In this document: piece after piece, positions 1-64,000 of the stretch
Numbering within the stretch: the first letter of the stretch is position 1
Layout of the letters: each line of letters begins with the position of its first letter
Origin: Lawsonibacter sp.
Lineage (GTDB): Bacteria; Bacillota; Clostridia; Oscillospirales; Oscillospiraceae
Reading direction: 5' to 3'
NCBI GenBank assembly: GCA_022795855.1
Contig: JAAWHL010000001.1
Location: 12,478 to 76,477, forward strand
DNA length: 64,000 nucleotides
Translations under genes and position numbers: made by a program
The notes under the pieces: model-generated
What the model was told of the DNA's origin: nothing
The model's database searches: none
The model's input: only the letters and a program-made list of their open reading frames with translations

Positions 1-825
1 GATATCAGCGCCGCCCCAGGCAGCATCAGTCAGGTGAAGGAATGTACCTTGGCACTGATGCAGCTGGCAAAGGGGGAGGGGATAACGGTTTTTGTCATCG
101 GCCACGTGAATAAGGAGGGGTCCATTGCCGGGCCCAAGGTGTTGGAACATATGGTGGACTGTGTGCTCTACTTTGAAGGAGAGCGGAACATGGCCTACCG
201 GATTCTTCGGGCTGCGAAAAACCGGTTTGGAGCAACCAATGAGATCGGCGTGTTTGAGATGGAGGACGGTGGCTTGGCTGAGGTGCCGAATCCCTCCGAG
301 GCGCTTCTGTCCGGGCGGCCCGTAGATACGCCCGGCACCTGTGTAACCTGCGTGATGGAGGGCATCAGACCTGTTTTGGCAGAGATTCAGGCGCTGGTAG
401 TACCGTCCAGTTTGGGAAATCCCCGCCGGGTGAGCAATGGATTTGACTTTAACCGCTCCATGCTCCTGCTGGCTGTGCTGGAGAAGCGAGGCGGACTGAT
501 ACTCGGAGGGTGCGACGCCTACCTGAACGTAATTGGGGGCCTGTCCTTGGATGAACCGGCTGCCGATTTGGCCGCTGTAATCTCTCTGGCCTCCAGTTTT
601 CGGGACAAGCCTCTCGCAGGGGATTTGGCGGCCATTGGAGAGGTGGGATTAACCGGTGAGCTGCGGGCGGTCAGTTCTTTGGGACAGCGGCTGAGTGAGG
701 TGAGGCGTCTGGGGTTTACCAAATGCCTTATTCCGAAACGAACGCAGGGGAAAATTTCAGTTCCGGACGGACTGGAACTGATTCGTGTCGGCAATATTCG
801 AGAGGCCATGGCAGCCTTGCTGTGA
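1..825 (+). CDS. radA: DNA repair protein RadA/Sms, C-terminal part (5' truncated by window edge)
   Basis: Frame open from base 1; motifs GHVNKEGSIAGPKVLEHMVD, KNRFG and the Lon-like C-terminal GEVGLTGELR. Confidence 0.95.
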   Translation, partial: DISAAPGSISQVKECTLALMQLAKGEGITVFVIGHVNKEGSIAGPKVLEHMVDCVLYFEGERNMAYRILRAAKNRFGATNEIGVFEMEDGGLAEVPNPSEALLSGRPVDTPGTCVTCVMEGIRPVLAEIQALVVPSSLGNPRRVSNGFDFNRSMLLLAVLEKRGGLILGGCDAYLNVIGGLSLDEPAADLAAVISLASSFRDKPLAGDLAAIGEVGLTGELRAVSSLGQRLSEVRRLGFTKCLIPKRTQGKISVPDGLELIRVGNIREAMAALL

Positions 826-1086
826 TGCTGGCGCCCGAATTTTGGGAATCTGATTTCCACGATTGTGAGACGGCCACAATACACGGTGGGAAATTTGCAC
901 AGGGGCCATTTTGCGGCAATTCCGGGGCGTGATGGCGCAGTCATTACTCCGTTGGGCGAATTGGGATTCAAGCCCCTTGGCCGCAGTGGGGGCACGTTTT
1001 TTGCTCCAGCTTACGCCCGGCAGGGGCCTATTTTAGAGGGACAGTCGGGCGGCATCCGCGAAGCGGACGGATGGGGAAGATTTAAG

Positions 1087-1123
1087 AAGGGCCTGGAACG
1101 GTGTGCCATTCCAGGCCCTTTTT
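1087..1123 (+). terminator. Intrinsic terminator-like hairpin downstream of radA
   Basis: AAGGGCCTGGAA / TTCCAGGCCCTT 12-bp stem followed by a T run. Confidence 0.6.
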
Positions 1124-1387
1124 CAGCGGCCGAAGACCGCTGTGCAATAGCCAAGCGCGAATGCGTTTTGGGCAATTAGAACGTCAAAAACGTTCGCCGC
1201 TTGTGATTTTGGTGAGCTAGCGAATGGCAGACGGGAAATGAAACGTAAGCCAGGAGGAAAACTCCCACGGGGCTGTTCCAAGGGGGGACACTGCCTCAAC
1301 AGGCGAAAAAAGATTTTCGGCGGCATACCGGAAGTCTGTTTGGAGTCTTTATTGGAAGAAAGAGTAGGTAAAGCCCGACAATGGAGG

Positions 1388-1416
1388 TTGAACATAGTCT
1401 GGCTTTGTGCTATACT
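1388..1416 (+). promoter_or_regulatory. Sigma-A-type promoter P1 with extended -10, no downstream CDS
   Basis: TTGAAC-17 bp-TATACT with TG at the extended -10 position. Confidence 0.6.
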
Positions 1417-1422
1417 GCAAGA

Positions 1423-1670
1423 CAGATGAGATTTGACAATGTTTGTGGGCCATCGCACATGAAGACGAAAAACTGCTCAGCAAGTACATGGAAACAAAGA
1501 GTAAAGGTGCTATGGCGATATGCCGGGGTGCGCCCGGCGGCCTTTCACAATTGTGGGCTGGCAGCAGTCAAGCTGGCGCAGAAAAGAGGCATTCGGTGTA
1601 GGTTCAATGTCAAAGAATTGCCAGAGAACATTTGTCAAGGGGACTTTCACCCAAAAGATGAAAGCCCCCT
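1423..1670 (+). ncRNA. Candidate rod-shaped small RNA (6S-like or antisense RNA)
   Basis: Downstream of P1; nested pairings found by eye (1433-43/1627-38, 1457-63/1603-10, 1472-81/1557-68, 1522-27/1533-38); ends at a hairpin. Confidence 0.3.
1636..1669 (+). repeat. Inverted-repeat copy A (internally palindromic)
   Basis: CAAGGGGACTTTCACCCAAAAGATGAAAGCCCC; 28 of 33 positions match the reverse complement of 2418-2450, including an 18-bp exact core. Confidence 0.9.
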
Positions 1671-1690
1671 ACAAATCGGGATTTATTACC

Positions 1691-1810
1691 TTAATACTGA
1701 TGAAAGAATATAAGTACAAGCAAAACACTAATTGCTCCCAGTACACTTACAACGATTACTTTCCAAAAATCATGCTTTTCTCTTTCAGTCATATCAATAT
1801 ACCATTTCAT
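1691..1810 (-). CDS. Unannotated 39-aa single-pass membrane peptide (MKWYIDMTEREKHDFWKVIVVSVLGAISVLLVLIFFHQY)
   Basis: Hand-translated; GGAGG RBS at 1821-1825, ATG, 19-residue hydrophobic stretch, TAA; own promoter upstream. Confidence 0.65.
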   Translation of the reverse strand: MKWYIDMTEREKHDFWKVIVVSVLGAISVLLVLIFFHQY

Positions 1811-1859
1811 GCTCTGTTAACCTCCATAACTCCCGATTTGTTGAACGAACCTATTCTAA

Positions 1860-1888
1860 AGTATAGCACAAAGTCAATCGGTGTTCAA
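1860..1888 (-). promoter_or_regulatory. Sigma-A-type promoter P2 for the 39-aa ORF, near-identical to P1
   Basis: TTGAAC-17 bp-TATACT on the minus strand; shares TTGAACA and CTTTGTGCTATACT with P1. Confidence 0.65.
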
Positions 1889-1895
1889 TCCCCAT

Positions 1896-2230
1896 TGCAG
1901 GGCGCCACCTAACCGGCAAGCAATGCCCCAGGATATACCCGGCGCAACTTGTTGGTGACCAATGTCCCCCAACCCCCCGGTGCAACAGCGCAGCTCCGCC
2001 CGATGCACAAGCCGCTGGTGGCGTCTGCAGGCCTGTCCATACTGGCAGGGAAGGGACGCCCGGCGGGCCTCCCTCGGAGAGCGCACGACTGCCGTAGGCA
2101 GTACCGCCGCCCGTTTGCGGGTGGTGAGTAAGTGCGCTCTTAGCAGAGGGCCGGCAAAGAGAGGGGAGCGCCCAGGTCATCCCTAGACGCTCCCGCTTCG
2201 GTTCCCTTCTGCCGGTCAATCACCGCCCCT
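1896..2230. other. GC-rich, hairpin-dense non-coding island (unidentified structured element)
   Basis: Multiple stems, e.g. 1896-1909/2017-2029, AGAGCGCAC/GTGCGCTCT enclosing two hairpins, CCGGCA..GGGAGCG/CGCTCCC..TGCCGG. Confidence 0.4.
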
Positions 2231-2417
2231 TCAGCCTGTGCCATTCTGCCACAAATGAACCGCAGTCAATGTAATGTAGTGGCTTGGTGAAACCACCCTT
2301 TATACATTACATCTCATATCTACTTCTTGACGTTCTTGACGATATCAGAGTGGATACAAACAGGTTGATTTTTCCAAAGCAGAACAAACCTGTTCTATTA
2401 TTGAGTATAAGGTAAAA

Positions 2418-2450
2418 AGGGATTTCATCTTTTGGGTGAATTCCCCCTTG
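2418..2450 (-). repeat. Inverted-repeat copy A'; also placed as terminator for the traX-like gene
   Basis: Reverse complement of copy A; on the minus strand the hairpin is followed by TTTTT, 40 bp after the traX-like stop. Confidence 0.85.
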
Positions 2451-2490
2451 AAAAATGCCCTCATAGAACGGTTTTGAGGCAAAGTTCCCG

Positions 2491-3255
2491 TCAGATGAAG
2501 CTCTGGCGAATCAGCCCCAGAATCAGCAGATGAGCGGGGTAAAAGATGTACCACAGATATTTGTCTCCGGGGAAGGACGTCCCTTTTTTGCCGTTATAGC
2601 AGAAGGTCAAGGCAACGCCCAGCAGAGGACCCAGGGCATTGACACCCCAGAGATGCAGCCAGCGGAGGGTAAACAGGCCCTCGCTCAGAATCATCCAGGT
2701 CAGCCCATATCGGGACAGGGGCATCAGCACCAGCCACAGAAGGAATTTCTTTGGGCGGGACCAGCTGTCTGTCAGGTAGAAAACCAGAATGAACAGCAGA
2801 TAACGGCCGTCTCCCTCGACGACGTTCAGAAGCTCGACGGCCGTCACCATGCCGGCGGCCAGAAGATAGCCGAGGCCGGCCCGTTTGCCGTTGCCCCACT
2901 CCAGCAGCTGCAAGGTCAGCAGGCCCAGCAGCAGGGTGAACAGGATATTTCCGTGAAATCCGAACAGGAGGAAATAGGGCCATTCCGCCAGGCAGGCGAA
3001 GACCAGTAGGCGCAGGGCATATTTTTTCCAATCCCTGGTGTGGCGGAAGCCGTTGGCAATGGAAAACAGGAAGATGGGGGCGGCGATGCGGCCCAGATAG
3101 TTGGTGCAGGACGTAAGGGCCGTAATCCAAGGAATGCTCTCCTGGCAGTTGGGATAGAGCAGGGTTTCCAGCGTCATGGAGAGGGGCCAGACGAAAGTCA
3201 GATGGTCCCAGAGCATGGACAGCAGGGCGATGGTTTTCAAGGCAAAAAAACTCAT
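2491..3255 (-). CDS. TraX-family integral membrane protein (putative acyltransferase), orphan
   Basis: LKTIALLSMLWDHL, GRIAAPIFLF..GF.HT, YNGKKG and FY.FYPAHL motifs. Confidence 0.8.
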   Translation of the reverse strand: MSFFALKTIALLSMLWDHLTFVWPLSMTLETLLYPNCQESIPWITALTSCTNYLGRIAAPIFLFSIANGFRHTRDWKKYALRLLVFACLAEWPYFLLFGFHGNILFTLLLGLLTLQLLEWGNGKRAGLGYLLAAGMVTAVELLNVVEGDGRYLLFILVFYLTDSWSRPKKFLLWLVLMPLSRYGLTWMILSEGLFTLRWLHLWGVNALGPLLGVALTFCYNGKKGTSFPGDKYLWYIFYPAHLLILGLIRQSFI

Positions 3256-3359
3256 GGTAAAGCTCCTTTCTATGATTGGACTGAGAGTATAGTAGCAGAA
3301 AATTCTTACAAAAAAGTGGACAAAAACCTTACGGGTTTCTGAAACTTTGGGAGGACCTT

Positions 3360-4232
3360 ATGAACATTCAGTGGTACCCCGGACACATGACCAAAACCCG
3401 GCGGCAGATTGAGGCGGACTTGAAATATGTGGACATGGTGGTGGAGCTGGTGGATGCCCGCATCCCGGTCTCCAGCCGCAACCCGGACATTGATGCCATC
3501 TGCTCCGGCAAGCCCAGGCTGGTGATTCTGAACCGGGCGGATCAGGCCGATCCTCAAATGACCCGAGCATGGCGGGACTGCTTTCAGAGGCAGGGCTTTG
3601 CGGCGCTGGAGGCCGACTCTAAGTCGGGACAGGGGGCGGGCCGGCTGGCCGCCGCCGCCCGGGAGGCGCTGAAGGACCAGATTGCCAAGTGGCGGGAGCG
3701 GGGACAGGTGGGCCGTCCCATCCGGGCCATGATTGTAGGGGTGCCAAACGTGGGCAAGTCCACCTTCATCAACAAGGTGGCCAAAAAGAAGGCGGCCAAA
3801 GCCGGGGACCGTCCCGGCGTGACCCGGGGCAAGCAGTGGATTCACGTGGAAAGCGGCATGGACCTGCTGGACACCCCGGGGATTCTGTGGCCCAAGTTCG
3901 AGGACGAGCGGACCGGAATGTACCTGGCCTTTACCGGAGCGGTGAAGGACGAGATTATGGATACCGAGACGCTGGGCTGTCATCTGATGGCCCTGCTGGG
4001 GGAGCGCTACCCGGAGGCTCTGATGCGGGGCTATAAGCTCAGCGAGCTTCCCGCCCGCCAGGAGGAGGAGAACGACGTGTCCTACGGCTGCCGCCTGCTT
4101 CAGGCCGCCGCCCAGCGCCGGGGAATGCGCATTTCCGGCGGCGAGCTGGATACCGAGCGCATGGCCCGGGTGCTCCTGGATGAGTTCCGGGGCGGAAAGC
4201 TGGGGAGATTTACGCTGGAGACGCCCGGCTGA
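3360..4232 (+). CDS. rbgA: Ribosome biogenesis GTPase YlqF/RbgA
   Basis: IQWYPGHM, GVPNVGKS, PGVT, DTPG. Confidence 0.95.
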   Translation: MNIQWYPGHMTKTRRQIEADLKYVDMVVELVDARIPVSSRNPDIDAICSGKPRLVILNRADQADPQMTRAWRDCFQRQGFAALEADSKSGQGAGRLAAAAREALKDQIAKWRERGQVGRPIRAMIVGVPNVGKSTFINKVAKKKAAKAGDRPGVTRGKQWIHVESGMDLLDTPGILWPKFEDERTGMYLAFTGAVKDEIMDTETLGCHLMALLGERYPEALMRGYKLSELPARQEEENDVSYGCRLLQAAAQRRGMRISGGELDTERMARVLLDEFRGGKLGRFTLETPG

Positions 4233-4264
4233 CCGGGCTGCGGCCGATGGAACAGGAGGCCCCC

Positions 4265-4705
4265 ATGGACGAAAAAATGACAGAGCTGCTGTATCCCGCC
4301 GCCTTTGCCTGGGCCATTCTCTATATCGCAGCCGCGTTCCACAATTTTGTACACGGAATTGACAAGGGATATGGCCACAGCTACGGCTGGGCGGGGTATG
4401 CGCTGGCGGTGTCCTGTCTGCTGGTCCTGCTGCTGGTGCATGTTTTGGTGCTGTATGGACGAAAACGGTCAGCAGCTCGGATTCTGGGAAGATATTGGGC
4501 CGTTACCCTGCTGATTTTTGTATTCTTTGCGGTAGTTGGAGCTGTTTCAGATCATTTGCTGCTTGCCGGTTTGGCGATTCTGATCACGCCCTGGCTGCCG
4601 CTGGCGCCGCTGATGGAATTGATTCCGGTTCCGGCTGCAATTTCCGGCGCTCTCCTGGCGCTCTTATGCGGGCTGTTTTGTCTGTGGGTGTATCAGAAAA
4701 AGTAA
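4265..4705 (+). CDS. Hypothetical multi-pass membrane protein
   Basis: CAGGAGG RBS before ATG 4265; several hydrophobic segments. Confidence 0.65.
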   Translation: MDEKMTELLYPAAFAWAILYIAAAFHNFVHGIDKGYGHSYGWAGYALAVSCLLVLLLVHVLVLYGRKRSAARILGRYWAVTLLIFVFFAVVGAVSDHLLLAGLAILITPWLPLAPLMELIPVPAAISGALLALLCGLFCLWVYQKK

Positions 4706-4720
4706 AAGCGGGGTGGTCCC

Positions 4721-5326
4721 TTGGATTTATGGCAGTATGAAAAAGAAGCAGCGGCAGCCGGATATCAAACCGTCTGCGGCTGCGACGAGGCCGGGGCAGG
4801 GCCCCTGGCCGGGCCGGTGTACGCCGCAGCGGTGATTCTGCCTCCGGGGGTGGAGATTCTCGGGCTGAACGACTCAAAGAAGCTGACAGAGAAGAGACGT
4901 AAAGCACTTTTCCCTGTCATCCAGGAACGGGCCGCCGCCTGGTCGGTGGCCTTTGTAGACGCGGAGGAGATTGACCGTACAGATATTCTGAGCGCCCGCA
5001 TCCGGGCCATGCAGCTGGCCATAGACGGGCTGGCGGTCCGGCCGGATTTTGCGCTGATTGACGGCAACCGGGACTGCGGGCAGTCAGCGGCGATTAACGC
5101 TTGTCACCGCTGCATTGTAAAGGGGGATAGCTTGTCGGCATCCATCGCCGCCGCCTCCGTTTTGGCCAAGGTCAGCCGGGACGCTTTCATGGAAGAGATG
5201 GACCTGCGCTACCCGGAGTACGCCTTCGCCCGGCACAAGGGATACGGCACTGCGCTGCATTACGAGCGCCTGCGGGAATACGGCCCCTGCCCTATCCACC
5301 GCCGGACCTTTCTCAAGCGCCTGTGA
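4721..5326 (+). CDS. rnhB: Ribonuclease HII
   Basis: GCDEAGAGPLAGPV, DSKKL, IAAASVLAKV, HKGYGT. Confidence 0.95.
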   Translation: MDLWQYEKEAAAAGYQTVCGCDEAGAGPLAGPVYAAAVILPPGVEILGLNDSKKLTEKRRKALFPVIQERAAAWSVAFVDAEEIDRTDILSARIRAMQLAIDGLAVRPDFALIDGNRDCGQSAAINACHRCIVKGDSLSASIAAASVLAKVSRDAFMEEMDLRYPEYAFARHKGYGTALHYERLREYGPCPIHRRTFLKRL

Positions 5327-5694
5327 GCGGGGGAGACAGGCAGCTGCTGGGCCGCTGGGGGGAGGCGGCGGTAGCGGAGTTCCTGCGCGGGCGGGGCTTT
5401 GTCCTGGAGGCGGCGGGATGGCGCTGCCGCTTTGGAGAGCTCGACCTGGTCGCCGGCGACGGCCGATTTCTGGCCTTTGTAGAGGTCAAGCTGCGCCGGG
5501 ACAGCCGGTTTGCCCAGGCCAGAGAGTTTGTGGACGGCCGAAAGCAGCACAGGCTGCGTCTGGCCGCCCAGCTGTACCTGGCCCAGCATCCAACCGCGCT
5601 CCAGCCCCGGTTTGACGTGGCGGAGGTCTACGCGCCCCAGGGCACGGCGACCAAAAACCCGGAGATTCGCTACTGGGAAAACGCCTTCTGGTGA
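5323..5694 (+). CDS. yraN: YraN/UPF0102 family putative endonuclease
   Basis: GELDLV..FVEVK, RFDV; usual position after rnhB. Confidence 0.9.
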   Translation: MSGGDRQLLGRWGEAAVAEFLRGRGFVLEAAGWRCRFGELDLVAGDGRFLAFVEVKLRRDSRFAQAREFVDGRKQHRLRLAAQLYLAQHPTALQPRFDVAEVYAPQGTATKNPEIRYWENAFW

Positions 5695-5715
5695 CATTTC
5701 CGGTTATTTTACCCC

Positions 5716-5744
5716 TTGACCCGGCGGGAATTAGCTGGCATAAT
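5716..5744 (+). promoter_or_regulatory. Sigma-A promoter of thrC
   Basis: TTGACC-17 bp-CATAAT. Confidence 0.6.
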
Positions 5745-5810
5745 ACTTGTTTGAGGCAGATGGCCCTCACACCGTTTGATAATAATTGGATGATGAAGGA
5801 TGAAGTGACA

Positions 5811-7295
5811 ATGCAGTACATCAGTACAAGAGACCGCACCCGCTCGTTCCGGGCCTCTCAGGCCATTGCGCGGGGACTTGCGGAGGACGGCGGCCTGATG
5901 ACGCCGGCCTATTTTCCCAAGCTGCCGGGCACGGCCCTGAAGGAGCTGTCCGGCATGTCCTATCAGCAGCGGGCAGTCTATGTAATGAAGCTGTTTTTGG
6001 ATGAGTTTTCCATTAAAGAGCTGTCTGAGTTTTCCGCCGCAGCCTACGGGCCGGACCGGTTTGACACGCCTGCGGTGGCGCCGGTGCGGGCGCTGAACGG
6101 GGATACCTTCTGCCTGGAGCTGTGGCACGGCCCCACCTGCGCCTTCAAGGATATGGCTTTGCAGATGCTGCCCCATCTGCTCACCGCCTCGCTGGTGAAG
6201 ATTGAGGAGGAGAAAACCGTCTGCATTCTGGTGGCTACCTCGGGAGATACGGGGAAGGGCGCGCTGGAGGGCTTCAAGGACGTGCCCCGCACCCGCATTC
6301 TGGTGTTCTACCCAAAGAACGGGGTGTCCGCGGTGCAGGAGCTGCAGATGGTCACCCAGGAGGGGCAGAACGTGGGGGTCTGTTCGGTCCGGGGCAACTT
6401 TGACGACGCCCAGACCGGCGTGAAGCAGCTGTTCTCCGACGAGGGGCTGCGGGAGCGGCTGGCCCGCCAGGGCTATTTCCTCTCCTCCGCCAACTCCATC
6501 AACTGGGGCCGGGTGCTGCCCCAGATTGTCTACTACATCTCCGCCTACTGCGACCTGCTGCGGGACGGACGCGTCGCCGAGGGGCAGAAAATCAATGTGT
6601 GCGTCCCCACCGGCAATTTCGGCAACATTCTGGCCGCCTTCTACGCCCGCGAGATGGGGGTGCCCATTGACCGGCTGATCTGCGCCTCCAACAGCAACAA
6701 TGTGCTCACCGATTTCATCCGGAGCGGAGTGTATGACCGCAACCGCCCCTTCTACAACACCGACTCGCCCTCCATGGACATCCTGATTTCCAGCAACCTG
6801 GAGCGGCTGCTCCTGGCGCTGACCCAGAACGACCAGGAGGTCCGGGACTATATGGCCCAGCTGTCCGCCTGCGGACGCTATCAGGTCAGCGACCGGGTGC
6901 GGGAGAAGCTGCAGAAGCTGTTCGCCGGCTACTGCTGCGATGACCAGGGCACCAGGGCCAGAATCGGCGCGGTGTACCAAGAATATGACTATCTCATTGA
7001 CCCGCACACCGCTGTGGCCTTCGACGCGCTGGAGCAGTACCGCCGGGAAACGGGGGACATGACGCCCGCCGTGGTGGTGTCCACTGCCAGCCCCTTCAAG
7101 TTCTGCGGCAGTGTGCTGGAGGCCCTGGGGGTGAAGGAGCAGGCCCTCGGCCTGAACATTCTGGACCAGCTGAGCGAAAAGACCGGGCAGCCCGCCCCCG
7201 AGCCGCTGTCCTCTCTGCGGGGCAAGCCGGTGCGCTTCAGCCAGACCGTGGACCGGGACGGGATGCTGGCCGCAGTGCTGGGAATGCTGGAGTAA
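5811..7295 (+). CDS. thrC: Threonine synthase
   Basis: LELWHGPTCAFKD (PLP lysine), ATSGDTG, NSINWGR, VPTGNFGN; start moved to ATG 5811. Confidence 0.95.
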   Translation: MQYISTRDRTRSFRASQAIARGLAEDGGLMTPAYFPKLPGTALKELSGMSYQQRAVYVMKLFLDEFSIKELSEFSAAAYGPDRFDTPAVAPVRALNGDTFCLELWHGPTCAFKDMALQMLPHLLTASLVKIEEEKTVCILVATSGDTGKGALEGFKDVPRTRILVFYPKNGVSAVQELQMVTQEGQNVGVCSVRGNFDDAQTGVKQLFSDEGLRERLARQGYFLSSANSINWGRVLPQIVYYISAYCDLLRDGRVAEGQKINVCVPTGNFGNILAAFYAREMGVPIDRLICASNSNNVLTDFIRSGVYDRNRPFYNTDSPSMDILISSNLERLLLALTQNDQEVRDYMAQLSACGRYQVSDRVREKLQKLFAGYCCDDQGTRARIGAVYQEYDYLIDPHTAVAFDALEQYRRETGDMTPAVVVSTASPFKFCGSVLEALGVKEQALGLNILDQLSEKTGQPAPEPLSSLRGKPVRFSQTVDRDGMLAAVLGMLE

Positions 7296-7299
7296 GCCT

Positions 7300-7986
7300 A
7301 TGGCCCTGTACGCCATTGGAGACACCCATCTCTCCCTGGGCTCGGACAAGCCCATGGACGTGTTCGGCGGAGGCTGGAGCGGCTACGTGGACAAGCTGAG
7401 GGAGGGGTTTGCCTCTCTGACCGGGGAGGATACGGTGGTGCTGTGCGGCGACCTGTCCTGGGGGATGAGCCTGGAGGAGGCCAGGGCGGATTTTGCCTTT
7501 TTGGACGCCCTTCCGGGGCGCAAGCTGCTGCTGAAGGGAAACCATGACTACTGGTGGACCACAGCGTCCAAAATGAAGCGGTTTTTCGCGGACAACGGCT
7601 GGAACACCCTGGAGCTGCTCCACAACAACTGTCATTTCTACGGCGAAACGGCCCTGTGCGGAACCCGGGGCTGGTTTTATGAGGAGGACCGGGGGGAGCA
7701 CAGCGCCAAGATTTTCAACCGGGAGCTGATTCGCCTGGAGGCCTCCCTGAAGGCGGCGGGGGAGCGGGAGAAGCTGTGTTTCCTCCACTACCCGCCCCTC
7801 TACCAGGGGTACTGCTGCCGGGAAATTGTCGCCCTGCTGGAGCGGTACGGCGTGACGCGCTGCTTCTACGGCCACCTCCACGGGGGGAGCCACCGTCTGG
7901 CGGTCTGCGGCCGCCGGGGCGCGGTGGACTACCGGCTGATTTCCGCCGACTATCTCCGCTTCCGTCCGGAAAAAATCATGGGTTAA
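7300..7986 (+). CDS. Calcineurin-like metallophosphoesterase
   Basis: DTH, GDLS, GNHDYW, HYPP and GHLH motifs. Confidence 0.9.
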   Translation: MALYAIGDTHLSLGSDKPMDVFGGGWSGYVDKLREGFASLTGEDTVVLCGDLSWGMSLEEARADFAFLDALPGRKLLLKGNHDYWWTTASKMKRFFADNGWNTLELLHNNCHFYGETALCGTRGWFYEEDRGEHSAKIFNRELIRLEASLKAAGEREKLCFLHYPPLYQGYCCREIVALLERYGVTRCFYGHLHGGSHRLAVCGRRGAVDYRLISADYLRFRPEKIMG

Positions 7987-8100
7987 CGCAAAAAAGGTCT
8001 AGTCAAAAGCATTGATATCTGTTACAATATGAAGTCGCAAGTATAACGGCGCAGTGGCTGCCATCCGGTGGAGCACAGCGCCCACAGGAGGAAAAGTTAC

Positions 8101-9525
8101 ATGAAGGTCACCAACGTCGAAAAGAAAGAAAACAGCACCGTCGAGCTGACCATCCAGGTGGATGCCCAGGATTTTGAGGCCGCTGTTCAGAAGGCCTATT
8201 TGAAAAACCGCTCCAAAATCGCGGTGCCCGGCTTCCGCAAGGGAAAGGCGCCCCGGAAAATCATTGAGGGGATGTACGGATCCGGCGTGTTTTATGAGGA
8301 TGCCGTCAACGCCGTCTACCCCGGCGCCTACGAGGAGGCCGTGAAGGAGCAGGACCTGGACGATGTGGGTTACCCCAAGATGGAAATCGTGGAGGTGGGC
8401 AAGGAGCAGGGCCTGGTGTTCAAGGCTCTGGTCTCCGTGCGCCCCACCGCCGTTCTGGGGGAGTACAAGGGCCTGACCGCCCCCAAGGAAGAGCCCCAGG
8501 TCACCGACGAGGATATTGAGGGCGAGCTGCAGCCCTACATCACCCGGGCCACCCGCCTGGTCAGCGTGGAGCGGGAAATCCGGACCGGCGATACCGCCGT
8601 CATCGACTTTGAGGGCCTGGACAACGGCGTTCCCTTTGACGGCGGCAAGGGGGAGAACTACAGCCTGGAGATTGGCTCAGGCTCCTTTGTCCCCGGCTTT
8701 GAGGAGCAGCTGGTGGGCCTGAAGGCGGGGGAAAAGAAGGATCTGGACATCACCTTCCCGGAAAACTACGTCCCCGAGCTGGCCGGAAAGGCCGTGGTCT
8801 TCAAGGTGGAGGTCAAGGAAGTCAAGGAGTCCCAGGCCCCCGTGGTGGACGACGAGTTCGCCAAGGACGTGTCCGAGTTTGAGACCCTGGAGGCCCTGAA
8901 GAAGGATTTGGGCGAAAAGCTGCTTCAGCGCCGCCGGGAGCAGGCCCAGAACGACTTTGAGAACGCCATCATGGAGCAGCTGGTGGACAACATGACCGTG
9001 GAGATTCCCGACGGCATGGTGGAGAGCCAGCTGGACAAGGTGATGGACGAATTCAATATGCGTCTGTCCGGCCAGGGCATCAGCATGGAGAACTATGTGT
9101 CCATGATGGGCGGCAGCGTGGAGTCCCTGCGGGCCTCCGCCCGTCCCACCGCCCTGCGCCAGGTGCAGGTGGAGCTGGCCATGACCGCTGTGGCCGAGGC
9201 GGAGAACATCCAGGTTGCCGACGAGGAAATTGCCGCCGAGCAGCAGAAGCTGGCCGAGCAGTACAAGATTGAGGTGGAGCAGGTGAAGGCCGCCGTACCC
9301 GAGGCCGACCTGCGCCGGGACCTGCGTCTGCGCAAGGCCTCCGAGCTGGTGATGGCCGAGGCCAAGGTGGGCGAGGCGCCCGTGAAGGAAGAAAAGGAAG
9401 AAGAGGAAAAGCCCAAGAGAACCGCCCGCAAAAAGAAGGCGGAGACCGAAGAGGGTGAGGAGACCTCTGCTGAAAAGCCCAAGCGCACCCGCAGGAAGAA
9501 GACCGAGGAGCCCAAGGCCGAGTAA
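8101..9525 (+). CDS. tig: Trigger factor with charged C-terminal tail
   Basis: [13 protein letters not shown] domain (FVPGFEEQL); AGGAGG RBS before ATG 8101. Confidence 0.95.
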
Positions 9526-9535
9526 AGAACCAATC

Positions 9536-9570
9536 GTGTCCCGGGGCGGATCCGTCCGCCCCGGGCACAC
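9536..9570 (+). terminator. GC-rich hairpin after tig
   Basis: GTGTCCCGGGGCGGA / TCCGCCCCGGGCACAC; weak U-tract. Confidence 0.45.
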
Positions 9571-9680
9571 GCGCATTATCTGATTGGAATCATTTTCCGG
9601 CGGGATGGGTATACTCTACAGGAAATTTGTGGGCTGTCTGCCGGAATTCCATCGCCATTCAGCCAAAAGGAGTTATTGTT

Positions 9681-10262
9681 ATGAGCTTAGTCCCCTATGT
9701 AGTTGAGCAGACCAACCGCGGCGAGCGGTCCTACGACATCTTCTCCCGCCTGCTCAACGACCGCATCATCTTCCTGTCCGAGGAGGTCAACGACACCACC
9801 GCCTCTTTGGTGGTGGCCCAGCTGCTCTACCTGGAGGCCCAGGACCCGGACAAGGAGATTCAGTTCTACATCAACAGCCCCGGCGGCTCGGTCACCGCGG
9901 GTATGGCGATTTACGACACCATGCAGTATGTCAAGTGCGACGTGTCCACCATCTGCATCGGTATGGCGGCTTCTATGGGCGCTTTCCTGCTGGCCGCCGG
10001 CGCAAAGGGCAGGCGGCTTGCCCTGCCGAACGCTGAGATTATGATTCACCAGCCCTCTGCCGGCACCCAGGGGCAGATTACCGATATGGCCATCCACCTC
10101 AAACGCCTGGAGGTCATCAAAAAGCGGATGAACCGCATTCTGGCCGACAACACCGGCCGCCCCATCGAGGAAGTCACCGCCGACTGCGAGCGGGACAACT
10201 TCATGTCCGCCCGGGAGGCCCTGGAGTACGGTCTGATTGACAAGGTGATCGAGAAGCGCTGA
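9681..10262 (+). CDS. clpP: Clp protease proteolytic subunit
   Basis: [24 protein letters not shown]. Confidence 0.97.
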
Positions 10263-10307
10263 ACCGGCTTTGACCGTTACCTGAATTGAGCTGAGGTAGA
10301 AAGATTT

Positions 10308-11621
10308 ATGGCAAGAAATGATGAAAAAAAGTTGGTCCGATGCTCCTTCTGCGGCAAGCATCAGGATCAGGTCCAGCGGCTGATTGCCGGTCCCGGGGCC
10401 TATATCTGCAACGAGTGTGTCCAGCTGTGCATGGGCATCCTCAGCGACAGCATCGACGCGCAGGAGGACTATGACGCCCTGGTCCCCGATGAGATTCCCA
10501 CGCCCAAGGAGATACACGCCTTTCTCGACCAGTATATCATTGGCCAGCAGGAGGCGAAAATCGCCCTGTCGGTGGCGGTGTACAACCACTATAAGCGCAT
10601 TTACTTCGGCGGCGCGGAGGATGTGGAGCTGCAAAAGAGCAACATTTTGCTGATGGGCCCCACCGGCTGCGGCAAAACTCTGTTTGCCCAGACCCTGGCC
10701 CGCATTCTGAAGGTCCCCTTTGCCATTGCAGACGCCACCACCCTGACCGAGGCCGGCTACGTGGGCGACGACGTGGAGAATATTCTCCTGCGCCTGGTGC
10801 AGGCGGCGGACTACGACATTGAGCTGGCCGAGCGGGGAATCATCTATATTGACGAGATGGATAAGATTGCCCGTAAGAGCGAGAACACCTCCATCACCCG
10901 GGACGTGTCCGGCGAGGGCGTTCAGCAGGCCCTGCTGAAGATTCTGGAGGGCACCGTGGCCAACGTCCCCCCCCAGGGCGGACGGAAGCACCCCCACCAG
11001 GAGTTTATTCAGATTGACACCAAGAACATTCTGTTCATCTGCGGCGGCGCCTTCGACGGCATTGACAAAATTATTGAGCACCGCCTGGACAAGCGGGCCA
11101 TGGGCTTCGGCGCCCAGGTGCAGAGCCGGAAGGAACGGAATGTGGGCCAGCTGCTGAAGGACATCCAGCCCCAGGATTTGCTGAAATTCGGCATCATTCC
11201 GGAGCTGGTGGGCCGTCTGCCTGTCATTACCACCCTCCAGTCCTTGGACAAGGAGCAGATGGTTCAGATTTTGACCGAGCCCAAAAACGCCCTGGTCAAG
11301 CAGTACCGGAAGCTGCTGGCCTACGACGAGGTGGAGCTGGAGTTCACCCCGGAGGCGCTGGAAGCGGTGGCCGACCGGGCGGTGGCCCGGGAGATTGGCG
11401 CCCGTGGCCTGCGCGCCATTCTGGAGGAGGTCATGAACCAGATTATGTATGACATCCCCTCCGACCCCACCATCGTCCAGGTTACCATTACCCCCGAGTG
11501 TGTGGAGCATTCCGATCTGCCCCTGCTGAAACGCGACCCGGAGCGCCTGCAGCGGCCCCGCTTGGGCAAGGCTGCCCTGCGCGACGCGCGTGACCACAGG
11601 CCCAGCAGCAACGCGGGCTGA
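10308..11621 (+). CDS. clpX: Clp protease ATP-binding subunit ClpX
   Basis: CSFC zinc finger, [23 protein letters not shown]. Confidence 0.97.
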
Positions 11622-11722
11622 TATGCAGCCGTCCCTTGGACCTATCGCCTCCCCCGGCTGTCCGCCGGGGGCTGACAGCGGGTAGGGACGGTTTTGTTTT
11701 CCCGAAAGGAGGAAACGAATTC

Positions 11723-14149
<2,427 letters not shown>

Positions 14150-14162
14150 GGGGGCGGGGAGC

Positions 14163-14756
14163 ATGGCGGTCAATCTGCAAAACGCGGAGTTTATCCTCTC
14201 CGCCGCCTCGCCCCGGGATTTTCTGCGGGACAGCCTGCCTCAGGCAGCCTTCTCCGGACGCTCCAATGTGGGAAAATCCTCGGTTATCAACCGCCTGCTG
14301 GGCCGGAAAAATCTGGCCCGGGTGGGGGCGGCGCCGGGAAAAACCACACATATCAACTATTTCAAAATTGACGGCGCCTTCTATCTGGTGGACCTGCCGG
14401 GCTATGGCTACGCCAAGGTCTCCAAGGCGGAACGGGACCGGTGGAGCCGCCTGATGGAGTGCTATTTCGCCGACCGGGCGCTGATGACCCTGGGCGTGAT
14501 GATTGTGGATGCCCGTCACAAGCCCACGGCGGACGACTGTACCATGGCCCAGTGGTATCAGAACGCCGGATGTCCCTTTTTTGTGGTGGCCAATAAGCTG
14601 GATAAGCTGAAAAAAAGCGAGATTCAGCCCAACCTCCAGCGCATTCGGGATACCCTGGAGCTGGATGAGACGGTCCGTCTGATTCCCTTCTCCGCGGAGA
14701 AGGGGGAGGGGAGAGCGGAGCTGCTCCAGGCCCTGCTCTCCGGCATTCAGGAGTAG
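14163..14756 (+). CDS. engB: GTP-binding protein YihA/YsxC
   Basis: GRSNVGKSS, PGKT, DLPGYG, NKLDK. Confidence 0.95.
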   Translation: MAVNLQNAEFILSAASPRDFLRDSLPQAAFSGRSNVGKSSVINRLLGRKNLARVGAAPGKTTHINYFKIDGAFYLVDLPGYGYAKVSKAERDRWSRLMECYFADRALMTLGVMIVDARHKPTADDCTMAQWYQNAGCPFFVVANKLDKLKKSEIQPNLQRIRDTLELDETVRLIPFSAEKGEGRAELLQALLSGIQE

Positions 14757-14759
14757 CCG

Positions 14760-14794
14760 CGTCCCGCGCCGTACTGCCGGCGCGGGACGTTTTC
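14760..14794 (+). terminator. Intrinsic terminator after engB
   Basis: CGTCCCGCGCCG / CGGCGCGGGACG followed by TTTT. Confidence 0.7.
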
Positions 14795-14869
14795 CGTGTA
14801 AAAAAGAAAAGGCCCTTTTCATCGGATGGAATTCGTGCTAAAATAGCACGGGGAAAGGCGGGGGGCGTT

Positions 14870-15391
14870 GTGATTATTTTGGGGATTGACCCCGGCGTGG
14901 CCACCATCGGCTTTGGGATGATTCGGGCCCGGAGGCAGAAAAATGATTTGCTCCGATACGGCGTGATTACCACGCCGCCGCGGATTCCGCTCTCCAACCG
15001 CCTGCTGCAAATCTCCAACGACATGGAGGAGCTGATACGCGCCTTTCACCCGGACGAGATGGCGGTAGAGGAGCTGTTTTTTACGAAAAACATTACCACC
15101 GGCATCTCTGTGGCCCACGGCAGGGGGGTCATCCTCCTTTCGGCAGAACGGCTGGGGGTTCCGGTTTTTGAGTATACCCCTATGCAGGTCAAGCAGGCGG
15201 TGGCGGGCTACGGCGGGGCGGACAAGCGCCAGGTTATGCTGATGACCCAGCGGCTGCTTGGAATGAAGGAAATTCCCCGTCCGGACGACGCTGCGGACGC
15301 GCTGGCGATTGCCATCTGCCACGCCCGGTCGGCCACCAGCCTTCTGAACACGGAGCGGGTCTTTGACCCGGAGAAATACGACACACGATGA
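14870..15391 (+). CDS. ruvC: Holliday junction resolvase RuvC
   Basis: ILGIDPG, VEELFF, DDAADALAIAICH. Confidence 0.95.
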   Translation: MIILGIDPGVATIGFGMIRARRQKNDLLRYGVITTPPRIPLSNRLLQISNDMEELIRAFHPDEMAVEELFFTKNITTGISVAHGRGVILLSAERLGVPVFEYTPMQVKQAVAGYGGADKRQVMLMTQRLLGMKEIPRPDDAADALAIAICHARSATSLLNTERVFDPEKYDTR

Positions 15392-15424
15392 CGGCCTGTG
15401 CGCCGGGACAAGGGGGGAGCCTGA

Positions 15425-16033
15425 TTGTTTTACTATCTGAACGGAACCGTGGCCCATGTGGAGCCCTATCTGGCCGTGATTGACTGCGGCGGGGTTGGGT
15501 ACGCCTGCCGCACCACCAGCTACACCCTCTCCGCGCTGAAAAAAGGTGACAAGGGAAAACTCTTTACACACCTGAATGTCCGGGAGGATGCGGCAGAACT
15601 GTACGGCTTTGCCACGGCGGAGGAGCTGCGGCTCTTTCAGCAGCTGATTTCTGTGTCCGGCGTGGGGCCGAAAGCGGCCCTGTCCATCCTCTCGGCCAGC
15701 ACCCCGGCCAATCTCGCCCTGAGCATTATCACCGGGGACGAGAAGGCTCTGACCTGCGCCCAGGGAATCGGGAAAAAAATTGCCCAGCGGGTGATCCTGG
15801 AGCTGAAGGACAAGCTGGCCAAGGGCCAGACCGTCAGCTCGGCAGGGGAGAGCTACGGCGGAACCGGCGTGACCATCATCCCGGAGAACAAGCTGTCGGA
15901 GGCCTCCGCCGCGCTGGCCGTGCTGGGGTACTCCCAGGGCGAGATTAACGCGGCCCTGAAGGGCGTGGACCTGGACAGGCTGACTCTGGAGCAGGTTATC
16001 AAGCAGGCCCTGAAAAAAATGGTGAAGGGATAG
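15425..16033 (+). CDS. ruvA: Holliday junction helicase subunit RuvA
   Basis: LISVSGVGPKAAL, GIGKKIAQRVILEL. Confidence 0.95.
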   Translation: MFYYLNGTVAHVEPYLAVIDCGGVGYACRTTSYTLSALKKGDKGKLFTHLNVREDAAELYGFATAEELRLFQQLISVSGVGPKAALSILSASTPANLALSIITGDEKALTCAQGIGKKIAQRVILELKDKLAKGQTVSSAGESYGGTGVTIIPENKLSEASAALAVLGYSQGEINAALKGVDLDRLTLEQVIKQALKKMVKG

Positions 16034-16040
16034 GCCGAAA

Positions 16041-16691
16041 ATGAGCAGATTAGAAGAGCGGGCCGGGAAAAGCACCCCGGAGGAGCTGCCCGGCCCTGCG
16101 GGCTGGAACGCCATTGACGCCGCCTTTGGCAGGCTGTACCCTGGCCAGGACAACCCTGTCCACTTCGGCTGCCTGATCCCCTGGCGGCTTGGCGGGCCGG
16201 ACCCCCTCCAGGGCGTCAGCGTCTACGACGGAGGGGATTATTTCCACTTTGTCACCTACGGCCTGTCCGACCTGTATGAGAAGGAGGGGTCCGACCCGGA
16301 GTACAGCGGCTACGGCCTGGAGTTTACCCTGAAGCTGCGCAAGGAGGGGTTGGGAGAGGAGATGCCTGAGCTGCAGTGCATTGTACGCATCCTCAACGAC
16401 CTGGCGCGGCTGACCTTTGAGAAAGGGGAGCAGTTCTTCCCCGACGAGTATATCTATACCGGCCAGGAGCTGGGCTTCGACGTCAATCAGCGCTCCAGAC
16501 TCACCGGCTTTATCACCGCCCTGGACGAGGCGGGCACCATTCAGACCCCCAACGGCAAAGTGGACTTTGTCAAGCTCATCGGCGCCTCCGACGCCGAGCT
16601 GAGGGCTGTCATGGACAAGAAGCTCCGGGTGCAGGAGCTGGCAGAGAGAATCGGCGACCTGACCGACTACACCCGGGAGAGTGTGATATAG
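16041..16691 (+). CDS. Bacterial Suppressor-of-fused (SUFU) domain protein
   Basis: PGWNAID, GGPDPLQGVS, HFVTYGLSDLY, SGYGLEFT, TPNGKV.F. Confidence 0.85.
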   Translation: MSRLEERAGKSTPEELPGPAGWNAIDAAFGRLYPGQDNPVHFGCLIPWRLGGPDPLQGVSVYDGGDYFHFVTYGLSDLYEKEGSDPEYSGYGLEFTLKLRKEGLGEEMPELQCIVRILNDLARLTFEKGEQFFPDEYIYTGQELGFDVNQRSRLTGFITALDEAGTIQTPNGKVDFVKLIGASDAELRAVMDKKLRVQELAERIGDLTDYTRESVI

Positions 16692-16699
16692 GAGGAACG

Positions 16700-17032
16700 A
16701 TGGCAAAATTTGAATGTACCCTTCAGGGGGATTACGACCAGGCGCTGCGCTATTTCCACGACGGCATCCTGAAGGGGAGCATGTCCGCCAGCTTTGAGGA
16801 CGAGAGCTATTTCCAGTCCTTCGGGGTGCGCTGCACCGTCCGGGTCTATGAGCGGTACAGCGTCGCCGGCAGCAACCGGGTGTCCCTGACGCTCACACTG
16901 GTGGGAGACGAGGAGAAGCTGTTTCTCTCCGGCATCACCGCCGGCGGCAGCCAGGCCGTGCTGTTCAAAATCAACACCTGGGGCGAGGAGGCGTTTTTAG
17001 ACTGCCTGCGGGATCTGGCCCGGCAATGGTGA
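16700..17032 (+). CDS. Conserved hypothetical protein (DUF6054-like)
   Basis: AGGAGG RBS; VYERYS..GSNRVSL, GGSQA..FKINTWGE motif recalled from DUF6054. Confidence 0.7.
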   Translation: MAKFECTLQGDYDQALRYFHDGILKGSMSASFEDESYFQSFGVRCTVRVYERYSVAGSNRVSLTLTLVGDEEKLFLSGITAGGSQAVLFKINTWGEEAFLDCLRDLARQW

Positions 17033-17160
17033 TTTTCAAAAGGCGGCCCCGCGGTGCGCCGAATGGCCGGAGTTCAAGAATCCGGAACACAGCGCGGCGG
17101 GAAAAGGCCTGCCCCGGCGCGCGTTTTGAGGCTGTGAATACGTGAGAAGGACGTGAACAT

Positions 17161-18231
17161 TTGAGCATTGATTTTTCCGGCGCCGGACTGGACGCTGAGG
17201 AGCTGGAACCCCTGGTCACCACCTCGCTGACGCGGGAGGACGAGGGGGAGTACTCTCTGCGCCCCAAGCTGCTGAAGGAGTACATCGGGCAGGAGAAGGC
17301 CAAGGGCAATCTGGAGGTCTTCATCCAGGCCGCCAAAATGCGGAAGGAGCCCCTGGACCACGTGCTGCTCCACGGGCCTCCGGGACTGGGCAAAACCACC
17401 CTCAGCGGCATCATAGCCAACGAGATGGGGGTCAATGTGCGCATCACCTCCGGCCCCGCCATCGAGAAGGCCGGGGATTTGGCTGCGCTGCTGACCAATC
17501 TGAACGAAAACGACATTCTCTTCGTGGATGAGATTCACCGGCTGAACCGGTCAGTGGAGGAGATTTTGTATCCCGCCATGGAGGACTACGCCATTGATAT
17601 CATGATCGGCAAGGGCCCCTCCGCCAACTCCATCCGTCTGGACCTGCCTAAATTCACCCTGATTGGGGCGACCACCCGGGCAGGGCAGCTGTCCGCCCCC
17701 CTGCGGGACCGTTTCGGCGTCACCCTGCGGCTGGAGCTGTACACCCCGGAGGAGCTGTCCATGATTGTAACTCGCTCCGCCGGCATTCTGGAGGTGCCCA
17801 TTGAAGGGGAGGGGTCGATGGAAATCGCCCGGCGCAGCCGGGGCACCCCCCGTATTGCCAACCGGATGCTCCGCCGTGTGCGGGATTTCGCACAGGTGCG
17901 GGCCGGAGGCGTGATTACCAGAAAGGTGGCCGACGAGGCTTTGACCGCCCTGGAAATCGACCGCCTGGGCTTGGACGCCATCGACCACCGGATGCTGCAC
18001 AGCATCATTGAAAACTACCGGGGCGGCCCTGTGGGGCTGGAAACCCTGGCCGCCACCATCAACGAGGAGTCTGTGACCCTGGAGGACGTGTATGAGCCCT
18101 ATCTGATGCAGCTGGGATTTCTCACCCGCACGCCCCGGGGGCGGTGCGCCACCGCCAGAGCCTATCAGCATCTGGGGCTGGCTGTTCCGGGCGGCGCAGG
18201 GGAGAGCGGACTGGAGCAGCTGAGCTTTTAG
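17161..18231 (+). CDS. ruvB: Holliday junction helicase RuvB
   Basis: [28 protein letters not shown]. Confidence 0.97.
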
Positions 18232-18369
18232 CGTCATGTCCAGTGCGGAATACGGGGCCTAAAAAACAAACTTTTTTCTGCCTCAAAAGGCATATTTGGT
18301 GAAATACAGGATATTTTGCAAATTTTGTCAAGAATATGGACGATATCACAAAATAATTCTGAAAAACCC

Positions 18370-18398
18370 TTGACAAATCCGTTTATTTTGTTTATTAT
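18370..18398 (+). promoter_or_regulatory. Sigma-A promoter of the sigH-like gene
   Basis: TTGACA-17 bp-TATTAT. Confidence 0.65.
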
Positions 18399-18414
18399 GT
18401 ATAGGAGCCGTAAT

Positions 18415-19035
18415 ATGTGTACTGTCCAGGCTGATTTCCACCGCCTCAGCGACGAGGCTCTGTGCCAGCTGGCGTCCTCCGGCCGCCCCCAGGCGGAGGA
18501 GGAGCTTGTCCGGCGCTACGGCCGTGTGGTCCGCATCTTTGCCCGGCCGCTGTTTTTGGCCGGGGGGGACAGCGAGGACCTGATTCAGGAAGGAATGCTG
18601 GGTCTGCTCACCGCAATTCGCGGGTTTGACCCTGAAAAGGCCGCTTCCTTCCACACCTACGCCGAAATCTGCATCCGCAGCAGGCTGGTCACCGCCGTCC
18701 GCGCGGCCCAGCGGGATAAACACCTTCCTCTGAATCACAGCATCTCTTTTGAAACCCCTCTTTTTGACGGAACCAGTGCCCATCTGTTCTCCAGCGAAGA
18801 GAGCCCCGAAGACGTGGTGATTGGCAGAGAAGAGCTGCAAGAGCGGCTGAACGCTCTGAAGGGCCAGCTATCCGGTTTTGAATCGGAGATCCTGTCCTAT
18901 TACCTGGGCGGTCTGTCCTGTGCCGAGATCGCCGGGCGGATTGGCCGGACTGCAAAGTCTGTAGACAATGCGGTCCAGCGCATCCGCAGGAAAATGGCAC
19001 GGCAACTTTCTACCGGCGAATCCAGCGAGAGCTGA
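18415..19035 (+). CDS. sigH: Sigma-H-like RNA polymerase sigma factor
   Basis: DSEDLIQEGMLGL, RDKHLPLN, KSVDNAVQRIRRK. Confidence 0.85.
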   Translation: MCTVQADFHRLSDEALCQLASSGRPQAEEELVRRYGRVVRIFARPLFLAGGDSEDLIQEGMLGLLTAIRGFDPEKAASFHTYAEICIRSRLVTAVRAAQRDKHLPLNHSISFETPLFDGTSAHLFSSEESPEDVVIGREELQERLNALKGQLSGFESEILSYYLGGLSCAEIAGRIGRTAKSVDNAVQRIRRKMARQLSTGESSES

Positions 19036-19093
19036 TCGCAAATATTAACTGCCCATGTTCTATGGGCCACAAGTCAAAGAGAGGGAAATACCA

Positions 19094-19372
19094 ATGTACG
19101 AAGACAAGATCCTGGTATGCAAAGAGTGCGGCAATGAGTTCACCTTCACTGCCGGCGAGCAGGAGTTCTACGCTGAGCGCGGATTCCAGAACGAGCCCCA
19201 GCGCTGCAAGGCCTGCCGCGACGCCCGCAAGAACGCCGCCCGCGGCCCCCGTGAGTACTTCACTGCCGTGTGCGCTGCCTGCGGCGGCGAGGCTAAGGTT
19301 CCTTTCGAGCCCAAGTCTGACCGTCCCGTCTACTGCAGCGACTGCTTCGCCCGTATGCGCGAGCAGGGCTGA
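19094..19372 (+). CDS. Double zinc-ribbon protein (CxxC-x17-CxxC family)
   Basis: CKEC..EQEFY..P.RC..CR and CAAC..VPF.P..RPVYCSDC; strongly biased codons. Confidence 0.9.
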   Translation: MYEDKILVCKECGNEFTFTAGEQEFYAERGFQNEPQRCKACRDARKNAARGPREYFTAVCAACGGEAKVPFEPKSDRPVYCSDCFARMREQG

Positions 19373-19386
19373 TTAAAACTGCCAGG

Positions 19387-19417
19387 AAAGGGCCGCCCCA
19401 TTGGGGGCGGCCCTTTT
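19387..19417 (+). terminator. Intrinsic terminator
   Basis: AAAGGGCCGCCCC / GGGGCGGCCCTTT followed by T. Confidence 0.8.
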
Positions 19418-19440
19418 CAGCCTGCGCTCGGGTCCAGACC

Positions 19441-19517
19441 GGGCCTTGTTTGAACAATGGAAGCATGGCAGCAAAAAAACTGCTGTTTGGGCGCATGGAC
19501 AAGTTTCAAACGGGCCC
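19441..19517. repeat. Short degenerate element with MITE-like termini
   Basis: GGGCCTTGTTTGAA ... TTCAAACGGGCCC resembles the TIRs of the 40439 and 25159 elements. Confidence 0.4.
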
Positions 19518-19573
19518 TGTGCTTCTTTTGAACTCACCTGACCATACTGCCGTACCTTTTTGCAGATTCATGG

Positions 19574-19602
19574 TTGTAATGCCGCCTGAAATCTGATATA
19601 AT
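19574..19602 (+). promoter_or_regulatory. Sigma-A promoter of the site-2 protease/scpAB operon
   Basis: TTGTAA-17 bp-TATAAT; implies the true start is TTG 19644, not ATG 19605. Confidence 0.65.
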
Positions 19603-19643
19603 TTATGGAATCAAACTTTTTCTTCCGGAAAGGACGGCATATC

Positions 19644-20330
19644 TTGGGCACCATTCAATCGTTCCTTGACCACATGGACTGGCTTCAGCTTGTCGTTCTG
19701 CTGATGGGCGCTCTGGCCAGCCTGATTTGCCTTACCGTACACGAGCTTTGCCACGGCCTGGCCGCTTACCGCCTGGGAGACCCCACCGCCAAGCTCAACG
19801 GCCGGCTGACCTTGAACCCCCTGGTCCATATTGACCTGATGGGGCTGTTTCTTATGCTGATGGTCCGGGTAGGCTGGGCGAAGCCGGTTCCGGTGAATAT
19901 GTCCAATTTCAAAAAGCCCAAGCGGGATATGGCCTTGACCGCGCTGGCCGGCCCGGCATCCAACTTTCTACTGGCGGCGCTGGCCCTGGCCGTATGTTCC
20001 ATCCTTTACCGCCGCTGTCCGGACGGAAGGGTACGTGCGTATGCCCTGCTGTTTTTCAGCTATCTGGCCGTGCTCAGCGTGGGCCTTGGCCTCTTTAATC
20101 TGATTCCCATCCCGCCGCTGGACGGTTCCAAGGTGCTGTTTTCTCTGCTGCCCGACCGGGCGTACCGGTTTATCCTGCGCTATGAACGGTTTTTGATTGC
20201 GGCAGTGGTGCTGATGGCCTGGTCCGGGCTGTTCGGCGGCCCGCTGAGCGCCGCCATGGAGGCGGTGGTCCGGCTGCTGTGCGCCCTGACCGGGTTTCCC
20301 TTTGCAATTCCCCAGTATTATTTCTTCTAG
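19644..20330 (+). CDS. Site-2 protease (peptidase M50)
   Basis: HELCH, LAGPASN, NLIPIPPLDG. Confidence 0.92.
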   Translation: MGTIQSFLDHMDWLQLVVLLMGALASLICLTVHELCHGLAAYRLGDPTAKLNGRLTLNPLVHIDLMGLFLMLMVRVGWAKPVPVNMSNFKKPKRDMALTALAGPASNFLLAALALAVCSILYRRCPDGRVRAYALLFFSYLAVLSVGLGLFNLIPIPPLDGSKVLFSLLPDRAYRFILRYERFLIAAVVLMAWSGLFGGPLSAAMEAVVRLLCALTGFPFAIPQYYFF

Positions 20331-20341
20331 GAGATGAGCGT

Positions 20342-21145
20342 TTGGAGAGTCCCATCTACCGCCTGGAGGGGGTGGTAAAGGCGAAGGCTGAGGATTTGGA
20401 GGACTTTGTGGGCCCGCTGGATCTGATTCTTCACCTGCTGAGCAAAAATAAAATGGAAATCAAGGACATCCAAATCTCGTTGATTCTGGAGCAGTATCTG
20501 CAATGGCTGGATACCAGAAAGGAAATGGATCTGGAGGTAGCCAGCGAGTTTGTCACTATGGCCTCCCATCTGGTGTACATCAAAACCCGAATGCTCCTGT
20601 CCATTCACGATGAGGAGGCCCAATCCGAGATGGAACAGCTGATTGCTTCTCTGGAAGAGCATCAGCGCAGCGAGAATTACCTGAAAATCAAGCAGATTGT
20701 TCCCCTGATGGACCAGCGGTACAGCTATGGCCGGGATTTCATCACCAAGGTGCCCGAGCCGGTCCGGGCAGATAAAACCTACCGCTACGTCCATGACCGT
20801 GAGGACATCCGCAAGGCCATGCTGTCGGTGCTGGCCCGGACGGACAACAAGCTGCCCCCGCCGGTTTCCGCCTTTCAGGGCATCGTGGGGCGGGAGCCCT
20901 ATCCTGTGGCCGAGAAGGCTGCCGAGGTAATACAGCGGCTGCTCCGCTTTGGCGTGACCCGGTTTCGCGCCCTGTTTAAGGGCAACCGAAGCCGGTCGGA
21001 GATTGTAGCCACCTTCCTTGTGGTGCTGGAGCTGTGCAAGGCGCGGCGCATTCATTTGGCCGGAACCCAGGAGGACTGCACTGTAACCTATACCCAGGAG
21101 GAGGGGGCGGCGCCCGCTGAGTTTACTGCGGACGCCGGACCGTAA
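20342..21145 (+). CDS. scpA: Segregation and condensation protein A
   Basis: FVGPLDLILHLL, ASEFVTMASHL..K.RMLL, IVATFLVVLEL. Confidence 0.92.
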   Translation: MESPIYRLEGVVKAKAEDLEDFVGPLDLILHLLSKNKMEIKDIQISLILEQYLQWLDTRKEMDLEVASEFVTMASHLVYIKTRMLLSIHDEEAQSEMEQLIASLEEHQRSENYLKIKQIVPLMDQRYSYGRDFITKVPEPVRADKTYRYVHDREDIRKAMLSVLARTDNKLPPPVSAFQGIVGREPYPVAEKAAEVIQRLLRFGVTRFRALFKGNRSRSEIVATFLVVLELCKARRIHLAGTQEDCTVTYTQEEGAAPAEFTADAGP

Positions 21146-21171
21146 CTCCGCCGGGGAGGGAGGAGAGAGAT

Positions 21172-21786
21172 ATGGAGCTGAAGGAACTGGAATCGGCGCT
21201 GGAGAGCATCCTGTTTGCCGCCGGCGAGCCGGTGGGCGTAGAGCGGCTTTGTCTGAGCCTGGAGGTGGACCGGGCAACCATAGACGCCGTGGCCCAGCGT
21301 CTGATGGACCAGTACAGCTATGAACGCCGGGGGCTGCGTCTGGTGCGGCTGGATACAAGCTATCAGCTGTGCTCCGCGCCGGAGTACGCCGACTATGTGC
21401 GCAAGACCCTGGAAAACCGCAAGCCCGCCCGGCTGTCCCAGCCCGCGCTGGAGGTGCTGGCCATCATCGCCTACTACCAGCCTGTGACCCGGGCCTATGT
21501 GGACCAGGTGCGGGGAGTGGACAGCTCCTACACCGTAGGGCTGCTGCTGGAACGGGAGCTGATTGAGGAAAACGGCCGTCTGGCCGTACCCGGCCGGCCC
21601 ATCCTGTACCGAACCACTAAAAATTTCCTCCGATCCTTCGGCCTGAGCAGCATTGAGGAGCTGCCCGAGCTGCCCGATACGCCAAAGGAGAGCGGACAGA
21701 TGACCCTGGAGCTGGAGGCGGCGGTGGAAAAGCTCCGCGAGGAGCAGCAGAGGGCCTCGGACGCCCCGCCGGAGGAGCAGAAATGA
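21172..21786 (+). CDS. scpB: Segregation and condensation protein B
   Basis: LEVLAIIAYYQPVTR, GRPILY.TT..FL..FGL. Confidence 0.95.
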   Translation: MELKELESALESILFAAGEPVGVERLCLSLEVDRATIDAVAQRLMDQYSYERRGLRLVRLDTSYQLCSAPEYADYVRKTLENRKPARLSQPALEVLAIIAYYQPVTRAYVDQVRGVDSSYTVGLLLERELIEENGRLAVPGRPILYRTTKNFLRSFGLSSIEELPELPDTPKESGQMTLELEAAVEKLREEQQRASDAPPEEQK

Positions 21787-22484
21787 GCGGCTGGATGATT
21801 GCAGCCCTTGTCCTTTTCCTTCTGTTTCTCGTCGGACAGATTCCTGTGGGGATATCCGCCCGGTACGGCCCGGACGGGCCGCTGGTCCACGCCAGGGCGG
21901 GCCCTCTGAAAACGGTGGTTTTTCCCAGACCAAAGCGGAAAAAAAAGAAAAAAGCGGTGAAACAGCCGCCTAAACAGGAGAAAAAGAAGACCGTCCGGCC
22001 AAAAACGGGACCTGAAAAGCCCAAACAGCCGCCAAAACCGGCCCCTGAGAAGAAAAAACCCCAAAAACCTCTGGAGCTGATTCAGGAGTGGTTTCCCCTG
22101 ATTCGGGAGCTGCTCCCCCTGGCGCTGGAGGCGGCGGGCTGTTTTTGGAACAAGCTGGTTCTGGACCGGCTGGAGCTGTGCCTGACCGTAGGCGCCGAGG
22201 ACCCAGCCGACGCGGCCATACTGTACGGGCAGGCCTGCGCGGCCCTGGGGGCCCTTTGGCAGCCCTTGACCCAGGCCTTTCACATCAAGGACGGCCGGGC
22301 CCATGTTCAGCTGGATTTCCAGGCGGCTCGGCCCTCTCTGACCGGTCAGGCGGCCCTGTCCCTGAAAATCGGTCAGATTCTGTGGCTGGGTCTCTGCTTT
22401 GGCAGCAGGGTATTGGTCCGCTTCTTGCGGTTTTACATTCAAAAAAGAAGAAATCGACCCAAAGAGGAAAGAAAGGCGGTTTGA
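21783..22484 (+). CDS. DUF2953 (YtfI-like) membrane-anchored protein
   Basis: N-terminal TM, K/P-rich linker, DPADAAILYG; precedes ytfJ. Confidence 0.75.
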   Translation: MSGWMIAALVLFLLFLVGQIPVGISARYGPDGPLVHARAGPLKTVVFPRPKRKKKKKAVKQPPKQEKKKTVRPKTGPEKPKQPPKPAPEKKKPQKPLELIQEWFPLIRELLPLALEAAGCFWNKLVLDRLELCLTVGAEDPADAAILYGQACAALGALWQPLTQAFHIKDGRAHVQLDFQAARPSLTGQAALSLKIGQILWLGLCFGSRVLVRFLRFYIQKRRNRPKEERKAV

Positions 22485-22486
22485 AT

Positions 22487-22915
22487 ATGGAAAAGCAGCA
22501 TCCCTTGAGCGAGCTACTCGGCAGCACCATCGGACAGATTCGGACCATGGCGGACGCCAACACCATAATCGGCGAGCCCATCCACACCGGCGACGTGACG
22601 CTGATTCCGGTCTCCCGTCTGTCCTTTGGCATTGGCGGCGGAGGCAGCGACTTTGTGACAAAAAATCAGCGTCCTGAGGCGGCAAACTCCTTCGGCGGCG
22701 GCACCGCGGCCAGCGCAAAGCTGGAGCCCGTAGCCTTTCTGGTCATCCGGGGAGACAATGTCCGCCTGCTGCCGGTGGCGCCGCCTCCCGCTACCACCGC
22801 CGACCGGATTATTGAGACGGTGCCCGATGTGGTCGATAAGGTGACCTCCTTCTGGGAAAAACAGCAGGAGAAGAAGGGGTCCGCGTCTGATGTAGAGGGA
22901 GATATTGACGAATAG
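22487..22915 (+). CDS. ytfJ: GerW/YtfJ sporulation protein
   Basis: DANTIIGEPI, IPVSRLSFGIGGGG, FGGG, PVAFLV. Confidence 0.92.
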   Translation: MEKQHPLSELLGSTIGQIRTMADANTIIGEPIHTGDVTLIPVSRLSFGIGGGGSDFVTKNQRPEAANSFGGGTAASAKLEPVAFLVIRGDNVRLLPVAPPPATTADRIIETVPDVVDKVTSFWEKQQEKKGSASDVEGDIDE

Positions 22916-23128
22916 CCCCTGTATGCACAGCATCCCATTTGGCGTCCCGCTATAAACAGCTGTTCCCCTTGAAGCCTGGGAGTTACCCGGGATTTCCGGG
23001 AAAGTCCGCCCTGCCCGGCGGCGGAATTCTCCTTCCCGCAGGGATTTTCAGGTTCTAATTACCAGAGAAAAAACCATTTGGGGGCAAATACTAAGGACAC
23101 GAAACTTGAAAGAGAGCGGGTGTCCCAA

Positions 23129-24223
23129 TTGAAGCGAATCGTATTTGTCCTTTGCCTGACGCTGTTCCTGATGCCCACCGCTCAGGCGGTGGGCACCTCC
23201 GCATCCTGCGCCGTTTTGGTGGAGGCGGAGAGCGGACGGGTGCTGTACGAGCAGGAGAGCCATCAGCCCCGCCTGATTGCCAGCATTACCAAGCTGATGA
23301 CCGCGCTGGTCGCCTTGGAATCGGGCTGCGGCCTTCAGGAGCCCTTCCAGGTCCCCGACCAGGCCGTTGGGGTGGAGGGATCCTCCATCTACCTCAAACC
23401 CGGAGAGACCGTTACACTGGAGGAGCTCCTCTACGGTATGATGCTGCGCTCCGGCAACGACGCCGCCCTGGCGGTGGCCATCCGGTGCGGCGGGAGCGCC
23501 GAGCAGTTTGTAGCGCAGATGAATGCCAAAGCCGTCCAGCTGGGGATGAAAAATACCCACTTTGCCAATCCCAACGGCCTGAACGCCGAAAATCACTACT
23601 CCTCCGCCTACGACATGGCCCTGCTGGCCCGGGCCTGCCTGAAGAACGAGACGCTGGCCCGGATTGTTTCCACCAAAACCATTGCCATCGGCCAGCGCAG
23701 CTTTACCAACCACAACAAGCTGCTCTGGCAGTATGAGGGATGCGTCGGTCTGAAAACCGGCTACACCGAAAAGGCGGGGCGCACGCTGGTTTCCGCCGCA
23801 CAGCGGGACGGCATGACCCTGATTGCGGTAACGCTTAATGATTCGGACGACTGGAGAGACCATAAGTCCCTGCTGGACTGGGGGTTTTCCACCTTCCATC
23901 TGGAGCGGGTCTTCGACCGGACGGCCTGTGCCGGCCGCCTGCCCGTGTCCGGGGGCCTGGTTCCCGTTGTCTGCGCGGTTCCGGCGGAAGATGTTTCCTA
24001 CCCGATTCAGAAGGGGGAAGAGCTGACGGTCCGCATCCAGTGGCATCAGGAGAATCTGACCGCCCCGGTGCCCCCAGGAGAGGAGCTGGGGGCATTGTAT
24101 CTCTGCTGCGGCGGGAAAGAGGTTGCCCATGTGCCGCTGACTGCCCAGCAGGGCGTATCTGATAACCGCGCGCCCAGCCTGGGCCTGCTCCAGCGCATCC
24201 TCCGGCTTGCAGAACCGGGCTGA
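23129..24223 (+). CDS. D-alanyl-D-alanine carboxypeptidase (DacB/DacF-type, S11)
   Basis: Signal peptide, SITK, SGN and KTG motifs. Confidence 0.92.
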   Translation: MKRIVFVLCLTLFLMPTAQAVGTSASCAVLVEAESGRVLYEQESHQPRLIASITKLMTALVALESGCGLQEPFQVPDQAVGVEGSSIYLKPGETVTLEELLYGMMLRSGNDAALAVAIRCGGSAEQFVAQMNAKAVQLGMKNTHFANPNGLNAENHYSSAYDMALLARACLKNETLARIVSTKTIAIGQRSFTNHNKLLWQYEGCVGLKTGYTEKAGRTLVSAAQRDGMTLIAVTLNDSDDWRDHKSLLDWGFSTFHLERVFDRTACAGRLPVSGGLVPVVCAVPAEDVSYPIQKGEELTVRIQWHQENLTAPVPPGEELGALYLCCGGKEVAHVPLTAQQGVSDNRAPSLGLLQRILRLAEPG

Positions 24224-24309
24224 AAAAGTGCATTCTGCGCTTGTCCGACCGCATCCCCCATACCGCGGATGGGGGATGCGCATCTCGACCCAGAGAAAGG
24301 AGTGTTCCC

Positions 24310-25056
24310 ATGGAAGAACGCCTGCAAAAGCTGCTGTCCGCCTGCGGGCTGGCCTCCCGGCGGACCGCCGAGGAATGGATTGCCGCCGGACGGGTCCGGG
24401 TGAACGGACAGACCGCCCGGCTGGGGGACAAGGCCGACCTGGACCGGGACCTGGTGGAAGTGGACGGAAAGGCGGTAAAGCCAGGGGAGGGGCGGACCTA
24501 TCTGATGCTTAACAAACCCCGGGGTTACGTGACCACCCTGTCCGACGAACAGGGCCGCAGAACCGTGGCCCAGCTGGTTTCCGGCTGCGGAAAGCGGGTG
24601 TGGCCGGTGGGGCGGCTGGACCTGGATTCCGAGGGCCTCCTGATTCTGACGGACGATGGGGCGCTGACCCAGCGCCTGCTCCACCCCAGCCACGGAATCG
24701 AGAAGGAATATCTGGTCTGGGTGACGGGAGACGTCTCCAAGGGGCTGCCCATTCTGTCCGCGCCCATGACGCTGGATGGGGAGGCTCTTGCTCCGGCCAA
24801 GGTGCGCCGGGGCAGGGTCAGCGGCGGAGTCACTCAGCTCTCCGTCACCATCCGCCAGGGGAAAAACCGGCAGGTGCGCCGGATGTGCGCTCAGGCGGGG
24901 CTTCAGGTGGTGCGGCTCAAGCGGGTCCGGGAGGGTACGCTGGAGCTGGACCGCACTCTGGAGAGCGGGACTTGGCGGCGGCTCACCGCACGCGAGGTAG
25001 GCGGGCTGCTGGGAGAACAGGCCGCAGAACCAAAAGATTTTGCAAGACAGAGATAA
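24310..25056 (+). CDS. rluB: RluB-like pseudouridine synthase
   Basis: ERLQKLLSACG.ASRR S4 domain, PVGRLD. Confidence 0.9.
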   Translation: MEERLQKLLSACGLASRRTAEEWIAAGRVRVNGQTARLGDKADLDRDLVEVDGKAVKPGEGRTYLMLNKPRGYVTTLSDEQGRRTVAQLVSGCGKRVWPVGRLDLDSEGLLILTDDGALTQRLLHPSHGIEKEYLVWVTGDVSKGLPILSAPMTLDGEALAPAKVRRGRVSGGVTQLSVTIRQGKNRQVRRMCAQAGLQVVRLKRVREGTLELDRTLESGTWRRLTAREVGGLLGEQAAEPKDFARQR

Positions 25057-25073
25057 AAACTTGCAAATTCTAC

Positions 25074-25102
25074 TTGCATTTTTGTGTGGAAAAGGGTATC
25101 AT
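25074..25102 (+). promoter_or_regulatory. Sigma-A promoter of the RpiR regulator operon
   Basis: TTGCAT-17 bp-TATCAT. Confidence 0.55.
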
Positions 25103-25158
25103 ATTTCTTGCTGGACGGCGGCGGGGCATTCCTGCCCGCCGCCGGGGCCGGACAACCA

Positions 25159-25306
25159 GGGTCTGTTTGAAGCAGGTCAATCCGTCCGAGCGGTGCGCCT
25201 TTTGCCGTCCTGCACTCCCGATTTCTCTTGGAATACATCCGTATTTCCGGGGAAAACCGGCCCCGCCTGACAACAAAATCCTCTGTACCATGTTTCAAAC
25301 CAGGCC
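25159..25306. mobile_element. Diverged MITE, same family as 40439-40598, opposite orientation
   Basis: Degenerate TIRs GGGTCTGTTTGAA / TTCAAACCAGGCC; internal blocks GCCTTTTGCCG, CTTGGAA, GCCTG, CAAAAT collinear with the reverse complement of the 40439 element. Confidence 0.6.
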
Positions 25307-25321
25307 TAACAGGAGCTGAAT

Positions 25322-26188
25322 ATGATGAACCGAGATATCCTCACCGTAATCCAGGAAAATATGCCAACCTTTTCCAAGGGGCAGAAGCGGATTGCGAACT
25401 ATATTTTAGAGTCCTATGACAAAGCGGCTTTCATGACGGCAAACCGCCTGGGCAAGACCGTAAACGTCAGTGAATCCACCGTGGTGCGTTTTGCCTCGGA
25501 GCTGGGGTACGACGGATACCCCAGTATGCAGAAATCTCTGCAAAAAATGATACGGAACCGCCTGACCTCGGTGCAGAGAATTGAGGTCTCCTACGACCGA
25601 ATCGGAGACCAGGACCTGGTGACCAATGTGCTCCAGTCGGACATTGAGAAGATACGCCTGACCCTGGAGGAGGTGGACCGGAGCAGCTTTGAGAATGCGG
25701 TGGATGCCATCGGCAGCGCCCGCAGAATTTACATCATCGGGGTGCGCTCCGCCGGAAGTATTGCCACCTTCCTTCACTTTTATTTCAATCTGATTTTTGA
25801 CAATGTGGTGATGGTGGCCGCCAACACCGCCAGCGAAATGTTTGAAAATCTGGTCCGGGTAGGGGAGGGAGACGTGGTCATCGGCGTCAGCTTCCCCCGG
25901 TACTCCAGCCGCACCGTGCAGGCGATGAGCTTTGCCCGAGACCAGGGGGCTACTACCATCTCCATTACCGACAGCGAGGCCTCCCCGCTTGCCCCCATCT
26001 CCACCTATACCCTGAAGGCACGCAGTGATATGGCCTCCTTTGTAGACTCCCTGGTGGCCCCGCTCAGCCTGGTGAACGCCCTGCTGGTGGCCGTCAGCCG
26101 CAAGCGCAGCGAGGAGCTGGCCCGCACCTTTCAGCGTCTGGAGACCATCTGGGAGGAGTACGGCGTTTATGAAAAGGTTCAGGACTGA
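25322..26188 (+). CDS. MurR/RpiR family transcriptional regulator
   Basis: HTH VSESTVVRFA.ELGY.GY plus SIS domain SFPRYS. Confidence 0.92.
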   Translation: MMNRDILTVIQENMPTFSKGQKRIANYILESYDKAAFMTANRLGKTVNVSESTVVRFASELGYDGYPSMQKSLQKMIRNRLTSVQRIEVSYDRIGDQDLVTNVLQSDIEKIRLTLEEVDRSSFENAVDAIGSARRIYIIGVRSAGSIATFLHFYFNLIFDNVVMVAANTASEMFENLVRVGEGDVVIGVSFPRYSSRTVQAMSFARDQGATTISITDSEASPLAPISTYTLKARSDMASFVDSLVAPLSLVNALLVAVSRKRSEELARTFQRLETIWEEYGVYEKVQD

Positions 26189-27439
26189 ATGGACCGGGAT
26201 ATTTTAGTGGTCGGCGGCGGCGCGGCCGGCATGATGGCCGCGGCGGCTGCGGCACAGGCCGGCGCCCGGGCGGGCCTGATTGAGCGCAATGCCAAGCTGG
26301 GCAGGAAGCTGTACATTACGGGAAAAGGCCGGTGCAATCTGACCAACCACTGTCCGGCTGAGACGGTGCTGGCCAATGTGCCCCGCAACAGCCGGTTCCT
26401 CTACAGTGCGCTGAAGCGCACCGACCCCGCATGGGTGGAGGAGTTCTTCACGTCTCTGGGGGTGGAGCTGAAGGTTGAGCGGGGAAACCGGGTCTTTCCC
26501 GCCTCGGATCACGCCGCCGACATTATTGACGCGCTGTTTTCCAACCTGCGCAGACTTCGGGTTCCCATCCTTCAGGACCGCGCCCGCTCCATCCTGATTC
26601 GGGATGGAAAAATCGCAGGCGTAAGCGGAGAATCCGGCGAGCACCTCTGTAAAGCGGTTATCCTTGCTTCCGGCGGAGCTTCTTACCCTGCAACCGGATC
26701 TACAGGGGACGGCTACGAGATGGCGGCTGCCCTGGGACACACGGTGATTCCCCCCAAACCGTCACTGATTCCGCTGGAATCCCCGGCGGAGTTCTGCGCG
26801 GAAATGCAGGGACTGTCCCTGCGAAATGTCACTCTGACCGTGAAGAACCAGAAGGGGAAGGCCCTTTTCCAGGAGCAGGGGGAGCTGCTGTTTACCCACT
26901 TCGGCCTGTCCGGCCCCTTGGTGCTCAGCGCAAGCGCCCATATGCGGGACTTTGAAGGCGATCGCTACACCTGCCATATTGACCTGAAACCTGCCTTGGA
27001 GGAGAATCAGCTGGACGCCCGTCTGCTGAGGGAGCTGGGGGACGCCCCCAATAAAGACATGCAGAATATTCTGGGGGCGCTGGTGCCCCGGATGATGATA
27101 CCGGTGATGCTCCGCCTGACCGGAATTTCCGGCAGCCGGAAGGCCCACGACTTGACTAAGGGGGAGCGCCGCCGCCTTCTGGAGACGCTGAAGGGCTTGA
27201 CTGTTCCCATCTCCGGGCCGCGTCCGATTGAAGAGGCCATCGTCACCTCCGGCGGAATCAAGGTGTCGGAGGTTAACCCCCAGACTATGGAATCCAAAAA
27301 GGTTCCCGGGCTGTACTTTGCTGGAGAGCTGCTGGACATAGACGCCTATACCGGCGGCTTTAACCTACAGATTGCTTGGGCCACCGGCCGGGCGGCGGGG
27401 GAGGCTGCGGCGGAAGCCGTATGCGGCTCACCTCCATAA
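26189..27439 (+). CDS. HI0933/BaiN-family flavoprotein
   Basis: GGGAAGMMAA, KLYITGKGRCNLTN, TGGFNLQIAWATG. Confidence 0.92.
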   Translation: MDRDILVVGGGAAGMMAAAAAAQAGARAGLIERNAKLGRKLYITGKGRCNLTNHCPAETVLANVPRNSRFLYSALKRTDPAWVEEFFTSLGVELKVERGNRVFPASDHAADIIDALFSNLRRLRVPILQDRARSILIRDGKIAGVSGESGEHLCKAVILASGGASYPATGSTGDGYEMAAALGHTVIPPKPSLIPLESPAEFCAEMQGLSLRNVTLTVKNQKGKALFQEQGELLFTHFGLSGPLVLSASAHMRDFEGDRYTCHIDLKPALEENQLDARLLRELGDAPNKDMQNILGALVPRMMIPVMLRLTGISGSRKAHDLTKGERRRLLETLKGLTVPISGPRPIEEAIVTSGGIKVSEVNPQTMESKKVPGLYFAGELLDIDAYTGGFNLQIAWATGRAAGEAAAEAVCGSPP

Positions 27440-27455
27440 AAGAAAGGAGTTTTTT

Positions 27456-27590
27456 ATGATAGCAGCAGCAGTTACCTGCACCCTTCTGGCCGGTGCGGCG
27501 GGCGCCTTTCTGGAGCCGCTGTCCTTTGCGGTCTCCCTGCCGGTTGCTGTTATGGGTGGCTTTATCCTGGCCGCTCTGCGGAAAAAATAG
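27456..27590 (+). CDS. 44-aa two-helix membrane peptide
   Basis: AGAAAGGAG RBS, ATG 27456, hydrophobic sequence ending RKK. Confidence 0.6.
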   Translation: MIAAAVTCTLLAGAAGAFLEPLSFAVSLPVAVMGGFILAALRKK

Positions 27591-27685
27591 AAGCAAAACG
27601 CAGTTTTGCGCCGAAAGTTTTCTTTTTGATTCTTTTTCTTTTGAAAAAGAAAAAGAATGAACAACAAAAATGGAGCGGAACGAGT

Positions 27686-28357
27686 ATGAAAAGCATCGCC
27701 ATCGACGGCCCGGCCGGGGCCGGAAAAAGCACGCTGGCCCGCAGGTTGGCGGGCCGCCTGGGGTATCTTTATGTGGATACAGGGGCAATCTATCGAACAG
27801 TGGCCCTGTGTGCCATTGAAGCGGGGGCGGACCCCGCCGACCCGGCCCAGGTAATCCCACTGCTGGAGGGGCTGGACCTTCAGATGTCTTACGGTTCAGA
27901 CGGTGTACAGCATATGTACTTGTCAGGCAGAGACGTTTCAGAGGACATCCGTGTCCACGCGGTTTCCCAGTGTGCCTCCCTGGCGGCAGCCATTCCTGAG
28001 GTGCGGGCCTTTCTTCTGGAGTACCAGCGCCGGCTGGCTGAAGAGCAGAACGTGGTGATGGACGGCCGGGACATCGGCACTGTGGTGCTGCCCAAGGCCG
28101 ACGTCAAAATCTTCCTCACCGCCTCCGCCCGGGAACGGGCCCGCCGCCGCCTGCGGGAGCTGGAGCAGCGGGGGCAGGCGGCCGATTTCGAGACGGTGCT
28201 GCGGGACATCGAGCAGCGGGACCACCTGGACCGCACCCGCGCCGCCGCTCCCCTGCGCCAGGCGGAGGACGCGGTGCTGCTGGATACCTCGGAGCTGGAC
28301 TTGGAGGGAAGCCTGAACGCTCTGCTGGAAATTGTGAAAGGGAAGGTGTCCTCATGA
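27686..28357 (+). CDS. cmk: Cytidylate kinase
   Basis: IDGPAGAGKST, DTGAIYR, MDGRDIGTVV. Confidence 0.97.
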   Translation: MKSIAIDGPAGAGKSTLARRLAGRLGYLYVDTGAIYRTVALCAIEAGADPADPAQVIPLLEGLDLQMSYGSDGVQHMYLSGRDVSEDIRVHAVSQCASLAAAIPEVRAFLLEYQRRLAEEQNVVMDGRDIGTVVLPKADVKIFLTASARERARRRLRELEQRGQAADFETVLRDIEQRDHLDRTRAAAPLRQAEDAVLLDTSELDLEGSLNALLEIVKGKVSS

Positions 28358-28953
28358 GCACCGACGCCGTGTTTCGTCTCCTCTATGCCATCATCTGGCC
28401 CTTTTTCAACTTTTTCCACCCTGTCAGGGCCGTCGGACGGGAGAATATCCCCGAGGGGGCGGCGGTCATCTGTCCCAATCACTCCACGGCGGGCGACCCC
28501 TTCTACGTGGTGTTTGCCTTCGGGCGCAAATATCCCATGTGGGCCATGGCCAAGCAGCAGATTATGAAGTGGCCCTTTGTGGGCTGGATTTTAAGCAAGG
28601 CGGGCGTTTTCGGCGTGGACCGGGGGAGGGCGGACATGAAGGCCGCCAAAACCGCTCTGCGCGGCCTGAAGGAGGGACACAAGCTGCTGATTTTCCCTGA
28701 GGGCACCCGTGTGGAGCAGGGGGAGAGCGTAGAGGCCAAGGCGGGCGCCGCCCTGTTTGCCACGCGGACCGGAACGCCTCTTCTGCCGGTGTACATCCAG
28801 CCCAAAAAGAGGCGTTTCCGCCCCACCACCGTGGTCATCGGGCAGCCCTATTATCCACAAATCGCGGGGCGCAAAGCCTCCTCGGAGGAGCTGCAGGCAA
28901 TTGCGGGCGAGGTGATGGAGCGCATCCGCGCCCTTGGGGAGAGCGCCGGATGA
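28354..28953 (+). CDS. plsC: 1-acyl-sn-glycerol-3-phosphate acyltransferase
   Basis: NHSTAGD, FPEGTR. Confidence 0.9.
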   Translation: MSTDAVFRLLYAIIWPFFNFFHPVRAVGRENIPEGAAVICPNHSTAGDPFYVVFAFGRKYPMWAMAKQQIMKWPFVGWILSKAGVFGVDRGRADMKAAKTALRGLKEGHKLLIFPEGTRVEQGESVEAKAGAALFATRTGTPLLPVYIQPKKRRFRPTTVVIGQPYYPQIAGRKASSEELQAIAGEVMERIRALGESAG

Positions 28954-30914
28954 GCTGCGAATTGGTGCTGGCCCGCTCGGCCGGATTCTGCTACGGAGTG
29001 CGGCGGGCGGTGGATATGGCCCATGAGGCCCTTCAAGGGGAAAAGCCCTGCGTCATGCTGGGATCCATCATCCACAATCGGGACGTGATGGACTTCTTTC
29101 GGAATCAGGGCATGGGGTTGGTCCGGAGCCCTGAGGAGGTACCGGACGGCGGCGCAGTGCTCATCCGCTCCCACGGGGAGAGCCGTGCGGTCCACGAGCG
29201 GCTCCAGGCCCGGGGCGTGGAAATCTGGAACGCCACCTGCCCCAACGTGACCCGTATCCACGAAATTGTGTCCCAGGCAGGGGAGAGGGGCAGGCAGGTG
29301 GTGGTCATCGGCACGCCGGATCACCCGGAGGTGGTGGCCATTGCCGGCTGGTGCCGGGAGCCAGCTCTGCTGGACGGGCTTCCGGCGCTGGAAAAATGGC
29401 TGTCGGAGGCCCCCGAAAGGCGGGATATTCCCCTCACATTTGTCTCCCAAACCACCCTAATTAAAAAGATTTGGGACGACTGCGTGAAAAAAGCAAAAAA
29501 AGAGTGTACAAACGCGGAATTTTTTGATACAATATGCGGAGCGACATCTAAACGTCAGGAAGAGGCCCACGAACTTGCCGCCCGGTGCGGCATGATGGTG
29601 GTCATCGGGGACCGTCAAAGCTCAAACACCAAGCGCTTGGCAGAGCTTTGCCGCCAGGTCTGCGCCAACGTCCAGCTGATTGAGCGGGCGGAGGATTTGG
29701 ACCTGTCCCGCCTCCCCAAGGCGGGAACTGTCGGAATCACGGCGGGCGCGTCTACGCCCGCGTGGATAATAAAGGAGGTCTTTGACAAAATGAGCGAAAA
29801 AATCATGGAGATCGAAAAATCCTTTGCGGAGCTGCTGGAGGAGTCGATCAAAACTTTAAATACGGGGGATAAGGTAACCGGCACTGTGGTCGCCATCACG
29901 CCGACCGAGATCCAGGTGGAGCTGGGCATCAAGTATCCCGGCTATATCCCCCTGTCGGAGTTGAGCGACGACCCCAACGTCAAGCCGGAGGACGTCGTCA
30001 AGGTAGGCGAGGAGATTGAGTCCTACGTCATGCTGGTCAGCGACCGGGACTGCCTGGTCAAGCTGTCCAAGAAGCGCCTGGACATGGTGAAGGGCTGGGA
30101 GGAGATTGAGTCCGCCCGGGAGAGCGAGACCCCCCTGGAGGGCTTTGTTACCGAGGACAACAAGGGCGGCGTCGTGGTGTCCGTGAAGGGCATCCGCGTG
30201 TTCGTTCCCGCTTCCCAGACCGGCCTGCCCCGTGAGACCCCCATGACCGAGCTGGTCAAGCACAAGGTCCGCCTGGTGGTCACCGAGGTCAACCGAGCCC
30301 GCCACCGCGTAGTGGGTTCCATCAGCCGGGTGCAGCGGGCCGAGCGGGCCGCTGCCGCGGAGAAGGTCTGGGCCGAAATCGAGGACAACAAGCGCTACAC
30401 CGGCACCGTGAAATCCCTGACCTCCTACGGCGCCTTTGTGGACATCGGCGGCGTGGACGGAATGGTCCATATCTCCGAGCTGTCCTGGAGCCGCATCAAG
30501 CACCCCTCCGAGGTGGTGAAGGTGGGCGATACCGTAGAGGTGTACGTCATCTCCGCCGACAAGGAGAAGAAGAAAATCTCCCTGGGCATGAAGGACCACA
30601 GCCAGGATCCCTGGACCGTGTTCACCTCCACCTATCAGATTGGCGACACCGCCAACGTGCGGGTAGTCAAGCTGATGACCTTCGGCGCCTTTGCCGAGGT
30701 GGTGCCCGGCGTGGACGGCCTGATTCACATCTCTCAGATTGCCGACCACCGCATTGAAAAGCCCGGCGATGTGCTGGCCGAGGGGGACAAGGTGGACGTA
30801 AAGATTACCGACATCGACATGGAGAACAAGAAGGTTTCCCTCTCCATCCGCGCCCTGCTGGAGGCTCCCGCCGAGGAAGGCGAAGAGGAGTCTGCGGACG
30901 AGACCGAGGGCTAA
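28950..30914 (+). CDS. ispH: IspH-ribosomal protein S1 fusion
   Basis: GFCYGV, IIHN, ATCP, HPEV, TIC.AT, SSNT followed in frame by four S1 repeats. Confidence 0.95.
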   Translation: MSCELVLARSAGFCYGVRRAVDMAHEALQGEKPCVMLGSIIHNRDVMDFFRNQGMGLVRSPEEVPDGGAVLIRSHGESRAVHERLQARGVEIWNATCPNVTRIHEIVSQAGERGRQVVVIGTPDHPEVVAIAGWCREPALLDGLPALEKWLSEAPERRDIPLTFVSQTTLIKKIWDDCVKKAKKECTNAEFFDTICGATSKRQEEAHELAARCGMMVVIGDRQSSNTKRLAELCRQVCANVQLIERAEDLDLSRLPKAGTVGITAGASTPAWIIKEVFDKMSEKIMEIEKSFAELLEESIKTLNTGDKVTGTVVAITPTEIQVELGIKYPGYIPLSELSDDPNVKPEDVVKVGEEIESYVMLVSDRDCLVKLSKKRLDMVKGWEEIESARESETPLEGFVTEDNKGGVVVSVKGIRVFVPASQTGLPRETPMTELVKHKVRLVVTEVNRARHRVVGSISRVQRAERAAAAEKVWAEIEDNKRYTGTVKSLTSYGAFVDIGGVDGMVHISELSWSRIKHPSEVVKVGDTVEVYVISADKEKKKISLGMKDHSQDPWTVFTSTYQIGDTANVRVVKLMTFGAFAEVVPGVDGLIHISQIADHRIEKPGDVLAEGDKVDVKITDIDMENKKVSLSIRALLEAPAEEGEEESADETEG

Positions 30915-30929
30915 AGACAAGATCATTTC

Positions 30930-30963
30930 AAAAGCGCCTGTTTCTGCCGAAACAGGCGCTTTT
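30930..30963 (+). terminator. Bidirectional intrinsic terminator
   Basis: AAAAGCGCCTGTTT / AAACAGGCGCTTTT. Confidence 0.8.
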
Positions 30964-31155
30964 GCAGCTTCCTTCAGATTTCAGGCGGGGATACCCAATT
31001 GCCAAACCTGGATTTGCGCGTCCAACGCTCTGCCGGCAAAGCAAAAAATTTTGAAATGCCGGTGTATTTCAAAATTTCCCTGGGGGCAGGCGGCAGTTTG
31101 GACCGCGGGGACCTGCTCTGAGGCGCTTGGAATACGCTTCTCACCGTCAGGCCCT

Positions 31156-31803
31156 TTATTCAGCGGAGCAAAAGTCCTCCAGTGCCCCCCGGTCGGTCAG
31201 AATCACGCTGCGGTAGCCGGTGCGCACCCACCCCCGGCGGGTAAACTCCTGGAGCACCCGGCTGACCGTTACCCGGCTGACGGAGATGGAGCTTGCAATT
31301 TCATCCTGGGTACAGGGGACCGCGCCGCCGGCGGCGGGGGAGAGGGAGAGCAGATGCCGGGCTACCCGCCAGTCCGCCGGCCGGAAGGCCATATCGTCCA
31401 CATGGGCGGAGAGAAGGCGCACGGTCCTGGCCAGATATTTCAGCATGGCCAGGGCCAGAGCGGGGTCTCGGGCAATCTCGGCACAGACCATCTCCCGGTC
31501 AATAGGAATCATCTCGCAGTCGGTCAGGGCAATGGCGGAGGACACCCGGGGCAGCTCGTCAAAAAAGGAGGCCTCGCCAAACAGGCTGCCGCGCTCATAG
31601 ATGTTGAGCACCCGCTCCGCGCCGTCCTCCGACTGAATGAAACTTTTGACCCGGCCCTTTTTCAGGTAGTAGAAGCAGGTGGCCTCCGTGTCCTGGAGAT
31701 AGATGAGATACCCCGGGGAACACCGCACCACGGAGCGCCGGTCCGCAAGGGATTTCCAAATGTCCGCCGGGAGATCCAGCTCCCGCATGGAGGAATTGTA
31801 CAT
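31156..31803 (-). CDS. Crp/Fnr family transcriptional regulator
   Basis: cNMP-binding FGEASFFD..PR plus HTH TQDEIASSISVSRVTVSR. Confidence 0.92.
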   Translation of the reverse strand: MYNSSMRELDLPADIWKSLADRRSVVRCSPGYLIYLQDTEATCFYYLKKGRVKSFIQSEDGAERVLNIYERGSLFGEASFFDELPRVSSAIALTDCEMIPIDREMVCAEIARDPALALAMLKYLARTVRLLSAHVDDMAFRPADWRVARHLLSLSPAAGGAVPCTQDEIASSISVSRVTVSRVLQEFTRRGWVRTGYRSVILTDRGALEDFCSAE

Positions 31804-31812
31804 GGGATGCGC

Positions 31813-32286
31813 TCACTCCTTTTCCAGCTGCCCGCGATGCTGAAGGTGGATACCGATGTGCCCAATCCCTAGAATCACTGCCGACAGAATCATCCACACC
31901 ACTTTCCCATAGATGCCCAGCATCAAAAAGGCCAGCACAGGCAGAGTCGCTCCTGCTGCCGGGATCCCCAGCAGGCTGCGGTAAAAATCAGTAAGGCGCT
32001 TGGGTGAGCGGAAATAGCGTATCCACCATGCCTCGTAAAGCGCCATCAGCAGGGCGGAGGCGGCCAGCCACAGACTCCAGGGGGTCCAGGGGCGCAGGTT
32101 GAAATCGGAGAAAATCACCGCGCAGCAGGTGACGCACACCTGACCCGTCCGCTCAAACAGCAGCAGCGTTGGGTTTTCCGACTGGGTTTCATACCCCTCC
32201 GGCTGGTGCCGGGCCCAGATGAGGTTGGGCGCAAAGAGCAGCAGCAGATAGAAAACTCCGACATAGGAAAAACCAAGGTGCCCCAT
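31813..32286 (-). CDS. Conserved hypothetical membrane protein
   Basis: [27 protein letters not shown]; GGAGG RBS. Confidence 0.75.
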
Positions 32287-32600
32287 TTACATCCTCCACC
32301 CGTTTGCCGTTCAGGACCCGGAGCCACAGCCTCAAACACGCACCCGGAGGGGCTTTTCCGCCGGACTGCGTTCCATCGGACTGCGTTCCATTCTCCGGGA
32401 ATCCATGCAGGACTCCGGCCAAAACATGCCTTCCCCGGCGGAAGAATTCCGCATCCGGGCATTATGTTTGGCCAGGGGTTCTTCATTTTCTGAAAAAACA
32501 GCGGTTGTTTGCGGTCATTGTATCACAGTTTACATTCTTTTGGCAAGGGGGATGTCATACTAAATACAAGACTGACCGAATGAGGAGGAAGCATACTGCC

Positions 32601-33857
32601 ATGGGAATGACTATGACGCAGAAAATTTTGGCCCGGGCCGCCGGATTGGAGCGGGTGGAACCCGGACAGCTGATTGAGGCCCGGGTGGACATGGTACTGG
32701 GCAACGATATTACCACGCCGGTCGCCATCACCGAGTTCGAGAAGGCGGGCTTTACCCAGGTCTTCGACAAGGACAAGATTGCCATCGTCCTGGACCACTA
32801 CACCCCCTGCAAGGACATCAAGTCCGCCCAGCTGTGCCGGCAGGCGCGGGAATTTGCCCGTAAGCACAGCGTCACCAACTTCTTTGACGTAGGCCAGATG
32901 GGAGTGGAGCACGCCCTGCTGCCCGAAAAGGGCCTGTGCGCCCCCGGAGAGGTCATCGTAGGGGCCGACTCCCACACCTGCACCTACGGCGCGCTGGGGG
33001 CCTTCTCCACCGGGATCGGTTCCACCGATATGGCCGCCGCCATGGCCACGGGCCTGCTCTGGTTCAAGGTGCCCGCCGCCATCCAGGTCACGCTGACCGG
33101 AAAGCTCCAGCCCCACGTCTCCGGCAAGGACGTGATTCTCCACCTTATCGGCCGGATTGGCGTGGACGGGGCCCTGTACCAGTCCCTGGAGTTTACGGGG
33201 GAGGGCGTGTCCTCCCTGACCATGGACGACCGCTTCACCATCTCCAACATGGCCATTGAGGCCGGCGGCAAAAACGGCATCTTCCCTGTGGATGAGCGGA
33301 CCATGGAGTATATCAGCGGCCGGGTCTCCCGCCCCTGCGAGGCCTTCAGCCCCGACCCGGACGCGGAGTACGCCCGCAGAATCGTCATCGACCTGGACAC
33401 CCTGGAGCCCACGGTGGCCATGCCCCACCTGCCCGAGAACACCAAGGTGGTCAGCGAGGTGGCTGGCCTGCCCATCCACCAGGTGGTCATCGGCTCCTGC
33501 ACCAATGGCCGCATCAGCGACCTGCGCATTGCCGCCGCCGTGATGAAGGGGAAGAAGGTCGCGTCCAACGTCCGCTGCGTCATCATCCCCGCTACCCAGG
33601 AAATCGTCCTCCAGGCCATGGAAGAGGGCCTAATCCGTACCTTTATTGAGGCGGGTGCCGCCGTCTCTACCCCCACCTGCGGCCCCTGTCTGGGTGGGCA
33701 TATGGGCGTTATGGCCGAGGGGGAGCGGGCTGTCTCCACCACCAACCGCAACTTTGTGGGCCGCATGGGACATGTCCGCTCCGAGGTGATTCTGGCCTCT
33801 CCCGCCGTTGCCGCCGCCTCCGCCATTGCGGGCTGCGTAGCAGACCCCAGGAAGTAA
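32601..33857 (+). CDS. leuC: 3-isopropylmalate dehydratase large subunit (type 2)
   Basis: [35 protein letters not shown]. Confidence 0.93.
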
Positions 33858-33877
33858 CAGGAAAGGAAATTTTTGTG

Positions 33878-34363
33878 ATGAAAGTTTACAAATACGGCGC
33901 CAATGTGGACACCGACGTGATTATCCCGGCGCGGCACCTGAACGACCCCTCTCCGGCGGCACTGGCCTCCCACTGTATGGAGGACCTGGACGAAACCTTT
34001 GCCTCCACAGTGGAGGAAGGGGACATCATCGTGGCCGGACCCAATTTCGGCTGCGGCTCCAGCCGGGAGCATGCCCCTCTGGCAATCAAGTCCTGCGGGG
34101 TGAAGTGCGTGATCGCCCCCTCCTTTGCCCGCATCTTCTACCGCAACGCCATCAACATCGGATTCCCCATTGTGGAGTGCCCCCAGGCGGCGGCGGAGAT
34201 CCAGGCCGGGGACCAGGTGGAGGTGGACTTCGCCGGCGGCACCATTACCGATATTACCCAAGGAAAATCCTGGAAGGCGGCGCCCTTCCCCGAATTCATT
34301 GACGGCATTATCAGAAGCGGCGGCCTGCTCAACTCCCTGAAGGAGCGGGGGGCGGCGAAATAG
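33878..34363 (+). CDS. leuD: 3-isopropylmalate dehydratase small subunit
   Basis: DTDVIIPA, NFGCGSSREHA, SFARIFYRNA. Confidence 0.93.
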   Translation: MKVYKYGANVDTDVIIPARHLNDPSPAALASHCMEDLDETFASTVEEGDIIVAGPNFGCGSSREHAPLAIKSCGVKCVIAPSFARIFYRNAINIGFPIVECPQAAAEIQAGDQVEVDFAGGTITDITQGKSWKAAPFPEFIDGIIRSGGLLNSLKERGAAK

Positions 34364-34704
34364 TGCAGAGTATCGTTGTTGTTTTGGACTCCTCAAAGCT
34401 GGAAAATCCGGATCTGGATATCATTTACAGTCTGCCGGATCGGGCGGAGGAATTGACTGGGAAGGCAGTGCAGGACAACGGCTACCGGTATCTGGACAAG
34501 GCGGGCCGCAGCATCGGCATCTGGCTGAAAACGGAAGCGCCGGATATTTGGTGGCCCAAGGTTGTGGAGCTGCTAAAAACAGAACGGTTCTGCGAAAATG
34601 ACCTGTCGGAAAGCGCCCTTGTGCTAATCTCAGGGGAAGAAAACGCAGAGATTGAGATATGCCGGCAGGTCTATCCTGAGCTGTGTAGGAGTGAAGTGCT
34701 ATGA
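34363..34704 (+). CDS. Hypothetical 113-aa protein inserted between leuD and leuB
   Basis: Start overlaps leuD stop (TAGTG); stop overlaps leuB start (ATGA); LENPDLD, DNGY, IGIWL. Confidence 0.7.
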   Translation: MQSIVVVLDSSKLENPDLDIIYSLPDRAEELTGKAVQDNGYRYLDKAGRSIGIWLKTEAPDIWWPKVVELLKTERFCENDLSESALVLISGEENAEIEICRQVYPELCRSEVL

Positions 34705-35777
34705 ACTATAAAATCGCCCTGATTCGTGGCGACGGTATCGGTCCCGAGGTAGTAGGGGAGGCCGTCAAGGTAATGGACGCCGTCGGACAGAAATTCGGCC
34801 ACACCTTTGAGTACGTGGACGTTTTGATGGGCGGCTGCGCCATTGACGCAGTGGGCTGTTCCTATCCGGAGGGCACTGCGGAGAAGTGCCGGGCCTGCGA
34901 CGCGGTGCTGCTGGGCGCGGTGGGCGGCCCCAAGTGGGGCCACTCCACCGAGGCGGAGAAGCGGCCGGAGACCGCCCTGCTGTCCATCCGGAAGGACCTG
35001 GGCCTGTACGCCAACCTGCGCCCCGCCGCGCTGCGGCCCGCTCTGGCCGACGCCTGTCCTCTGAAAAAGGAGACGGCGGAGAAGGGCATCGACCTGATGA
35101 TGGTGCGCGAGCTCACCGGAGGCATCTATTTCGGCAAAAAGAACCGCTGTCAGACAGAGGACAGGGGAGAGGAGGCCAGCGACCTGCTGGCGTACTCGGA
35201 ACTGGAAATTGAGCGCATCGGCCGCCGCGCCTTCGAGCTGGCCCGGCTGCGCCGGAAAAAGGTGTCCAGCGTGGACAAGGCCAACGTACTGGAGTCCTCC
35301 CGTCTGTGGCGGCAGGTGATGCACCGCCTGAAGGAGGAGTATCCGGACGTGGATTACGAGGACGTGCTGGTGGACAACGCCGCCATGCAGCTGGTCCGGG
35401 ACCCCGGCCAGTTCGACGTGGTGGTAACGGAGAACATGTTCGGCGACATCCTCTCCGACGAGGCGTCCATGATTACCGGTTCCATCGGTCTGCTGCCCTC
35501 CGCGTCCATCGGAGACAGCGCCCCCGGGCTGTACGAGCCAATCCACGGCTCTGCGCCCGATATCGCCGGGCAGGACAAGGCCAACCCCATTGCCACAATC
35601 CTCTCCGTGGCCATGATGTTCCGCTACTCCTTCCGCCTGCCCCGCGAGGCCGAAGCCATCGAGAAGGCGGTGGACGCCGTCCTGGCCGAGGGCTGGCGCA
35701 CTGCGGACATTGCCAAGGAAGGCGAAACCGCTGCCGGCACCCGGAAAATGGGGGCTTTGATTCGCGAAAGGATTTGA
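34701..35777 (+). CDS. leuB: 3-isopropylmalate dehydrogenase
   Basis: GDGIGPEV, ENMFGDILSDEAS, EPIHGSAPDIAG. Confidence 0.96.
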   Translation: MNYKIALIRGDGIGPEVVGEAVKVMDAVGQKFGHTFEYVDVLMGGCAIDAVGCSYPEGTAEKCRACDAVLLGAVGGPKWGHSTEAEKRPETALLSIRKDLGLYANLRPAALRPALADACPLKKETAEKGIDLMMVRELTGGIYFGKKNRCQTEDRGEEASDLLAYSELEIERIGRRAFELARLRRKKVSSVDKANVLESSRLWRQVMHRLKEEYPDVDYEDVLVDNAAMQLVRDPGQFDVVVTENMFGDILSDEASMITGSIGLLPSASIGDSAPGLYEPIHGSAPDIAGQDKANPIATILSVAMMFRYSFRLPREAEAIEKAVDAVLAEGWRTADIAKEGETAAGTRKMGALIRERI

Positions 35778-36064
35778 TTTCCCGGTCCCGCCCAAAACCA
35801 GGGCGGGACCCTTTTCTTGTCCGCAGCCCGCGGGAACGCACCACCCGGGGCAGTTTGGGATACGATGGAGCAGGGGAGGTGCGGCAGGGCGCTGCGCTCC
35901 GCTCTGCATCATCCCAAGCGCGTTCCGTCGGAATAAGGAGTGAGAGAACCGGAGGGTAATATGAAAAAACTTCGGTTTTCCTGGTTATAATAACCGGGAA
36001 AAGGACATTTTGCAGAGGCCAAAATGTTAATACTTCAAAACTGTGAATTTTTTTCAGATTATTC

Positions 36065-36093
36065 TTGCAATTCTGCAAGTTGGTGATTATAAT
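36065..36093 (+). promoter_or_regulatory. Sigma-A promoter of the aminotransferase gene
   Basis: TTGCAA-17 bp-TATAAT. Confidence 0.7.
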
Positions 36094-36221
36094 ATGTCAT
36101 GGCTCGCGGGAGTACCGGCCGTTCTTCCGAAGAGCCGTTTTGCAGGAAATGAATTTTACGTTTGCAGGAAGTGCCTCAGCAGACAACGGACTGACGGAAT
36201 GGAAAATGGAGGAAACAGACC

Positions 36222-37421
36222 ATGAAAGAGTTATCCCGGATCGCCCAGGCTATCGAACCTTCTGCCACGATGGCCATTGACACCCTGTTCAAGCAGATGA
36301 AAGCGGATGGAATCGACGTCATCGGCTTTGGCGCCGGTGAGCCCGATTTTGCCACTCCGGATCACATTAAGACTGCCGGCAAGGCCGCAATCGATAACAA
36401 CGACACCCGCTACACCCCCTCCTCCGGCACCGTGGAGCTGCGCAAGTCCGTCTGTCAGCGCCTGAAGGCCGACTTCGGGCTGGAATATACTCCCAAGCAG
36501 GTCTGCGTCTCCAATGGCGCAAAGCCCTGCGTCTATGTGGCCCTGCGGGCCATCCTCAACCCCGGAGACGAGGTGGTGCTCCCCGCTCCCTACTGGGTCA
36601 GCTACTCCGAGCTGATTCGCATGTGCGGCGGCGTCCCTGTGATTGTGGACACCCGGGAGGCGGATCACTTCAAGCTCACCGCCCAGGAGCTGGCCGATGC
36701 CATTACCCCCAACACCAAAGCGATGATTCTCAATAACCCCTCCAATCCCACCGGCATGATGTACTCCCGCCGGGAGCTGGAGGAGCTGGCCCGGGTCTGC
36801 CAGGAAAAGGACATCTATGTGGTCAGTGACGAGATTTACTGCAACCTGGTCTATGACGGCGAGGAGTTTGTCAGCTTTGCCTCCATCAGCGCCGATGCCA
36901 AGGAGCGCACCCTCCTGGTCAACGGCGTGTCCAAGTCCTACGCCATGACCGGCTGGCGCATCGGCTATGTGGCCGCCAATCCGGAGATTTCCGAGGTCAT
37001 TGGCAATTACCTCAGCCACTGTACCGGATCCCCCTGCGCCATCTCCCAGAAGGCGGCAGTGGAGGCGCTGACCGCCTCGCAGGACAGCGTGGAAAATATG
37101 CGCCTGGCCTTTGAGCGCCGCCGCAACTACATGGTAGAGCACATGAACAAAATCCCCAACATCAGCTGCATCAAGCCCCACGGAGCGTTCTATGTGATGA
37201 TGAATATTGAAAAACTCATCGGCAAGGAGCTCCACGGGGAGGTAATCCGCAATGCGGATGACTTTGGAAACCTGTTCCTAAAGTACGGCAAGGTGGCTGT
37301 GGTGCCCGGGACCAGCTTTAACGCCCCCAATTTTGTCCGCTGGTCCTACGCGACCTCCATTGAGAACATCAAGGAGGGGCTCAGCCGTCTGGAGCGGTTC
37401 CTGAACGGCGAGGTTATTTGA
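36222..37421 (+). CDS. Class I PLP aminotransferase (aspartate aminotransferase-like)
   Basis: GEPDF, NNPSNPTG, SDEIY, SKSYAMTGWRIG. Confidence 0.92.
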   Translation: MKELSRIAQAIEPSATMAIDTLFKQMKADGIDVIGFGAGEPDFATPDHIKTAGKAAIDNNDTRYTPSSGTVELRKSVCQRLKADFGLEYTPKQVCVSNGAKPCVYVALRAILNPGDEVVLPAPYWVSYSELIRMCGGVPVIVDTREADHFKLTAQELADAITPNTKAMILNNPSNPTGMMYSRRELEELARVCQEKDIYVVSDEIYCNLVYDGEEFVSFASISADAKERTLLVNGVSKSYAMTGWRIGYVAANPEISEVIGNYLSHCTGSPCAISQKAAVEALTASQDSVENMRLAFERRRNYMVEHMNKIPNISCIKPHGAFYVMMNIEKLIGKELHGEVIRNADDFGNLFLKYGKVAVVPGTSFNAPNFVRWSYATSIENIKEGLSRLERFLNGEVI

Positions 37422-37434
37422 TTCCTGAAATTGG

Positions 37435-37473
37435 AAAACTCCGCGCAGAGTCCAGGCTCTGCGCGGAGTTTTT
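37435..37473 (+). terminator. Intrinsic terminator
   Basis: 16-bp perfect stem AAAACTCCGCGCAGAG / CTCTGCGCGGAGTTTT. Confidence 0.8.
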
Positions 37474-37636
37474 GACTCAAAGCGGCGCGGCAGGGAAGAG
37501 GAGCTTAATTTTTCATAAAAAGACGGTGAAAATGCTGGTATTCCCCCTGCGGATACGCTATAATGAGTCTGCTGACAAGCAGCGCTCTGCTTGACATCCC
37601 CATTACTACAATAGAAATAAATGAGGTCGATTAACC

Positions 37637-39073
37637 ATGCCAACCAATCAGTACGAAAGCCCCCTCTCCTCCCGCTACGCCAGTGACGAGATGCTCTACC
37701 TTTTCTCAGCAGATAAGAAATTCTCCACCTGGCGCCGGCTGTGGGTGGCTCTGGCCCGGGCGGAGATGGAGCTGGGCCTGCCCGTCACCCGGGAGCAGGT
37801 GGAGGAACTGGAGGCCCATATGACTGACATTGACTATGAGAAGGCCGCCCAGTGGGAGAAGAAGCTGCGCCATGACGTAATGGCCCATGTCCACACCTAC
37901 GGCGAAAAATGCCCCAAAGCTATGCCCATCATCCACCTGGGAGCCACCAGCTGCTATGTGGGCGACAATACCGACATTATCCTGATGCGGGAGGGGCTGG
38001 AGCTTGTCCGGGATAAGCTGGTTCGGGTTATCGGCCGTCTGGCCTCCTTCGCCCGGGAGTACAAGGCGCTGCCTACCCTGGGCTTTACCCACTTTCAGGC
38101 CGCCCAGCTGGTGACAGTGGGCAAGCGGGCCACCCTGTGGATAAACGAGCTGCTGATGGACCTGGAGGAGGTGGAGCACCGCATCTCCACGCTGAAGCTG
38201 CTGGGTTCCAAGGGAACCACCGGCACGCAGGCGTCCTTCCTGGAACTGTTTGAGGGAGACCACCGAAAAGTTGCGGAACTGGAGGAGAAGATTGCAAAGG
38301 AAATGGGCTTTACAGGCGTTGTGCCCGTAAGCGGACAGACCTATTCCCGGAAAATGGACTACAATGTGGTGTCCACCCTGGCCGGCGTCTCCCAGTCCGC
38401 CAGCAAGTTTGCCACCGACCTGCGGCTGCTGTGCCATCTGAAGGAGGTGGAGGAGCCCTTTGAAAAGAACCAAATCGGATCCTCAGCCATGCCCTACAAG
38501 CGCAACCCCATGCGGTGTGAGCGTATCTGTTCCCTGGCACGGTATGTCATTGTCGATGTGGGCAACCCAGCTGTTACCGCTGCCACCCAGTGGTTTGAGC
38601 GCACGCTGGACGACTCCGCCAACAAGCGGCTGTCCGTACCTGAGGCATTCCTGGCGGTGGACGCTATTTTGAATATCATGCTCAATGTAGCCTCCGGCCT
38701 GGTGGTTCACCCCAAGGTAATTGAAAAGCATGTGATGGAGGAGCTGCCCTTTATGGCCAGCGAGAACATCATGATGGACGCGGTCAAGCGGGGGGGCGAC
38801 CGTCAGGAGCTCCATGAGCGGATTCGCGTTCTCTCCCAGGAAGCCGGACGGAATGTAAAGGATTTAGGCCTTACAAATAATCTCATTGATTTAATCGCCG
38901 CCGACCCCGCTTTCGGCCTGAAGCGGGAGGAGCTGATGGCCCATATGGAGCCCTCCGCCTATATCGGCCGCTGTCCGGAGCAGGTGGAGGAGTTTTTGGA
39001 CCGGCAGGTCGCTCCGGTTCTGGAGCGCTGTGCTTCCGCGCTGAGCGCCGAAGCCGCCGAACTGAAGGTTTGA
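37637..39073 (+). CDS. purB: Adenylosuccinate lyase
   Basis: RHDVMAH, HLGATS, GSSAMPYKRNP. Confidence 0.96.
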   Translation: MPTNQYESPLSSRYASDEMLYLFSADKKFSTWRRLWVALARAEMELGLPVTREQVEELEAHMTDIDYEKAAQWEKKLRHDVMAHVHTYGEKCPKAMPIIHLGATSCYVGDNTDIILMREGLELVRDKLVRVIGRLASFAREYKALPTLGFTHFQAAQLVTVGKRATLWINELLMDLEEVEHRISTLKLLGSKGTTGTQASFLELFEGDHRKVAELEEKIAKEMGFTGVVPVSGQTYSRKMDYNVVSTLAGVSQSASKFATDLRLLCHLKEVEEPFEKNQIGSSAMPYKRNPMRCERICSLARYVIVDVGNPAVTAATQWFERTLDDSANKRLSVPEAFLAVDAILNIMLNVASGLVVHPKVIEKHVMEELPFMASENIMMDAVKRGGDRQELHERIRVLSQEAGRNVKDLGLTNNLIDLIAADPAFGLKREELMAHMEPSAYIGRCPEQVEEFLDRQVAPVLERCASALSAEAAELKV

Positions 39074-39086
39074 CAGAGAGGGGCAG

Positions 39087-40367
39087 GTGTCTGTATTGAA
39101 ACGGGAAAAGTACCAAAACTACATTGCCGCCGGGATTACCGCGTTTTTGGTGGTGGCCGCCGGACTGCTCCTGTTTTTCGCTATTTTCCATTTACAGGAC
39201 ATTCGGAGCTTCTTCGGCACGATCTCCTATATCCTGCGCCCGATATTTTACGGGCTTGTGCTGGCCTTTCTGCTGCTGCCGGTCCACCGGCAAATTTACC
39301 GCTTTCTTGACGGCTTGTTCCCGGCAGCCAAGGGAAAACCCAGGCCCAATCGGAAGTTTTTGAATCTGATTGCGATTGTTGCCAGTCTGCTGTTCGCCGC
39401 GCTGGTAATCTATCTGCTTCTTCTGATGGTCATCACGCAGGTTTACCCCAGCCTGGTAGGTCTGGTGGAGGCTGCGCCCGACTATATCCGAAACCTCCAG
39501 GCCTGGCTGACAGATTTCTTCCAGAACAATCCGGAGGTGGAGGAATCCATCCTGCCCTATTACAATTCCATCTCCATCTCCATTCAGGAGTGGCTGCAGT
39601 CCGACCTGATGCCCAATCTGGAGTCCGTGAACAGCACCCTCAACTGGATCCGCACCGAGATTCTGCCCAGCCTGACCAGTGTTGCCACCAACGTGTCCGC
39701 TGCTGTGATGGGTTTCTTCCTGCTGATGAAGGATTTGCTGATTGCCGTGATTGTCTCGGTCTACCTGCTGGCGCGCAAAGACCAGATGGCTGCGCAGAGC
39801 AAAAAAATTATTTACAGCCTGTTTCCCACCAAGTGGGGGGATCTGATTGTGGACGAGACCCGCAACGCTTACCGAATCCTCAGCGGCTTTATCAACGGAA
39901 AGCTGCTGGATTCCTTCATCATCGGCGTCATCTGCCTGGTCTGCTGCAACATTTTCAAGTTCCCGTACCCCGCCCTGGTGGCTACCGTGGTAGGCGTCAC
40001 CAACATCATTCCCTTCTTTGGCCCCTTTATCGGCGCCGTGCCCTGTGCGCTGCTGATTCTGCTGGTAAACCCCCTTCAGTGCGTCTACTTTGTTATCTTT
40101 ATCCTGGTTCTCCAGCAATTTGACGGAAATATCCTGGGCCCCAAGATTTTGGGCGACTCCACCGGCCTGGACGCCTTCTGGGTGCTGTTCTCCATCCTTC
40201 TGTTCGGCGGACTGTTCGGCTTCGGCGGCATGGTGCTGGGCGTTCCCGTATTTGCCATGATTTACAGCATCGTCAGCCAGTTGGTACGGTTCGGCCTGCA
40301 CAAGCGCGGCCTCCCCGAAGACACCGGCAACTATCTGGGCCAGACCGGCCCCCTGAGCAAGCAGTAA
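39087..40367 (+). CDS. AI-2E family (PerM/YhhT-like) transporter
   Basis: Multi-TM; NIIPFFGPFIG, QQFDGNIL.PKI.G. Confidence 0.9.
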   Translation: MSVLKREKYQNYIAAGITAFLVVAAGLLLFFAIFHLQDIRSFFGTISYILRPIFYGLVLAFLLLPVHRQIYRFLDGLFPAAKGKPRPNRKFLNLIAIVASLLFAALVIYLLLLMVITQVYPSLVGLVEAAPDYIRNLQAWLTDFFQNNPEVEESILPYYNSISISIQEWLQSDLMPNLESVNSTLNWIRTEILPSLTSVATNVSAAVMGFFLLMKDLLIAVIVSVYLLARKDQMAAQSKKIIYSLFPTKWGDLIVDETRNAYRILSGFINGKLLDSFIIGVICLVCCNIFKFPYPALVATVVGVTNIIPFFGPFIGAVPCALLILLVNPLQCVYFVIFILVLQQFDGNILGPKILGDSTGLDAFWVLFSILLFGGLFGFGGMVLGVPVFAMIYSIVSQLVRFGLHKRGLPEDTGNYLGQTGPLSKQ

Positions 40368-40371
40368 TGTC

Positions 40372-40410
40372 AAAACGCGCCTGGCAGGAAGTCCTGCCGG
40401 GCGCGTTTTT
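40372..40410. terminator. Bidirectional terminator between convergent genes
   Basis: AAAACGCGCCTGGCAGG / CCTGCCGGGCGCGTTTT. Confidence 0.8.
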
Positions 40411-40438
40411 CTATGCGATGGAACGGGAGTCCCTGTTA

Positions 40439-40598
40439 GAGCCTGTTTAATATCTCGAAGTCTGCCGAATGGCAGGGAATTTTGCCGCCAGGCAAGGCAA
40501 ATTTTCGCAGGAATCCTTGGCGGCTTCCAAGAAGATTTCACGCAGTATGGCGGCAAAAGGCCCGCCAGCCGGTGTGCTGAGTGATGTTAAACAGGCTC
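40439..40598. mobile_element. 160-bp MITE with 12-bp TIRs and TTA target duplication
   Basis: TTA|GAGCCTGTTTAA ... TTAAACAGGCTC|TTA; no ORF inside. Confidence 0.85.
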
Positions 40599-41840
40599 TT
40601 ACATGGAGGTGGTCAGAACCTTTTTCAGATGAGCAAAGCGGGGGAGGGAGTTCTCCTTGGGGCTCTCGGGCTCGCCCTGAATCAGGGGGAGCACATAGTC
40701 CAGGAAGGGCTGCTCCACACCGTTCCCCGCGGCGTTAATCCACTCGCGGGGGACCTTCTTCTCGAAGTTCGCCACAATATCCAGGGGCTCCAGGGAGGTT
40801 TTGCACTGATAGCCGCCCTCGCGGGTACACTGGAAAGCGACCATCTTGTCCGTAACGCCGGATACGGCGGCCTCCACCGCAGCGGATCCGGCCTGCCATG
40901 CCTCCTCCACGTCGGTTTTGGAGGCGGCGTGGGAGGCGCAGCGCTGAAGCAGAGACAGCTCAATGCCCCTCACCTTGGCCCCGGTGTTCTTTTTGACCAC
41001 CTCAGCCAGCATCACGGCCAGGCCGCCCAGCTGGGCGTGGCCGAAGCCGTCGGTGGCGGAGGTCTCCGCCTCGGACACAAAGCGGCCGTCGGCATAGTGG
41101 ATGCCCTCGGACACAGCCACCATGCACTTGCCGGTCTTCTCATAGACGGCCTTTACATCGGCAATGAAACGGTCCATGTCGAAATCCACCTCGGGCAGGT
41201 AGACCAGGTCAGGACCGCACCCGGTGAGGGAGGCCAGGGCGGCGGAACCGGCCAGCCAGCCGGCGTGGCGGCCCATGATTTCCACCACTGTGACCATGCC
41301 GGTGTCATACACGTGGGCGTCCTGCCAGACCTCGGCGCAGGAGGTGGCGATATACTTGGCGGCGGAGGCAAAGCCGGGGCAGTGGTCGGTACCGTTCAAA
41401 TCATTGTCAATGGTCTTGGGTACGCCCATAATCCGGCACTCGTACCCGGATTTCTGCATATACTTGGAGATTTTGTTGCAGGTGTCCATAGAGTCATTTC
41501 CGCCGTTATAGAAGAAATAACGGACATTGTATTTCTGGAAAATTTCCAGGATCCGCTTGTAATCCGTGTCGTCCGCGTCGGGGTCGGCCAGCTTGTAGCG
41601 GCAGGAGCCCAGAGCGGAGGAGGGGGTGTACTTCAGCAGCTCCAGCTCGGCGGGATCCTCCTGGCCCATGTCGTACAGCTTGTCATCCAGCACGCCCTTA
41701 ATCCCATGCGCGGCCCCCAGAACCCGGGTGATGCAGCCCTGCTGCAGGGCGGTCTGGATCACGCCCTGCGCGCTGGCGTTGATTACGGCGGTGGGGCCGC
41801 CGGACTGGCCGATGATGCAGGCGCCGGTAAGTTGATTCAT
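40599..41840 (-). CDS. 6-phosphofructokinase, probably PPi-dependent
   Basis: GQSGGPTAVIN, GGNDS and PKTIDND (Asp/Lys PPi signature), MGRHAG. Confidence 0.9.
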   Translation of the reverse strand: MNQLTGACIIGQSGGPTAVINASAQGVIQTALQQGCITRVLGAAHGIKGVLDDKLYDMGQEDPAELELLKYTPSSALGSCRYKLADPDADDTDYKRILEIFQKYNVRYFFYNGGNDSMDTCNKISKYMQKSGYECRIMGVPKTIDNDLNGTDHCPGFASAAKYIATSCAEVWQDAHVYDTGMVTVVEIMGRHAGWLAGSAALASLTGCGPDLVYLPEVDFDMDRFIADVKAVYEKTGKCMVAVSEGIHYADGRFVSEAETSATDGFGHAQLGGLAVMLAEVVKKNTGAKVRGIELSLLQRCASHAASKTDVEEAWQAGSAAVEAAVSGVTDKMVAFQCTREGGYQCKTSLEPLDIVANFEKKVPREWINAAGNGVEQPFLDYVLPLIQGEPESPKENSLPRFAHLKKVLTTSM

Positions 41841-41920
41841 GTTGATGTCCTCCTTCAAAAATAGCCGAAAATGAAATGTGCATAACTGGAAAATTCTCTC
41901 CTAAATAATAGCATGTCCTC

Positions 41921-41949
41921 TTGTAATTATCAATTGGAAATGGTACAAT
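41921..41949 (+). promoter_or_regulatory. Sigma-A promoter of fba (divergent from pfk)
   Basis: TTGTAA-17 bp-TACAAT with extended TG. Confidence 0.65.
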
Positions 41950-41983
41950 ATGAAGCGTAATTTTCAAGAAGGAGATGGTAATT

Positions 41984-42949
41984 ATGCCATTAGTTACTAC
42001 GACCGAAATGTTCAAGAAGGCTTACGACGGCGGCTACGCCATCGGCGCTTTCAACGTCAACAACATGGAGATCGTCCAGGGCATCACCGAGGCGGCCAAG
42101 GAGGTCAACGCCCCCCTGATCCTTCAGGTTTCCAAGGGCGCCCGGGCCTACGCCAACCATACCTATCTGGTCAAACTGGTGGAGTCCGCCATCATTGAGA
42201 CCGGCCTGCCCATCTGCCTGCACTTGGACCACGGCGACAGCTTTGAGACCTGCAAGTCCTGTGTGGACGGCGGATTTACTTCTGTCATGATCGACGCCAG
42301 CTCCAAGCCCTTTGCCGAGAATATTGAGATTACCAAGAAGGTGGTGGAGTACGCCCACGACCACGGCGTGGTGGTAGAGGCCGAGCTGGGCAGCCTGGCC
42401 GGCGTGGAGGACGAGGTCCAGGTCTCCGCAGAGGATTCCTCCTATACCCGCCCCGAGGAGGTCCAGGAGTTCGTGGAGAAAACCGGCTGCGACTCCCTGG
42501 CCATCGCCATCGGCACCAGCCATGGCGCTTACAAGTTTACCGCCGCCCAGTGCACCCGCAACGAAAAGGGCGAGCTGGTTCCTCCGCCCCTGCGCTTCGA
42601 CATTCTGGACGAGGTGTCCAAGCGCCTGCCCGGTTTCCCCATCGTGCTCCACGGCTCCTCCAGCGTGCCCCAGGAGTTTGTACGGATGATTAACTCCAAC
42701 GGCGGAAAGATGCCCGACGCCGTGGGGATTCCCGAGGAGCAGCTGCGTCAGGCTGCCCGCGGTGCCGTCTGCAAAATCAACATCGACTCTGACCTGCGTC
42801 TGGCCATGACCGGCACCATCCGTCAGTTCTTTGTCGAGCATCCCGACAAGTTTGACCCCCGCGAGTACCTGAAACCCGCCCGGGCCAACATCAAGGAGCT
42901 GGTCAAGCACAAGCTGATTGACGTTCTGGGCTGCGACGGCAAGGCGTAA
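41984..42949 (+). CDS. fba: Class II fructose-bisphosphate aldolase
   Basis: AFNVNN, HLDHG, VEAELG, IGTSHG, VLHG.S. Confidence 0.96.
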   Translation: MPLVTTTEMFKKAYDGGYAIGAFNVNNMEIVQGITEAAKEVNAPLILQVSKGARAYANHTYLVKLVESAIIETGLPICLHLDHGDSFETCKSCVDGGFTSVMIDASSKPFAENIEITKKVVEYAHDHGVVVEAELGSLAGVEDEVQVSAEDSSYTRPEEVQEFVEKTGCDSLAIAIGTSHGAYKFTAAQCTRNEKGELVPPPLRFDILDEVSKRLPGFPIVLHGSSSVPQEFVRMINSNGGKMPDAVGIPEEQLRQAARGAVCKINIDSDLRLAMTGTIRQFFVEHPDKFDPREYLKPARANIKELVKHKLIDVLGCDGKA

Positions 42950-43004
42950 TCCGAAATACGAAAAGGGGAGGGAGACCTCCCCTTTAGTTTTTATGAGGTA
43001 AAAA

Positions 43005-43634
43005 ATGGAAGAAATTTTCACAATTTCCTGCGGAAACGCCAACGTCTACCTGATTACCGGCCCTGACGGAAGAAGCATCCTGATTGACACCGGAACCGAG
43101 CGGTATCGGGAAAAGGTCCTGAAGCAGTGCGCCGCACGGAAGATGACTTTGATTTTCCTGACGCACGGGCATTTTGACCACTGCCAAAATGTCGCCTATT
43201 TAGCGCGGGCGCTGAATTGCCCTGTGGGCATCGGTGCGGAGGATATCCCGCTGGTTCAAGCCGGTGTGAAACGGAGCGTATGCGGCTGCGGAATATGGGG
43301 ACAATGCTACGCGGCCGCCTCCAACTGGAATATCCGGCACCAGAAAATTCCCGCGTTCCAGCCAACGGTCACGCTGTCGGATGGAATGTCCCTTTCTGAG
43401 TACGGGATAGACGGGCAGGTAATCGCTCTCCCGGGTCATACTCAGGGCTCTGTGGGCGCCTTGCTGAACTCCGGATCCCTGTTTGTCGGAGATGCCATGC
43501 AGAGCATTCCGCGTCCTGCCGCCTCCTGGTGCTTTGAGGACCGGGAGGCCATGGAGCGCAGCGTGTCCGCCATCCGGCAGAGGGGCGTTTCGCGTATTTA
43601 CTGCGGACACGGACGCACGCCTCGCGGAACCTGA
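43005..43634 (+). CDS. MBL-fold metallo-hydrolase
   Basis: THGHFDH, PGHT, GDA, GHG. Confidence 0.9.
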   Translation: MEEIFTISCGNANVYLITGPDGRSILIDTGTERYREKVLKQCAARKMTLIFLTHGHFDHCQNVAYLARALNCPVGIGAEDIPLVQAGVKRSVCGCGIWGQCYAAASNWNIRHQKIPAFQPTVTLSDGMSLSEYGIDGQVIALPGHTQGSVGALLNSGSLFVGDAMQSIPRPAASWCFEDREAMERSVSAIRQRGVSRIYCGHGRTPRGT

Positions 43635-43907
43635 TCAAAAAATGCCGGGACAGGGGAGGGGAGAAGCGGTTATACTTTGAGCCGGGGTTCACCCGCCGCA
43701 TTTAACCGCGCCTTCCAAAGTATCAGCCGGCGCCCGGCACAGCGGAGCCTCAGTTCCAGGTTTGCCTGCCCAGGATCTGTGCACAATAGGTAAAGAAAAC
43801 CTAAGTTTTGTTTACCTGTAAAACGCAACATCAAACCGCGCCTCCCACAGGACGGCGCGTTTTGTGTTCCCTGCGCATAGAATAGCTGGAAAGGGGAGTG
43901 GCCAACT

Positions 43908-44444
43908 ATGCCGAACATCATCCCATACAACCGCCAGGCTGCGGTCGCGTACGCCCACCGCTGGGCGTACGGGCGCAATCCTATCTTCTATGATTACGAG
44001 CTAATCGGGGGAGACTGTACCAACTTTGCCTCTCAATGCCTCTATGCCGGAACCGGAATTATGAACTTTACCCCAACCTTTGGATGGTACTATATTGACG
44101 CCAACGATAAAGCGCCCGCATGGACCGGAGTCCCATACTTTTTCAACTTTATAACCAGGAAGGAACAGACGCAGGGCCCCTTTGGCGCGGAGGTTCCTGC
44201 GGAACGGCTGGATATCCTGATGCCGGGAGATTTTGTTCAGCTCCGGTTTGCCAATGATATCTACGGCCATACGCCGATTATTGTTGAAATCAAACGGCCT
44301 GTCTCTTTGGACAACATCCTGGTGGCGGCCCACAGCCAAAATGCAGATTACCGCCCCTTGAGCAGCTATTCCTATCAGGAAATCCGCTTTATCCACATCT
44401 TAGGGGCATTTTCACCCAGACCGCGCCCTTTTGATGTGATATAA
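43908..44444 (+). CDS. Putative amidase domain (Amidase_6/YhbB-like) protein
   Basis: YNR.AAV.YA, GGDCTNFASQCL, AW..V, H, AAH. Confidence 0.85.
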   Translation: MPNIIPYNRQAAVAYAHRWAYGRNPIFYDYELIGGDCTNFASQCLYAGTGIMNFTPTFGWYYIDANDKAPAWTGVPYFFNFITRKEQTQGPFGAEVPAERLDILMPGDFVQLRFANDIYGHTPIIVEIKRPVSLDNILVAAHSQNADYRPLSSYSYQEIRFIHILGAFSPRPRPFDVI

Positions 44445-44450
44445 GCCCTG

Positions 44451-45488
44451 TTAATCTTGAGAATCCGGTTCCTTCGGCGCTGTCTTTTTACTTTTCCGGA
44501 CCTTTGCAAGCGGATTGGCCCGAGCTGCAGTACGCAGATTCTCGCTATCAATGTGGGTGTAGATTTGGGTCGTATTCAGATTATCGTGCCCGAGAACCTC
44601 CTGAAGTGTACGTACATCCACGCCGTTTTGCAGCATCAGCGTGGCGGCGGTGTGACGCAGCTTGTGGGAAGAGTACTGGCTGGAATCCAGTCCCGCCGCA
44701 GCCAAATGCTTCTTTACCAGCTTGTGTACCGCCGCAGTGGAAATTCTTCGCCGGTTTTGCAGGGTGACAAACAGGGCATTCCTGTCCACCAGCGTCAACG
44801 CACTGCGTTCCGTCAGCCAGTCCTGAAGCGCATTTTGACAGGCTTCATTCAAATAGAGAATGCGCTCTTTATTCCCTTTTCCCAAAACACGCAGTTGACC
44901 TTCTCGAACGTCTGTAACATTCAATCCGACCAGCTCAGAAATACGCAGGCCGCAGTTCAAAAACAGCGTCAGAATACAATAATCCCGGCTGGAATTTTTC
45001 CCCTCTACACTGTCCAGCAATTCTATGCTCTCGTCTAAATCCAGATAGCGCGGCAAGGCCTTTTTCAGACGCGGTGAGTCCAAATCCTGCATGGGATTTT
45101 CTTTCATCAGTTTCGCCTTAACGGTTAAGTACTTGTAAAATGAACGTATAGTGGCGATTTTTCGGGCGCGGGCTGACGGCGCCAGGCCGTAGGATGTGGA
45201 ATCGCTGTTGGGATGAGCTGCCCGGTCCCGGGAAAGATAACTCATGTAATTGTAAACATCCGTCAGTGTTACCGAAGAAACCAATTCTAAATCCACATCG
45301 TCAATTGAAATGGAGTCCATAGGGACGTCTTTTTCTGCAAGCCGGCGCTGCACCTTCAAATAACGGAAAAAATTGCGCAGGTCCAGAAAATATTCATCAA
45401 CAGTCTTTTTTGAGTGGTTCTGAATCGTTTCATGGTACACCAGAAAGTCCCGGATAATGGGCGGCGCTTCTGTACGATAATCTGTCAT
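44451..45488 (-). CDS. Tyrosine recombinase, XerS/XerC-like (345 aa)
   Basis: Intact R (GLRISE), K (GKGNKER), HxxR (HKLRH), H (LGH), Y (TQIYTH); no mobile genes nearby. Confidence 0.92.
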   Translation of the reverse strand: MTDYRTEAPPIIRDFLVYHETIQNHSKKTVDEYFLDLRNFFRYLKVQRRLAEKDVPMDSISIDDVDLELVSSVTLTDVYNYMSYLSRDRAAHPNSDSTSYGLAPSARARKIATIRSFYKYLTVKAKLMKENPMQDLDSPRLKKALPRYLDLDESIELLDSVEGKNSSRDYCILTLFLNCGLRISELVGLNVTDVREGQLRVLGKGNKERILYLNEACQNALQDWLTERSALTLVDRNALFVTLQNRRRISTAAVHKLVKKHLAAAGLDSSQYSSHKLRHTAATLMLQNGVDVRTLQEVLGHDNLNTTQIYTHIDSENLRTAARANPLAKVRKSKKTAPKEPDSQD

Positions 45489-45548
45489 GGCAATCTTATT
45501 AGGCGCGTCTGACGGCAAACTAGCTGTATAGCTGTATTTGCCTCCTCT

Positions 45549-45580
45549 CAGGTCAACAAAATTTTTATTTTGTTGACCTG
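45549..45580. other. Candidate dif site (13-6-13 perfect palindrome)
   Basis: CAGGTCAACAAAA-TTTTTA-TTTTGTTGACCTG, 61 bp upstream of the recombinase start, at the gene-orientation switch. Confidence 0.65.
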
Positions 45581-45855
45581 TGTGTTTCCGTGCGCTCCTC
45601 TCTCCTCTCTCCTCCGGATATCCCCATACTATCACGGCCGTCCGGATTTAGCAATAGGAAAAGTTCGCGCATCCAGGTTACCGAGAGAACCAGCAGCGCG
45701 GCAAACGCCAGCAGAAGCCCGTAGAACACCCAGGACGGCAGGAAAAAGAATGAAAACAGGATGGCCAGGGACAGCGGGAAAATCAGGCACAGTACAAGCC
45801 ACAGCCTAGCGGCGAGACTTGCCGAACCAGCTGCGGGCCGGACGGAATACATCAT
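45565..45855 (-). CDS. Small two-TM membrane protein
   Basis: GAGGTG RBS; two hydrophobic segments; stop codon lies inside the palindrome. Confidence 0.55.
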   Translation of the reverse strand: MMYSVRPAAGSASLAARLWLVLCLIFPLSLAILFSFFFLPSWVFYGLLLAFAALLVLSVTWMRELFLLLNPDGRDSMGISGGERREERTETHRSTK

Positions 45856-45956
45856 AAATCACCTCAGAAATGGATTTTTGCAGAGTATCCCTCCCCTTTT
45901 CTTGTCTACATCAAAGCTCTGACTAACTGAGTCCGGCGCAGCGTCCCGGCGGCCTG

Positions 45957-46880
45957 TCAGAGCCGCAGCGGATGTCCGGCCAGGTAGGCGGCGGCGGACA
46001 TCCGCTTGCTGCCCGGAGGCTGAAGAACTGTAAGGCGGAGTACCTTGCCATCTCCGCAGGCCACGCCGATTCCCTCCCTGCCGGCGGAGACCACAGTGCC
46101 CGGGCAGGCAGAGGCCGTCTCACCGGTGGTTTCAGACTGAAACACCTTGATGGTCTGGCCGGAAATCACGTCAGTGGAGGCGGCGGGCCAGGGAAACAGG
46201 CCGCGAATCTGGTTGTGAATCTCCCGGGCGGACCGGGTCCAGTCGATGGGCGAGAGCGCCCGGGAGAGCATGGGGGCCAGCGTCGCCTGACTGTGGTCCT
46301 GGGGGATGCGCTGGGCGGCGCCCGCCTCAATCTGGGCGGCGGTCTCCGCCAGCAGAGTGCCGCCCATCCGGGCCAGGCGGCCATACAGCTCCTCCGCCGA
46401 TTCGTCCGGGCCGATGGGGGTGACGGCCCGGGCAATCATATCCCCCGCGTCCAGTTCCGGGGCCATATACATGATGGTGATGCCGGTTTCCGTCTCCCCG
46501 TTGATGACCGCCCAGTTAATGGGCGCGGATCCCCGATACTTTGGCAGCAGCGAGGCGTGGACATTGATGCACCCTCTGGGCGGCAGAGTCAAAATCTCCT
46601 CCGGCAGAAGCCGCCCGTAGGCCACTGCCGCAATCATCTCGGGAGACAGCTCACGCAGCAGCTGCAAGGCTGTCCCGTCCCGCAGCTTCTCCGGCTGAAA
46701 CACTGGAATGCCCCGGGCCTGGGCACACACCTTGACCGGCGGCGGCTGCAGCTTGTTCTGATGCCGCCCCACCGGCTTGTCCGGCTGGCTGAAGACCCCA
46801 ACCACCTGATGCCCGGCCTCAATCAGCGCCTCCAGCGAGGGCACGGCGAAGTCGGGCGTTCCCATGAATACAATTCTCAT
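45957..46880 (-). CDS. fmt: Methionyl-tRNA formyltransferase
   Basis: FMGTPDFA, INVHASLLPKYRGSAPI. Confidence 0.96.
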   Translation of the reverse strand: MRIVFMGTPDFAVPSLEALIEAGHQVVGVFSQPDKPVGRHQNKLQPPPVKVCAQARGIPVFQPEKLRDGTALQLLRELSPEMIAAVAYGRLLPEEILTLPPRGCINVHASLLPKYRGSAPINWAVINGETETGITIMYMAPELDAGDMIARAVTPIGPDESAEELYGRLARMGGTLLAETAAQIEAGAAQRIPQDHSQATLAPMLSRALSPIDWTRSAREIHNQIRGLFPWPAASTDVISGQTIKVFQSETTGETASACPGTVVSAGREGIGVACGDGKVLRLTVLQPPGSKRMSAAAYLAGHPLRL

Positions 46881-47368
46881 ACCCCACCGTCCTCCATCAT
46901 GGCGTCCAGCTCCTCGCTGGTGTACAGCCGGTCGGTCAGCTCGGTATACAGATGCCCCTCCAGATGGGCCAGCTCGTGGCAGAAGCAGCGGGCGGTCATG
47001 GCCTCCCCCTCCCGCTGGAAGAGATTTCCGTGCCGGTCCTGGGCCTGAATCTTCACCCGCATGGGGCGCTTCACGGTGCCCCACAGCCCGGGAACGGACA
47101 GGCAGCCCTCCAGCCCTTCCTGCTCCCCGCTCTGCTCCAGAATCTCGGGGTTGACCAGCTCAAGCATCTCCCCCGCGTCGTCCACCACAATCACGGCCCG
47201 GCGCAGAATGCCCACCTGAGGGGCCGCCAGGCCCGCCCCGTTGGCGGCGGCCAGCGTCTCCTTCAAATCGTCCAGCAGATTCCACAGCTTCTGGTCAAAC
47301 CGGGTCACAGGGTGGCACCGTTTGGTCAAAATCGGGTCCTCCCGGGTGAGAATGGTACGTATCGCCAT
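46877..47368 (-). CDS. def: Peptide deformylase
   Basis: GAGLAAPQ, EGCLS, HELAH. Confidence 0.96.
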   Translation of the reverse strand: MAIRTILTREDPILTKRCHPVTRFDQKLWNLLDDLKETLAAANGAGLAAPQVGILRRAVIVVDDAGEMLELVNPEILEQSGEQEGLEGCLSVPGLWGTVKRPMRVKIQAQDRHGNLFQREGEAMTARCFCHELAHLEGHLYTELTDRLYTSEELDAMMEDGGV

Positions 47369-47387
47369 AGTGAACCGTCTCCTTTTT

Positions 47388-49847
47388 TCAAAATGGGTTA
47401 AAATCAGCGTAAATGGATACGCCTCGGTTTTCCTTGTCCTGGCTGGCCGCCCGCAGCAGATGGGCGGCCAGCCGGCGCAGGGGCGGGTCGTTTTTGTCCA
47501 TCAGGGTTACGCGGTAGCGAAAGCGGTCGTTCACCTTGGCCACCGCCGCCGGAGCCGGCCCCAGCAGCTGAAAACTGCGGCCCATGGACCGCAGCTGGCT
47601 CTCCAGGGCCCGGCGCAGCCGGGCGCAGGAGCGGAGCACGGCTGCCTCGCTCATCCCGGATGCGGTGAACACCAGCATGTCCCGGAATGGCGGACAGCCC
47701 CTGGCCCGGCGCAGCTGAATCTCCTGCTCGTAAAAGCTGTCGTAGTCCTGGCAGGCGGCAAAGCGGATTACATCGTTGTCCGGGGTGAAGGTCTGAATGA
47801 CCGCCCGCCCCCCCTTGCTCCCCCGTCCGGCCCGGCCGACCACCTGGGTAATCAGGGAAAAGGTACGCTCCCCTGCCCGGAAATCGTCCACATACAGGGA
47901 CAAATCCGCGGCCACCACCCCCACCAGGGTAACATTTTCAAAATCCAGCCCTTTGGCCACCATCTGGGTGCCCACCAGAACGGGGATTCTCTCCTTTTGA
48001 AAGCGGGAGAGAATTTTTTCGTGGGAATTGGCGGCGGAAACAGTATCCGTGTCCATCCGGAGCACCTCCTGCCCCGGGAACAGCTCCTCCAGCTGGCTCT
48101 GGACCCGCTGGGTCCCGGCTCCGATGAAGTTCAGCGCCCCGCCGCAGTCCGGGCAGGCCCCGGGCAGCAACTGGGAGTGGCCGCAGTAGTGGCACATCAG
48201 CCGCCCGTTGGCCGAATGATAGGTCAGATGGACCGAGCACCGGGGACAGGAGGGCACCTGCCCGCACTCCCCGCAGGAGACCATGCTGCTGGCCCCCCGC
48301 CGGTTCAGGAACAGGATGCTCTGCTCCCCACGCTGAAGGTTCTGTACCAGCTCCTCGCGCAGGCGGAAGCTGATGCAGCTGCCGTTGCCCTCCCGCAGGT
48401 CCTCCCGCATATCGGCAATCAGCACCTGGGGCAGGCCTCGCTCGTTGTACCGGCGGCTGAGGGTAAACAGGTGATAGCCGCCCTGCCTGGCCTGATACAT
48501 GGTCTCCACCGCAGGGGTGGCGGAACCCAGCAGCAGCAGGGCGTTCTGCTGGACACAGCGGAATTTCGCCACCTCCCTGGCGTGGTAGCGGGGGGTATTT
48601 TCCGATTTATAGGTGGTCTCCTGCTCCTCGTCCACCACAATCAGCCCCAGATTCTCCAAGGGGGCAAAGACGGCGGAGCGGGTGCCGATTACCACCCGGG
48701 CATCGCCGGAGCGCACCCGTTTCCACTCGTCATACCGCTCGCCGGAGCGCAGAGAGCTGTGCAGGACGGCAATCTGCCCGCCGAACTGGGAGGCAAAGAC
48801 GCGCAGGAGCTGGGGCGTCAGGGAAATCTCGGGCACCAGCACCATAGCGGTGCGCCCCCGGGCGAGAACCCGGTGAATCAGACGGATATACACCTGGGTT
48901 TTGCCGCTGCCCGTCACGCCGTACAGCAGGGCCGCAGCGGCCTGTCCCCCCTCGCACAGGGCGTCCAGGCCGAGAAAAGCCCGCTCCTGCTCCTCATTGA
49001 GTTCCGGGGGCGGAGCGGGCGGCACGCCGTCCAGAGAGACACGGCGCAGCACCTCCTGCCGCTCCTGGGTCAGGATTCCGCTTTTCTCCAGAGAGCGCAG
49101 GGTGGCGGCGGAGGCCCCGGTAAAATAGCACAGCTCCTTTGCCGAAGCCGCGCCCAGGGCGCACAGCAGCTCCGTCACCGCATAGCGCTGGGGGGCGCGC
49201 CGCCGGTTGGGCGCCACCAGAGCCAGCGCCTCCTCCGGGGGCAGGGATAAAACGGCGATTTTCTCCGTCTTGTCCCCCACCGCCCGCTGGGCGCTGGTCT
49301 CCCACTCAGCCAGAGAGAGGTCCGTCAGAATTTTAATGGCGGGATTGGGGTCCCGTGCGCCGAAGGCGGCGCGGATCTGCTCCAGGTCTCCCCTCCCCTT
49401 CCAGGTGAAAAGCATTTCCAGCAGCTGCCCGGCGGCGGGATGGCCCTGAACGGCCCGCTCCGCCTGCTCCCGGTCCAATCCGGCCCGGAGCGCCAGCGTG
49501 TTCCGCATGGAAAAATACAGGCCGGCGGGCAGCATGGCCTTCACCGCGTCATAAACCGTACAGAAATACCGCTCCCGCATCCAAAGGGCCAGGCGCAGCC
49601 CCTCCTCATTCAGCACCGGCCGGTCGTCCAGCTGAGCCAGAACAGCCTTTAGCGGTTTCTCGCCCTCCGGCGGGCGCAGGGCCAGCACCAGGCCGTCGCA
49701 CCGCCGGTTCCCCGCGCCAAAGGGCACCATCACCCGCATTCCGGGCAGGAGGGTGGGCTCCAGCTGAGCGGGGACCAGGTAGTCATAGGGCTTGTCAATG
49801 GCGTAAATTGCCTTGGAAACCGCCACCTTGGCCGTCAGCGTCCCCAT
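47388..49847 (-). CDS. priA: Primosomal protein N'
   Basis: GVTGSGKT, DEEQ, Cys clusters, GRAGR. Confidence 0.96.
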   Translation of the reverse strand: MGTLTAKVAVSKAIYAIDKPYDYLVPAQLEPTLLPGMRVMVPFGAGNRRCDGLVLALRPPEGEKPLKAVLAQLDDRPVLNEEGLRLALWMRERYFCTVYDAVKAMLPAGLYFSMRNTLALRAGLDREQAERAVQGHPAAGQLLEMLFTWKGRGDLEQIRAAFGARDPNPAIKILTDLSLAEWETSAQRAVGDKTEKIAVLSLPPEEALALVAPNRRRAPQRYAVTELLCALGAASAKELCYFTGASAATLRSLEKSGILTQERQEVLRRVSLDGVPPAPPPELNEEQERAFLGLDALCEGGQAAAALLYGVTGSGKTQVYIRLIHRVLARGRTAMVLVPEISLTPQLLRVFASQFGGQIAVLHSSLRSGERYDEWKRVRSGDARVVIGTRSAVFAPLENLGLIVVDEEQETTYKSENTPRYHAREVAKFRCVQQNALLLLGSATPAVETMYQARQGGYHLFTLSRRYNERGLPQVLIADMREDLREGNGSCISFRLREELVQNLQRGEQSILFLNRRGASSMVSCGECGQVPSCPRCSVHLTYHSANGRLMCHYCGHSQLLPGACPDCGGALNFIGAGTQRVQSQLEELFPGQEVLRMDTDTVSAANSHEKILSRFQKERIPVLVGTQMVAKGLDFENVTLVGVVAADLSLYVDDFRAGERTFSLITQVVGRAGRGSKGGRAVIQTFTPDNDVIRFAACQDYDSFYEQEIQLRRARGCPPFRDMLVFTASGMSEAAVLRSCARLRRALESQLRSMGRSFQLLGPAPAAVAKVNDRFRYRVTLMDKNDPPLRRLAAHLLRAASQDKENRGVSIYADFNPF

Positions 49848-49916
49848 TCCGGCCCTCCTCTTCCGTGACAGCGCAACGCAAGCACGGGGCGGGCCCCGGC
49901 TTGCGTTGTCTCAACA

Positions 49917-50111
49917 TTACTGCTCGGACACATCCAGCTCTCCGCTGGCAACCTCGCGGATGGCGATACTGACCGGCTTATCCTCCAGAGGAATGCCGGA
50001 GGTCTCCGACTCGCTGGAAATCTGCCGGGCCCGGCAGGCCACTACATTGACCAGCTGATACCGGCTGGGCACCTTTTCCAGAAGGTCCTTCATAGGGGGA
50101 TTGAGCATCAT
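49917..50111 (-). CDS. rpoZ: RNA polymerase omega subunit
   Basis: SRY.LVNVVA.RARQI, KPVSIAI.E; follows gmk. Confidence 0.9.
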   Translation of the reverse strand: MMLNPPMKDLLEKVPSRYQLVNVVACRARQISSESETSGIPLEDKPVSIAIREVASGELDVSEQ

Positions 50112-50725
50112 AGTGAAAACACTCCTTTTACAAAATTCTCCCGGTTCTCCACACGGCACGCGCAGGCGGTAAGAATCGCCTCAATTTCCTCCACCGCGTG
50201 GGAAACCTTATCGTTGATGACCAAATAGTCGTAGTTTGGAATCTCCTTGAATTCGGTCCGGGCCTTTTCCAGGCGACCGGAGATAACCTCCTCGCCGTCG
50301 GTATTCCGGCCGTGGAGGCGGCGGGACAGCTCCTCAAAGGAGGGCGGGATGATAAAGAGGAAAACCGCCTCAGGGACGCGCCGGCGCACCTTGGCCGCGC
50401 CCTGGACCTCAATATCCAGCAGCACGTCGATGCCGGCGGCCAGCTTATCCTGAATGACCTTCAGGGAGGTGCCGTAATAATTGCCCACGTACTGGGCATA
50501 CTCCAGCAGCTCGTCCCCGTCAATCATCCGCTCAAACTCCTGGCGGGTGATAAAATGATAGTTGACTCCGTCCTGCTCCCCTACCCGGGGCGTGCGGGTG
50601 GTATAGGACACGGAAAAATAGATGTCCCGCCGCTGGCCCAGAAGCTCGGCGATGACCGTGCTTTTCCCCACACCGGAGGGGCCGGACAGCACAATCAGCT
50701 GTCCCCGCTGCTTTTTTGGCGTCAT
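50108..50725 (-). CDS. gmk: Guanylate kinase
   Basis: [21 protein letters not shown]. Confidence 0.96.
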
Positions 50726-50988
50726 TCCTCTTCCTCCTCCTCTGCGGGCCCGTCCTGGCCCGAGATGCGGTTGGCCACCGTCTCCGGCTGAAGGGCCGAG
50801 AGCACCAGATGGTCGTTGTCCATAATCAGCACCGCCCGGGTGCGCCGGCCGTAGGTTGCGTCGATGAGCACGCCACTGTCCCGGGCTTCCTGAACCATGC
50901 GCTTGATGGGGGCGGAATCCGGGCTGACAATGGCAATCAGCCGCCCGGCGGAGACCATGTTGCCAAACCCGATGTTAATCAGCTTCAT
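50722..50988 (-). CDS. remA: RemA/DUF370 family protein
   Basis: [25 protein letters not shown]. Confidence 0.92.
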
Positions 50989-51021
50989 CCCTGCGCTCCT
51001 TCCTCCTGACGGCGGTCGGCG

Positions 51022-51900
51022 TCACTCGATATTCTGCACCTGCTCCCGGATTTTTTCAATTTCCGCCTTGATATCCACCACCTGGCGGGAAATCTCCAGG
51101 TCGCTGCACTTGGAACCGATGGTGTTGGCCTCCCGGTTGAACTCCTGAATCAGAAAGTCCATTTTCCGTCCGACGGCCCCGCCGCCGGCCAGCATCTCCC
51201 GCAGCTGGGCGATGTGGCTGCGCAGGCGGACGGTCTCCTCATCCACCGCCTCCTTGTCGGCAAAAATCGCCGCCTCAGTCAAAACCCGTGCGGGGTCCAG
51301 CTGGGCGCCGGCCAGCACCTCCCGCATCCGCTCCTCCAGACGGAGGCGGTACTCAGACACCGTCTGGGGGGAGCGGCGCTCCACCTGGGACACCAGCTCC
51401 TCGATGACGGCGGCGCGGGCGGTGATATCCTCCCACAGGCGCCGGCCCTCCCGGGTCCGCATCCGGTCAAAATCCGCCAGGGCCAGGTCCAGCACGGCGC
51501 AGATATCCCGGGCCACCGCCTCCGCGTCCTCCTGGGCCTTCTCCACCAGCAGTACGTCGGGGAACCGGGCCAGCACCGAGGCGGACAGGTCCTCCTGCAG
51601 TCCGTAGGTCCGGGCCAGCTCCCGCAGGGCGGCGCAGTAGCCATCGGCCACGCTGCGGTTCACCGCAACCTGCATCTGTTCGGCTGCGCTGGCATCCAGC
51701 GTAATAAACACATCTACCTTGCCCCGGGAGATGGCGGCCTTCACCCGCGACTTAATCTCCTCCTCGGCAAAGAGGTACAGCCGGGGCATCCGCACCGAGC
51801 AGTCCAGGTAGCGGTTGTTGACGCTGCGCAGCTCCACGGTGATTTTCCGGTTTTGGAGCGTCTGCTCCGCCCGGCCGTATCCGGTCATACTCTTAATCAT
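51022..51900 (-). CDS. yicC: YicC/YloC family endoribonuclease
   Basis: SMTGYG, SVNNRYLD, QEFNREANTIGSK, EKIREQVQNIE. Confidence 0.95.
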   Translation of the reverse strand: MIKSMTGYGRAEQTLQNRKITVELRSVNNRYLDCSVRMPRLYLFAEEEIKSRVKAAISRGKVDVFITLDASAAEQMQVAVNRSVADGYCAALRELARTYGLQEDLSASVLARFPDVLLVEKAQEDAEAVARDICAVLDLALADFDRMRTREGRRLWEDITARAAVIEELVSQVERRSPQTVSEYRLRLEERMREVLAGAQLDPARVLTEAAIFADKEAVDEETVRLRSHIAQLREMLAGGGAVGRKMDFLIQEFNREANTIGSKCSDLEISRQVVDIKAEIEKIREQVQNIE

Positions 51901-51920
51901 GGGCGTCACTCCCTATCGCT

Positions 51921-52469
51921 TTATTGTCCCCTCCGGCCGCCGGAACCTTTGGAAAAGCGTCCGGACAGACCGAAAATCAGCCGGGAAAGGCCGATATCAT
52001 AGATGAGAAACACGCTGTTCCCCGCCAGCCATACCGCCCAGGGCCGCTCCATCCAGGCCGGCAGGCCGGGGAGCAGCAGGGCTTTGAGGAAAAACCAGAA
52101 GACCGCCAGAACAAGATTGAAATAGGCCAGCTTGCACAGCCAGCACAGGGCCTGCCCTCTGAACCCCTCAAACCGGCTCTTCAAAACGGGATAAAGTCCA
52201 AAAAACGACAGGTACAGCAGGGCAGCTCCCTTGTCTGGCAGGAAAATCAGGGCCAGCAGGCTGGAGGCCGCCCAGCAGAGGTAGCCCGCAGTCCGTCCCG
52301 CCGCCATCACCGCCGCCATGGGAAACAGCCCGGCCGCCGCGTTCAGCCCCAGCCGCCCCGCTGGAGAGAGACAGGCCAGCCACAAAAAAGCCATGCTGCC
52401 CGCGGCCAGCACACCTGCCAGCGCGGTGGCGGTACGGACATGCCCCGGAGACCGGCTGCGCCGCGCCAT
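51921..52469 (-). CDS. Conserved hypothetical membrane protein
   Basis: Multi-TM; FFGLYPVLK, KLAYFN, FLIYD. Confidence 0.75.
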   Translation of the reverse strand: MARRSRSPGHVRTATALAGVLAAGSMAFLWLACLSPAGRLGLNAAAGLFPMAAVMAAGRTAGYLCWAASSLLALIFLPDKGAALLYLSFFGLYPVLKSRFEGFRGQALCWLCKLAYFNLVLAVFWFFLKALLLPGLPAWMERPWAVWLAGNSVFLIYDIGLSRLIFGLSGRFSKGSGGRRGQ

Positions 52470-52470
52470 A

Positions 52471-53091
52471 TCAGCACCTGCCTCCGCCGCAGCACAGGTT
52501 CATGCACATCAGCGTCGTGCAGCAGTCGCAGGCATCGATTCCGCCGCCGGCGTAGCCGTAGGGCTGGTATGCCTGCCCACCCTGGCGGGACATGACCAGC
52601 GCCTGGCGGTATTCCATGTTGTTGGGCTCCATCTGCACGGCGATGGTATAGTTCTGCATGGCCTCGTCCAGCCAGCCCTTCCGATAGGCGATGCTTCCCG
52701 TCAGGAAGTACCACTCCCCGTTCCGCTGGCCCACCTCGGAGAGAATGCGCTCCGCGCCCTGCAAATCTCCGGAATTGATGAGATTGCGCACCCGGACATA
52801 GGTGGGGTTGGAGGACGCACCGCCGTACTGCTGCTGTCCGTACTGCTGCTGCTGGTAGTTTGCCTGATAGCCGCCGCCTCCATAGGAGGACTGTCCGCCT
52901 CCGCTCCGCTGGCGGGTAATGGCGTCGTAGGCCTCGTTGATCTCCTTCATCTTCTCCTCAGCCAGGTCCGCCAGGGGGTTGTTCTGATAGTTGTCCGGAT
53001 GGTATTTGCGGGCCAGCTCCCGATAAGCCTTTTTAATCTCCTCGTCGCTGGCGTTGGCGCTGACACCCAGTACGCTGTACGGATCTTTCAT
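52471..53091 (-). CDS. J-domain protein with TPR-like helix pair and Cys-rich C-terminus
   Basis: [13 protein letters not shown]; G/Y/Q linker; P.N.EY; terminal CDCC...C..LCC. Confidence 0.88.
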
Positions 53092-53960
53092 GCGTCTGTT
53101 CTCCAAATCTTTTGTTTTTTTATCTGTTTCCAGCTTCCGTCAAACACGGCGCGCTGAACCAGGGGAAGGCCGAGATAGAGGATATTCTCCACCGCCGCCG
53201 TCCGGCAGCCCAAGTCCAGCACGCAGAAGGCGGAGCGGGCCATGTTCAGGGAGTGCTCCAGCGTCGCGCCCAGAGCCTGGTCATCCCCCTGGGGGCCGAA
53301 GCGCAGGACCAGGGGGTTGTAGCGTCCCCTCTTCCGGTCCTCCTCCAGGTCATCCCGGGCATCCGTCAAGTAAATCCAGCGGCCCAGGTGGTAGAGCAGC
53401 AGCTCCACAGGCCGGTCCCGTCCGGGGTTTCCGGTGGGCGGCGCGGCGGCCTGGAGCAGACGGGCAAAGGCGTCCGCCGTGCGGTCCATGGAGGGACAGC
53501 CCTCTTTCTCCAGCTCCGCCAGCTCGCCCAGGCAGCGGACGGCCGTCCGGTCAAAGCCGGGGCGCTGCTTCGCCGCCCTCCGATAGGCCGGCCCCAGCAG
53601 CCAGGACAGCAGCCGGGCGGGCAGTCCGCCCCAGAAGCCGTCGTCCCGAACGCTGTCCCGCAGCTTCCAATAGGTCAGTATCACGCACTCATCCGCCGCC
53701 GCCTCCAGCTCCGGGGACTCGGGGCACATGGGAATCCGCCGGAACGGGTTGGCGTGGCAGCGGCCCCGGCATGGGGTGAAGCGATCCTCGGCGGGGGCGA
53801 GCAGCAGCGCCAGAAAGGTAAAGTCAAAATTCAGAATCATGGGGGCCAGCAGGCCGTACCGCCGGCGCAGAGTCCGGCAAAGCCCGCAGTAGGTGTTGCG
53901 GTAAAGGTCAAAGTCTTTACACTTCAGCTCGTCCCTTACCGGCCTGACATAGCCGAACAC
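53088..53960 (-). CDS. DUF5685-like protein
   Basis: MFGYVRP, YCGLC, D...DLEED..G.YNP; stop overlaps the J-protein start (ATGA). Confidence 0.8.
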
Positions 53961-53964
53961 CCGC

Positions 53965-54378
53965 TCAGCCCAGCCGGGAGAGGACCACGAATTCCGGCCC
54001 CTTCCGCCGGGTGACGGCCCGGTTCAGGAGGACCGCCGGAACAAAGCCGGCCAGCACCCCCAGGAACCCCATGCCGATGGATCCCAGTTCCCCCAGCGTC
54101 AAAGCCTGTCCCAGGAAATAGCCCAGCATCAGACCCACGCAGGGCAGAACATAGACCACCACCGCCACGCCGATCGAGCTGCCCGCCACGCTCTCCACCT
54201 CTACCCGGTCGCCCACCCGGGCGCCCACGGTGTTGGCGGCCAAGGCCAAAAGCTCGGTTCCCGGCTTTTGTGGGCAGCCGCCGCAGTTGTCACAGTTTTT
54301 GCAGTCCATCTGGCGCAGAAGCGCCACCTGGACCACCTGCTCGCTGATGATATTTTTCACAATTGCGCTCTGACTCAT
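53965..54378 (-). CDS. RseC/MucC (SoxR-reducing system) family protein
   Basis: CxxCxxCxxC cluster, GDRVEV, two C-terminal TMs; GGAGG RBS. Confidence 0.8.
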   Translation of the reverse strand: MSQSAIVKNIISEQVVQVALLRQMDCKNCDNCGGCPQKPGTELLALAANTVGARVGDRVEVESVAGSSIGVAVVVYVLPCVGLMLGYFLGQALTLGELGSIGMGFLGVLAGFVPAVLLNRAVTRRKGPEFVVLSRLG

Positions 54379-54401
54379 GGAAAAAGGCCTCCAAAAACAG
54401 G

Positions 54402-55640
54402 TTAAGTGATGTCCACCACAATCCGGTATTCCCCAATCACGCCCACGTCCTTGGACGCGTTCAGATAGACCCGCACCGGGACAGTACACTGGCCGGTGGA
54501 GGTAATCTCCGTCAGGTCAGCCACAATGCGGATTTGACTGGCGTCCACCTGGTCCAGCGCCTCCCGCCGGCCCCGCAGCACAACGGGGCATTCCTGGGTC
54601 ACAGCCACCGCCGTGCGCCCCGCCGGGGGCTCGATGTCAATATTGGTGACGCTCAGGGACTTGGTATCCAGATTGCTGACGGTGACGGTGACGGTGGCCT
54701 GGGTGGTGCCGCTGACATTCTCCAGCCGGGGATCCAGGTCGATGGGGAAGGTAAAGGTGCTGACCCCTACCACCTTGGCCAGATTCACGTTTCCCACGAA
54801 GATTTCCGTCAGCTCCTCCATATCGCTCTTCTCCCCGGAAATCGTGATGGTCTCCGGGAAAATGATGTGTCCGTATACGTCATGGTCATCCGCGTCCACG
54901 CCGCCGCCGCTGGTAAAGCTGACCCGCAGAGGCACAGTCTTCACCACCACCACAGGCAGGGTGATGTAGACCGTGTCGGTGCTCAGCGTCACATCCAGGT
55001 CCTGAAGCTCGTTTCCGTCCTTGTCCAGCAGGGTCAGCGGAACGTCGCCGGATACCCGGTCGGTCAGATCAGAGCCCTGGAGCACCGCCTCCACCCGGTC
55101 CACCTGGCTGACCTGGTCGGCCGCGCCGCTGATGAGCACAGTCTCCTGGCTGATGGACCAGCTGCCCGCCTGGTAGCCGGCGGCAATGCTGCCCTCCAGC
55201 CGGGGTTCGATGGTAAAGGACTTGGAGGCCAGCTGTTCCACTACGACGGTGATTTCCAGGGGCAGGCGCTCATTGACGGTTACATCGCTGACCACCACAT
55301 TGGAGGGATAGTTCAGCCGGTAGGACAGCTGGTACTCCCCCGGAGCGGAGCACCGGGACACGTCCAGGGTGATGGTCATATTGTCCTGCATCCGCTCAAA
55401 CTGGCTCAGGGGGGCGCTGACCCGCAGGGATACCGTGTCATGGGAGACGGACCGCACCGTCAGGCCCTGGGCCTCCAGCATCTGCTCCCCGTCCACGGAC
55501 ACCGGAATGTTCCGGATGGTGCCGGTGCGGACCGGGTCCTCCGTTTGGCGGACGAACAGCCAGAAAATGGTGGCCAGCACGATAGAGAACAGGATATAGC
55601 TCCACCGGCTCTCCTTCAGAACTCGCATCAGTTCCTTCAC
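54402..55640 (-). CDS. cdaR: CdaR/YbbR-repeat membrane protein
   Basis: N-terminal TM then YbbR-like beta repeats (V.I.G); overlaps cdaA stop. Confidence 0.88.
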   Translation of the reverse strand: MKELMRVLKESRWSYILFSIVLATIFWLFVRQTEDPVRTGTIRNIPVSVDGEQMLEAQGLTVRSVSHDTVSLRVSAPLSQFERMQDNMTITLDVSRCSAPGEYQLSYRLNYPSNVVVSDVTVNERLPLEITVVVEQLASKSFTIEPRLEGSIAAGYQAGSWSISQETVLISGAADQVSQVDRVEAVLQGSDLTDRVSGDVPLTLLDKDGNELQDLDVTLSTDTVYITLPVVVVKTVPLRVSFTSGGGVDADDHDVYGHIIFPETITISGEKSDMEELTEIFVGNVNLAKVVGVSTFTFPIDLDPRLENVSGTTQATVTVTVSNLDTKSLSVTNIDIEPPAGRTAVAVTQECPVVLRGRREALDQVDASQIRIVADLTEITSTGQCTVPVRVYLNASKDVGVIGEYRIVVDIT

Positions 55641-56527
55641 TCCTCGTCCTCCCCCTTCCGGCCCCGGTTAAACAGGATAGACAGCAGAGGCAGTGCGCCC
55701 TTCTCCCCTTCCTGGCTGTCGGCCATCAGCTCGTTGCGCAGAAGGCGCTCCAGCGTCTCGGGGGCCAGATGGCGCTTGAGCATCCCGCCTACGGCGGCGG
55801 AGATGGACCCGGTCTCCTCAGAGACGATGACCACCACCGCGTCGGAGTGCTCGCTCATGCCGATGCCGGCCCGGTGGCGCATCCCCAGGTCCCTGCTGAG
55901 GTTTACATTGCTGGACAGGGGCAGCATACAGCCCGCCCCGATAATCCGGCCGTTCCGGACAATAACCGCCCCGTCGTGGAGCGGGGCCTTGTTCCAGAAA
56001 ATGTTTTTCAGCAGCTCGCTGGACACGCCGCAGTCCAAAGCGGTCCCCGTCTTTACCACATCGTCCAGAAGGTTGCTGCGCTCGAACACCATCAGCGCCC
56101 CCACCTTGTCCCGGGACATGGACTCGTAGGCCTCCACTGTCTGGACGACGGCGGTTTCCATGTCATGGACGGAAACCGCATTTTGGGAGAATATGCTGCC
56201 GATGCCCAGCGCGCTGTTTCCGATGCGTTCCAGAAAGCGGCGCAGTTCCGGCTGGAAGAGCACCACCAGCACGACGACGCCCCATTCCAGCACCTTGTTC
56301 AGCAGGTAGGTGGTGGCATACAGCCGGAAGGCAAAGCACAGGGACATCATGGCAACAAGAATCAGAATGCCCCGCAGAACCCGGCCGGAGCTGGTCTTGC
56401 GCACCATCCACAGCAGCCGGTATATGACAAAGGACAAAAGGGCGATGTCCACCAGGTCGCTGAGCTGTACCGTATTCCATATGCTCTCTATCGCCGACAA
56501 CAGGTTTTCAATCAGGGCCATTCCCAT
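55637..56527 (-). CDS. cdaA: Diadenylate cyclase CdaA/DacA
   Basis: Three N-terminal TMs, PLHDGA, GMRHRA; GGGAGG RBS before ATG 56527. Confidence 0.95.
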   Translation of the reverse strand: MGMALIENLLSAIESIWNTVQLSDLVDIALLSFVIYRLLWMVRKTSSGRVLRGILILVAMMSLCFAFRLYATTYLLNKVLEWGVVVLVVLFQPELRRFLERIGNSALGIGSIFSQNAVSVHDMETAVVQTVEAYESMSRDKVGALMVFERSNLLDDVVKTGTALDCGVSSELLKNIFWNKAPLHDGAVIVRNGRIIGAGCMLPLSSNVNLSRDLGMRHRAGIGMSEHSDAVVVIVSEETGSISAAVGGMLKRHLAPETLERLLRNELMADSQEGEKGALPLLSILFNRGRKGEDEE

Positions 56528-56579
56528 GGTATCCCTCCCACTGCCAAAATAAACGGGCAGCCGTTTGCTTATCTTGATT

Positions 56580-56608
56580 ATTATACGATATTCCCGGACG
56601 GTTGGCAA
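56580..56608 (-). promoter_or_regulatory. Sigma-A promoter of the cdaA operon
   Basis: TTGCCA-17 bp-TATAAT on the minus strand. Confidence 0.7.
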
Positions 56609-56744
56609 CATGTTACTGGAAGGAAAGAATGAATTTTTCCTGAAATTTTTCCGCTGTCTCCTATGAAAAACCGCCAAACCGCCTACGGCCCCGCGCAAAA
56701 ATTGCTCCGGAACCAAATGTTCCGGAGCAGCTTTTCGGTTGCTT

Positions 56745-57869
56745 TCAGCGGATCAGCCGCCGCATCTCCTGAAGAAAGCGGCTGACGTCCCCGGCTGTGG
56801 TAAAGGCGGACACGCTGAGGCGCACCGTACCCGATTCCAGGGTGCCGGCGCTCTGGTGGGCCAGCGGAGCGCAGTGGAGTCCAGCGCGCACCGCCACCCC
56901 CCGCCGGGCCAGGGCCTCCCCCAGCTCCTCGCAGTCCCACCCGTTCTGCCGCAGGGACAGCACCCCTGCCTGGACCCCAGGCTCCCGGCCCGCAAAGACC
57001 TCCGCCCCGGTCAGCCCGCTCAGCCCGGACGCAAGTCTGCGAATCAGCGCGGCCTCGTGGCGTTCAATGCGGTCCAGCCCCTTGGCCCGGACAAAGCGCA
57101 GCCCCTCCAGCAGCCCGGCGATGCCCGGCATGTTGTGAGTACCGGCCTCCAGCCGGTCGGGCAGGTAGCCGGGCATCTCCTGCCGCTTGGATTCGCTGCC
57201 CGTTCCGCCTGCCAGCAGCGGCTGGGGCAGGGTGCTTCCGCACAGCAGAAGGCCGGTCCCTTGGGGGCCGTAGAGCCCCTTGTGCCCCGGCATGGCGATA
57301 AAGGCAGCCCCCAGCTCCTCCATGGAAACCGGCAGGCACCCGGCCGACTGGGATGCGTCCACAATCAGGGGCACCCCCCGTTCCCGGCACAGCCGGGCAA
57401 TTCCCTCCACCGGCAGGATGAATCCGAAGACATTGGAGACGTGGGTGGTAACCGCCAGGGATACCTCCGGCGTCAGCAGCCGGTCAAAGTCCTCCAGAAC
57501 GGCGGCCTGGTCAAACAGCTGCCCCCGGGCTATTTTGACGGTGACGTCCGGGATGGCGTGGAGCGGCCGGGTCACCGCGTTGTGCTCATAGCCGGAGATG
57601 AGCACCGTGCTCCCCGGCGCCGCCAAGGTGCGGATGGCAATATTCAGCCCATGGGTGGCGCTGCTGGTGAACACCACCTGAGCCGGGTCCGCCACGGAAA
57701 ACAGGCGGGCGGCCTCCTCCCGGCAGGCAAAGGCCGCCGCTGCCGCCGCCATGGCGGGGGGATGGCCGCCGCGTCCCGGCGTGGCCATGGTGCGGATGGC
57801 CCCGGCCGCCGCCCGGGCCACCGCCGGCGGCTTCTGAAGCGTCGTCGCCGCGCTGTCCAGATAAATCAC
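56745..57869 (-). CDS. Class V PLP aminotransferase / cysteine desulfurase-like
   Basis: IYLDSAATT, EHNAV, VDASQSAG, GHKGLYGPQG, RAGLHCAP; GTG 57869 overlaps the upstream stop. Confidence 0.9.
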   Translation of the reverse strand: MIYLDSAATTLQKPPAVARAAAGAIRTMATPGRGGHPPAMAAAAAAFACREEAARLFSVADPAQVVFTSSATHGLNIAIRTLAAPGSTVLISGYEHNAVTRPLHAIPDVTVKIARGQLFDQAAVLEDFDRLLTPEVSLAVTTHVSNVFGFILPVEGIARLCRERGVPLIVDASQSAGCLPVSMEELGAAFIAMPGHKGLYGPQGTGLLLCGSTLPQPLLAGGTGSESKRQEMPGYLPDRLEAGTHNMPGIAGLLEGLRFVRAKGLDRIERHEAALIRRLASGLSGLTGAEVFAGREPGVQAGVLSLRQNGWDCEELGEALARRGVAVRAGLHCAPLAHQSAGTLESGTVRLSVSAFTTAGDVSRFLQEMRRLIR

Positions 57870-58120
57870 AGCAGCACCTCCCGATAGCTCCCGTCCCCCT
57901 GGGTGATATAGACGCGCACCGGGTCCAGTCCCACCCGGTGAAGCACCTTCAGCGCGTCGGTCAGATTTCTCTGGGACACCTTGACCGAATGACTGCACCC
58001 CTCCCCTGCGATGCTCTTGGGAGAGCGCAGCATATGAGCGGAGATCCCGGCCCGCTCCAGCGCCGCGGCGGTGCGCTGGGCATAGGTCAGGGACCTGCAT
58101 TGGAACAGATAGTAGAGCAT
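57866..58120 (-). CDS. DUF3343-like small protein
   Basis: S.T.A, P..I...GC, pairing with a desulfurase gene. Confidence 0.75.
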   Translation of the reverse strand: MLYYLFQCRSLTYAQRTAAALERAGISAHMLRSPKSIAGEGCSHSVKVSQRNLTDALKVLHRVGLDPVRVYITQGDGSYREVLL

Positions 58121-58275
58121 GGCATGATTCCTTTCCCGGGGTGCGGCGGCCCCGGAAACGCCGGGCCCGGAGCGCGCTGCCCCCTCACTGCCATAGTATG
58201 CGCGCCCGTCTGCTCCGGTGCCGGCAGAAAATCACCCCGCAGGGGCCGCCTTGTCCGGCCCCGCGGGGTGACGCG

Positions 58276-58761
58276 CTAGGTTGCTTCGGCCCGCTCCAGC
58301 AGGCAGACCGCGTGGGCGGCCATGCCCTCGCCGCTGCCGGTGAAGCCCAGCTTTTCCTCTGTGGTGGCCTTGACGCTCACCTGATTCCGTGCAATGCCCA
58401 GGCGGGCGGCCAGGTTCTCCGCCATGGCCGGGAGATAGGGGGCCAGTTTGGGACTCTGGGCCAGCAGGGTGGCGTCCACGTTTCCCACCCGCCAGCCCCG
58501 CCTGGCCAGCAGATCCGCCACGCGTTCCAGCAGCTTCAGGCTGTCCGCGCCGGCATAGGCCGGGTCGGTATCGGGAAAATGCTGGCCGATATCCCCCAGC
58601 GCCGCCGCCCCCAGCAGGGCGTCCATCACCGCATGGGTAAGCACGTCCGCATCGGAGTGGCCCAGCAGCCCCAGATGAAAGGGCACCTCCACTCCGCCCA
58701 GAATCAGCTTCCGGTCCGGCGCCAGCCGGTGTACGTCGTATCCGTGTCCGATGCGCATCAC
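58276..58761 (-). CDS. ispF: 2-C-methyl-D-erythritol 2,4-cyclodiphosphate synthase
   Basis: [23 protein letters not shown]. Confidence 0.96.
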
Positions 58762-59495
58762 AGCTCTCCCCGCCCCCTCGCCTCCAGAATGGCCTCGGCA
58801 ATCAGAAAGTCAATGGGGGTGGTCAGCTTCAGGTTCTCCCGGCTCCCGGGAACCAGGGACACCTTCATCCCCATGCGCTCCACCGCCCCGCAGTCGTCGG
58901 TGAGGGCTTCGCCGTCGTCCAGCGCCTTCTGTACGGCGGCGCGTATCAGATCCGCATCAAAGACCTGAGGGGTCTGTACCGCCCGCAGAGCGGAGCGGTC
59001 CACCGTCTCCACCGCCAGTTCCTCCTCCACCCGCTTCACCGTGTCGGTCAGCGGCAGGGCCGGGGCCGCCGCCCCGGTGCGCAGGGCGCACTGCACCACC
59101 TGGCTGATCAGCCCGGCAGAGGCAAGCGGACGGGCGCCGTCGTGGATGGCGATCACAGCGGCCTCCCGGCTCACCTCCCGCAATCCGGCCTGAACCGAGT
59201 GCAGGCGCTCCTTTCCGCCAACAACCACCTTCTTCACCTTGTCCAGGCCGTACTGGCGGCACAGCCGGCCCGTCTCCACCAGCAGGTCCTCCCGGGTGAC
59301 CACAATCACCTCGCTGATATCGGGGCAGTCCTGAAGGGCGTAGAGGGTGTGAACCAGGACGGGCAGCTCGCCCAGGGGGGCCAGCACCTTATCGACGCCC
59401 TCCATCCGGCGGGCGCTGCCCGCAGCCGCCACCACCGCCGAGCACATGGGGGGCTCCTTTGCACGGCCCTTAAACAACGAAAACAGTCCAGCCAT
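58758..59495 (-). CDS. ispD: MEP cytidylyltransferase
   Basis: [27 protein letters not shown]. Confidence 0.95.
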
Positions 59496-59544
59496 ATGAT
59501 CTCTCCTTCTTCGTTCCGAAAAAAAGGAGCCTTTCGGCTCCTTT

Positions 59545-60036
59545 TTAATTGACTTGCGGCAGGGTCAGCGCGGTATTGATGCAGGCCTCCACATCCTCAT
59601 AGGAGCGGCACTGGGACAGCACCAGCTCGGAAATCAGAATCTGCTTGGCCGAGTGGAGCATCTTCCGTTCGCCTGTGGACAGCCCGCGGTCCGCGTCCCG
59701 GAGCATCAGGCCCTTGACCACCCGGGCCACCTCAAAAATATCCCCGCTTTTCAGCCGCTCCATGTTTTCCCGGTAACGGCGGTTCCAGTTCTGGGTCATG
59801 TCCACCTGGATGGTGGGAATGGCGGTCAGCACACTGGCCGCGCACTCGCTGTCCACCACAGGGCGCACGCCGATCTCCCCGCTGGTCTCTACCGGAATCA
59901 TAACCAGCATGGCGCGTACAGGCAGCTTGAGCGTGTAATAATCCCGTACCACTCCGTTGACCTTTTTGGTGATAATGCTTTCCACAATACCTGCGCCGTG
60001 CATGGGATGAACGATCTTATCCCCGATCTGGAACAC
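59545..60036 (-). CDS. carD: CarD family transcriptional regulator
   Basis: GDKIVHPMHGAG, WNRRYR, LSTGERKM. Confidence 0.93.
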   Translation of the reverse strand: MFQIGDKIVHPMHGAGIVESIITKKVNGVVRDYYTLKLPVRAMLVMIPVETSGEIGVRPVVDSECAASVLTAIPTIQVDMTQNWNRRYRENMERLKSGDIFEVARVVKGLMLRDADRGLSTGERKMLHSAKQILISELVLSQCRSYEDVEACINTALTLPQVN

Positions 60037-60172
60037 TTTTCACACCTCCAAAATAGGGCCTGTCTGAAGGCCGGTCCAGGCACCTGCGGCGGTTTTCCGC
60101 CGCTCGCCTGTGCTTCCCGTCCTTCAAACAAGGCCTGTTCCCCCGTCTGTTTCCTGTTATACCTCTTTCTTC

Positions 60173-60201
60173 ATTATAACAGGTCATTTCGCACACAGCA
60201 A
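60173..60201 (-). promoter_or_regulatory. Sigma-A promoter of carD-ispDF
   Basis: TTGCTG-17 bp-TATAAT on the minus strand. Confidence 0.65.
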
Positions 60202-60315
60202 GGGGGGAAAACACGTTATTTTGGAGTTTTTTCAATTATTTTTTAACATTTCCAAACAGCTTTTTTGTTTTTTGCCGAAACATGTCCTTTCGCCGGCGGA
60301 GCGGGAGGCCTCCGC

Positions 60316-63300
60316 CTATTGCCCCAGCTCCTGAAGCAGGGCCCGGACCGAGTCCAGCTCCTCCCGGGCTCCAAAGTCCGACCGCTCCTCCGGGGGGTAC
60401 TCCCGGCCAAGAATCTCCCGGCACAGACGCAGCGCCTCCTCCCGGTCGGCCGGAACGCCAATCCCCCGGGCCAGGCAGCGGGCCAGCGCACACCGGGCGT
60501 TCAGATCCTCCAGCTCCGCGCCCTTCTGATACCACCGGAAGGCCTGCTCCGGGTCGGCCGGAACGCCGGCCCCCTGCTCCAGGAAACGGCCCAGCGCCCA
60601 GCAGGCGCTGCTGCTCCCCGACTCCTGGGCCTTCCGGTACTGGGCAAAGGCCTGCTCCAGCCTGCCCTGGAGCTCATAGAGATAGCCCAGATTGTACTGC
60701 GCGGTGACGTTCCCCTTCTCAATGGCCTTTTCCAGCCAGTAAAGGGCCTTCTCCAGATCCCTGGGGCACTCCTCCCCCTGAAGATAGTGGTCGCCCAGAT
60801 TGCACATGGCGCAGTCGTTGCCCATCTCTGCCGCCTTCAGATAGTACTCCACCGCCTTTTTCCGGTCCGGCTCCACGCCGTGGCCGTAGCTGTACATAAA
60901 GCCGATGTTGCACACCGCCCGGTCGTCTCCCTCCCTGGCGGCCTTTTCGTACCAGTGCATGGCCTGGGCGTAGTCCTGGTCCGTACCGTGGCCGTGGTCA
61001 TAGTTCAAGCCGGTGACATACATGCCCCGGACACTGCCCGCTCCGGCAGCCTTGAGATACCACCGGAACGCGGTCTCTCGGTTCTGCTCCACGCCCTTGC
61101 CGTTGTCATAGCACCAGGCCAGATTGCACATCCCCCGGGGGTAGTCCATCTCGGCCGACTTGGCGTACCACCGGGCGGCCTGCTCCCAGTCCTGCTCCGT
61201 GCCGTAGCCCTGCTCGAAACACCAGCCCACGTTGCACACCGCTCGGGCGCTGCCCGCTTCGGCGGCCTTTGAGTACCACCGGAAGGCGGCCTCATAGTCC
61301 TGGGGAACCCCCTTGGCGTTTTCAAAGCACCAGCCCAGATTGCACATGCCCCGGCTGCTGCCCGCCTCGGCGGCCTTGAGGTACCACTCCACCGCCTGCT
61401 CCCAGCTCTGCTCCGCGCCCCGGCCCGTCTCGTACAGATAGCCGATGGAGCACATGGCGTCCTCGTCGCCCTCGCCGGCCGCCTGCTGATACCAGTACAG
61501 GGCCTTGGCGCAGTCTACGCCGGTGCCCTCCCCGTGCTCATAGTTCCAGGCGGCGCAGTACATGCTGCGGGGGTTGCCCGCCTCAGCGCCCTTCAGATAC
61601 CACTCCGCCGCAATCTTGTGGTCCTGCTCTACGCCCTTGCCGTTGTCGTAGCACCAGGCCAGGTTCCCCATGGCCCGGCCGTACCCCCCTTCGGCAGCCT
61701 TCCGGTACCACTGCGCCGCCTGTTCCCAGCTCTGCTCCACGCCGGAGCCCTGCTCATAGCAGAAACCGGCGCTGCACATGCAGCGCAGACTGCCCGCCTC
61801 GGCCCCGTGAAGATACAGCCGGGCAGCGGTCTCCTGGTTCTTTTCCACGCCCCGGCCGTTCTCATAGCACCAGGCCAGATTGCCCATGGCGCGGGGACTG
61901 CCCGCCTCGGCGGCCTTCTGATACCACTGCGCCGCCTGCTCCCAGTCCTGCTCCACCTCATAGCCCCGCTCGTAGAAGTAGCCGATGTTGCACATCGCCT
62001 CGGTATCTCCGCAGTCTGCGGCCCTGTGATACCACTCCAGCGCCAGGGCAAAGTCCTGTTCCAGCCCTTCGCCGTGCTCACAGTCCCAGGCGTAGCAGTA
62101 CATACTGCGCACGTCCCCCGCCTCGGCGCCCTTCAAAAACCATTGGGCCGCCTCGGTGTAGCTCTGCTCTACACCCTTTCCGTGGTCATAGCACCAGCCC
62201 AGGTTGCCCATGGCCCGGCCGTCTCCCTCGTCGGCGGCCTTCCGGTACCACTGCGCCGCCTGTTCCCAGCTCTGCTCTACGCCCGCGCCCTGCTCATACA
62301 GAAAGCCCAGGTTGCACATCGCGCCCCGGTGGCCCCGCTGGGCCGCCTGTTCATACCAGTAGGCCGCCTTCTCCAAATCCCGGGAGATGCCCTCCCCGTG
62401 CTCGCAGTTCCAGCCGACGCAGTACATGCTGCGCACGTTGCCCGCCTCGGCTCCCTTCAAAAACCACCGGGCCGCAGCGGCGTGGTCCGCCTCCACTCCT
62501 TTTCCGTTGTCATAGCACCAGGCCAGATTGCCCATGGCGCGGGCGTTGCCCGCCTCGGCGGCCTTCCGGTACCACTCCACCGCCTTATCCCAGTTCTGCT
62601 CCACGCCCCGGCCCACCTCGTAGGCCAGCCCCACGGCGCACACACCGTCGCTGTCGCCGTTTTCCGCTGCGCGCATATACCAGAAAAAGGACTTCTCATC
62701 GTCCTGCTCCACCCCCCGGCCGTTCTCATAACACCAGGCAATGTTATACTGACAGGTGGAGTCCCCCTGCTGAGCACCCAGAGTCCACCAGCGCATGGCC
62801 TCGCTGTCGCTCTGCTCCACGCCCTCCCCCTTCATACACATCTGGCCCAGGTCGCAGGCGGCCGACTCGGCCCCCAGGTCATAGGCCCGGGACAGCAGCT
62901 GCCAGGCCTGCTCCGGATCCCGCTCCACTCCGTTCCCCCGCAGATAGCACAGGCCCAGCAGGAGATTGGCCCGCTCGTGGTCCTGAGCGGCGGCCTGACG
63001 GTACAGCTCGATGGCGGCGGAGATGTCCTGCTCCACCCATTTTCCGTGCTCCAGCAGCCACCCCAGACAGCACGCGCCGTCGGCGCTGCCCGACTCGGCG
63101 GCCCGGCGGTACCACTGCACCGCCTTCTCCGGGTCCACCTCGGTGCCCGTCCCAAACTCATAATGGCGGGCCAGCTCGGTCTGGCTGGTGGCGTCCCCCT
63201 GCAAGGCGGAGGTGCGCAGCCACTCCAGCGCGGCCTTCTGATCCTGCGCCACGCCCAGACCCAGGTCCAGACACCGGGCCAGCAGACGCTGCCCCCGGGA

Positions 63301-63732
63301 GGATCCGTTTTCCGCGGCCCGCTGGTACAGTTCCACCGCCTGCTTGATATCCGATTGGGTGCCAATCCCCAGCTCGTAGCACACGCCCAGGTTGCACACG
63401 GCGGACAGGCTGCCCATCTCCACCGCCTGCTGGTAGAGCCAGAAGGCCTGACGGGGGTCCGCCTGGGTCCCGGTGCCCCGCTCCATACACAGCCCCAGGT
63501 TGCAGGTGCCCCAAGCGCTGCCCTGCCCTGCCGACCGGCGAAAATATTGCAGGGCGCGCTCCTGCCCGTCGGGACGGTTGACCCAGAAAACGCCCAGCGC
63601 AGACCAGTCGTCCGCCGACATATCGGACTCCGCCACCGGCACCATTACCTTGCCGCACCGGGGACAGCGCTCCGGGGACTGCTCCTCCTCACAAAAATAT
63701 CCACATTCTTTTTCAGAACAGCGAAATATCAT
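60316..63732 (-). CDS. Sel1-like repeat protein (29 repeats of 36 aa) with N-terminal zinc-ribbon
   Basis: Repeats A..NLG..YE.G.GVEQD...A..WY.KAA..G counted by hand; N-terminal CxxxxC...CPRC. Confidence 0.93.
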   Translation of the reverse strand: MIFRCSEKECGYFCEEEQSPERCPRCGKVMVPVAESDMSADDWSALGVFWVNRPDGQERALQYFRRSAGQGSAWGTCNLGLCMERGTGTQADPRQAFWLYQQAVEMGSLSAVCNLGVCYELGIGTQSDIKQAVELYQRAAENGSSRGQRLLARCLDLGLGVAQDQKAALEWLRTSALQGDATSQTELARHYEFGTGTEVDPEKAVQWYRRAAESGSADGACCLGWLLEHGKWVEQDISAAIELYRQAAAQDHERANLLLGLCYLRGNGVERDPEQAWQLLSRAYDLGAESAACDLGQMCMKGEGVEQSDSEAMRWWTLGAQQGDSTCQYNIAWCYENGRGVEQDDEKSFFWYMRAAENGDSDGVCAVGLAYEVGRGVEQNWDKAVEWYRKAAEAGNARAMGNLAWCYDNGKGVEADHAAAARWFLKGAEAGNVRSMYCVGWNCEHGEGISRDLEKAAYWYEQAAQRGHRGAMCNLGFLYEQGAGVEQSWEQAAQWYRKAADEGDGRAMGNLGWCYDHGKGVEQSYTEAAQWFLKGAEAGDVRSMYCYAWDCEHGEGLEQDFALALEWYHRAADCGDTEAMCNIGYFYERGYEVEQDWEQAAQWYQKAAEAGSPRAMGNLAWCYENGRGVEKNQETAARLYLHGAEAGSLRCMCSAGFCYEQGSGVEQSWEQAAQWYRKAAEGGYGRAMGNLAWCYDNGKGVEQDHKIAAEWYLKGAEAGNPRSMYCAAWNYEHGEGTGVDCAKALYWYQQAAGEGDEDAMCSIGYLYETGRGAEQSWEQAVEWYLKAAEAGSSRGMCNLGWCFENAKGVPQDYEAAFRWYSKAAEAGSARAVCNVGWCFEQGYGTEQDWEQAARWYAKSAEMDYPRGMCNLAWCYDNGKGVEQNRETAFRWYLKAAGAGSVRGMYVTGLNYDHGHGTDQDYAQAMHWYEKAAREGDDRAVCNIGFMYSYGHGVEPDRKKAVEYYLKAAEMGNDCAMCNLGDHYLQGEECPRDLEKALYWLEKAIEKGNVTAQYNLGYLYELQGRLEQAFAQYRKAQESGSSSACWALGRFLEQGAGVPADPEQAFRWYQKGAELEDLNARCALARCLARGIGVPADREEALRLCREILGREYPPEERSDFGAREELDSVRALLQELGQ

Positions 63733-63758
63733 GCAACTATCATCCTTTCCTGCTGCTG

Positions 63759-64000
63759 TTACTTCTCGTAAGGCCGGATGCCCAGCCGGTCAAAGCCGGC
63801 CATGCCCCGGTAGATGGACAGAGCCATATCCAGCATCGGCATGGCGGCCACGGCACCGCTGCCCTCGCCCAGGTACATCCTGGCGTCAATAAAGGGCTTC
63901 AGGCCCAGCGCGTCCAGCAGAATCCCGCCGCAGGGCTCCGCCGGGCGGTGGCTGGCAATCATGGATTTGGCCGCGTCGGGGCACAGCCGCACCGCCGCCA
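63759..64000 (-). CDS. cobT: Nicotinate-nucleotide:dimethylbenzimidazole phosphoribosyltransferase, C-terminal fragment
   Basis: ASH..AEP, LGL.P.ID..MYLGEGSGA; truncated by window edge. Confidence 0.8.
   Translation of the reverse strand, partial: AAVRLCPDAAKSMIASHRPAEPCGGILLDALGLKPFIDARMYLGEGSGAVAAMPMLDMALSIYRGMAGFDRLGIRPYEK

What the first reader, a model, noticed from the sequence alone, without database searches (positions are those of the whole stretch)
1388..1888. Two near-identical sigma-A promoters facing each other in an apparently empty intergenic region
Seen: P1 (+, 1388-1416) TTGAACAtagtcTGgCTTTGTGCTATACT and P2 (-, 1888-1860) TTGAACAccgatTGaCTTTGTGCTATACT. Both have 17-bp spacing and an extended -10, and they share a 14-bp exact block. 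They point at each other about 440 bp apart with a hairpin (1639-1669) between them. P2 drives a peptide ORF; P1 drives no ORF with an RBS. Inference: a co-regulated convergent sRNA/peptide module, possibly sharing an operator. This is the best candidate here for an undescribed system.
Basis: partly seen in the sequence, partly recalled or inferred. Interest (0 to 1): 0.68.

Follow-up and report, generated by a model that had tools for sequence, protein, structure and literature searches.

The report
Promoters of two nested mobile cassettes
The two look-alike promoters are copies of one promoter module carried by a widespread, apparently undescribed family of small mobile gene cassettes in mouse-gut Clostridia; they face each other because one cassette inserted into the remnant of another, not because they form an sRNA/peptide circuit.

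Summary
P1 (+1388-1416) and P2 (-1888-1860) are as described and occur only here in the genome.

P2, the 39-aa membrane-peptide gene and the hairpin belong to one discrete 694-nt element, E1 (1623-2316). Its layout is a left-end hairpin, cargo on the opposite strand, an internal promoter, a ~400-nt GC-rich structured block, and a right end ...ACATCTCA.

About 40 non-redundant copies occur in mouse-gut Oscillospiraceae, Lachnospiraceae and other Clostridia. They carry many different cargo genes and are flanked by a CA...CA repeat. One third sit at the same codon (S-I-x-x-Q|K) of large serine recombinase (LSR) genes. One filled site and a 98% identical empty site show the insertion is precise.

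The same peptide cassette lies in another genome with no P1 nearby. P1 belongs to an older, partial cassette (~1267-2462). It reads into a frameshifted pseudogene whose homology continues across E1.

The way these cassettes move is inferred only: LSR-type recombination at a CA dinucleotide. The GC block matches no Rfam family and its function is unknown.

The parts
1223..1267 (+). 5' remnant of a native gene (ATGGCAGACGGGAAATGA, 'MADGK*'), cut off at the left edge of the outer cassette remnant
   Evidence: 83% identical to the start of intact genes in G125 and G075 (L151, L152: GGAGGTAACGAATGGCAGACGAAAAATTAAAC...).
1267..1387 (+). Upstream module of the P1-type promoter; part of the outer, partial cassette E2
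   Evidence: Window 1265-1416 is 74-75% identical to the equivalent module in G202:C69 (L155) and G101:C145 (L149). In L149 the module continues into a canonical right end...CCACCCTTTACATAGTACCTCTCA.
1388..1416 (+). P1: sigma-A-type promoter (TTGAAC, 17 nt, TGTGCTATACT). It is the cargo promoter of outer cassette E2. Predicted TSS is about 1423.
   Evidence: It matches the promoter part of a profile built from other cassettes, though only weakly (E=0.013). Unstranded RNA contigs begin at 1447 and none lie to the left.
1425..1621 (+). First half of a frameshifted pseudogene fragment transcribed from P1 (E2 'cargo')
   Evidence: 68% nucleotide identity to the C-terminal coding part of an intact gene in G127:C41 (L150). 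The reading frame shifts within the fragment.
1622..1623 (.). Left copy of the CA dinucleotide that flanks E1
   Evidence: The left flank ends in CA in 37-38 of 40 copies and the right end of the element also ends in CA. Removing E1 plus one CA restores the pseudogene frame...VKELP|YLLLDVLDD....
1624..1669 (+). Left end (LE) of inner cassette E1: GAGAACATTTGTCAAGGGG plus the hairpin at 1639-1669. On the minus strand it is the terminator-like hairpin of the cargo mRNA.
   Evidence: Four exact hairpin cores in the genome. Conserved in relatives and in about 40 cassettes. Metagenome depth here is 50-200x that of the flanks.
1691..1810 (-). Cargo gene of E1: 39-aa single-TM peptide MKWYIDMTEREKHDFWKVIVVSVLGAISVLLVLIFFHQY, with SD GGAGG at 1825-1821
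   Evidence: There are 17 related clusters of 35-69 aa with a conserved MKWYxDMxExEK..F.KVI...GAI..L.VP motif. An ortholog lies in cassette L068. No Pfam or NCBIfam hit.
1860..1911 (-). P2 (1888-1860) plus its conserved upstream module: the internal cargo promoter of E1. Predicted TSS is about 1853.
   Evidence: Covered by a profile built from 37 other cassettes (window 1857-2316, E=1e-139). Also.
1912..2316 (.). GC-rich structured block and right end (RE) of E1, ending ...CATTACATCTCA. The right CA copy is at 2315-2316.
   Evidence: 86% identical to C45:16281-16674 and 91% to C59:1-129. Found in 9 of 41 relatives and many Clostridia. Fold z-score is -4.05 on the minus strand and -3.05 on the plus strand. 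The consensus has 129 pairs, 95% canonical. No Rfam match even at E<=10.
2317..2415 (+). Second half of the pseudogene fragment split by E1
   Evidence: Colinear with the L150 protein: YLLLDVLDDIRVDTNRLIFP against CHLLDDSRIDASRVVFP.
2419..2462 (-). Inverted LE copy: the left end of outer cassette E2. It also serves as the terminator-like hairpin after the TraX gene (2491-3255, minus strand).
   Evidence: 84-87% identical to the E1 LE. It sits in the same position relative to a P1-type promoter as in L155. TraX matches Pfam PF05857.

Best explanation
The region holds two nested members of one family of small, non-autonomous mobile gene cassettes.

The inner cassette, E1 (1623/1624-2316), is complete. 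It has a left-end hairpin module, a 39-aa membrane-peptide gene on the opposite strand, the internal promoter P2, a ~400-nt GC-rich structured block, and a right end ...ACATCTCA.

E1 inserted precisely at a CA dinucleotide into the already decayed cargo region of an older, partial cassette, E2 (~1267-2462, opposite orientation). E2's own cargo promoter is P1 and its left-end hairpin is the inverted copy at 2419-2462.

P1 and P2 are therefore paralogous copies of one promoter module. They converge only because of the orientation in which E1 landed. The hairpin between them is E1's left end and cargo terminator. P1 now transcribes a pseudogene remnant towards E1.

Shown:
- The element boundaries.
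- The family, its variable cargo and its conserved promoter.
- The CA...CA flanks and the precise filled/empty pair.
- The hot spot at one codon of large serine recombinase genes.

Inferred (about 0.4-0.5):
- Cassettes move through a circular intermediate by a trans-acting large serine recombinase crossing over at CA, as TndX and TnpX do at GA.
- The GC block is a cis-acting structured module, or an RNA, needed for that process.
For: Element boundaries
- An Oscillibacter MAG (L068) carries the same cassette, 89% identical over exactly window 1623-2316, in an unrelated context without P1.
- 40 non-redundant copies share the same ends and carry different cargo: MazG, Peptidase_C39, Flavodoxin_4, Lactamase_B, DUF3658, TraX, ankyrin, and 39- and 56-aa peptides.
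- A profile built without the window matches 1857-2316, including P2, at E=1e-139.
- The LE and the block are 50-200x deeper than the flanks in mouse-gut metagenomes, while the peptide and P1 regions are at single-copy depth.

Precise insertion
- Left flanks end in CA in 37-38 of 40 copies and the RE ends in CA. The target consensus is ..[T/A]A.CA|RAA.....T.
- 13 of 40 left flanks are LSR N-terminal exons ending S-I-x-x-Q.
- Removing the G016 element leaves an intact 561-aa LSR.
- G009 has the uninterrupted 98%-identical gene, and the DNA is colinear without indels.

E2 and P1
- The P1 module is homologous to the cassette promoters in L149 and L155. L155 runs promoter, DUF4303 cargo, LE hairpin. 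L149 has a canonical RE.
- Pseudogene homology to L150 runs across E1, and is in frame only if E1 plus one CA is removed.

Precedent
- The LSR TndX needs only a central GA but strongly prefers a site inside a conserved coding domain (PMC4430133).
Against: - No circular RE-LE junction, tandem array or empty allele of the window, C45 or L085 sites was seen in metagenome contigs. These nulls are uncalibrated and come from Logan contigs, which drop rare variants.
- No autonomous copy encoding a recombinase was found.
- The window's own 93%-complete assembly has no LSR hit at E<=1e-20.
- E2 lacks most of a GC block and a right end, so calling it a cassette rests on its promoter module and LE copy.
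- Transcription starts at P1 and P2 are not mapped; the RNA evidence is unstranded contigs.
- Covariation in the block is modest: 26 compensatory cells against 10.7 +/- 3.2 in shuffles. The folded strand is undetermined: 74 GU against 79 AC cells in helices common to both strands.
Confidence: 0.75

Rival explanations
1. It proposes a type I toxin-antitoxin-like module in which P2 makes a toxic membrane peptide mRNA and P1 makes a convergent antisense or partner sRNA. The two share a bidirectional terminator and perhaps an operator.
For: - The peptide is small and hydrophobic with a strong SD.
- The window mRNA folds with 5'UTR-3'UTR pairing, z = -4.1.
- An RNA contig at 1496-1789 crosses the hairpin, so a P1 read-through antisense to the 3' part of the peptide mRNA is possible.
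Against: - The element boundary separates P1 from the peptide gene.
- The orthologous cassette in L068 has no P1 and no antisense promoter.
- The 5'-3' pairing is not conserved in L068.
- P1 RNA is a pseudogene remnant with a fold z of only -1.8.
- There is no hit to Fst, Ldr, Hok-type or other families.
- Other cassettes carry ordinary enzymes in the same slot.
Confidence: 0.07
2. The cassettes are IS200/IS605-like palindrome-associated elements. A Y1 (HUH) transposase moves them as single strands, recognising the subterminal hairpins and inserting 3' of a short target motif.
For: - Both ends carry subterminal hairpins and there are no long terminal inverted repeats.
- The target motif is short.
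- The GC block folds strongly as a single strand.
Against: - The two end hairpins are unrelated in sequence.
- Y1_Tnp is absent from several near-complete genomes that carry the block: G003, G013 and G011.
- The in-frame filled/empty comparison requires a shared CA at both junctions, which fits a 2-bp crossover better than 3'-of-target insertion.
Confidence: 0.12
3. The element is a self-splicing, IStron-like intervening sequence that is removed from LSR mRNAs, with the GC block acting as the ribozyme.
For: - Insertion is at one conserved codon of diverse LSR genes.
- An otherwise intact 561-aa LSR ORF is retained.
- The block is a large conserved structure.
Against: - There is no group I, group II or any other Rfam match, even at E<=10.
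- Two thirds of copies lie in intergenic or unrelated contexts.
- The cargo has its own promoter on the opposite strand.
- No exon1-exon2 joint appears in RNA-labelled runs.
Confidence: 0.04
4. The segment between the inverted hairpin copies (1636-1669 and 2419-2450) is an invertible DNA switch.
For: A 44-nt inverted repeat at 84% identity brackets about 750 bp that contain a promoter.
Against: - The repeats are the left ends of two nested cassettes.
- No strand-changing joints appear in four metagenomes.
- No invertase gene is adjacent.
Confidence: 0.02

Closest known systems
Large-serine-recombinase transposons Tn5397 (TndX) and Tn4451/Tn4453 (TnpX) of clostridia
   Same: - The element is flanked by a directly repeated dinucleotide.
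- General target specificity is relaxed, with one highly preferred site inside a conserved coding sequence.
- The target partly resembles the joined ends.
- The hosts are Clostridia (PMC4430133).
   Different: - The dinucleotide is CA, not GA.
- The cassettes are 0.64-2.3 kb and encode no recombinase.
- They carry a conserved ~400-nt structured block and an internal promoter.
- The preferred site lies inside LSR genes themselves.
- The circular intermediate and the enzyme are not shown.
Integron gene cassettes
   Same: - They are small, non-autonomous units that each carry one variable gene plus a conserved structured recombination end.
- Many different cargoes share one preferred insertion site.
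   Different: - There is no attC-type site and no IntI tyrosine recombinase.
- Each cassette has its own promoter and terminator.
- No tandem arrays were seen.
- The hot spot disrupts the recombinase gene instead of lying beside it.
MITEs / palindrome-associated transposable elements (IS200/IS605 derivatives)
   Same: They are short, high-copy and non-autonomous, have hairpins near the ends, and are spread across genomes.
   Different: - They carry a protein-coding cargo with a promoter.
- They lack terminal inverted repeats beyond GAGA/TCTC.
- They do not co-occur with the Y1 transposase.
Type I toxin-antitoxin loci with convergent transcripts (par/Fst RNAI-RNAII, TxpA/RatA, BsrG/SR4)
   Same: A small hydrophobic peptide gene faces a promoter with no ORF, and a hairpin lies between them.
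   Different: - The partner promoter is not linked to the peptide gene in other genomes.
- The supposed partner RNA is a pseudogene remnant.
- The mRNA fold is not conserved.

Membership tests
Sigma-A (sigma-70-type) promoter | -35 and -10 hexamers at 17 +/- 1 nt spacing, conserved across homologous copies while the spacer varies | tested here: met
   TTGAAC, 17 nt, TGnTATACT in P1, P2, L068, L149 and L155, with differing spacers. The same positions are conserved in the profile built from 37 cassettes.
Sigma-A (sigma-70-type) promoter | Transcription starts 6-8 nt downstream of the -10 | tested here: inconclusive
   Unstranded metatranscriptome contigs start at 1447 with nothing to the left of it. 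They cover 1676-1835 at the highest depth, but some cross P2 (1715-1867, 1820-2002).
Type I toxin-antitoxin | Small hydrophobic toxin ORF | tested here: met
   39 aa with a C-terminal TM segment; it belongs to a conserved small-protein family. Toxicity was not tested.
Type I toxin-antitoxin | An antisense or partner RNA gene is genetically linked to the toxin gene wherever it occurs | tested here: not met
   The L068 cassette carries the orthologous peptide but has no P1 or other antisense promoter. P1 lies outside the element boundary.
Type I toxin-antitoxin | A conserved mRNA fold sequesters the 5' end or the RBS | tested here: not met
   The pairing 1841-1826 / 1686-1671 is present in the window. 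In L068, 4 of 16 positions differ without compensation and the MFE fold changes.
LSR-mobilised transposon (Tn5397/Tn4451 type) | An identical dinucleotide at both junctions, with a single copy at the empty site | tested here: met
   CA occurs at both junctions in 37-38 of 40 copies. Empty site: CAGACG-CA-GAAAAC. Filled site: CAGACG-CA-[G GAGAAC...ACATCT-CA]-GAAAAC.
LSR-mobilised transposon (Tn5397/Tn4451 type) | The element encodes its own large serine recombinase | tested here: not met
   No recombinase ORF lies inside any of about 40 cassettes, and the loci with longer upstream regions showed none either.
LSR-mobilised transposon (Tn5397/Tn4451 type) | An excised circular intermediate with joined ends | tested here: inconclusive
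   No RE-CA-LE junction was found in the held loci, the genome, JGI metagenome contigs or IMG/VR. Assemblies are a poor detector of rare circles.
IS200/IS605-derived PATE | Co-occurrence with a Y1 (HUH) transposase that recognises similar hairpins at both ends | tested here: not met
   Y1_Tnp is absent from the block-positive genomes G003, G011 and G013. The LE and RE hairpins are unrelated in sequence.
Group I / group II intron or IStron | A recognisable ribozyme core and precise RNA splicing | tested here: not met
   There is no Rfam hit at E<=10 on 881 nt and no exon-exon joint in RNA-labelled runs.
Integron cassette | An attC site recombined by an IntI tyrosine recombinase at attI, forming arrays | not tested
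   No arrays were seen. IntI was not searched for. The ends do not resemble the RYYYAAC/GTTRRRY core sites, judged by reading the sequence.
   No Rfam hit, fold z of -1.8, and the region is a pseudogene fragment.

The most novel reading that the evidence does not exclude
These cassettes would be a new class of mobile gene cassette in gut Clostridia. Each is a self-expressed unit of promoter, one cargo gene and a terminator. Their ~400-nt conserved structured module (RNA or folded DNA, absent from Rfam) would direct or assist precise CA-site insertion. The primary homing site would lie in the catalytic-domain codon (S-I-x-x-Q|K) of large serine recombinase genes. That would amount either to an integron-like cassette economy run by serine recombinases, or to a parasite that reversibly disables the integrases of other mobile elements.
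Probability: 0.3. Interest if true: 0.85.

Novelty: new variant of a known kind. Interest (0 to 1): 0.66.

Why it matters
For the original question, the answer is ordinary. A promoter pair that looks like a regulatory circuit is a by-product of nested mobile DNA. This is a useful caution when reading convergent look-alike promoters as regulatory modules.

The cassette family behind it is more interesting:
- It is very abundant in mouse-gut metagenomes, with ends and block 50-200x deeper than the single-copy flanks.
- It crosses family boundaries within Clostridia.
- It carries ready-to-express accessory genes.
- It repeatedly and precisely interrupts the integrase genes of other mobile elements.

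If its mobility and the role of the 400-nt block were worked out, that could reveal a new route of gene-cassette exchange in gut anaerobes. It could also provide compact promoter-cargo-terminator units and a site-specific insertion system for organisms that are hard to engineer.

Tried and rejected
1. **Regulon idea.** The 29-mer occurs only twice in the genome.
2. **826-1267 as a diverged GC block and right end of E2.** I first thought so from an alignment by eye. I rejected it because the profile finds nothing there and the region is native intergenic DNA plus a gene-start remnant with homologs elsewhere.
3. **6S-like or dedicated sRNA from P1.** There is no Rfam hit, the fold is weak, and the region is a pseudogene.
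4. **Intron or IStron.** There is no ribozyme match and no spliced joint.
5. **IS200/605 mobilisation.** There is no co-occurrence with Y1_Tnp.
6. **Invertible segment.** No inversion joints were seen.
7. **Strand of the GC-block structure.** The minus strand folds 27 kcal/mol better. In helices common to both strands, however, GU and AC cells are equal (74 against 79), so the strand is left undetermined.
8. **Block as coding sequence.** The alignment has 1- and 2-nt indels, so it is not coding.
9. **Search for empty alleles, circles or arrays.** All were negative.
10. **Autonomous relatives.** None were found in loci with long upstream regions.
11. **Literature.** Four full-text searches found no description of such cassettes.

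Full report
**1. The observation**

P1 (TTGAACATAGTCTGGCTTTGTGCTATACT, + strand, 1388-1416) and P2 (TTGAACACCGATTGACTTTGTGCTATACT, - strand, 1888-1860) are exactly as reported.
- Both score as TTGAAC, 17 nt, TATACT with an extended -10 TG.
- The degenerate pattern occurs twice in the window, against 0 expected, and nowhere else in the 2.5-Mb, 63% GC assembly. There is therefore no regulon.
- The similarity extends to 52 nt at 77% identity (1365-1416 / 1860-1911).
- Eleven of the 14 shared bases (TGTGCTATACT) form a common extended -10 in this genome, found at 7 sites.
- The hairpin at 1639-1669 and the 39-aa ORF (1810..1691, GGAGG at 1825-1821) are real.

**2. P2, the peptide and the hairpin are one discrete repeated element**

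The hairpin with its 5' flank (GAGAACATTTGTCAAGGGGG...) occurs at least five times in the genome, including an inverted copy at 2419-2462. Window 1916-2316 is 86% identical to C45:16281-16674 and 91% identical to C59:1-129.

In relatives, only these two modules are conserved, not the sequence between or around them. In four mouse-gut metagenomes the two modules are 50-200x deeper than the flanks. P1, the peptide gene and the neighbouring genes sit at single-copy depth.

Most came from mouse-gut Oscillospiraceae (Oscillibacter, Colidextribacter, Pseudoflavonifractor), Anaerotruncus, Neglectibacter, Lachnospiraceae, Butyricicoccus and Christensenellales.

Forty non-redundant complete copies (0.64-2.3 kb) share one plan:
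- R-GAGAACATTTGTCAAGGGGG followed by a hairpin (LE).
- One variable gene on the opposite strand.
- A promoter, TTGAAy, 17 nt, TGnTATACT.
- A ~400-nt GC-rich block.
- The right end ...CAyTACATCTCA (RE).

Cargo genes include MazG, Peptidase_C39, Flavodoxin_4, Lactamase_B, DUF3658/DUF1835, DUF4303, TraX, ankyrin-like proteins, HNH or restriction-like proteins, and 39-aa and 56-aa membrane peptides.

A DNA profile built from 37 copies, without the window, matches window 1857-2316, including P2, at E=1e-139. An Oscillibacter MAG (L068) carries the same peptide cassette, 89% identical over exactly window 1623-2316. There it sits directly after the stop codon of an unrelated gene, with no P1-like sequence nearby. 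E1 is therefore 1623/1624-2316.

**3. Insertion is precise and marked by CA**
- Left flanks end in CA in 37-38 of 40 copies and the element itself ends in CA. Beyond that, the target shows only a weak consensus (..[T/A]A.CA|RAA.....T), which partly mimics the element's own ends.
- Thirteen of 40 left flanks are the N-terminal 28-33 codons of large serine recombinase (LSR) genes ending S-I-x-x-Q. In most of these the right flank continues with K-x-x-L....
- Removing the element plus one CA from the G016 locus yields an intact 561-aa LSR.
- Genome G009 has the uninterrupted gene at 98% protein identity. The DNAs are colinear without indels: empty CAGACG-CA-GAAAAC against filled CAGACG-CA-[G GAGAAC...ACATCT-CA]-GAAAAC.
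- Nearly identical LSR second exons carry three different cassettes, in L069, L091 and L095. L029 and L068 carry different cassettes at one non-LSR site. The sites are therefore reused.

**4. What P1 is**

Sequence 1265-1416 (P1 plus about 120 nt upstream) is 74-75% identical to the promoter modules of cassettes in two other genera.
- In L155 the module drives a DUF4303 gene followed by an LE hairpin, in the same arrangement as window P1...2419-2462.
- In L149 the same module is joined to a canonical RE.

Downstream of P1, 1425-1621 is 68% identical to the C-terminal coding part of an intact gene in G127 (L150), but it contains a frameshift. The homology resumes at 2317, immediately after E1. 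It is in frame only when E1 plus one CA is removed...VKELP|YLLLDVLDDIRVDTNRLIFP against ...VIELPCHLLDDSRIDASRVVFP.

P1 is therefore the cargo promoter of an older, partial cassette, E2 (~1267-2462, opposite orientation). Its cargo had decayed and E1 later inserted into it.

Left of 1267 lies native DNA: the radA 3' region, terminator-like hairpins, and the truncated start of a gene (ATG at 1223) that is intact in other genomes. My first guess, that 866-1267 was a diverged GC block, was wrong.

**5. Transcription**

Only unstranded metatranscriptome contigs are available.
- They cover 1447-1634, 1496-1789, 1602-1800, 1676-1835 (the deepest), 1715-1867 and 1820-2002, and nothing lies to the left of 1447.
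- This fits an active P1 and an expressed peptide gene.
- It also shows read-through of the hairpin and transcription across P2, on a strand that cannot be determined.
- The hairpin is followed by only a weak U tract on either strand.

**6. The peptide**
- It has no Pfam or NCBIfam match.
- It belongs to a small family: 17 clusters at E<=1e-3 in 1.84 billion representatives, 35-69 aa long. The conserved pattern is MKWYxDMxExEK..F.KVI...GAI..L.VP..FH.
- One family member's gene call even reads through a P2-type promoter.
- The window mRNA folds with a 5'UTR/3'UTR pairing at z = -4.1, but that pairing is lost in L068.
- The five codon differences between the two orthologs are all non-synonymous.
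- Nothing shows that the peptide is a toxin, and no antisense promoter lies inside the cassette.

**7. The GC block**
- It matches no Rfam 15 family, even at E<=10 on 881 nt.
- It folds better than shuffled sequence on both strands: -194.7 kcal/mol, z = -4.05 on the minus strand, and -167.4 kcal/mol, z = -3.05 on the plus strand.
- A 34-sequence alignment gives 129 consensus pairs, 95% canonical.
- Compensatory double changes are few but exceed all 300 shuffles: 26 cells against 10.7 +/- 3.2, maximum 22.
- In the 71 pairs predicted on both strands, GU and AC cells are equal (74 against 79). The folded strand, and whether the block acts as RNA or DNA, therefore remain open.
- Indels that are not multiples of three exclude a coding function.
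- A candidate divergent promoter (TTCAAC, 17 nt, GATAGT) precedes the block in the majority subfamily. It is poor in the window copy (reading).

**8. Mechanism**

The features that point to a large serine recombinase crossing over at CA through a circular intermediate are:
- A single shared dinucleotide at both junctions.
- Short dyad symmetry at the joined ends (TCT-CA-AGA).
- Relaxed targets that resemble the ends.
- One strongly preferred site inside a conserved coding sequence.

TndX of Tn5397 shows the same features with GA and the Fic-domain site (PMC4430133). I therefore favour a trans-acting LSR crossing over at CA, at about 0.4-0.5.

Evidence against or missing:
- No circle junction, array or empty allele was found at three loci.
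- No autonomous copy was found.
- The family is absent from IMG/VR phage contigs.
- The window's own assembly has no LSR hit.

A Y1-transposase route is less likely, because Y1_Tnp is missing from several near-complete carrier genomes. An intron-like route is unlikely.

**9. Verdict**

The proposed sRNA/peptide circuit is not supported as a unit. What is present is a complete peptide-carrying cassette nested in a cassette remnant, both from a family I could not find described in four literature searches, in Rfam, or in annotated phage and plasmid records.

I classify it as a new variant of known kinds: non-autonomous, site-specific mobile cassettes. The 400-nt module is unexplained, and the habit of homing into integrase genes is notable.

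Noticed in passing
L167 (Campylobacter coli plasmid NZ_CP017026.1, locus 2830-3180): About 110 nt upstream of aph(3')-VIIa lies an ~80-nt piece of the GC block (81.7% identity; profile E=1e-15). It is preceded by an LE-like ATTTGTCAAGGGG. It is followed by a TTGACA, 17 nt, TGCTATAAT promoter and a GTTGATAAATC leader like those of the cassettes. The same piece occurs in a human-faecal phage-labelled contig (MT838581.1). A relative of this cassette family may have delivered a resistance gene to Campylobacter plasmids.
   Followed up: partly
genome contig C45:15333-16674 (L022 553-1894): A second complete cassette in the same genome sits immediately upstream of the polC start codon. Its ankyrin-like cargo appears frameshifted relative to the intact 270-aa version in L084.
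   Followed up: partly
L029 vs L068; L069, L091, L095: Orthologous insertion sites, one intergenic and one in an LSR gene, hold cassettes with different cargo in different genomes. This suggests either repeated use of one site or cargo swapping between fixed ends.
   Followed up: partly
window 1631-1636 (minus strand) and all LE copies: On the cargo strand the left end reads ...CCCCC-TTGACA-AATGTTCTCT. That is a perfect -35 hexamer pointing out of the element, which could form hybrid promoters with flanking DNA.
   Followed up: no
L085 6999/7068 to 7649 (run X72): Some contigs join the end of the GC block directly to the LE hairpin, so cargo-less versions of the cassette exist.
   Followed up: no
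relatives G003:C9 122176-126006, G016:C3 147937-151812, G006:C8 110489-114304: Several relatives carry three large serine recombinase genes in tandem. One genome (G003) has 30 LSR matches, so targets for this cassette family are very abundant.
   Followed up: no
window 1-825, 2491-3255, 3360-4232: The neighbouring genes are ordinary. There is a gene with a RadA-like 3' part (identified by reading the translation), a TraX-family membrane protein (PF05857) and an RbgA/YlqF-like GTPase (also by reading). The inverted LE copy, with its T run, probably terminates the TraX gene.
   Followed up: partly
L041 (Bacterium 1xD42-87), cargo-strand ORFs at 2046-2914: A group II intron reverse-transcriptase-like ORF fragment lies near a cassette right end. 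It is probably an unrelated neighbour.
   Followed up: no

Follow-up and report, generated by a model that had tools for sequence, protein, structure and literature searches.

The 39-aa peptide ORF on the minus strand of the window (the whole stretch of 64,000 nt analysed here) is, with a probability of about 0.8, a passenger of a 695-nt non-autonomous, site-specific mobile cassette, 2316..1622(-). The cassette lies between radA (1..825) and a TraX-like gene (3255..2491), in a 1.6-kb region that has no long ORF and is a mosaic of repeats. Its parts follow in the order TG, terminal repeat, module, promoter, 5'-UTR motif, one variable gene, 3' motif, hairpin, terminal repeat, TG. The initial annotation had suggested a type I toxin or a small regulatory membrane protein; the toxin-antitoxin-like features of the locus are better explained by the boundary motifs of the cassette together with the promoter of what is apparently a broken cassette next to it.

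The cargo gene (1691..1810, minus; ATG 1810-1808, TAA 1693-1691, as read from the sequence) has the translation MKWYIDMTEREKHDFWKVIVVSVLGAISVLLVLIFFHQY. The N-terminal half of the peptide is charged, and residues 18-36 (VIVVSVLGAISVLLVLIFF), hydrophobic without interruption, form the single C-terminal transmembrane helix of this product of less than 60 aa. The Shine-Dalgarno GGAGG (1821..1825, minus) is situated 10 nt ahead of the ATG, in an ATGGAGG context similar to one present in other cassettes. The cassette promoter, of the sigma-A type (1860..1888, minus), consists of TTGAAC (1888-1883), a spacing of 17 nt and the TG-extended -10 box TGC-TATACT (1868-1860), and both its position and its sequence are kept in nearly all cassette copies. 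The ORF, the GGAGG, the promoter of its own and the transmembrane helix can all be read directly, as initially proposed. The GC content of the cargo is 35%, against roughly 57–60% for the genome. A mouse-gut metatranscriptome contig (1676-1835, depth 18, one mismatch) spans the ORF. The ORF is a genuine small membrane-protein gene, and the best explanation of the peptide is that of an accessory cargo, which would be expressed constitutively.

Structure and spread of the cassette

Twelve loci, from 12 species of the genus, share one architecture with a different gene each when read in the ORF orientation. Besides these, full elements of 0.74–3.7 kb were extracted from genomes (52) and from metagenome contigs (40). 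The boundary is sharp and identical in the twelve genus copies and in the 52 further ones, the consensus layout being TG followed by AGATGTAATGTATAAAGGGTGGTTTCACC at the left, and GGGGGATTTCATCTTTTGGGTGAAATCCCCC, then TTGACAAATGTTCTCT followed by TG, at the right. In the window, the left end (2286..2316, minus) starts with TG (2316-2315) and AGATGTAATGTATAAAGGGTGGTTTCACC, and forms an imperfect 31-nt inverted repeat with the right end; about 20 of the 31 positions are common to the left end and the reverse complement of the right end, the alignment being read directly. The left end also has a subterminal hairpin (2269..2312, minus) with perfect 10-nt arms, ATGTAATGTA and TACATTACAT. Its outer stem shows a compensating difference between subtypes, GTGTA/TACAC versus ATGTAATGTA/TACATTACAT.

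At the other side, the cargo gene is followed by the right-end hairpin, an imperfect palindrome (1639..1669, with no strand assigned; GGGGGCTTTCATC-TTTTG-GGTGAAAGTCCCC), whose stem is retained in the window copy because the A:T pair of the consensus has become C:G. Together with the flanking GTTTATC and GACAAAT boxes it has an attC-like look. The right terminal repeat (1622..1652, minus) ends with CCTTGACAAATGTTCTC-TG, the TG being 1623-1622. In all copies, the right end carries a perfect TTGACA facing outward, 12 nt from the terminus (1633-1638 in the window, minus strand); if the ends were joined, it would be 17 nt from the TAATGT of the left end, a possible joint promoter directed into the module. 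An intron or IStron was considered and rejected: the ends are not GUGYG...AY, neither U nor omega-G fits the boundaries, and the insertions in recombinase genes are antisense.

The GC-rich module of about 400 nt (1916..2316, minus) is predicted to fold. In a search of 100 genomes of the genus, its copies were found to be 82–89% identical in about 20 species, often with several copies per genome, and usually paired with a copy of the 44-nt hairpin element (1624-1667 in the window) 250–1160 nt away. The copies differ by indels of 1 and 5 nt, which disrupt every frame; hence there is no conserved ORF, and a protein-coding function was rejected. RNAalifold yields −86 kcal/mol on the ORF strand versus −58 on the opposite strand. 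The consensus has 84 pairs, with double changes in 10 pairs and 27 cells, compared to 6.0 and 10.6 in shuffles; in the slid controls the pairing drops to 33–48%, and the covariation is modest. The hairpin at the 3' end of the module (helix 14; a palindrome at 1924..1946, minus, TGCGCCGGG-TATATC-CTGGGGCA) shows the compensatory variants GCGCC/GGCGC, GCACA/TGTGC and GCACC/GGTGC. The energies and the double changes thus provide moderate support for a folded nucleic acid, and the module probably folds, either as RNA on the ORF strand or as single-stranded DNA. The window has no Rfam 15 match at the gathering score, a scan of 800-2600 at E<=5 yielded no relevant family, and no tRNA or tmRNA genes were found. 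The omega-RNA of TnpB/IscB and the bridge RNA of IS110 are remote candidates, as no such gene is adjacent, and the module shares with the joined ends an 8-nt identity and a 7-nt complement only, which is near chance.

The TG is present on both sides in 51 of the 52 elements. The target is biased, with T at −3 (43/52), G at +2, A/T at +4, A at +9 and T at both +10 and +13. Its positions −9, −3, +4, +9 and +10 match the joined ends; the insertion site in the window fits this consensus poorly. In at least 13 independent loci the element interrupts a large serine recombinase gene at the motif (E/D)S-x-S-I-x-N^Q-K, the caret marking the junction. When the element is removed and one TG is kept, the flanks rejoin at S-I-x-N^Q-K, and several of them give open frames of 541–588 aa. 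One more insertion splits an XRE-family gene in frame. Judging by these junctions, the cassette is inserted either by recombination at specific sites or by transposition, 2 bp being exchanged or duplicated. In the mechanism we propose, the element would recombine at the TG dinucleotide into sites that look like its joined ends, with a preference for the S-I-x-N^Q-K codons in genes of large serine recombinases, and the enzyme would have to be supplied in trans.

No recombinase or transposase with these ends was seen in about 250 loci or in the genome of the window itself. Neither is there a recombinase inside the cassette copies, whose cargo ORFs are not transposases. The genome of the window has no larger element with these ends, the terminal-repeat scan yielding the known copies only. 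The joint of a circular or tandem form (right end, TG, left end) has no matches in metagenome contigs, versus more than 120 for the right end, and four DNA metagenomes yielded no empty-site allele of the window locus. Two long copies, of 3.7 and 2.6 kb, were rejected as autonomous ones, being cassettes with secondary insertions of IS91 and IS110, respectively: in the former (L127:3916-7604) an IS91-type pair, integrase and transposase, interrupts the 3' boundary motif, and in the latter (L246) an IS110-family transposase is situated between the module and the cargo.

In one metagenome contig (L204:690-4496), three tyrosine recombinases in a row directly precede the cassette promoter, cargo and right end; about 100 nt including the promoter recur in inverted orientation at the two ends of this trio, which also has inner TTTCGGTATAA repeats. 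In another contig (L226:3385-6241), two tyrosine recombinases and a remnant are upstream of the same parts, and the right end abuts the target in a serine recombinase gene. Such a trio is found beside the cassette in two of about 250 loci, and the genome of the window has no close one. As a general mobiliser it was rejected, relatives being present in 6 of 201 genomes of the family with no cassette features nearby. We treat the trio as a lead only, because trios are rare in the family and otherwise not linked to cassettes.

The 26-nt core of the right end has more than 119 exact matches in species-representative genomes, mostly from the mouse gut, and more than 120 in metagenome contigs; there were no matches in viral contigs. 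By their record titles, the genera include Oscillibacter, Colidextribacter, Pseudoflavonifractor, Lawsonibacter, Anaerotruncus, Acutalibacter, Neglectibacter and Ruthenibacterium, and the core is also present in Roseburia, Lachnoclostridium, Anaerotignum and a Christensenellales MAG. Copies of a 741-nt element that are 100% identical occupy different insertion sites in Colidextribacter, Oscillibacter and a Lachnospiraceae genome, and the identity of a Roseburia copy is 99.6%. Two species have different cargo at the same genomic site (L016 and L018). In one mouse metagenome, the depth of the left-end stretch is 6140 versus about 35 for the host region, that is, about 180 times higher.

The cargo identified by Pfam includes CAT, Flavodoxin_4, SnoaL_2, DUF4177, Peptidase_C39 and DUF6194. 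By our own reading of the sequences, further cargo genes presumably encode GNAT, NUDIX, MBL-fold, VanZ-like and VOC-like proteins, and there are other small membrane peptides of 56, 69, 84 and 104 aa. The chloramphenicol acetyltransferase (Pfam CAT, E = 1.5e-52) is carried by a cassette of 1207 nt inserted in a serine recombinase gene (L145).

The genome of the window has a second full cassette (C45:16674-15332), with the module 86% identical and a GC-rich, seemingly frame-disrupted cargo of about 0.8 kb, and a third copy divided over the contig ends of C59 and C21. In two short contigs (L078 and L107), the right end is seen with no module or left end, and adjoins a TnpV-like protein, an ECF-type sigma factor and a large membrane protein on the opposite strand.

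Several known systems resemble this cassette in part. As in integrons, one short, often AT-rich and varied accessory gene precedes a conserved imperfect palindrome and follows a conserved promoter, and the cargo range likewise includes resistance-type enzymes and small unknown proteins. However, there is no adjacent IntI and there are no arrays, each unit having a single cargo; moreover, the promoter, the 400-nt module and both ends travel with each gene, and the unit inserts at many TG-flanked sites. We know of no classical integrons from Clostridia, the hosts here.

Tn4451, Tn4453 and Tn5397 are elements of about 6 kb moved by the large serine recombinases TnpX and TndX, with GA as the dinucleotide. 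The cassette has in common with Tn4451 the directly repeated dinucleotide at both ends, targets resembling the joined ends, and an outward −35-like hexamer at one end that may make a joint promoter; one copy here carries cat. It differs in having no recombinase, in its size of 0.7–1.6 kb, in TG instead of GA, and in the preference for serine recombinase genes as targets, and no circular form was found in metagenome contigs.

MITEs share the terminal inverted repeats, the 2-bp flanking repeat, the absence of a transposase and the many copies at varied sites, whereas the cassette has a promoter, an intact variable passenger gene and a long conserved structured module, and about 250 loci and the genome of the window yielded no insertion sequence with these ends that could be its parent. 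Finally, a resemblance to RIT (recombinase-in-trio) elements lies in the three consecutive tyrosine recombinases upstream of the cassette promoter, cargo and hairpin in the two metagenome contigs, in one of which the promoter segment makes the terminal inverted repeats of the trio element; however, this link is limited to these two loci, and other trios of the family have no cassette features.

A literature search yielded no description of such a family, and it appears to be undescribed. We tentatively propose, at somewhat less than even odds, a class of cargo-carrying non-autonomous cassettes of gut Clostridia, consisting of a structured module of about 400 nt, a promoter and one exchangeable gene, which home at TG into the catalytic-motif codons of serine recombinases, occur as identical copies across families, and constitute an integron-like shuttle that lacks an integrase. 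The unit is small and abundant and has one promoter-driven accessory gene, in one copy chloramphenicol acetyltransferase; it would pass between the Oscillospiraceae and Lachnospiraceae, and preferentially disrupt the recombinase genes of other mobile elements. If this is true, the cassettes would open a new route by which genes flow, and mobile elements come into conflict, in the gut microbiome, and they would offer a compact natural expression cassette for Clostridia, which are hard to engineer.

The inverted repeat around the cargo gene

The initial annotation reported an 11-nt perfect inverted repeat linking the 5' and 3' UTRs. The repeat is indeed present and forms in the predicted fold. 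Its 5' arm (1826..1841, minus; core ACAAATCGGGA at 1841-1831) matches the 5'-UTR boundary motif, and the 3' arm (1671..1686, minus; core TCCCGATTTGT at 1681-1671) matches the 3' boundary motif; with one mismatch allowed, the repeat extends to 16 nt (94% complementarity). By our own arithmetic, about 0.006 perfect 11-nt inverted repeats are expected by chance within about 230 nt. The duplex energy is −20.1 kcal/mol versus the mean of −13.1 in shuffles, none of 30 being as good. The stem is found in both the MFE and centroid folds of the predicted 232-nt transcript (z = −3.3), immediately 5' of a 13-bp hairpin. It adjoins the Shine-Dalgarno but does not sequester it, GGAGG being only weakly paired in the MFE fold and unpaired in the centroid fold; this is the one detail that differs from the initial annotation.

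Both motifs are conserved in 35 distinct cassettes: CGACAAATCGGAATT is the consensus after the promoter, and AATTCCRGTTTATCG or its variant GATTTGTAGGGGG, the latter in the window, stands before the end hairpin. These motifs, flanking the cargo, are partly complementary to each other, and in the arms of the window a double change has turned an A:T pair of the consensus into G:C. Only about five of the 35 cassettes pair strongly (−16 kcal/mol or better), and so an RNA-level role of the repeat is not general. In one cassette (L127), an unsplit palindrome, ACAAATCGCGATTTGT, is present in the 5' UTR. Further, the genome of the window has a cargo-less cassette (C51:37860-38040), composed of the module 3' end, a degenerate promoter, the joined motifs (CAATTCGACGAATCAAAATTTATCGGGGG), the hairpin and a degenerate right end. 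Given the conserved boundary motifs, the unsplit palindrome and the cargo-less copy, the repeat looks like a property of the cassette rather than of the peptide gene. Most likely, the boundary motifs would close an mRNA stem directly ahead of the end hairpin, and this stem would stabilise or insulate the cargo transcript instead of locking translation.

The main alternative, which we consider unlikely but the best of the competing ones, is that the repeat works as DNA, being a split palindromic recombination site that receives the cargo in the manner of attI/attC, and not an mRNA stem. The same unsplit palindrome and the "empty" cassette of promoter, joined motifs and hairpin are consistent with it, as are the GACAAAT box, present in the 5' motif and the right-end terminus and as its complement in the 3' motif, and the two contigs with the tyrosine recombinase trio directly upstream of the promoter, cargo and right end. 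However, variants of the promoter, the 5' UTR and the hairpin travel together with the cargo, while the left-end type varies (L118 versus L037), a pattern that fits homologous recombination within the module and not site-specific exchange at the repeat. Moreover, an integrase is adjacent in none of more than 240 other loci, and where the trio recombinases have relatives in the family, which is rare, these show no features of the cassette.

The convergent promoter and the type I toxin reading

The convergent promoter P1 (1388..1416, plus) resembles the cassette promoter and is followed by a 5'-UTR motif, ATTTGACAA; the 52 nt at 1365-1416(+) are 77% identical to 1911-1860(-). The segment downstream (1417..1621, plus), the body of the P1 RNA, is transcribed according to the contigs, has no convincing ORF, and is a putative remnant of an older cassette. 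A solo right-end hairpin (2419..2462, plus), 102 nt past the left end of the element, is 84% complementary to 1624-1667 and has the orientation expected for the interrupted older cassette. P1 is probably the promoter of this older, related cassette, into which the element would have been inserted in the inverted orientation. The nesting is something we infer, since the rejoined older cassette has no convincing ORF and no relatives. No convergent promoter is seen beyond the right end in the 52 genome-derived cassettes examined in detail, and none of the peptide-family loci examined has an arrangement like that in the window.

Contigs from mouse-gut metatranscriptomes identical to the window cover 1447-1685, 1447-1634, 1496-1789, 1602-1800 and 1820-2002, the first two having zero mismatches, and there are none over 800-1409. 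The contigs 1447-1685 and 1496-1789, which are strandless, reach the region of the hairpin and the 3' repeat arm. The signal is not a carry-over of DNA, because DNA runs cover the region evenly. In one run, 1447-1685 is covered and the ORF is not, which suggests that P1 yields an RNA of its own, with its end shortly beyond the hairpin of the element. The 3' tail of this RNA repeats the sequence of the mRNA 5' arm.

A type I module would comprise a membrane-damaging peptide, its mRNA kept inactive by the 5'-3' pairing, and the P1 RNA as the antitoxin pairing with the mRNA 3' end, the addiction stabilising the cassette. Typical of txpA/RatA and bsrG/SR4 are convergent pairs that reside on mobile DNA and overlap at the 3' ends. 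The peptide is small and has one transmembrane helix, the long-range stem is real, and the separate transcript 1447-1685 includes the hairpin together with the 3' repeat arm; another contig covers 1496-1789. Like hok/sok, aapA/isoA, txpA/RatA and bsrG/SR4, the locus combines a small hydrophobic peptide, mobile DNA, a 5'-3' stem and what appears to be a convergent transcript reaching the mRNA 3' end.

Still, we regard this reading as improbable. The P1 promoter resembles that of another cassette, and the arrangement is unique to this locus. The flanks of homologous peptide genes at ten other loci are unrelated, and these loci have no antisense gene in common, so that, of the convergent RNA initially claimed, the promoter at 1388-1416 and the transcribed segment 1447-1685 stand, but the antisense partner is not conserved with the peptide, as an antitoxin RNA gene would be with its toxin gene in homologous loci. 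The Shine-Dalgarno, unlike that in type I loci, is not sequestered, GGAGG being unpaired in the centroid fold, and the predicted fold is thus not of the kind that blocks ribosome binding until the mRNA is processed. The stem here is made by boundary motifs shared with cassettes carrying enzymes. The peptide is single-copy, with no paralogues, and its topology is reversed: to our knowledge, most type I toxins have the topology opposite to that of a charged N-terminus and a C-terminal helix. Finally, sister cassettes hold enzymes in the same slot; the gene is variable cargo, and elsewhere the same promoter and motifs accompany genes unrelated to it, which undermines the identification of a toxin. 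Judged from the sequence, no specific feature marks the peptide as a toxin, and the testable defining features of type I loci appear to be absent. Hence a textbook-looking type I toxin signature can stem from the anatomy of a mobile element.

At 1084-1123(+), about 260 nt downstream of radA, there is a clean hairpin resembling an intrinsic terminator (GGGCCTGGAA...TTCCAGGCCC, then TTTTT). It lies within the GC-rich stretch 980-1214, for which three other genomes of the genus have matches of 76–79%.

The peptide family

An exhaustive search of 1.84 billion representative proteins identified 16 small proteins of 35–69 aa, 49–85% identical to the peptide. The residues W3, F15, I19, G25 and L30 do not vary among them, and conservation extends to the charged N-terminal half. 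A match of 3331 aa (P0001) was compositional and was discarded. The initial annotation recognised no family and named conservation of the ORF as one of the points on which its proposal could fail; the ORF proved to be conserved, while Pfam, NCBIfam and PHROGs contain no family matching the peptide. The comparison thus defines what is, by its conservation, a real family of single-pass membrane proteins of about 40 aa.

The peptide gene is single-copy in its own genome, and it was not found in 60 related genomes. The contexts of the family members vary, several being in AT-rich Clostridia, and the flanks are unrelated: the similarity between the window and ten other loci is limited to the ORF, and no antisense gene is common to these ten. 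One close relative has the same promoter, with the module absent.

It is very improbable that the ORF is a chance open frame escaping translation. It is short, AT-rich and missing from the 60 related genomes, but the 16 relatives are conserved over the whole length, including the N-terminal half, which is not hydrophobic; GGAGG and a strong promoter are present, and RNA contigs span the ORF. Least probable of all is an invertible switch, flipping the promoter and the peptide gene between the 44-nt hairpin copies 1624-1667 and 2419-2462, which are inverted and 84% complementary, as the inner boundary of the conserved unit is 2316 and not 2419, the unit with a single hairpin is found at more than 90 other places, there is no invertase nearby, and DNA contigs from four metagenomes have the assembled orientation only, with no strand-changing joints.

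The peptide gene remains best described as cargo of the cassette. One contig, AT-rich and Clostridium-like, has a duplication of the final 30 nt of the peptide gene and the sequence downstream of it (L158:1591-1641 and 2592-2642), the duplicate lying about 1 kb upstream, behind a flavodoxin gene. The neighbours of the peptide gene there vary among contigs that are collinear elsewhere.

Follow-up and report, generated by a model that had tools for sequence, protein, structure and literature searches.

A perfectly palindromic candidate dif site beside a Xer-family recombinase gene common in Clostridia

Where do the Clostridia separate joined daughter chromosomes, and with which recombinase? To our knowledge, dif sites have been convincingly found in Bacilli, Proteobacteria, Actinobacteria and archaea, and not in the true Clostridia. 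A genome-wide survey (Kono 2011) failed to predict a dif for C. perfringens and C. beijerinckii, and placed the "dif" of C. botulinum about 174 degrees from the skew shift. The 64,000-nucleotide stretch of DNA analysed here (the window), from a mouse-gut bacterium of the genus Lawsonibacter, contains a tyrosine recombinase gene with a perfect palindrome just upstream of it. Is this palindrome a dif site? We think that it probably is, with a probability of roughly 0.8: judged from sequence, the palindrome would be the chromosome dif site and the adjacent gene would encode the recombinase that resolves chromosome dimers there. The pair looks like a variant of Xer/dif that is common in Clostridia, and its assignment to dif is strongly supported. 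Sequence and keyword searches of the literature found no published description of it. The features discussed below are as follows.

44451 to 45488, minus strand: Xer-family tyrosine recombinase gene, 345 aa, ATG at 45488
45549 to 45580, no strand assigned: candidate dif site, perfect palindrome CAGGTCAACAAAA-TTTTTA-TTTTGTTGACCTG, arms at 45549-45561 and 45568-45580, core at 45562-45567
45537 to 45550, minus strand: G-rich flank TGAGAGGAGGCAAA, directly 3′ of the 28-bp unit on the strand whose core reads TAAAAA
43789 to 43816, no strand assigned: second, degenerate dif-like site GGTAAAGAAAA-CCTAAG-TTTTGTTTACC, in the gap between the MBL-fold and Amidase_6 genes
45565 to 45855, minus strand: 96-codon ORF with a hydrophobic product, stop codon within the palindrome core

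The palindrome and the adjacent recombinase

The palindrome has perfect 13-bp arms and a 6-bp core, or, in an alternative parse, 14-bp arms and a 4-bp centre. The core reads TTTTTA on the plus strand and TAAAAA in the direction of the recombinase gene. Inside the palindrome lies a conserved 28-bp unit, GGTCAACAAAA-N6-TTTTGTTGACC (45551-45578). A preliminary description of this DNA had the location, arms and core of the palindrome right; it placed the site 61 nt upstream of the recombinase start, and the spacing to the ATG is 60 nt. It was also right that no U-tract is present, the gene-strand tail reading AGAGGAGGCA. The 32-mer occurs once in the 2.5-Mb, 127-contig assembly, as does each 11-13-bp arm. 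The unitigs of public runs end within the palindrome, which we attribute to co-resident relatives that have the same palindrome. Perfect palindromes with arms of at least 13 bp number 259 in the genome and 4 in a shuffled genome, and most of them are terminators. What is beyond chance at this palindrome is the uniqueness of its sequence, its conservation and its position, not palindromy as such.

The product of the adjacent gene has the catalytic R-K-H-R-H/W-Y set and the two-domain fold of a tyrosine recombinase, with a Pfam Phage_integrase match of 133.7 bits and an N-terminal SAM-like domain. All six of the R-K-H-R-H-Y residues are there, as had been claimed, and R182, K204/K207, H275, R278, H301 and Y310 are invariant among 11 orthologs with identities down to 46%. 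The best structural matches of its predicted fold (model pLDDT 76.6) are XerA, XerD and XerH. To which Xer family does it belong? The protein scores 221.6 bits with the XerC model, 203.6 with XerD, 192.4 with XerA and 153.4 with XerS, each below the cut-off (the equivalog cut-offs are 335 bits for XerC, 329.6 for XerD and 267 for XerS, NF003462), and the XerS match is split into two stretches. The name "XerS-like", given to the protein at first, has to be dropped: the protein is below the XerS cut-off and scores higher with XerC, XerD and XerA, and only the layout of the module and one arm of the site resemble XerS/difSL. It and its orthologs form a group that occurs widely in Clostridia and is separate from the curated XerC, XerD, XerA and XerS families; the protein collection assigns it no family name.

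The flanking genes are housekeeping genes, with priA, fmt and gmk on one side and those for an aldolase, an MBL-fold protein and an Amidase_6 protein on the other. Mobile-element genes are absent from among these neighbours, in agreement with the preliminary description. FtsK with a gamma domain is encoded in the genome.

Conservation, asymmetry and position

The system had been thought of as one of the Oscillospiraceae, and this proved too narrow. The recombinase has an ortholog in 38 of 41 relatives, including all 29 high-quality genomes, and at class level in 108 of 151 genomes and 76 of the 106 sampled genera of Clostridia. Conservation of the palindrome beside orthologous genes, a check that had been proposed, extends across Oscillospirales and much of Clostridia. 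The pattern ACAAAATNNNNATTTTGT is present in 34 of the 41 relatives and single-copy in most, with a reversed control pattern at about zero. Among 20 species of the genus the 28-bp unit shows little or no variation, despite differing flanks and neighbouring genes, and the gene-plus-site module is retained while the genes around it vary.

The sites also vary in an orderly way. The inner ACAAAAT is invariant in 106 sites, and the outer arm bases vary by clade, always symmetrically (GGTCA, AGTAA, AACTC, AATTG, AACGC, ATTAT). Such changes are what a homodimer-bound site that co-evolves with its protein should display. The 6-bp core, by contrast with the earlier expectation that it would be variable, differs only between families: it reads TAAAAA in the whole genus and in 74 of the 106 sites. 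The site may also lie away from the gene and is conserved there too: it is some 8 kb (7.9 kb) off in genome G033, 104 kb off in G028, and on other contigs in G027 and G039. At 13 loci the 28-bp unit is inverted relative to the gene.

The candidate dif element is made asymmetric, as far as its sequence tells, by a G-rich flank that tracks the orientation of the core. Of 92 sites, 80 have the flank on this side and 14 have it on the opposite side. Across 10 nt it is conserved at 0.3-1.2 bits per position, compared with about 0.1 on the opposite side. At 11 of the 13 loci with an inverted unit the flank goes with the core, and it also accompanies sites unlinked from the recombinase gene. Three interpretations of the flank were rejected. 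A Shine–Dalgarno sequence of the gene would not track the core when the unit is inverted, nor persist at gene-unlinked sites; a XerD binding site would not persist, as the flank does, in genera without XerD; and a second hairpin 3′ of the palindrome (G-rich arm, A-rich loop, C-rich arm) has a z-score of -0.48 against -0.35 for the mirrored flank (p = 0.58). The conserved feature is the G-rich sequence, not a hairpin structure.

Where on the chromosome does the module lie? In the eight closed genomes checked, the orthologous gene is always 164-186 degrees away from dnaA: at 176, 183 and 186 degrees in three genomes of the order, and at 45.5-50.5% of the chromosome in five further Clostridia whose sequences start at dnaA. 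Over 400 kb, the cumulative GC skew of the closed genome G014 stands at 8095 at the site, with a maximum of 8105, and that of the closed genome G033 has its maximum 2.4 kb from the site. On the focal contig the skew rises over 48 kb, is flat between 35.5 and 44.5 kb of the window and falls from the site onward. Polar heptamers behave likewise, with leading:lagging counts of 206:14 for GGGGGAG and 165:19 for GGGGAGG in G014, and 43:2 for AGGGAAG in G033. Their strand flips between -34 and +1234 nt of the site in G014, -879 and +2962 in G033, and -1542 and +341 on the focal contig. In G033, the switch of skew and heptamers coincides with the site and not with the gene. Heptamer polarity partly tracks gene orientation and is noisy on other contigs of the focal genome; the three signals, GC skew, gene orientation and heptamer polarity, are correlated and do not count as independent.

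The palindrome has the properties that are generally looked for in a dif site: it is unique, conserved, at the GC-skew shift opposite the origin, and non-coding but for one doubtful 96-codon ORF that covers half of it. Since it is unique, beside a Xer-type gene and where the replication arms meet, it is most likely the site at which joined daughter chromosomes are separated. The position, uniqueness, conservation and gene linkage of the site and the intact catalytic residues can be read directly from the genomes.

One recombinase or two

Does the adjacent recombinase work by itself? It had been described as lone, and a count of xer paralogs contradicts this: a bona fide XerD is encoded on contig C42 (345.3 bits, cut-off 329.6). 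The other four integrases in the genome are of the phage or small-recombinase type, and the search for a separate XerC in the genome found none, the focal protein being the only other one of Xer type. XerD is present in every sufficiently complete genome of the genus, its gene usually lies 1-50 kb from that of the orthologous recombinase, and the two are adjacent and convergent in G033 and G040. A putative SpoIIM-like membrane ORF adjoins xerD in the focal genome, so the gene is probably in what we take to be the spoIIM-ripX neighbourhood of B. subtilis.

These observations suit a different kind of dif, with a two-recombinase reaction in which the 345-aa protein is a diverged XerC partner of the canonical XerD and FtsK activates XerD, as in E. 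coli and B. subtilis. XerC is also the best model for the focal protein, and the arm TTTTGTTGACC matches the canonical XerD arm TTATGTnAAnT at 7 of 11 positions. However, the arms are identical over 11-14 bp, so there is nothing in the site to place two different proteins. XerD is absent in 8 of 17 related genera (genomes 91-100% complete), and the palindrome is equally perfect with or without it. The gene to which the site is linked is the focal one and not xerD, and XerD itself is canonical in sequence, with tandem TTATGTAAAC repeats beside its operon that suggest a separate, retained DNA specificity. A two-recombinase reaction is thus a possibility that we take seriously but hold to be rather doubtful; we lean towards the view that the focal recombinase works by itself even here, in a genome with XerD. 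The preliminary description had read the locus as a single-Xer dif module. Its dif part stands, with the site adjacent to orthologs, single-copy and at the terminus, and the single recombinase survives only by way of the phyletic pattern, the eight genera without XerD.

A dif of the Bacillus or E. coli type was not found at up to 8 mismatches in the focal genome (assembly 93% complete), nor at up to 3 mismatches in the closed genomes G014 and G033, and a looser canonical pattern showed no excess over control. Three findings had been named in advance as speaking against the proposed site: a canonical XerC/XerD pair with a Bacillus-type dif elsewhere, lack of conservation beside orthologs, and many copies as a terminator or REP. 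None of them was made. Two candidates were rejected. An apparent Bacillus-type dif at G009:497583 (1 mismatch in 22 nt) falls within an ORF of 368 codons, is preserved in G012 as coding sequence, and has a left arm and dyad unlike dif. The repeats of the TTATGTAAACC motif near xerD run in tandem in the same direction and are not inverted.

How does the candidate compare with known systems? XerC/XerD-dif of E. coli, with its counterpart CodV/RipX of B. subtilis, has the same protein family with GKGNKER and HxxR...H...Y motifs, the same 11-6-11 geometry and terminus location, polar G-rich motifs that converge on the site, and an orthologous XerD. It is unlike the focal system in that the focal arms are identical, rather than XerC- and XerD-specific, and differ from TTATGTAAACT. 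In addition, there is no XerC equivalog here to make up two canonical paralogs, and XerD is dispensable in about half of the related genera.

XerH/difH of Helicobacter and Campylobacter and XerA/dif of archaea use one recombinase on a nearly symmetric site, which is often beside its gene, and XerA is reported to act without FtsK. Both proteins are among the best structural matches noted above, but in sequence similarity both (76 and 107 bits) fall below XerD (125 bits). The arms of difH are imperfect, unlike those of the focal site, which resembles difH and difSL in its 11-6-11 geometry and its AAAA/TTTT inner arms. Cre/loxP likewise has perfect 13-bp inverted repeats, bound by a homotetramer, and a short asymmetric spacer that alone sets direction. 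However, it serves the maintenance of a phage plasmid, has an 8-bp spacer and does not involve FtsK, and Cre is only distantly related to the focal recombinase (Foldseek E ~1e-4).

XerS/difSL of Streptococcus and Lactococcus resembles the focal system in its single module at the terminus, with the site directly upstream of the recombinase gene (Le Bourgeois 2007, PMC1914069; PMC2965235), in its long protein (356 aa, and 345 aa here), in its inner AAAA/TTTT arms and in the presence of FtsK. The difSL of L. lactis is ATCTTTCCGAAAAACTGTAATTTTCTTGACA (Nolivos 2010, PMC2965235), and its right arm had been given correctly in the preliminary description, TTTTCTTGACA matching TTTTGTTGACC at 9 of 11 positions. 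In contrast to the focal site, with its perfect 11-14-bp arms and 6-bp (or 4-bp) centre, difSL is 31 bp long, with imperfect, unequal arms and an 11-bp centre; the focal genome also differs in keeping XerD. The single-recombinase XerL/dif system of Legionella and Coxiella has dif arms that are uninterrupted perfect inverted repeats of 10-12 bp (PMC9765430). Its site is, like the focal one, low in GC, unique, near the terminus and perfect in its arms, but the taxa are unrelated, XerL is divergent and detected by HHpred only, and dif and xerL of Legionella are >400 kb apart, whereas site and gene are usually adjacent here (PMC9765430). Fully symmetric dif arms are unusual, and XerL/dif of Legionella is the only precedent that we found.

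If the focal protein acts alone, two monomers would bind the two identical 11-14-bp arms, two sister dif sites would synapse as a tetramer, and strand exchange would take place at the edges of the central TAAAAA. FtsK would couple the reaction to division, guided to the site by the polar G-rich motifs that converge on it. Binding, cleavage and FtsK dependence at the candidate dif are what we infer. As the arms are identical, direction would have to come from the asymmetric 4-bp centre and the one-sided G-rich flank. A bolder and frankly speculative extension is that most Clostridia have an undescribed Xer/dif system, in which a single recombinase, as a homotetramer, recombines a perfectly symmetric dif and takes its direction from the 4-bp centre and the G-rich flank. 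This flank resembles the FtsK-orienting motif of the lineage but points away from the site, and could serve FtsK as a one-sided stop or docking point encoded in the DNA; XerD would be dispensable, a relic that has been lost repeatedly.

If the dif reading is true, it fills the gap for a class to which many dominant gut commensals belong, and gives Clostridia genomes and MAGs a precise marker of the terminus. It would also offer a natural test of how a fully symmetric site and one recombinase impose strand-exchange order and FtsK control, a set of lineages, some having XerD and some lacking it, for studying the role of XerD, and a site that Clostridia phages and integrative elements may exploit.

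Regulatory, mobile and other readings

Could the palindrome be only a cis-regulatory element of the recombinase gene, an operator or 5′-UTR hairpin with no recombination? In most genomes 24-150 nt separate it from the gene downstream, and in several relatives it follows a TTGACC-17-TATACT promoter. At the loci L007-L014, L017 and L026 its flanks form an outer helix that is species-variable yet complementary (z down to -5.9). However, this helix is absent in the focal genome (z = 0.2), and an Rfam search of the palindrome region at E up to 10 gave no match. The arms are conserved in sequence and not just in pairing, with 0 compensatory pairs by RNAalifold in 13 leaders of the genus, where the palindrome is the only structure. 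The unlinked sites described above are conserved all the same, with that of G033 on the skew switch, and the inverted loci point the same way. A purely regulatory role is therefore unlikely. An mRNA or operator role may coexist with dif function, since the site is between the likely promoter and the gene and is the tip of a covarying stem in a subset of the genus.

It is more improbable still that the palindrome serves a domesticated or mobile integrase as a site for attachment or inversion. The degenerate second copy, 1.7 kb off on the far side of the gene, would fit such a site, as would extra copies of the site in G009 and G026 and the occurrence of a Clostridia-type site in several phage contigs. 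Against this, the gene is single-copy, vertically conserved in the 76 genera and always near 180 degrees from dnaA, its surroundings are free of mobile-element genes, and the module is constant while its neighbours vary. The two copies in the focal genome have unrelated cores, so they would not recombine productively with each other. An intrinsic terminator or repeated REP-like element is effectively refuted by copy number and by sequence conservation far above what a terminator needs: a consensus scan does flag the palindrome as terminator-like on the plus strand, in a genome rich in perfect palindromes, but no plus-strand gene ends upstream, the gene strand lacks a U-tract and the arms are AT-rich.

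Two minor features lie close to the candidate dif. The 96-codon ORF has no Pfam match, and tblastn found it at no other locus; it is doubtful or lineage-specific and probably outside the dif system. The degenerate site is restricted to this genome; 3 of its 22 arm positions depart from the main site, and its core is unrelated. By a rough estimate about 0.01 matches of this type are expected by chance per genome. Its arms are closer to the main site of the nearest relative, G006 (GGTAAACAAAA...TTTTGTTTACC), than to the main site of its own genome.

The recombinase and its palindrome

The palindrome and the recombinase encoded beside it would together form a dif system. This reading, already proposed in a preliminary description of the sequence, finds good support in where the site lies, in its uniqueness and conservation, and in its linkage to the gene. 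The features concerned are as follows (window coordinates).

44451-45488, minus strand: tyrosine recombinase gene (ORF), 345 aa
45549-45580: palindrome CAGGTCAACAAAA-TTTTTA-TTTTGTTGACCTG, perfect 13-bp arms and 6-bp core or, alternatively, 14-bp arms and 4-bp centre
45537-45550, minus strand: G-rich flank TGAGAGGAGGC, consensus TgaG.GgAGg..aaaa
45565-45855, minus strand: ORF of 96 codons with a hydrophobic product, its stop within the palindrome core

The recombinase combines an integrase catalytic domain with a SAM-like N-terminal domain (Pfam). All catalytic residues are present, as first described: R182, K204/K207, H275, R278, H301 and Y310 are invariant across 11 orthologs, at identities down to 46%. 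The label "XerS-like" has to be given up, as the protein fails the XerS model (153.4 bits) and scores higher on those of XerC (221.6), XerD (203.6) and XerA (192.4), every one of these scores being under the curated cut-off. The closest solved structure by sequence is E. coli XerD (125 bits), followed by XerA and XerH, and the predicted model (pLDDT 76.6) matches XerA, XerD, the Brujita integrase and XerH. On these comparisons we place the protein in the Xer family, outside every named family.

The gene is flanked by housekeeping genes and, in agreement with the preliminary description, has zero mobile-element genes among its neighbours. The ortholog is single-copy in 38 of 41 relative genomes, and in all 29 of high quality (17 genera). 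A family profile search of the class recovered it in 108 of 151 sampled genomes, or 76 of 106 genera, with E values of 1e-100 to 1e-155; the genome's own XerD falls short of 1e-60 against this profile. Carriers include Pseudoflavonifractor capillosus, Lawsonibacter, Oscillibacter valericigenes, O. ruminantium, Butyricicoccus, Faecousia and Agathobaculum. The system is much wider than the Oscillospiraceae, to which it had at first been assigned.

The palindrome lies upstream of the gene, 60 nt (not 61, as first given) from the ATG; its perfect 13-bp arms and 6-bp core stand as described. The 32-mer and its arms each occur once in the 2.5-Mb assembly, so the single-copy check proposed earlier gave a positive answer. 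Symmetry alone is no argument for a dif, because perfect palindromes with arms of at least 13 bp are abundant in this genome (259, vs 4 after shuffling). Throughout the genus the unit GGTCAACAAAATAAAAATTTTGTTGACC, or a variant differing by 1-2 bases, was found 40-140 nt upstream of the gene in 20 of 20 loci, with surrounding sequence and neighbouring genes that vary around it. Palindromes beside orthologs, which the preliminary description had proposed to look for, occur in the whole genus sample and also across families, where 106 non-redundant sites share an invariant inner ACAAAAT and 74 have the centre TAAAAA. The outer arm bases differ between clades, both arms always together (GGTCA, AGTAA, GGTGA, AACTC, AATTG, AACGC, ATTAA, ATTAT). 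Such conservation within clades and symmetric change between them would be expected if two copies of one co-evolving protein occupy the site. The pattern ACAAAATNNNNATTTTGT was found in 34 of the 41 relatives, single-copy in most, and the control, the same pattern read backwards, is almost absent.

Alternatively, the palindrome could be a pure operator or a 5'-UTR element of the recombinase gene. This would be lost on separation from the gene, yet sites at a distance of 7.9 kb (G033) or 104 kb (G028), or on another contig (G027, G039), remain perfect palindromes of the same family. RNAalifold found no compensatory changes in the palindrome, though an RNA stem would show many. No relatives of the 96-codon ORF turned up among 30 orthologous loci, and it is unlikely to be a real conserved gene.

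At some loci in relatives (L007-L014, L017, L026) the palindrome tops a longer stem of about 45 nt each side, species-specific in sequence but with complementarity kept; at L014, CGCTAATCGCTCCTATTTGGCA pairs with TGCCAGAAAAGGAGCGGTTAGC (z = -5.9). At these loci the recombinase mRNA may therefore have a structured leader; our genome lacks the longer stem. The organism lives in the mouse gut, and in mouse-gut metagenome runs X1, X2, X3 and X5 (45544-45624) assembled unitigs end within the palindrome, where k-mer depth exceeds that of the flanks 10-40 times, or about 1.3-fold in X1, a low-depth run. The palindrome k-mers are common to several co-resident species of the genus.

Position at the terminus and polar sequences

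In the closed genomes G009, G014 and G033 the angle from dnaA to the recombinase gene is 176, 183 and 186 degrees. Elsewhere in the class, in five more closed genomes that start at dnaA and represent other families, the gene lies at 46.9, 48.6, 45.5, 50.5 and 49.9% of the length. Cumulative GC skew over 400 kb peaks at the site in G014 (8095, maximum 8105) and drops directly after it. G033 has its maximum 2.4 kb away from the site, and by the time the curve reaches the gene, another 8 kb on, it is already falling. Skew on our contig rises over 48 kb, reaches a plateau at 35.5-44.5 kb of the window and then falls, with the palindrome where the fall starts, and gene orientations converge at 44.45 kb.

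Polar heptamers, chosen in the 400 kb around the site of G014 and G033 as the frequent heptamers with the strongest leading-strand bias, switch strand close to the site there and on our contig (plus/minus counts).

G014: left of site 131/11, right 22/240; switch -34 to +1234 nt from site
G033: left of site 51/4, right 5/64; switch -879 to +2962 nt from site
This contig: left of site 48/9, right 1/20; switch -1542 to +341 nt from site

The leading:lagging counts are 206:14 for GGGGGAG and 165:19 for GGGGAGG in G014, and 43:2 for AGGGAAG in G033. These heptamers look like FtsK-orienting sequences, and the genome does encode an FtsK that has a gamma domain. As candidates for that role, GGGGGAG and GGGGAGG are about 92% on the leading strand in the genus, and AGGGAAG 96% in a low-GC relative. 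Their polarity is correlated with GC skew rather than independent of it, since on other contigs it is noisier and in part tracks gene orientation.

With each site turned so that its centre reads TAAAAA, 80 of 92 sites have a G-rich stretch 1-3 nt beyond the palindrome on its 3' side, and 14 have one on the other side; information is 0.3-1.2 bits per position vs about 0.1 on the opposite side. In 13 loci the unit runs opposite to the gene, and in 11 of these the flank keeps the orientation of the centre. It also persists at gene-unlinked sites and in genera without XerD, which rules it out both as a ribosome-binding site of the gene and as a XerD site. The flank resembles each lineage's own polar heptamer (GGGGAGG-like in the genus, GGGAAG in low-GC lineages with AGGGAAG), despite which it points away from the site; G033, G031 and loci L115 and L154 have it on both sides. 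It might act as a signal in the DNA at which FtsK stops or docks, giving a symmetric site handedness.

One recombinase or two

Besides the recombinase studied here, the genome has five integrase-family genes. None is a separate XerC, but contig C42 carries one that encodes a bona fide XerD (345.3 bits; cut-off 329.6), because of which "lone", the term first applied to our recombinase, is wrong for this genome. XerD scores at or near the cut-off throughout the genus and in seven other genera, often encoded 1-50 kb from the recombinase gene and directly adjoining it in G033 and G040. In eight genera (genomes 91-100% complete) we found no second Xer-type gene, and their sites are equally symmetric. 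Identical arms cannot position two different proteins, and we therefore favour a homotetramer of the recombinase acting on the site, with a probability of roughly 0.6. The same point tells against the main rival, a joint reaction of the recombinase and XerD at the site, which we regard as less likely.

The genome's xerD adjoins a putative SpoIIM-like membrane ORF; this would be the spoIIM-ripX neighbourhood of B. subtilis. About 0.9 kb upstream of xerD, before this ORF, four species of the genus have a tandem direct repeat of a TTATGTAAAC-like decamer (here TTATGTTAAC-ttta-TTATGTAAAC, C42:4670-4700; in relatives L213, L214, L216). In sequence these decamers equal the B. subtilis XerD (RipX) arm or come very close to it, and both copies vary in step between species. 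Being a tandem direct repeat, this was rejected as a dif; it may be an operator. If XerD binds it, one might conjecture that XerD specificity differs from that of the palindrome arms.

A Bacillus-type dif elsewhere, which the preliminary description named, with a canonical XerC/XerD pair, as evidence against its reading, did not appear: even when 8 mismatches were allowed, the genome yielded neither a Bacillus- nor an E. coli-type dif. With 3 mismatches allowed, a Bacillus-type pattern of 22 nt matches in just 4 of 41 relatives, with zero matches in closed G014 and G033, and matches to a looser pattern are no more numerous than in the control. The best match, in G009 with 1 mismatch, was rejected, as it lies within a 368-codon ORF, G012 keeps it as coding sequence, and both the left arm and the dyad of dif are missing. 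In Clostridium proper a published genome-wide dif prediction failed, or gave a "dif" about 174 degrees from the skew shift (Kono 2011).

Known systems and related palindromes

XerS/difSL and XerH/difH share with our system a site beside the gene, a long Xer protein and AAAA/TTTT inner arms. The difSL arm given in the preliminary description is correct (PMC2965235), and 9 of its 11 bases match ours; however, our protein does not pass the XerS model, and the two sites are unlike in symmetry and centre length. The XerL system of Legionella and Coxiella (PMC9765430) is the sole precedent we found for uninterrupted perfect arms. Identical arms with an asymmetric spacer are also seen in loxP. Sequence and keyword searches of the mostly openly accessible literature found no description of the site or of the family's role. 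The system is, on present comparisons, best filed as a candidate new form of Xer/dif.

Several related sequences were also seen. A second, degenerate copy, GGTAAAGAAAA-CCTAAG-TTTTGTTTACC (43789-43816), lies 1.7 kb from the main site, beyond the recombinase and Amidase_6 genes. It is confined to this genome, its arms resemble the closest relative's main site more than our own, and it may have been left behind by a duplication, or by an element that once integrated at dif. Further palindromes of the family in relatives (G009:C1:537214, G026:C42:5112, G003:C11:108823) may represent pseudo-sites or mark where integrated elements are attached; one example, AGTCACAAAATAAAAATTTTGTGACT, has an identical centre and lies 137 kb from the G009 main site. 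The Clostridia-type site ATTATACAAAAT-N4-ATTTTGTATAAT is also found in four to six phage families without a recombinase (IMG/VR contigs L194, L196-L209): between the small and large terminase genes in L197, beside packaging genes in L202 and at the extreme end of several short contigs. These phages may exploit the host Xer system for integration or multimer resolution. Finally, a separate family of AT-rich perfect palindromes, ATTCTTTTTCTTTT-GAAA-AAGAAAAAGAAT, has a member at about 27629 in the window (C95:40106) and some 20 more across the genome, and is unrelated to the dif-like site.
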